17,853 nt of DNA from Armatimonadota bacterium. GTDB lineage: Bacteria > Armatimonadota > UBA10988. The notes under the pieces were generated by a model. The model ran no database searches, was not told where the DNA came from, and saw nothing but the letters and a program-made list of their open reading frames with translations. This document shows, one piece after another, positions 1-17,853 of the stretch; position 1 is the stretch's first letter, and every line of letters starts with the position of its first letter. Where the stretch lies: assembly GCA_016235455.1 (NCBI GenBank), contig JACRKZ010000115.1, forward strand, positions 1-17,853, written 5' to 3'. The translations under genes were made by a program, and so were the position numbers.

Positions 1-63
1 AGTCGGCCTGCGGCCGATGCCACGCCGGAGCGTGGCGGTCCGGCACTGGCGAAGCTGATCCTG

Positions 64-82
64 CGCCTGACGGCGGAACTAC
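64..82 (-). repeat. GTAG-headed REP-like palindromic element
   Basis: The minus strand reads GTAGTTCCGCCGTCAGGCG: a GTAG tetranucleotide followed by a short CGCC-GTCA-GGCG hairpin. It lies just 3' of the gene ending at 121. Two further small hairpins are at 3-17 and 19-36. Only one copy is visible in the window. Confidence 0.5.
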
Positions 83-120
83 AAACCCGGACCCCAGCGA
101 GCCAGCCAAGCCTTTCGCCT

Positions 121-3100
121 TCATCGTCCCGCCTCCTCAAACCGCAACGTCCCCCACAGCCGCGGGGTGAGCATGATCTCGCCGGGCACATCGTTGACCA
201 GCATCGTGGCCTGGTTGGACCAGTAGTTGCGCAGCCGGTTGATGGTGCCCTCCGTATCGCCATAGATGACGCCGAAGTCGGCCCGCACGCTGCGGCCCAC
301 GGGCACCGCGCCCAGCGCCGACCAGGGGATTGCCGCCTCCAGCCGGTAGCCGTCACCGGCCTTGAGCACGACCACTCGCGCCTCGCCGAGGCGCTTGACG
401 CTGTCCACCTTCTCCGCGCGCCAGGGGCTTTGGAAGACGACGCTCTCGGCCGCGACGGGCTTGGCCAGGCGATGCCGGTAGAGCACCGTCACCGTCTCCT
501 CGCCCATGGGCGCGATGAGCAACCTCAGGTCGCCAGGCACGGGGCCGGTGCGGTCGGCGGGCGCCTTGTCGTCCAGCCCGAGTTGCAGGTCGACGCTGTC
601 GCCGGTCTTGAACAGTGTCTGCCAGTCTTTGCCGCGGTTGACCCACGGTGAGTCGTCGCGCACCTGATAGTGCAGATAGAGGTTCTGGTCGTCGTAGCCG
701 GCGCGGACCGTGACCGGCACCTGGCCCGACTTGTCCCACTTGACCGCGCCCTCGGCCGGCCAGTCGCCGGCGTCACCGTCGATCTTGGGCGGCGCGGCCA
801 GGCGCGGGGCGAGCGCCACCTTGGGCGGCGCCGCGTCGGCCACGCGGCGCGCCAGATTGCGCTCGGCCGCGGCGGCCTGCGCGGCGGTGACGGTCAGTGT
901 GCCGCCATCGCGCTTGACCTGGCCCAGGCCGTCCACGCGGAACACGCGGTACTCGATGCCGCCGGCCTGGAGGTAGTAGGTGCCATCCTTCTCCGAGCGG
1001 CCAAAGCAGCCGCCGAAGCACTCGCCGCCGATCATGTAGGCGTCGCGCGGGCCACCGACACGCACATCGCTGAACATCTCGTCCAGGTACAGCCCATCGG
1101 TGGTCATGGCGAACAGCCGCCCGTGGTTGCCGTTCATGACCATCACGTCGCCCTGCGCATCGAGCGGGGCCACGCCGGTGAAGAACAGCACGCCCTGCAG
1201 TTCGCCGGTGCGCGGCAGGGGGGCGTTGTGGCTGCCGTGGACGTTGGTCCAGCGGTTCGGATAGCGCCATTTCAGCGTGCCGTCGGGCGCATAGGCGCGC
1301 ATCACCGGGTCGCTGTTGAGGATGGTCGTGCCGAAGCGGTCCACCGTACTCTCGACCATGTTGCCACCCGTGGGCAGGTCGATGGCCGGCGCGGCGGCGA
1401 TGGCTTCGTTCAGGTCGGGGTACTTCGGCGCGCCACCGGGCCAGAAGCCCGACGGCTTGAGCGTCACCAGCCGGCACCCGCCGCCGACCGTGGCGGCCAC
1501 GCGCAGCGTCAGGTCGGCCAGATCATGGCCCCAGCCCGAGCCGGCCAGGTTGGCCGCGCTCGTGGCGAACTGGATCTCGTCGGCTTGCATCTCGCCGTCG
1601 CCGCTGCGGTCCACCCAGATCATGCCGAAGCCATGCTGCGGCCGGCCCTCGGTGCCGACCACGTACTTCTCGTTGGGGTAAGCCTTGGCAAACGCCTCGA
1701 CGAACGCGGCCGGCGGGTTCCAGTCGCGGCTGTAGCTGAACTGATGGGCCGAGGTCAGGCAGGCCAGCGGCTTGAGTGAGCCGTCGGCGCGCAACTCCTC
1801 GATGTACGTCGCCTTGCCATACGCGATGACGAAGGTACGGCCGTCTTGGCGCCAGTAGCGATAGTGCATGCCCGGCTGCCCACCGGTCAGCGCGGCCGGC
1901 ACCGCCTTCTTGGCCGCGAAGTCCAGCCGAAACAGGCTGCCCTGGCCGAACCAGCGGGTCGCGTCGGCGGGGTCGAAGCCGGCGCCGGGCGCGCCATAGG
2001 CGGTCGGGCCGTACAACTCGGCCTTGACCGCGCCGCTGGCCGGATCGTAGGCCGCCAGCCGCTTGGGGGTCCAGCGACCCGGCTCGGTGACCCACAGCCA
2101 GCCGTTAGGGCCGAGCACCAGCCCCGCGGGATGGATCATGCGCTGTGGGTCGTAGGCGCCGGTGTAGGGTCCGCCAGGCTTGCCCACGGTGCCGGCCGGC
2201 TGGCCCGTGGCGGACAGAAAGCGCACGGTCTGGCTGGCGCCGTCGCTGAGCAGGATGCGGCCGGCGGGGTCGACGGCCAGGCCGGTGATGCGCAGGTCGC
2301 CGGCGGGCAGGATGGGCGTCGCCTTGCCGCTGGCGGGGTCGACCCTGACCAGCGCGCCGGCCGACACGGCCAGCAACGCGTCGCCCGCGGCGGCCAGCGC
2401 GCCGGGCTCACGCAGCGGCAGCGCGCCGGTCTTGAGGCCCGTGGCGGGATCGACCACCAGCACCGTGTCGGTCGAGCCGTCGGCCACGTAGAGCCGGCCG
2501 CCGAGCAGCGCCACGCCGCCGAGTACAGGTCGGTCGGCCCGCTTGTCGGGCGAGCCGGGGCCGGTCTCGTACTTGCTCAGGATGCTCAGCCTCACGCCCT
2601 TGTCGTAGTCGGCGGTCTGGCCCGTGGCCAGGTCGAAGCGCACCAGGCCGATCTGGTAGGTCGCCGACCAGCCGGGCTTGGAGCGGTCCACACGCTGGCC
2701 CCAGTACATGCCGTCGTAGACCGCGTAGACGTACCTGGCGTCGACCGCGACGCCCAGGCGCTCCAGGCCGTGGCCGTTGGGCGCGTTGAAGCCCATGCGC
2801 AGCCGGCCGTCGGGCTCCAGCGCGACGATCTCGTAGCCGCCTTCGCTCACGCCGGTGCCGAACACGACCACCTGGCCGTTGGTGGCGGCGGATTCGAGCG
2901 TGCCGTGGTTGGAGCCGGGGCCGTCGCAGAAGCTGAACAGGTGCGTCGGGCGCAGGCCGGGATGGTAGGCGGAGCGCCAGCGGTAGGCGCCGGGCGGCAC
3001 GGGCCGGCCGTCGTCGTCGAGGCCGTCCCAGGCCGCGCTCTGCGCGCCCTTGGCGGTGGTCTCGCCGCTGACCAGATTGCGCACGCGGCGACCCGCGGAG

Positions 3101-3669
3101 TCTTCGATGACCAGCGTGGCCTTGCCGTCAAAGGGCTGCGTGAAGCGCACGGCCAGCGCTTGGCGACGGTCGGCGGCCAGCCGCTCATACTCGACCAGGC
3201 TCAACGGCGCCCACAGCGCAGGCTCGTCGGGCAGCGGCGCATGGGGCGCGCGGCCGTCGAGGCAGCGGAACCGTTCGCGCTGCACCTCGGCCCCGCCGGT
3301 GCCGAGCCAACGCACGGCCAGCGCCAGGCGCAATTGGCCCCAGTCAGCAGGCGCGCCGACCAACTGCCCCGCGGGCACGGCGAAGGCGAACCGTCGGCCT
3401 TCGGCGGTGGCGGCACTGCGCGCGCCATCGGAGGTCAGCCGCACGGGCTTGGCGGCGGCCAGGGCCAGATCGACCGCGCAGTCACGCAGCGTGGACGACC
3501 AGGCGCCGACCTCGACGAACACCTGCAGCCGGTCGTCGGTGCGGTTGAGCGCGAAGGCCACGCGCGGCGAGCTAGGGCCCGAGACCGCCACGAAGTCGGC
3601 GGGATCAAGCTGCGCCCAGGCCGAAGTGGTCAGTAGCGCCGCGAGCAGGAAGAGCGTTTTACGTGCCAT
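121..3669 (-). CDS. Secreted multidomain protein: FlgD-type Ig domain, beta-propeller (NHL/SGL-like) region and C-terminal CBM9/DOMON-like sugar-binding domain (1182 aa)
   Basis: Start reassigned to the ATG at 3669, which gives the signal peptide MARKTLFLLAALLTTSAWA-Q. FlgD_Ig-like signature IEDSAGRRVRNL...WDGLDDDGRPVPPGAY. Propeller-type repeats (GRLYVADG, GLAVDPAGRILLSDG). Possible Ca-binding loop DRSGDGEMQADE. CBM9-like PKIDGDAGDW...YDDQNLYLHYQVRD...GDSVDLQL...YRLEAAIPWSAL. Confidence 0.85.
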   Translation of the reverse strand: MARKTLFLLAALLTTSAWAQLDPADFVAVSGPSSPRVAFALNRTDDRLQVFVEVGAWSSTLRDCAVDLALAAAKPVRLTSDGARSAATAEGRRFAFAVPAGQLVGAPADWGQLRLALAVRWLGTGGAEVQRERFRCLDGRAPHAPLPDEPALWAPLSLVEYERLAADRRQALAVRFTQPFDGKATLVIEDSAGRRVRNLVSGETTAKGAQSAAWDGLDDDGRPVPPGAYRWRSAYHPGLRPTHLFSFCDGPGSNHGTLESAATNGQVVVFGTGVSEGGYEIVALEPDGRLRMGFNAPNGHGLERLGVAVDARYVYAVYDGMYWGQRVDRSKPGWSATYQIGLVRFDLATGQTADYDKGVRLSILSKYETGPGSPDKRADRPVLGGVALLGGRLYVADGSTDTVLVVDPATGLKTGALPLREPGALAAAGDALLAVSAGALVRVDPASGKATPILPAGDLRITGLAVDPAGRILLSDGASQTVRFLSATGQPAGTVGKPGGPYTGAYDPQRMIHPAGLVLGPNGWLWVTEPGRWTPKRLAAYDPASGAVKAELYGPTAYGAPGAGFDPADATRWFGQGSLFRLDFAAKKAVPAALTGGQPGMHYRYWRQDGRTFVIAYGKATYIEELRADGSLKPLACLTSAHQFSYSRDWNPPAAFVEAFAKAYPNEKYVVGTEGRPQHGFGMIWVDRSGDGEMQADEIQFATSAANLAGSGWGHDLADLTLRVAATVGGGCRLVTLKPSGFWPGGAPKYPDLNEAIAAAPAIDLPTGGNMVESTVDRFGTTILNSDPVMRAYAPDGTLKWRYPNRWTNVHGSHNAPLPRTGELQGVLFFTGVAPLDAQGDVMVMNGNHGRLFAMTTDGLYLDEMFSDVRVGGPRDAYMIGGECFGGCFGRSEKDGTYYLQAGGIEYRVFRVDGLGQVKRDGGTLTVTAAQAAAAERNLARRVADAAPPKVALAPRLAAPPKIDGDAGDWPAEGAVKWDKSGQVPVTVRAGYDDQNLYLHYQVRDDSPWVNRGKDWQTLFKTGDSVDLQLGLDDKAPADRTGPVPGDLRLLIAPMGEETVTVLYRHRLAKPVAAESVVFQSPWRAEKVDSVKRLGEARVVVLKAGDGYRLEAAIPWSALGAVPVGRSVRADFGVIYGDTEGTINRLRNYWSNQATMLVNDVPGEIMLTPRLWGTLRFEEAGR

Positions 3670-3712
3670 GCCAGTTGGCTTCGACACGCTCGGCGCCGGG
3701 CCTTCCTGTTGA

Positions 3713-3778
3713 TCGACCACAGAGGACACAGAGAGCACAGAGAGCCCGGATCGGACGGGACTCTGTGTCCTCTGTGGT
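3713..3778. repeat. Left end: three 9-mer NNCACAGAG units, 18-nt spacer, two inverted units (hairpin-forming)
   Basis: ACCACAGAG GACACAGAG AGCACAGAG (3716-3742), spacer 3743-3760, CTCTGTGTC CTCTGTGGT (3761-3778). 3716-3733 and 3761-3778 are perfect 18-bp reverse complements. Confidence 0.95.
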
Positions 3779-3787
3779 TGGCAATGG

Positions 3788-4180
3788 CTAGAGGACCCGG
3801 CGCTTGATGCCCTCGCGGAGGCGCACCACATTGAAGTTCATGAGCAGACCCAGCCTCAAGCCCGACAGCTTGAGGTAGGAGAGCAACTGCGCTTCATGCA
3901 CCGGCCGGAGTGCCTCGACCGCCTTCAGTTCGATGATCACCTTGTCCTCGACAACCAAGTCCAGCCGGTACCCACAATCGAGCGCCACGCCCTTGTACAC
4001 CACCGGTAGCGACACTTCCTTGGCGACTTGCAGGCCATGCATAGCCAGCTCGTGGAAGAGACATTCCTTGTAAGCCGACTCGAGAAGCCCGGGTCCAAGA
4101 GCGCTATGCACCTCAAACGCACAGCCGATGATCTCGCCACTCAACTCCGGCCATAGATCATCCACGACACCCATCCCCAC
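3788..4180 (-). CDS. GxxExxY protein (PD-(D/E)XK nuclease-like fold, about 130 aa)
   Basis: Signature GPGLLESAY (GxxExxY), catalytic-type RLDLVVEDKVIIELK (D...ExK), QLLSY (QxxxY) and GLLMNF. The start could be GTG at 4180 or ATG at 4174. Confidence 0.95.
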   Translation of the reverse strand: MGMGVVDDLWPELSGEIIGCAFEVHSALGPGLLESAYKECLFHELAMHGLQVAKEVSLPVVYKGVALDCGYRLDLVVEDKVIIELKAVEALRPVHEAQLLSYLKLSGLRLGLLMNFNVVRLREGIKRRVL

Positions 4181-4189
4181 ACAGGAATT

Positions 4190-4217
4190 ATCATACCACA
4201 GAGGACACAGAGATCAA
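4190..4217 (-). promoter_or_regulatory. Predicted sigma70-type promoter of the GxxExxY gene
   Basis: Minus strand: TTGATC (4217-4212), 16 nt, then TATGAT (4195-4190) preceded by an extended -10 TGn. It lies about 10 nt upstream of the GTG at 4180. Confidence 0.6.
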
Positions 4218-4260
4218 TATGATGTAGGCCCTCTGTGCTCTCTGTGTCCTCTGTGGTCGA
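4195..4260. repeat. Right end: two 9-mer units, 18-nt spacer, three inverted units (hairpin-forming)
   Basis: ACCACAGAG GACACAGAG (4195-4212), spacer 4213-4230, CTCTGTGCT CTCTGTGTC CTCTGTGGT (4231-4257) then CGA. This is the mirror image of the left end. Confidence 0.95.
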
Positions 4261-4268
4261 AACACTAC

Positions 4269-5420
4269 TCAGGCGGGCACCAGCCTTTCTAGCTGGCCGA
4301 ACATGATGCGTTCCTTGCGGCTAGGGTCGCTGTCGCCGTGGGTCACGGTGAGCCAGACGACACCGTCGTAGGCATGGAACGTGGGGTACTGGAACGACTT
4401 GGTCGTTTCGAAGCGGTACTTGCGCTCCCAGTGGCGGGCATCGCGCGAGACATCGATGTTGAACACGCTGCGGCCGACACCGCCGACCATCGCCGAATCC
4501 TGCCAGCCCAGGTGATAGACGCCGTCGAAGCACTCGAGGGTCGGCTTGGAACTGCTGCCCGACGGCACCGACGCCCAGGGCTCGCCAGCCGTCCAGTTCC
4601 GGCCGTCGGCGCTGGTGGTGAACCGGTAGTTGCGGTCCCCACCCTCCTGGCGACAGACAGCCAGCCAGGTGCCGTCGGGCAGCCGGTTCACCGCCGATTC
4701 GGTCAGATGCAGGTTGGCGGGCTGGTTGTAGTGGCCGACCAACTCGAACGTGTCGTGCGCGTCGTTGAGCCGCGCCAGCGCGTTCTGCGCGCCGGGGTAG
4801 TTGTTCAGCGCCACGTAGGTCTGCCCCTCGAACTGCCGGAACGAGTCGAAGATGTACAGCCCGAAGTCCACCGCCGGCCAGCCGAACCCGCCGGGCGATG
4901 CCACCGCGTCGGCGTGGAACCAGCACGGCTCCATGGGCCTGATGCCGGCGGCGGTCCTGAGCCGGACCGGATGGATGGTGTCGTCGAAGGCCATGCGCTG
5001 GGTGTCGAAGTCGCGGTACCAGGTCTGGGACTGGCGCACGCCGGGCTGCTCGCTGGCGAAGTAGCAGCGCAGCCGGCGGTCGTCGAGCGCGAGGACGCGC
5101 GGCACGAAGCAGGCGCCCGGCGGCAGCGTGGCGTTGTCGAAGAGCTGCTCGCCATGGGCGAACGGCAGCGTCAACTCGACGCGCAGCGTGGCCAGGTCGA
5201 CGACGGTCAGCACGCAGTAGACAAACGGCCAGGCCGCGGCCTCGCCGGCGCGCTGGTCGTTGGCCTCGGCGACGATGTAGGCTCGGCCGCCGGCCACGCA
5301 GAACTCGGCATCATGGGCGCCGCGCACCTGCGGCGCGGACACATTGATCAGGCCGGCGAGCACGCGGTCGGCCGCGGCGCGCGGGTCCCAGTCGGGTGGC
5401 AGGATTCTGCTATCGGCCAT
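4269..5420 (-). CDS. BNR/Asp-box beta-propeller protein, sialidase-like (383 aa)
   Basis: Asp-box-like motifs TTSADGRNW and VSRDARHW, plus LTESAVNRLPDGTWLAVCR and FQYPT...VWLTVT typical of sialidase-type propellers. Strong RBS GAAGGAGG. Overlaps the upstream gene by 11 nt. No signal peptide is evident. Confidence 0.75.
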   Translation of the reverse strand: MADSRILPPDWDPRAAADRVLAGLINVSAPQVRGAHDAEFCVAGGRAYIVAEANDQRAGEAAAWPFVYCVLTVVDLATLRVELTLPFAHGEQLFDNATLPPGACFVPRVLALDDRRLRCYFASEQPGVRQSQTWYRDFDTQRMAFDDTIHPVRLRTAAGIRPMEPCWFHADAVASPGGFGWPAVDFGLYIFDSFRQFEGQTYVALNNYPGAQNALARLNDAHDTFELVGHYNQPANLHLTESAVNRLPDGTWLAVCRQEGGDRNYRFTTSADGRNWTAGEPWASVPSGSSSKPTLECFDGVYHLGWQDSAMVGGVGRSVFNIDVSRDARHWERKYRFETTKSFQYPTFHAYDGVVWLTVTHGDSDPSRKERIMFGQLERLVPA

Positions 5421-8073
5421 TGCCGGCCCCCTCCTTCGGCGCCTCGGTGGGCGCGTTGATCAGCAACTCGTCGACGAACAGCCAGGCCGGCGCACCGGGC
5501 GCGATGCCCTGCCAGGCGGGGATCCGGCCCAGATTGGTCGCCTCCACCCGCACGTAGCGCGCTGTGCCGGTCAACTCCGCCCTGAGCCACACCACCTCGG
5601 GCCTGGCACCGGCGGCCGGTTCCGGCACATCAAGGCTCGCGCCGGCCCGGAACACGCGGCCATCGTCGGACAGCAGGAACCGCACCCGCCGCGGCGGGAA
5701 GACGCCGGTACGTGGGTGCAGCAGGCACCGCAGCGCGGCCGAGCGCACCGGCGTGGGCTGGCCCAGGTCCACGGTCGCGGCCAAGTCGGCGCCCTGGTAG
5801 CCAAGCCACTCGGGGCTGGCTGGGTCGGGCTCACCGATCAACCCATCGGTCAGCGAGCCGGGCCCTGCGGCGCTGTATTGGGTTGCGGGCGGCGAATCCA
5901 GTGTCACACCGGCACCGCGTGCCGCGTGGGTCAGGCGGACCGGCTCAGCGAAACAGGCGTCGGGCATCATGGCCCGGCGCTCGGCGTCGAACTCGCGAGC
6001 GATGGTCGAGGCGGCCGTCAGATCCCACAGCGAGGTGCGCAACTGGCGTAGCGCCAGAACGCCGGTGATCCAGCCCTGGGTCCAGCCGGTCTCGGTTGAC
6101 CAAACCCCCCAGCCGATGTCGCCGTTGGAGCCCCAGTAGTCCCACTTGGCGTAGTCGAACCCGCGGAACCAGGCGCCATCGAGCTCTCGCCGGCGCTCGC
6201 TGCGCGCCTGGATGCGCACGAGGAAGTCCGCCAGCCGGTCCTCGGCGACTCGCGCGGCCGCATCACCGGTGGCGGCCACCGCCTCATGCAGGCCGAGCAG
6301 CGCGAAGTTCGTGGTGTAGAGCAGGTCGGTGCACGGGTCGCCCGTGGCATGGATGAGCGCACACTCGCCGGTGCCGTACTGCTCGTTGGCCGTGGCCGAG
6401 GCCGTCACCCGGCCGCGGATGGCGCCACTGGCATCCTGCGCGGCCAGCACGTAGGCCAGCGTCTGGTCGAGCCAACGTCGGTGCTCGGGCGTGTTGTCGA
6501 TACGCACCAGCCAGGCCAGCGGTAGTAGCATCCGCACCCGCTCGGCCTCGTGGCGGTTGGACTCGCAGTCCCACTGCTCAGGCGGCAGGTTCATCAGGTG
6601 GCCGATGCCGCGCACCGTGCGCTCGCGGAGCGGCTCGAAGCGGGCTTTGTCGTACAGCCACAAGTTGACCGCCCACAGGTAGGCCTGGTAATGCGGGCTG
6701 TGGCGCATGTTGCCCCAAGCGCCGCTGGACCGGTCCCAGAACCAGCGCCAGCCCCGGGCCACCAGTTCATGCTCCTCGATGCGGGCCTGCCGGTAGCCAC
6801 TGGGGCCGGTGGTGCGGAAGTTGGCCAGCATAGCGCGTAGCAGCCGCTGGTTCCAGCGCTCGTCGCCCAGCGCCGCGGCGGCGCCCAGTTGGCCCAGGAT
6901 GGCGCGGGCGTTGTCGTCGCCGTAGTAGACCACCGCGCCCATGGGCCGGTCGTCCCAGCCCAGAAGACCGTAGCTGGAGCTGTCGGCCGCGGCGCGTGGC
7001 CCCTGCGAGATGGTCGATCGCTCGTCGACGAAGTCGAGCAGGCGGCGCGCCACCGCGCTCGACGGCGCATGGCCATCGAGCCGGCCCCGCAGCGCCAGGG
7101 CCATGGCCGCTTCACTGCAGCAGTCGGCCCGCGCATACCAGCGCACGGGCTGCGTGCCGTCGGCCGCAATCGCGGAGCTAAAGGCTTCGAGGATGCCCTC
7201 GGAGCCGTCGCCCACGGGCTGGGCGGCGGGCGGCATCGGCTCCAACCGCTCGACGTCTTGCGGCAGCGCGCCCATCTTGGCGCGCCCCGCGGCGTTGAGC
7301 AGCAGGCGCGCCTGGGTGTACCAGTCCGTGCCGCGACGGATGGCGACCGCGGCGGCGTCCTCCGGCAGGGCAGCGTCGCGTGGGTAGGACGGCCGCACCA
7401 GCGGCTCAGAGCGCAGGTCAACCTGCCCGGCGCCCAGCCAGCCCAGGATCATCTGCCAGATGGGCGGCCAGGCGGCGACCGGCGCGTAGCGGCCGGTGAC
7501 GAAGCTGCTGAGCCGGGTCGTGGCGACCAGCAGGCCATGGTGCTCGAACAGCAGCGGATGGCTCTGGGCGGGCAGACCAAACACCGCTGTGTCGTAGCCG
7601 GCCACGCGCGCTAGCACGAGATGTGCGCTGACCACTTGGGCGGGCAGGTAATGGCAGTCCTGCACCATGGCGATACGCTGCCGCGGCAGGGCCGCGCCGA
7701 AGGCATCGCTGGCCACCACCGCGCGGCTCCACGACGCGTTGGCCGGCGGGCCGAGCGGCAGGTCCGGCAGCCAGGCCGGATACTCCACATACACCCGCAG
7801 CCGCCGGCTGGCCGCCAACCGGGCCAGCTCGGCATCGAACGGCGTGGTGCGGGCCGGATAGCCGTCGGCCAACAGCAGCACGCCGGCGCCCTCGGCCGCC
7901 TGAGCCAGCGCCTCGGCCGGCGTGTCGTAGCGCATTGCGCCCACACCCGACCGCTGCAAGGCCAGGTACAGGTCGTTGTCGGCGCGACAGGCCAGCACCA
8001 GGCTGGGCCCGGCCGCCGCCACCGAGCCGAGCCCTCCCAGACACAGACACGAGAGCCAGACGCGAGCCGTCAC
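5410..8073 (-). CDS. Secreted uncharacterised protein, probable (alpha/alpha)-barrel glycosidase-like core with C-terminal F5/8 type C (discoidin) domain (about 887 aa)
   Basis: Start reassigned to the GTG at 8073: RBS AGGTG and a hydrophobic signal (VWLSCLCLGGLGSVAAA). The core has helical repeats with YYGDDNARA and DLLYTTNFALLGLHEA. The C-terminus LTDG...WLGY...TVDLG...ARYVRVEATN...WLFVDELLIN is a typical F5/8 domain. Confidence 0.8.
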   Translation of the reverse strand: MTARVWLSCLCLGGLGSVAAAGPSLVLACRADNDLYLALQRSGVGAMRYDTPAEALAQAAEGAGVLLLADGYPARTTPFDAELARLAASRRLRVYVEYPAWLPDLPLGPPANASWSRAVVASDAFGAALPRQRIAMVQDCHYLPAQVVSAHLVLARVAGYDTAVFGLPAQSHPLLFEHHGLLVATTRLSSFVTGRYAPVAAWPPIWQMILGWLGAGQVDLRSEPLVRPSYPRDAALPEDAAAVAIRRGTDWYTQARLLLNAAGRAKMGALPQDVERLEPMPPAAQPVGDGSEGILEAFSSAIAADGTQPVRWYARADCCSEAAMALALRGRLDGHAPSSAVARRLLDFVDERSTISQGPRAAADSSSYGLLGWDDRPMGAVVYYGDDNARAILGQLGAAAALGDERWNQRLLRAMLANFRTTGPSGYRQARIEEHELVARGWRWFWDRSSGAWGNMRHSPHYQAYLWAVNLWLYDKARFEPLRERTVRGIGHLMNLPPEQWDCESNRHEAERVRMLLPLAWLVRIDNTPEHRRWLDQTLAYVLAAQDASGAIRGRVTASATANEQYGTGECALIHATGDPCTDLLYTTNFALLGLHEAVAATGDAAARVAEDRLADFLVRIQARSERRRELDGAWFRGFDYAKWDYWGSNGDIGWGVWSTETGWTQGWITGVLALRQLRTSLWDLTAASTIAREFDAERRAMMPDACFAEPVRLTHAARGAGVTLDSPPATQYSAAGPGSLTDGLIGEPDPASPEWLGYQGADLAATVDLGQPTPVRSAALRCLLHPRTGVFPPRRVRFLLSDDGRVFRAGASLDVPEPAAGARPEVVWLRAELTGTARYVRVEATNLGRIPAWQGIAPGAPAWLFVDELLINAPTEAPKEGAGNGR

Positions 8074-8117
8074 CAGTGCACCTGCCGTTTCGCTCCGCCG
8101 CGCGCCGCGCGGGCACC

Positions 8118-8146
8118 TTGCCGCGCCGCGCGGGCCTCGGTATACT
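8118..8146 (+). promoter_or_regulatory. Predicted sigma70 promoter of the rhuM-like gene
   Basis: TTGCCG (8118-8123), 17 nt, TATACT (8141-8146), in the divergent intergenic region 56 nt upstream of the ATG at 8203. Confidence 0.7.
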
Positions 8147-8202
8147 CGCAGCATAGCGGGGTCCGAGCAGGCCTGCAAGCGCCCTGCGGACGGGGGACCG
8201 CC

Positions 8203-9105
8203 ATGCCGGATCAGCAGCCGCCACAGTCGAGCATCGTTCTCTACCGGACCGAGGACGGCCGCTCGCGCGTCGAATGCCGCTTCGAGGATGAGACGATCTG
8301 GCTGTCCCAGGCGCTCATCGCGGAGCTGTTCGATAAGGACGTGCGCACGATCAGTGAGCACCTGGCCAACATCTACGCGGAGCGCGAACTGGAGCCAGGG
8401 GCAACTATCCGGAGTTTCCGGATAGTTCGTCAGGAAGGTTTACGTCAGGTCGTTCGCGACATCGAGCACTATAGCCTGCCGGCCATTCTGGCCGTCGGCT
8501 ACCGGGTGCGGAGCCAGCGCGGCACGCAGTTCCGCCAGTGGGCCACCGAGCGCCTGAGCGAGTATCTGGTCAAGGGCTTTACCATCGACGACCAGCGCCT
8601 GGCCAACCCACCGAGCCCGACACGCGGCGCTTCTTCCAGACGGTGCAGAACAAGCTGCATTTCGCGGTGACCGGCAAGACCGCCCCCGAGCTCATCGCCG
8701 AACGGGCCGACGCGACCAAGCCCAACATGGGCCTGACCACCTGGAAGGGCCAGGTCGTGCGACGCGGCGACGTCACGGTGGCCAAGAACTACCTGACCGA
8801 ACCCGAGATCGACGAGCTCAACCGCATCGTGGTCATGTTCCTGGACTACGCTGAAGACCAGGCCCGCCGGCGCCGGCAGGTGTTGCTGAGCGACTGGCAG
8901 ACCCGGCTCGACGACTGGCTCCGCTTCAACGAGCGCGACGTGCTGCCTGACGCCGGCCGGGTCTCGCGGGCCGCCGACGACGAGCTGGCCGAGCAAGCCT
9001 ACGAGCAGTTCAGCTCGCGGCGGCGCGAGCAGACGGAACTGGACGCGCTACGCGAGCTGGAGGACCAGGCCCGGCGACTGCCGCGCAGCCAGGCGAGGCC
9101 AGGTC
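8203..9105 (+). pseudogene. rhuM: Virulence RhuM-family protein, disrupted (frameshift with apparent internal deletion; no stop at the expected end)
   Basis: Frame 1 from ATG 8203 has ETIWLSQALIAELF...ILAVGYRVRSQRGTQFRQWATERLSEYLVKGFTIDDQRLANPP and stops at 8670. Another frame resumes at about 8607 with PTEPDTRRFFQTVQNKLHFAVTGKTAPELI...NMGLTTWKG...AKNYLTEPEIDELNRIVVMFLDYAE and reads on to 9473, through the convergent gene. The end coordinate is approximate. Confidence 0.88.
8403..8427. repeat. Perfect 11-bp inverted repeat inside the rhuM coding sequence
   Basis: AACTATCCGGA-GTT-TCCGGATAGTT; the arms are exact reverse complements. Confidence 0.95.
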
Positions 9106-12100
9106 CTAGAGCCCCACCTCCGCCTCGCGCTCCACCCGCACCGTCTTCCCCGCCAGCCCCAACTCCGGCCCGCCGCAGCCGTGGTAGACCCGCGCGCGCC
9201 GGCCAGCGGCCAGCGGCTGGCCGTCCAGGCTGCGCGCCGTATACAGCGCCGGCGAGGCATAGCGCTTCCCACCGGCCTCCGTGGCGTGGACCGCGACGAA
9301 CGTCGGCGACCAGACCGCGAACCCATAGCGCGGCAAGGTCACGCGGCCGAGCACCGGGCCGGCGTCGAGGGTCACCGGCTGGGCGCCGTAGTTGGCCACG
9401 ACATTCAGGTCCGCGCCGAACCGCGTGCGCTCCACGCCGTCACGCACCGAGTGCGCTTCCAACGGCAGGTTGAAGGCCAGGCGGTTGACCCAGCTCAGCA
9501 CCTCGTAGGTGTTCTTGATGAAGCGGTCGGTGCGACCCAGGTCGCGGGTCCAGCCCTCACGCCGCGCGAACGGCGGCTGGCGGTTGGCAGCCGTGGTGGG
9601 AGTGAAGGTGACCGTGGCGCCCAGATGCAGCGTGCCCAGGTGGTAGCGGCCGCCGGCGCCCTCGCCCTGAGCGATGGCCTGGCGCTCGCCAGCCGCGTTG
9701 ATTACGCCGATGTACATGTCCACATCGCCGGTCAACCCCGCCGGCACGGTCACGCGACGTGGGCCCTCGACCGCCTCCACGCCCGCCGCCCAGCGACTGC
9801 TGCCCTCCAGGCGATGGTCGTCCTGGAAGACGATGCCCTCGGCCCGCGCGGCACCGGCCTGGGTGAAGTGGACGAACGCCGTGTAGTCGGCCGGCAGCGC
9901 CGCGGTGGGCCGCCAGCGGTAGGTGACGTCGATCGCACCATCAGCGCCCTTGACCTCGGCGCGGACGCTCACCGGCAGCGGCTCGGCGTCGGCCGCCTGC
10001 CAGTAGAGGTGGTTGCCGAACTCGTAGACCGGCATCTCGCCATAGACCAGGTAGTCCAGCAGATGCTTGTCATCGCCGGCGGCCAGGCGCGTGCTCTGGT
10101 GGGTGGTCGTGCTCACGCAGTCGTGGTAAGCGATCAGGAAGGCGGGCAGCACCTCGCCGGGCTCGGTGTCCCACTTCTGGCCGAGTTGGCCTTCGAGGTA
10201 GTCGGCCACCGGCACGGCCCATTCGCGGCCCTCCTCGGAGCCGAAGATGCCCATCTGCTCGCGCGCATAGCGGCACAGGCGCATCTTGTAGTCCAGGTCC
10301 ACCGCCCGACCCCAGCGGTCCGCCGGATCCTGTGAATCGACCAGCCCCCAGGCGAAGACCGTGTCGATGAACAGGGCCGTCGGGCCAAACAGCCGCTTGA
10401 CCTCGGGCAGGTTGCGCTGGGCAAGCTCCACCTGGCTCTGGGGCCGCACCTGCCAGGCCTGACCGCCGGCCCAGTTGCCGCCCATCAGCGACTTGCCGTT
10501 GGCATCCTTGCGCAGGTACTTGTGGTCGAAGCTCGGCGCGTCCTGATACATGTCCTGGTAGTTGTCGTGCAGACCGAACAAGTAGCCCTGGGCCTTGATC
10601 CGCGCGGCGGCCGCAGCCAGCCCGGCGTTGCCGCCACATTCGGGCGCCGCCGGCAGGATGTCGGGGTGCTGGTTGTCGTACCCGCGCTTGATCCAGCCGG
10701 CCAGCACCACCATGGCCTTGTCCAGTTGCAGGTCGCGCTTCCAGTGCTCGGCGGCCTGGGCCGTCTCGTCGAACGTGAATCCGACGTGGATCTGCTCCCG
10801 GCCCGATTTGTTCCACACCGAATCGGCCACGGTCCGCGTGAAGACGAACGGCTTGAAGTCGGCCGCGCCAGCCATGGCGTTGACCTCGGGGTGGGTTTTG
10901 GCCCGCTCCGCGCGGGTCACGCGCCAGCCGGCGCGCTCGGCCACGGCGCGGTAGGCGCGCGCGGCGGTGACATAATCGCCGCGACCCAGCGGGTGCAGCG
11001 TGATCTGGTGCGCATCGCTGGCCAACTCGATGCTGTGCTGGATGACGCGCGCACCCGCCAGCCGTTGGTCGTCGAGCCAGGCGCGGCGCACCTGCCAGCG
11101 CACGTCAACGCCATCCCAGGTGACCAGCAGGGCCGCGCCCTGCTGCTCGAGTGTCATCATCTGCATCGAGGAGTCGTCGTAGGTCAGCCGCGACTCCACC
11201 GTGGGCAGGCCGTCGGCGGCGGTCAGCCCCTTGCCCAGCCGGATCGGTAGCACCGTGCGGCCCGCGCCGGCGTCGGTCACGGGCAGGCCGCCGTCCAGCA
11301 GCCACACGCGGTCCACCTGCCACTCACTCTGGCCCACGGCTTCCCAGCGCAGGCGCAGGCCCGCGGGCGGCAGCGCGTCGGCCTCGGCATGGATGCGCAG
11401 GGCCAGACCGGTGGGCTTGCCGTCCAGCGCGGCCAGCGCCTGCTCGACCACCACTTGCCCGGCCGGCGACGCGACCGCGCGCAGGTCGTTGAGCACCAAT
11501 GGCAGCCGCTCGGCGCCGCGCCGCAGCACCACGCGTCCGAGCCGCGCCTGCACCGGGTTGGAGGTCCAGGTCACGCCGGCGGCGCGGTCGGTCAGCGTCC
11601 ACCGGCCCGAGCCGGGCTCCAGCGCGAAGTCGAACCCCCCGCCGGCCAGCTTGAGCGGCCCGCGCAGCGTGGTCGCGGCAGCCTGCCGGCGGGCCACTTC
11701 GGCGGCCCGCAAGGCATCGGGCCCCTTGGGCGTCGCGCCGCGCCCGGCCTTCGGGTCGACCGTGACGCTGCCCGCGGCGACGTCCAGCAGACGTGGCCCG
11801 CCGGCGGGGTCGAACACGCCCACATGCACGTTGTAGCGGCCCGCGGCGGCGTCGGCCGGCACGGTGACCAGCAGCGGCCCATCCATGATCGTGTCGCCGG
11901 GCATCCAGTAGCCCACCGGCTCAAACGGGTCGTGATCCGCCTGCCAGGCGATCTTGGCGCAGCCCTTGTCGGGATCCTCGAAATGCACGAACACGCGGCA
12001 GTTCTGGGCCGTGACCGCCGTGCCGGTGTTGCGGAACCAGCAGGTGAGCGACACGGTGGCACCGGGCGCCAGCGTCGCCGGCAGCACTTCGGCTCGCTGC

Positions 12101-12186
12101 AACTCGGGGCGGAAGCCGGCGGGCTGAGCGCCGACGAGGGCGGCGGCCAGCAGCACTGGCGCCAGGGCACGGAATAGGTGGACCAT
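9106..12186 (-). CDS. Secreted glycoside hydrolase-like protein (DUF5696 / GH129-GH101-like TIM barrel) with two Ig-like accessory domains (1026 aa)
   Basis: Signal peptide MVHLFRALAPVLLAAALVGA and RBS GAGGA. Motifs LAGWIKRGYDNQHPDILPAAPECGG, GYLFGLHDNYQDMYQDAPSFD, LFIDTV and GSEEGREWAVP...EG resemble GH129-type enzymes. Confidence 0.8.
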   Translation of the reverse strand: MVHLFRALAPVLLAAALVGAQPAGFRPELQRAEVLPATLAPGATVSLTCWFRNTGTAVTAQNCRVFVHFEDPDKGCAKIAWQADHDPFEPVGYWMPGDTIMDGPLLVTVPADAAAGRYNVHVGVFDPAGGPRLLDVAAGSVTVDPKAGRGATPKGPDALRAAEVARRQAAATTLRGPLKLAGGGFDFALEPGSGRWTLTDRAAGVTWTSNPVQARLGRVVLRRGAERLPLVLNDLRAVASPAGQVVVEQALAALDGKPTGLALRIHAEADALPPAGLRLRWEAVGQSEWQVDRVWLLDGGLPVTDAGAGRTVLPIRLGKGLTAADGLPTVESRLTYDDSSMQMMTLEQQGAALLVTWDGVDVRWQVRRAWLDDQRLAGARVIQHSIELASDAHQITLHPLGRGDYVTAARAYRAVAERAGWRVTRAERAKTHPEVNAMAGAADFKPFVFTRTVADSVWNKSGREQIHVGFTFDETAQAAEHWKRDLQLDKAMVVLAGWIKRGYDNQHPDILPAAPECGGNAGLAAAAARIKAQGYLFGLHDNYQDMYQDAPSFDHKYLRKDANGKSLMGGNWAGGQAWQVRPQSQVELAQRNLPEVKRLFGPTALFIDTVFAWGLVDSQDPADRWGRAVDLDYKMRLCRYAREQMGIFGSEEGREWAVPVADYLEGQLGQKWDTEPGEVLPAFLIAYHDCVSTTTHQSTRLAAGDDKHLLDYLVYGEMPVYEFGNHLYWQAADAEPLPVSVRAEVKGADGAIDVTYRWRPTAALPADYTAFVHFTQAGAARAEGIVFQDDHRLEGSSRWAAGVEAVEGPRRVTVPAGLTGDVDMYIGVINAAGERQAIAQGEGAGGRYHLGTLHLGATVTFTPTTAANRQPPFARREGWTRDLGRTDRFIKNTYEVLSWVNRLAFNLPLEAHSVRDGVERTRFGADLNVVANYGAQPVTLDAGPVLGRVTLPRYGFAVWSPTFVAVHATEAGGKRYASPALYTARSLDGQPLAAGRRARVYHGCGGPELGLAGKTVRVEREAEVGL

Positions 12187-12222
12187 CGGGCTGCGTTCCT
12201 CACGCGTCTGCGACGCGCCGCG

Positions 12223-14067
12223 TCATGGATTCGGTGTGTAACCTGTATACGGCGTGGTGCCGCCTTGGCCTCTTTGGATCCGGCGAGTCTCTTCGCCGCG
12301 CGTCTCGGCGATGAGCGTGGCGAACGGGTTGCCATTGAAACAGACCTCGCCGAACCAAGCGAAGACCGACGAGGACTCGTTGACGAACATGGGCGCCAGC
12401 TCACCCGCGGTGGTGGTGTAGCTGAACCCGCCGAGGATCTCGCTGCGTCCACCGTCGCGCGTGGCCAACAACGTGCCTCCGCGCTCGGTCTTGTAGCCAA
12501 GCACCCACAAGTCTCCGCCGCTGTTGTCCAGGTGCAGGCCTTCGTTCTCGATGTTGAGTTGCCGGGCCCACACCCGCTGCCGGCGCAGCCGCAGATCGTG
12601 GGTCACAACGTCTTCCAGGAACACCCGACCGCCCTCGCTGCCCGCGCCGCTGACCAGCGGGCTGTCGGACACGCTGCGCAGGACGAGCGTGCGTGGCGTG
12701 TCCAGCCCGATGCCGCCGCCAATGTGCGCGAAATGCTCGATGACCACGACCGGCGCCTCGCCCTCGGCCAGACGGAAGTCGGGGCGCAGCCCCTTCCCGT
12801 AGTTGACCATCCCACCCACGCCGACCATGCGCCGCACGTGCCGGCCGAAGGTGACGGTCTGGCGCAGGTTGTAGCTGCCGGGCAGGAAGACGGTCGCCGC
12901 GCCGGAGTCCATGGCCTTCTGGATAGCGGCCGAGGAGTCTGCCCGCCCGGTAGGGTCGGCGCCGAAGGCATCGACATTGGCCCAGGTGGCCGGGTCGTCC
13001 CAGGGCACGGCCGGCGGCTCCTCGATGGGCAGCCGCAGTGAGGTCGCCGGCGACGGGAACGGGCTCGTCGCGGGCCGGCTGGTGTATTCGACGAGGTTGG
13101 GGCCGAGCGAGCCGGGCTTGTCCTCGCCCTGGATGCGGAAGGCGGCGGCGAAGTCGGGCGTCTGCATGTCGGCCAGGGCGCGAGCATAGCCGCTGGTCTT
13201 CACGTCGCGCAGCCAAACTCGGCCGCTGTTGTAGTTGACGATGGCCGGTGCGCGCGAAGCGTTGCCGGAGCCGGTCAAGGTGGCTTCCAGCAGGGCCAGC
13301 GTGCCATAGGTGCCCACGGCCGGCACGCTGTTGTCGCTGACCAGGTCGCGGATGCTGACGGTCTGACCCTCGTTGTGGAAGGCAATGTCGCGCTGGCCGC
13401 GCAGGCGGATATGCTCGAACGTCTGGCCGTTGACCGCGTGCGCGGTGGCGATGCCTCGGGCGAACCCGACCACCTCGCAATCGCGCACGAGCAGCGGCCC
13501 GTTCATGTCCCGGTGAGCCAGGTCGAGGCCGACCGCCCCGCTCCCTTCGGCCGCCACGAACCGGCAGTTGCGCACCGCGCCGCTGTTGTTGGCGTAGAAG
13601 GCCAGGCCGGTCGCGCCGGGATTGCCGACACCGACGTCGAAGGTCAGGTTCTCTGCGTAGTTGTGGAACCAGTCAGCCGAGCCGAACCCGCCGCACCACA
13701 TGATCGGCTGGGGCCGGGCCGCGTCGGTGAAGGTGCCGTCGCGCAGACGCAGCACGCAGCGGTCGCGATGCTCGCCGCGCAGGTAGGTCTTGCCCCAGTT
13801 GTCGTGCTCGGCGTAGCGCTTGGGCCAGGTCAGCGTGCGCGTGATCAGGTAGGTGCCGGCCGGGAAGAACAGCAGCCGATGGTGCCCCACGTTCTCGTTG
13901 AGCGCCTGCTGCAGCGCCGGCGTGTCGTCGGTCACACCATCGCCGCGGGCCGAGTACGGCGGCTGGGTGACGTTGACGACGAACGGCGAGGCAGCGAACG
14001 GCTGTGCCCCGCCGCGCATCGCCAGCGCTGTCACCGTCGCCAGAACCAGGGCTTGCCGGGTGCGCAT
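12223..14067 (-). CDS. Secreted pectate_lyase_3 / GH55-like beta-helix protein with two repeated units (614 aa)
   Basis: Start is the ATG at 14067, with RBS GGAGG and signal MRTRQALVLATVTALAMRGGA. Two family motifs: VNVTQPPYSARGDGVTDDTPALQQAL...LFFPAGTYLI and ANVDAFGADPTGRADSSAAIQKAMDSGAATVFLPGSY. Confidence 0.85.
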   Translation of the reverse strand: MRTRQALVLATVTALAMRGGAQPFAASPFVVNVTQPPYSARGDGVTDDTPALQQALNENVGHHRLLFFPAGTYLITRTLTWPKRYAEHDNWGKTYLRGEHRDRCVLRLRDGTFTDAARPQPIMWCGGFGSADWFHNYAENLTFDVGVGNPGATGLAFYANNSGAVRNCRFVAAEGSGAVGLDLAHRDMNGPLLVRDCEVVGFARGIATAHAVNGQTFEHIRLRGQRDIAFHNEGQTVSIRDLVSDNSVPAVGTYGTLALLEATLTGSGNASRAPAIVNYNSGRVWLRDVKTSGYARALADMQTPDFAAAFRIQGEDKPGSLGPNLVEYTSRPATSPFPSPATSLRLPIEEPPAVPWDDPATWANVDAFGADPTGRADSSAAIQKAMDSGAATVFLPGSYNLRQTVTFGRHVRRMVGVGGMVNYGKGLRPDFRLAEGEAPVVVIEHFAHIGGGIGLDTPRTLVLRSVSDSPLVSGAGSEGGRVFLEDVVTHDLRLRRQRVWARQLNIENEGLHLDNSGGDLWVLGYKTERGGTLLATRDGGRSEILGGFSYTTTAGELAPMFVNESSSVFAWFGEVCFNGNPFATLIAETRGEETRRIQRGQGGTTPYTGYTPNP

Positions 14068-14143
14068 GGCACATCCTCCGGGGCCAGTGTGAGCCAACGC
14101 GGCCAGCGGCGCAAGCGGCCGCCCGCGCCGCGGTGCGCCGCGC

Positions 14144-14172
14144 TTGTGGACGCGCGCGCGTCATGGTAGTCT
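14144..14172 (+). promoter_or_regulatory. Predicted sigma70 promoter with extended -10 for the methyltransferase gene
   Basis: TTGTGG (14144-14149), 17 nt, TAGTCT (14167-14172) preceded by TGG. It lies 19 nt before the ATG at 14192. Confidence 0.5.
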
Positions 14173-14191
14173 CGACAGGTCGGAGCACCAC

Positions 14192-14926
14192 ATGCCGGGC
14201 ATCGCTGAGCGCGTCGAGGACTACTGCCGTCAGATCAGCTTCCGGGGCCTGCGCCCCGAGACGCCCTTGCCGGCCTGGTCGCTGCCGCTGTTCCGGCGCG
14301 CCGAGTACATGCACCTCTCGGTCGAGCGGGCCATCACCCGGCTGCCCGACGCCCAGATGGCGGCCAGGCTGGCACCGCTCCTGCCCATGCGCCGCATGGC
14401 CACGGTGGCCATTGGCTCGGTGCTCAACACCATCGTCAGCCAACTGCCCAGCGACCAGTGCTATGTCAACGTCGGCTGCTGGCACGGCTTCTCGCTGTTG
14501 GCCGGCATGGTCGGCAACCCCGACAAGCGCTGTGTGGGGATCGACAACTTCTCCGAGTTCGGCGGCCCGCGCGAGTCGTTCCTGCAGCGGTTCGAGCGTC
14601 ACCGCTCGGCCCAGCACGAGTTCTGGGAGATGGACTACCACGCTTACTTCGCCGATGTGCACCAGGGCGCCATCGGTTTCTACCTGTACGACGGAGAGCA
14701 CAGCTACGAGAACCAGTTGGAGGGCCTGCTGACGGCCGAGCCGTTCCTCGCGCCGGAAGCCATCATCGCCGTCGACGACACGAACTGGGATTCCGCGCAT
14801 CAGGCGACGCTCGACTTCATGGCGCGCGCCGCTGGCGGCTACCGCCTGCTGTTCGACCAGCGCACCGCGATCAACGGCCATCCCACCTACTGGAATGGCC
14901 TGATGGTGCTGGCGCGCGTGGCCTAG
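14192..14926 (+). CDS. Class I SAM-dependent methyltransferase (Methyltransf_24-like, 244 aa)
   Basis: RBS GGAG before ATG 14192. Motif I YVNVGCWHGFS, then VGIDNF, YLYDGEHSYE and IIAVDDTNW, characteristic of this family. Confidence 0.85.
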   Translation: MPGIAERVEDYCRQISFRGLRPETPLPAWSLPLFRRAEYMHLSVERAITRLPDAQMAARLAPLLPMRRMATVAIGSVLNTIVSQLPSDQCYVNVGCWHGFSLLAGMVGNPDKRCVGIDNFSEFGGPRESFLQRFERHRSAQHEFWEMDYHAYFADVHQGAIGFYLYDGEHSYENQLEGLLTAEPFLAPEAIIAVDDTNWDSAHQATLDFMARAAGGYRLLFDQRTAINGHPTYWNGLMVLARVA

Positions 14927-14933
14927 CCGGCAT

Positions 14934-16022
14934 TCACGCGCCGAACACCCGCCGCCGCAACGCGCGGCAGTAGTACTCGTAGTTGGCCCACGACACGTCG
15001 TCGGGCACCAGATGGTCCAGGTCGGGAATGTAGCCGCCGCCCTCGACCGCCGGCCAGACGCGCGCCAGCTCCGCCTCGATGGCGTCCGGCCCCACAGCCA
15101 GCGCGCGCTTGTCGATGCCGCCCATCATGCCCATGGCCGGGTAGCGGGCGCGGATGTCGTTGATATCGCAGCCGGCGGCCACCTCGGCGGGGAACAGGTA
15201 GTTCACGCCAGCCTCGAGCATCGGCGCCATGATCGCCTCGGGCTGGCCATCGGTATCCACCGACAGCAGCGGGATGCCGTGCTGCTCGGCAAAGGCCTTG
15301 ATGCGCCGGTAACCGGGGCCCATGAACTCGCGCCAGTGTGCCGGCGAGATGAGCGGCCCCTGCTTGCCGCACATGTCCTCCCAGATGTGGATGATATCCA
15401 CCCGCACGCCGGCCTCGACCACCGCGCCGAACACCGCCAGGTAGATGTCGGTCATGGTCTCCATGATGTCGTGGATCAGCTCAGGGTCGTCGTAGAAGGT
15501 GACCAGGCACTCCTCATCGCCCAGCAGCCAGCGCACCGCGCCAAACAGACCGTCGGGGTAGCCGCCGAGTTGGATGGGCAGGTCGCGCTTCATCCAGTCG
15601 GCGCAGTGCTCACGCCACGGGCCGGCCAGCCGCTCGGGATGGTGTGGATCCATGCGCTCGGCCTTGTAGGCCGCCCAGTCGTCCCGGCCGGCAATGGGGA
15701 ACCGAACGAAGGTGGGCATCGACTCGCCGTGCTTGGTGTCGCGCCGGGTGATGCCCCAGCCGTCGATCCAGGTGCGCGTGTCGTCGTCCTCGGCGATGAC
15801 CTGGTGCGGCACCCGGGGGCATGGGCCGCACAGCACCGGCACGCCCACGGGCCCGCTGTCGGGCGCGGCGAACGAGCGCGCGTCGGTGACGCTGTCGGGC
15901 TTGCCCTCGCGCTGCCAGCGCTGCCAGGCGGTGCCCCACGGCCCCCAGTGCAGGCAGTAGGGCACGCGGTCGACGTCCTGGCCCAGCAGGCAGCGGATGT
16001 AGCGTTCGCGGTCGGACAGCAT
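14934..16022 (-). CDS. Uroporphyrinogen decarboxylase (URO-D)/MtaA-CmuA-like family protein (362 aa)
   Basis: Start is the ATG at 16022 with RBS GGAG. MLSDRERY...DRVP, FYDDPELIHDIM, IWEDMCGKQGPLISP, VDTDG, MGGIDKR and GGYIPDLDHLVPDDVSWANY fit the family. It is not a canonical HemE, so no symbol is given. Confidence 0.9.
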   Translation of the reverse strand: MLSDRERYIRCLLGQDVDRVPYCLHWGPWGTAWQRWQREGKPDSVTDARSFAAPDSGPVGVPVLCGPCPRVPHQVIAEDDDTRTWIDGWGITRRDTKHGESMPTFVRFPIAGRDDWAAYKAERMDPHHPERLAGPWREHCADWMKRDLPIQLGGYPDGLFGAVRWLLGDEECLVTFYDDPELIHDIMETMTDIYLAVFGAVVEAGVRVDIIHIWEDMCGKQGPLISPAHWREFMGPGYRRIKAFAEQHGIPLLSVDTDGQPEAIMAPMLEAGVNYLFPAEVAAGCDINDIRARYPAMGMMGGIDKRALAVGPDAIEAELARVWPAVEGGGYIPDLDHLVPDDVSWANYEYYCRALRRRVFGA

Positions 16023-16130
16023 GGCGGGCGGCTCCCGACGCCAACCGTAGCGCATGGCGGGGGTCCGAGGCAAGCGACCTGGAGGACCATCGGCCCGCGG
16101 CGTCGAACCCCACCTCCGAACGAGGAAACC

Positions 16131-17663
16131 ATGCAACTGAACCTGGCCGAATATCGCGACAAAGTCCTGGGCTGCTGGCTCGGCAAGAACATCGGTGGCA
16201 CGCTGGGCGCGCCGTTCGAGTGCCGGCGCGGTGTGTTCGACGTGGACTTCTACACCCAGGAGACCCACGGCGAGCCACTGCCCAACGACGACCTGGACCT
16301 GCAACTGGTCTGGCTCAACGCCGCCGAGAAGCACGGCCGCGGCGTCACCGGGTCGATCCTCGGCGAGTACTGGCTGATGTACATCACGCCCAACTGGGGC
16401 GAGTATGGCGCGGGCAAGAACAACCTCGTCGCCGGCCTCATCCCGCCGCTGTCGGGCTATGTCAACAATGTCTACCGCGATAGCTGCGGCGCGTTCATCC
16501 TCTCGGAGATCTGGGCCTGCCTGGCGCCCGGCCATCCCGAAGTAGCCGTGCGCTATGCGTTCGAAGACTCCACGGTCAACCACAGCAACGAAGGTGTCTA
16601 CGCCGAGACCTTCTGCGCTGCCGTGCAGAGCGCGGCCTTCGCCGAGACCGACGCGCGCGCGCTCATCGCCATCGGCCTGTCGTTCATTCCCACCGACTGC
16701 GGTGTGGCCAAGGCGGTCCACACCGTGCTCGACGCCTACGACGGCGGCCGGACCTGGCAGGAGGCGCGCAAGCTCGTGCTCCAGGCGGTGCCGGCCACCT
16801 TCGGCCTGTTGGGCACGCCGCGCGAGCAGGTGCCGGCCGACGAGCCCGAAGGCGCCATGGGCTACGACGCGCCGAGCAACATCGGCATCATCCTCATCGG
16901 CTGGCTGTACGGCGAAGGCGACTTCGGCCGCAGCATCTGCCTGGCCACCAACTGCGGCGAGGACGCGGACTGCACCGCCGGCACGCTCGGCGCCATCCTG
17001 GGCATCATCGGCGGCGCCTCGGCCCTGCCCGACAAATGGCTGGCGCCCATCGGCCGCAACATCAAGACCATCTGCCTCAACCGCGGCGACCAGGGCATGA
17101 AGTGGCCCAACACCGTGGACGAGATGACCGAACGCGTGCTGCACCTGACTCCGCGGTTCCTGGGCAGCGACTGGGTCGATGTGGTCAACACCACCGCCGG
17201 CTACACCATCCGCTGCCACGAGGGCGACGGGCTGGTCAACCGCCGCCGCCGCCGCAACGCGTTTGTCGAGACCGACTACCTGGACCATCTGGCGCGCCAG
17301 CCGTTCACCGTCAGCCACGACTTCACGTTGTTCACCACGCGTTTGGAGTATGGCGCCGAGCCGCTGATCCGCGCCGGCCAGCCGCTCACACTGCGCGTGA
17401 CCATCGAGAACCAGTTCTTCCGCCAGCAGTGGCTCAATCTGCGCTGGCACCTGCCCGCGGGCTTCCGCGTCAGCCCCGGCCCAGCGGTCAGCGCGCCGCT
17501 GGAGCAGTACCACTGCAATGTGGGCAGCACGACGCTCGAGTTCGAGATCGTGGTCGACGAGCTGACCGAGCCGCGCTATGACCTGGTGCTGCAGATCTCG
17601 TCGGTCGGGCATCATACGCAAGGGCTGATCCCGGTGGTGCTGTTGACGGCTGGGCGGAGCTGA
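16131..17663 (+). CDS. ADP-ribosylglycohydrolase (DraG/ARH) family protein with C-terminal extension (510 aa)
   Basis: RBS GAGGA before ATG 16131. Motifs YRDKVLGCWLGKNIGGTLGAPFE, PNDDLD and the metal-binding GEDADCTAGTLGAILG. The last roughly 130 aa are beta-rich. Confidence 0.9.
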   Translation: MQLNLAEYRDKVLGCWLGKNIGGTLGAPFECRRGVFDVDFYTQETHGEPLPNDDLDLQLVWLNAAEKHGRGVTGSILGEYWLMYITPNWGEYGAGKNNLVAGLIPPLSGYVNNVYRDSCGAFILSEIWACLAPGHPEVAVRYAFEDSTVNHSNEGVYAETFCAAVQSAAFAETDARALIAIGLSFIPTDCGVAKAVHTVLDAYDGGRTWQEARKLVLQAVPATFGLLGTPREQVPADEPEGAMGYDAPSNIGIILIGWLYGEGDFGRSICLATNCGEDADCTAGTLGAILGIIGGASALPDKWLAPIGRNIKTICLNRGDQGMKWPNTVDEMTERVLHLTPRFLGSDWVDVVNTTAGYTIRCHEGDGLVNRRRRRNAFVETDYLDHLARQPFTVSHDFTLFTTRLEYGAEPLIRAGQPLTLRVTIENQFFRQQWLNLRWHLPAGFRVSPGPAVSAPLEQYHCNVGSTTLEFEIVVDELTEPRYDLVLQISSVGHHTQGLIPVVLLTAGRS

Positions 17664-17676
17664 GCCGGAACAGGAT

Positions 17677-17853
17677 ATGAGTCTGATGCGCTGGCTGACA
17701 CGACTGCTGGGCTTCCTGCTCTTCGCGCTCGCGCCAGCCAGCGCCGCCACACCGGACGAACAAGCTGCCGCGGCCCTGGCCGGCCGCGTGCTGGGTCCGG
17801 CCGCGGCGGGTTTCGTGTTCGAGCAGCGGCCGGCCGACGGCGGCCGCGATACC
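17677..17853 (+). CDS. 5' fragment of a secreted protein, probably alpha-N-acetylglucosaminidase (GH89) N-terminal domain; runs off the window
   Basis: Translated by hand (not in the ORF track): MSLMRWLTRLLGFLLFALAPASAATPDEQAAAALAGRVLGPAAAGFVFEQRPADGGRDT. A signal peptide is followed by an A..L..RVL....F..E......RD pattern like NAGLU N-termini. Alternative start is the ATG at 17686. Confidence 0.55.
   Translation, partial: MSLMRWLTRLLGFLLFALAPASAATPDEQAAAALAGRVLGPAAAGFVFEQRPADGGRDT

Follow-up and report, generated by a model that had tools for sequence, protein, structure and literature searches.

What is a small nuclease gene doing between two mirrored hairpins, and is it connected with them? 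The question is raised by positions 3713–4260 of the window—the whole 17,853-nt stretch of DNA analysed here—where a GxxExxY/PD-(D/E)XK gene (PDDEXK_3; 3788–4180, minus strand) is enclosed by two self-folding 66-nt hairpins, both of them arrays of CACAGAG nonamers. The gene encodes 130 aa from its GTG start and 128 aa from an ATG at 4174. An earlier note had proposed that the GxxExxY protein itself spreads this cassette, by analogy to RAYT/REP systems, and had described the mirrored layout on which that proposal was built.

The layout is as the note had it. The hairpin downstream of the gene (3713–3778) has CACAGAG unit starts at 3718, 3727, and 3736, an 18-nt spacer (3743–3760), and inverted units from 3761 and 3770; read in the sense of the gene, on the minus strand, this is two units, the spacer, and three inverted units, leaving 43 nt to the start codon (ATG, 3669) of the following gene. 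The upstream hairpin (4195–4260) begins 8 nt past the upstream gene's stop codon; its units start from 4197 and 4206, followed by a spacer of 18 nt (4213–4230) and inverted units from 4231, 4240, and 4249, or three units, spacer, and two inverted units in gene sense. The two ends are complementary at 56/66 positions (85%). Exact comparison confirms that their outermost parts, 3713–3742 and 4231–4260, form a perfect 30-bp inverted repeat, and the inner arms of two units each, 3761–3778 (inverted) and 4195–4212, are likewise complementary. Each end also folds on itself, with stems of 18/18 (3713–3778) and 21/22 (4195–4260). On the minus strand, a promoter-like site (4190–4217; TTGATC–16 nt–TATGAT with a TG extension), identified solely by its match to the consensus, covers the loop and the 3′ arm of the upstream hairpin; one such site was found against 0.1 expected from shuffles.

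The composition of the cassette is foreign: its GC content is 0.58 against 0.70 for the window, as the note's lower interior GC had indicated, and the GC3 of its reading frame is 0.78 against 0.92 in both neighbours. These neighbours are host context outside the element and lie on the same strand as the cassette gene. The upstream one (4269–5420, minus strand, 383 aa) has no Pfam or NCBIfam match, and the downstream one (121–3669, minus strand, 1182 aa) matches FlgD_ig and NHL repeats. The claim that the cassette separates co-directional glycan genes thus stands for direction, but 'glycan' is loosely supported, the DUF5696/GH101-like and pectate-lyase-like proteins found by Pfam profile search lying further along the window. 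The note's view that DDE, HUH, and tyrosine recombinases are absent here agrees with a profile search of the eight large open reading frames (ORFs) of the window, which detected no transposase or recombinase family. No target-site duplication is present at the cassette ends.

The protein belongs clearly to its named family, a large one, matching PF13366 PDDEXK_3 (E 1.7e-44, 151.4 bits, cut-off 22) and TIGR04256 GxxExxY (E 2e-46, 157.1 bits, cut-off 35), for which at least 597 relatives were confirmed among the 600 matched stretches listed. The eponymous motif is G31-L-L-E34-S-A-Y37, and the protein also carries D74, E84, K86, and Q98. Among 25 aligned sequences, G29, G31, E34, Y37, Y62, D74, K86, Q98, Y102, N115, and F116 are invariant, and E84 is nearly so (at least 90% conserved). 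An AlphaFold2 model is confident (pLDDT 93.9), and its best structural matches are PD-(D/E)XK nucleases—Cas4 SSO0001 (Z 7.8), BpuSI (7.6), and Hjc (6.2). None of these matches has a Z above 7.8, and the Foldseek E values are 2.5e-3 or higher, so that the fold is assigned without a close relative being identified; a sequence search found no relative in the PDB either. Conserved D74, E84, and K86, together with the structural matches, support the note's placement of GxxExxY proteins in the PD-(D/E)XK-like fold, and the model presents the cassette protein as an intact predicted nuclease carrying the catalytic D…(D/E)-x-K residues on an alpha/beta core. In the Steczkiewicz 2012 survey, the only one found that covers the family, its function is given as 'Unknown'.

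The simplest account would be coincidence, with a housekeeping or defence nuclease gene lying by chance between unrelated intergenic stem-loops. A weak PADLOC match to Cas4 (E 0.0039) and an ordinary gene on C67 in the same genome (G000), likewise bracketed by two hairpins, speak for it; however, no defence family scored above that weak match, PHROGs returned no match for the protein, and the hairpins recur with the gene. When 77 homologue loci from 17 phyla, archaea included, were scored against 291 displaced-window controls (median score 18 versus 8), inverted arms of tandem 8–10-nt units were found at 64/77, above the 95th percentile of the controls, in keeping with the predicted enrichment of repeats beside GxxExxY homologues. 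The second GxxExxY gene of G000, on C84, has cognate arms of its own, built of a different unit, CACAGATTA. Unit type, moreover, clusters on the protein tree, with 24 changes where shuffling gave 37.1 on average and never fewer than 32 (0/300 shuffles as low), so that the covariation of repeat and protein anticipated by the note was also found. Coincidence is strongly disfavoured by these results, and we consider it highly improbable.

Simple co-inheritance would also make the arms covary with the protein.

The arms accompany the gene across phyla, including into genomes without a hairpin population; cyanobacterial homologue loci carry CGCAAAG-type arms. In one clade (the GAAG clade; SH-aLRT 99), which covers six phyla, the core CACGAAG is identical in the upstream arrays of 9/11 loci, while ORF identity is 68% and third codon positions are 41% identical. 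The sequence of the unit core is thus itself under constraint.

The arms also occur without the gene. Under a strict pattern, G000 contains 47 hairpins, against three in inverse order, and the gene-less CACAGAG hairpins that the note had expected are among them. The 25-nt unit array of the window's outer arm has four copies in the genome, two in the window and one each at C22:48096 and C142:13275, and the 16-nt unit array of the inner arm 3761–3778 equals both arms of a gene-less hairpin at C10:35575. Gene-less copies of the CACAGATTA unit are present as well, and the commonest arm in the genome (six copies) is one arm of the C84 GxxExxY gene. Exact arm matches thus exist between gene-bearing and gene-less elements. 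By inspection of the G000 hairpins, no gene remnant is obvious in the gene-less loops. The arms begin aac-CACAGAG, gatc-CACAGAT, or catc-CGCAGAT, and the two ends of the hairpins read aac..gtt, gatc..gatc, or catc..gatg. Of the 47, 22 lie between convergent genes, 19 in tandem contexts, two between divergent genes, and four in unclear contexts, mostly at gene 3′ ends, and the direct repeats just outside the palindrome have lengths of 0 nt (24 hairpins), 1 nt (18), 2 nt (four), and 6 nt (one); with 0–2 nt in 46/47, no target-site duplication is seen. In position and in the lack of such duplications, the hairpins resemble REP elements.

Across 201 genomes of the phylum, in which a reversed-pattern control gave no match, the gene is present in 27/32 hairpin-bearing genomes versus 47/169 without hairpins; conversely, hairpins occur in 27/74 gene-bearing versus 5/127 gene-lacking genomes (odds ratio 14, p 2e-9, relatives not being independent). 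All 15 genomes with at least three hairpin matches carry a GxxExxY gene, the five hairpin-bearing genomes without it have one or two matches each, and 47 of the 74 gene-bearing genomes lack any hairpin of the type searched for. Relatives also possess genes for a four-helix-bundle protein (TIGR02436, a non-nuclease) in the same arm-gene-arm design with tandem-unit arms. Among 41 relatives, hairpins were found in 0/10 genomes with the four-helix-bundle gene only versus 6/14 with both genes; the hairpins track GxxExxY, not the four-helix-bundle gene.

These distributions bear on a second alternative, in which the hairpins are an independent REP-like family, either kept or moved by another factor or preserved because they serve the host, for example by stabilising transcripts, and GxxExxY hitch-hikes in the manner of a homing endonuclease, its genes preferentially landing in, or staying inside, palindromes. 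Hairpin families without a cognate gene are what such independence predicts: the catc-CGCAGAT family of G000 (family C) has no gene with matching arms, nor has the abundant CACGGATTA hairpin family of G140 and G149, and to these can be added the 5/32 hairpin-bearing genomes without the gene and the bracketed C67 gene. The window itself points the same way. Complete hairpins on both sides of the gene were found only here among 99 loci, making the window form an unusual variant, and because it is the sole such case, the window cassette may be a gene between two ordinary hairpins. Nevertheless, independent repeats would not be expected to be almost confined to gene-bearing genomes, with the gene in 15/15 of those richest in hairpins, nor to cross phyla with the gene and arrive where no hairpin population exists; the RAYT-like genes of G000, too, have other repeats. 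On balance, this explanation is unlikely.

A third alternative places the function of the arms in RNA. Folded as RNA, the ends reach −36.3 to −39.1 kcal/mol (z −6.0 to −6.4; 0/200 shuffles fold as well), the upstream hairpin giving −36.7 kcal/mol (z −6.44) and the downstream hairpin −38.6 kcal/mol (z −6.0), and the whole cassette folds at −296.1 kcal/mol (z −9.96), with the two outer arms paired to each other, and the two inner arms likewise, around the ORF. An element resembling an intervening sequence (IVS) could use such pairing within a polycistronic transcript, the stem being processed (for example, by RNase III) or masking Shine-Dalgarno-like purine tracts; the mRNA of a nuclease that could be harmful would be excised or throttled and the host operon insulated, with DNA mobility coming from something else. 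The units do contain GAGG, GGAG, or AAGG tracts, often abutting the start codon, and where the neighbours are co-directional, the cassette shares their orientation in 57/71 contexts by a crude longest-ORF heuristic. The identical design around TIGR02436 genes is also suggestive, this being the family of 23S rRNA intervening sequences, and PMC4990558 presents an ORF-bearing IVS of Coxiella as a selfish element. Pairing alone, however, leaves unexplained a 7-nt core that is invariant across six phyla at saturated synonymous divergence, and the gene-less hairpins lie most often between convergent genes. Stem mismatches, furthermore, show no strand bias of G·U over A·C (12 versus 12 in '>>' and 12 versus 10 in '<<' contexts, at low power), and Rfam searched over 3400–4600 detected no rRNA or other family, only sub-threshold miRNA-like hairpin matches. 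We regard the RNA-level account, too, as improbable.

The reading that we prefer, in which a nuclease acts on the hairpins of its own cassette, has a close precedent in REP/REPIN sequences and their RAYT (TnpA-REP, an HUH Y1 enzyme; 'REPtron'). Going by published descriptions of REPIN/RAYT systems, both comprise a low-copy gene flanked by palindromic repeats in inverted orientation, further copies of the palindrome dispersed in the genome without a gene, a location at gene 3′ ends, absence of target-site duplication, and long vertical persistence. The enzyme here, in contrast, is PF13366 with a PD-(D/E)XK fold rather than an HUH tyrosine transposase (PF01797), the repeats are arrays of tandem 8–10-nt units, and the cassette crosses phyla. 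The head of a REP has a conserved GTAG-type tetranucleotide, whereas the arms here have no GTAG-type head. G000 has three Y1-transposase genes (PF01797) elsewhere, flanked by other repeats. The RAYT/REP analogy drawn in the note fits.

The packaging resembles that of the 23S rRNA IVS of Coxiella burnetii and Leptospira (S23p/four-helix-bundle), in which a small ORF also sits inside complementary arms able to form one long stem, within a transcription unit, mostly in sense orientation, and with a sporadic distribution. In relatives, moreover, tandem-unit arms of the same kind as in the GxxExxY cassettes enclose genes of TIGR02436, the IVS protein family. The cassette differs in lying between protein-coding genes and not in a 23S rRNA helix, in its protein family, and in being accompanied by a gene-less hairpin population. 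The STRR sequences of filamentous cyanobacteria are intergenic tandem arrays of short (7-nt) units and resemble the arms in this respect; we know of no link between STRR and a nuclease gene.

Two further classes were considered and dropped. Integron cassettes with attC sites likewise have an ORF that shares the orientation of its neighbours and lies between imperfect palindromes able to fold as single strands, but the arms here are tandem-unit arrays, the hairpins are dispersed singly, their ends do not seem to fit the R″/R′ boxes, and no integrase was found among the eight window ORFs scanned. MITEs and IS elements share terminal inverted repeats with short gene-less derivatives, but the absence of both target-site duplications and a DDE transposase led to the rejection of a DDE-MITE reading. 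Eukaryotic Foldback elements have arms of tandem short repeats, as the present arms do.

How far such an element moves is a separate matter. No empty site or excision product of the window copy was found in G001 to G005 or in four public DNA runs; among these five genomes, an orthologue of the 383-aa neighbour occurs only in G002, where synteny is lost. Eleven public entries were listed as containing part of the stretch, none of them from RNA. Cassette junctions appear in contigs of two other studies, X7 covering 3650–3892 and X5 covering 4012–4287. Public DNA contigs with joints that skip 485–488 nt (from 3742, 3743, or 3744 to 4230 or 4231) have sides of 27–28 nt, and in two X7 contigs joined at 3743→4230 unrelated letters lie between the sides; such joints were taken not as excisions but as gene-less hairpins of other organisms. 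Elsewhere, three sites show the cassette in conserved synteny and passed on vertically across species or genera, with GxxExxY proteins 62–63% identical across the three orthologous-site pairs versus 61–77% for flanking genes. The note had named vertical synteny as a result that would refute it, and in this respect its mobile cassette is not supported. One hairpin is present in G000 and absent from the syntenic spacer of G001, of the same genus, although the comparison leaves its exact boundaries imprecise. The proposal of a cassette spread by GxxExxY in RAYT/REP fashion is thus supported in part, by enrichment, tree covariation, and gene-less copies, and weakened by the lack of an empty site for the window copy, by vertical synteny, by hairpin families without a cognate gene, by the bracketed C67 gene, and by the non-nuclease four-helix-bundle genes of like design.

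Our leading explanation, whose chances we put at about even, is a selfish cassette that resembles both REP/RAYT systems and IVS elements and encodes a nuclease acting on the cassette's own hairpins. The window would carry a resident member of a widespread, hairpin-bounded GxxExxY family in which every cassette consists of a small PD-(D/E)XK nuclease gene and palindromic arms of tandem 8–10-nt units. The nuclease may recognise the 7-nt cores of the units (CACAGAG in this cassette), which follow one another at intervals of roughly one helical turn, on arms folded as a hairpin, cruciform, or single-stranded DNA, and would nick or cut at these cores. Host replication and repair would then copy the short palindromes into new intergenic sites, generating both the scattered gene-less hairpins and the uniformity of the arms. 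Against this reading, it is established for the superfamily that a hydrolytic PD-(D/E)XK nuclease alone is incapable of strand transfer. The whole arm-gene-arm unit would move rarely, being able to cross phyla in one piece and otherwise passing vertically—in style like REP/RAYT but built on another enzyme, and packaged in the manner of an ORF-bearing 23S rRNA intervening sequence.

A broader form of this explanation, to which we give somewhat less than even weight, is that GxxExxY proteins are the dedicated enzymes of an undescribed and very widespread prokaryotic selfish DNA (17 phyla, including archaea), with a PD-(D/E)XK nuclease that recognises tandem-unit arrays on folded DNA and drives both its own cassette and the gene-less hairpins, and with ORF-bearing rRNA intervening sequences and four-helix-bundle cassettes as sister forms. 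A literature search, with supplements and subscription journals outside its coverage, found no published description of a GxxExxY-hairpin system. If the explanation is correct, the PF13366/TIGR04256 family would gain a testable substrate in the 7-nt unit core, and a class of intergenic repeats from many phyla would be explained. It would also provide a second, mechanistically different long-lived intragenomic replicator of the REP/RAYT type and could account for the origin and spread of ORF-bearing rRNA intervening sequences. For annotation, such hairpins and cassettes should be recorded as elements in their own right, rather than being assigned to neighbouring genes as regulatory sites.

The sole ORF within window positions 3713–4260 lies on the minus strand (3788–4180) and encodes 130 aa from a GTG start codon. 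It stands between two hairpins built of CACAGAG nonamers, each 66 nt long: the left (3713–3778) has three units, 18 nt, and two inverted units, and the right (4195–4260) has two units, 18 nt, and three inverted units. These ends match each other at 56/66 positions, and the outer 30 bp form a perfect inverted repeat. Each end folds alone at −36.3 to −39.1 kcal/mol (z ~ −6; 0/200 shuffles as stable); when the whole cassette is folded as one RNA, outer arm pairs with outer arm and inner with inner around the ORF (−296.1 kcal/mol, z −9.96). The cassette is poor in GC for the genome (0.58 versus 0.70), its gene has a GC3 of 0.78 compared with 0.92 in each neighbour, and it occupies a short spacer between co-directional genes, 8 nt past one stop codon and 43 nt ahead of the next ATG. 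The description in the earlier note of one small gene between mirror-image ends, with a lower interior GC, is therefore confirmed. A sigma-70-like site (TTGATC-16-TATGAT) is predicted inside the upstream hairpin by its match to the consensus. Two large genes near the cassette, both on the minus strand, resemble those of secreted enzymes: one (14934–17750) encodes a 938-aa protein with a C-terminal URO-D/MtaA-like domain (PF01208, 3.2e-13), and the other (9106–12186) a 1026-aa protein with DUF5696 and weak GH101 similarity.

The cassette protein matches PF13366 PDDEXK_3 (1.7e-44) and TIGR04256 GxxExxY (2e-46), both far over the cut-offs; the function of PF13366 is given as 'Unknown' in PMC3424549. 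Across 25 aligned family members of the source genome and its relatives, G31, E34, Y37, D74, K86, Q98, and several more residues are invariant and E84 is nearly so, and as judged from these residues, the protein has a complete PD-(D/E)XK set. Its AlphaFold model is confident (pLDDT 93.9), and the top structural neighbours are PD-(D/E)XK nucleases—Cas4 SSO0001 (Z 7.8), BpuSI (7.6), restriction enzymes, and Hjc (6.2)—none of them close (all Z < 8; Foldseek E at least 2.5e-3). A PDB sequence search returned no relative, PHROGs gave no match, and PADLOC gave a weak Cas4 match and nothing else. The protein is a putative nuclease.

The source genome (6.5 Mb, 185 contigs) carries exactly two GxxExxY genes, that of the window, which makes up all of contig C50, and one on contig C84. 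The latter forms the loop between CACAGATTA x3 on one side and three TAATCTGTG-type units (TAATCTGTG, TAATCTGCG, TAATCTGTG) on the other, a unit different from CACAGAG. At most genes in relatives (30 loci in 16/41 genomes), two to four tandem 7–10-nt units lie upstream and their reverse complement downstream, with unit sequence varying from locus to locus. In public genomes, the upstream flank was scored against the reverse-complemented downstream flank at the best 80 loci among the matches listed, of which 77 were scorable (three had short flanks); 64/77 exceeded the 95th percentile of 291 displaced control windows (median score 18 versus 8), and unit repeats are thus enriched beside GxxExxY homologues, as the earlier note had anticipated. 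The arm consensus is (A)ACC followed by C[AG]C[AG][AG]AG units with a period of 8–10, and the rows span 17 phyla, two archaeal records included. In the CGCCGAT(G/A) clade (loci L009, L020, and L029, from relatives G025 and G036), the arms overlap the coding sequence: the upstream units include the start codon and encode the N terminus M-[ND]-A-D-[AE]-R-R. At the threshold used, a complete hairpin on both sides occurs in the window only, among 99 loci; this form may be a canonical cassette in which each arm has gained a partner, or a gene between two ordinary hairpins. Cassettes are co-oriented with co-directional neighbours in 57/71 cases by a crude heuristic, which fits dependence on host transcription.

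Under a strict pattern (at least two units, then at least two inverted units within 100 nt), the source genome holds 47 hairpins, compared with 3 in inverse order, belonging to the families aac-CACAGAG...gtt, gatc-CACAGAT(TA/GA)...gatc, and catc-CGCAGAT...gatg. Exact arms are common to gene-bearing and gene-less elements: the window outer arm (25 nt) is found again at C22:48096 and C142:13275, the inner arm at C10:35575, and the commonest arm genome-wide (6 copies) is one arm of the C84 gene. Each of the two genes therefore has its own unit core, ...GAG or ...GAT, and gene-less populations exist for both, so that the gene-less CACAGAG hairpins proposed for counting are present. No gene belonging to the catc-CGCAGAT family was found in the source genome (a 93%-complete assembly). 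By a GC3 heuristic, 22 hairpins lie between convergent genes, 19 between tandem genes, and 2 between divergent genes, with 4 unclear; no target-site duplication was found at the hairpins. They behave like REP elements. The gene might be a hitch-hiker exploiting independent REP-like hairpins, a reading that we consider unlikely. Two CACAGATTA hairpins (C67:7588–7659 and 8476–8529) lie either side of an ordinary gene, whose product of ~270 aa is cysteine-rich and, by eye, Fe-S-like.

Three Y1-transposase (RAYT-like) genes of the source genome (C159:62884–63192, C129:4295–4603, and C111:4188–4478) have flanking repeats quite different from the GxxExxY hairpins. The C159 and C129 copies are each bracketed by their own, differing palindromic repeats, and so a classical REP/RAYT system appears to coexist with the GxxExxY system. 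The latter would work in a similar way, but it has no HUH transposase, which is defining of REP/RAYT.

A sample of 201 genomes from the phylum includes 32 with the hairpin pattern and 74 with the GxxExxY gene. The gene is present in 27/32 hairpin-bearing genomes (the remaining five show one or two matches each) and in 15/15 of those with at least three matches; a reversed-pattern control found none. The association has an odds ratio of 14 and a p of 2e-9, a value that overstates it since relatives are not independent. No hairpin of the searched type occurs in 47/74 gene-bearing genomes, and the gene is clearly not sufficient for hairpins. In genomes G140 and G149, CACGGATTA/TAATCTGTG hairpins are abundant, and no GxxExxY gene with such arms was seen. 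These (on C1 of each, e.g., G140:C1:2531695–2531759) have CACGGATTA as the 5′ arm and TAATCTGTG as the 3′ arm, and each unit pairs via a G.T wobble on one strand and an A.C mismatch on the other, which hints that one particular single strand may be the functional form.

Unit and protein covary: on a maximum-likelihood tree quickly built from 102 proteins (few columns, many forks without resolution), the unit label changes 24 times, against a shuffled mean of 37.1 and minimum of 32 (0/300 shuffles as low). The label thus clusters in the comparison that the earlier note had proposed; co-inheritance of gene and arms would cluster too, and therefore the tree alone is no proof of recognition. The GAAG clade (13 rows, SH-aLRT 99) includes 11 rows labelled GAAG, from six phyla, and 9/11 share the identical core CACGAAG in the upstream array, under a search pattern that permitted four core variants. 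Within this clade, the ORFs have 68% nucleotide identity, and identity is 41% in the third positions of codons; an unchanged core, when synonymous sites have reached saturation, points to selection for its actual sequence, beyond pairing alone. At one orthologous-site pair, every unit in both arms has switched from CACAGAG to CACGGAG, and the arms therefore evolve in concert.

Evidence for mobility, which the earlier note had proposed, is mixed. In favour are the patchy distribution (same-genus G001, 80% complete, has neither gene nor hairpins), phyla intermixed on the protein tree, and the foreign composition of the cassette. In addition, the syntenic spacer of G001 lacks the hairpin at C10:31513 and measures 55 nt compared with 158 nt in the source genome, and a related strain from another study (public DNA run X7, record 20) has an extra CTCTGTGTC unit after window 3760, giving a left hairpin of 3+3 units (one contig, depth 2.1). 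The C10 hairpin is of CGCAGAT type, between two conserved genes (G000:C10:31399–31700 versus G001:C84:3960–4160), and G001 has in its place a short sequence partly like one arm. Against mobility, no empty site of the window cassette was found in relatives or public DNA runs, and three orthologous insertion pairs, among them the one with the switch to CACGGAG, keep their site while flanking genes fall to 61–77% protein identity. Any mobilisation step is one that we infer.

Genes of the four-helix-bundle family TIGR02436, to which the proteins of 23S rRNA intervening sequences (IVSs) belong, are absent from the source genome and occur in 24/41 genomes searched. Most of the 26 bundle loci inspected (L035–L064, relatives G003–G039) have the arm-gene-arm design, units upstream and reverse complement downstream; the units (TAGGGT, GGGGAGT, CAGTNAT, GAAGTCA, and GTGAAAA among them) differ from those of GxxExxY, and the proteins are unrelated despite the same design. 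Across the 41 genomes, 14 have both genes, 2 GxxExxY only, 10 bundle only, and 15 neither (p 0.0035), with hairpins in 0/10 genomes with the bundle gene only versus 6/14 with both. The bundle cassettes complicate a nuclease-centred reading, as do the hairpin-bracketed gene on C67, the G140 and G149 hairpins, the double-hairpin form of the window, and co-orientation. The GxxExxY cassette is packaged like an ORF-bearing rRNA IVS but does not lie in rRNA, which is defining of IVSs. That the arms act at the RNA level in an IVS-like manner is an improbable explanation, albeit one compatible with a selfish nuclease-plus-hairpin system.

No published description of a GxxExxY-hairpin system was found in the literature covered, which excluded supplements and subscription journals. 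A selfish, long-lived system of nuclease and hairpins is the most economical account, and we give it roughly an even chance of being correct; coincidence of gene and hairpins is strongly disfavoured. The data show the architecture, the association of gene with hairpins, the covariation, and the constraint on the unit core, whereas nuclease activity and recognition of the units are inferred. The arms would then be recognition arrays of the nuclease and the gene-less hairpins non-autonomous copies of those arms, with the full cassette passing between hosts now and then.
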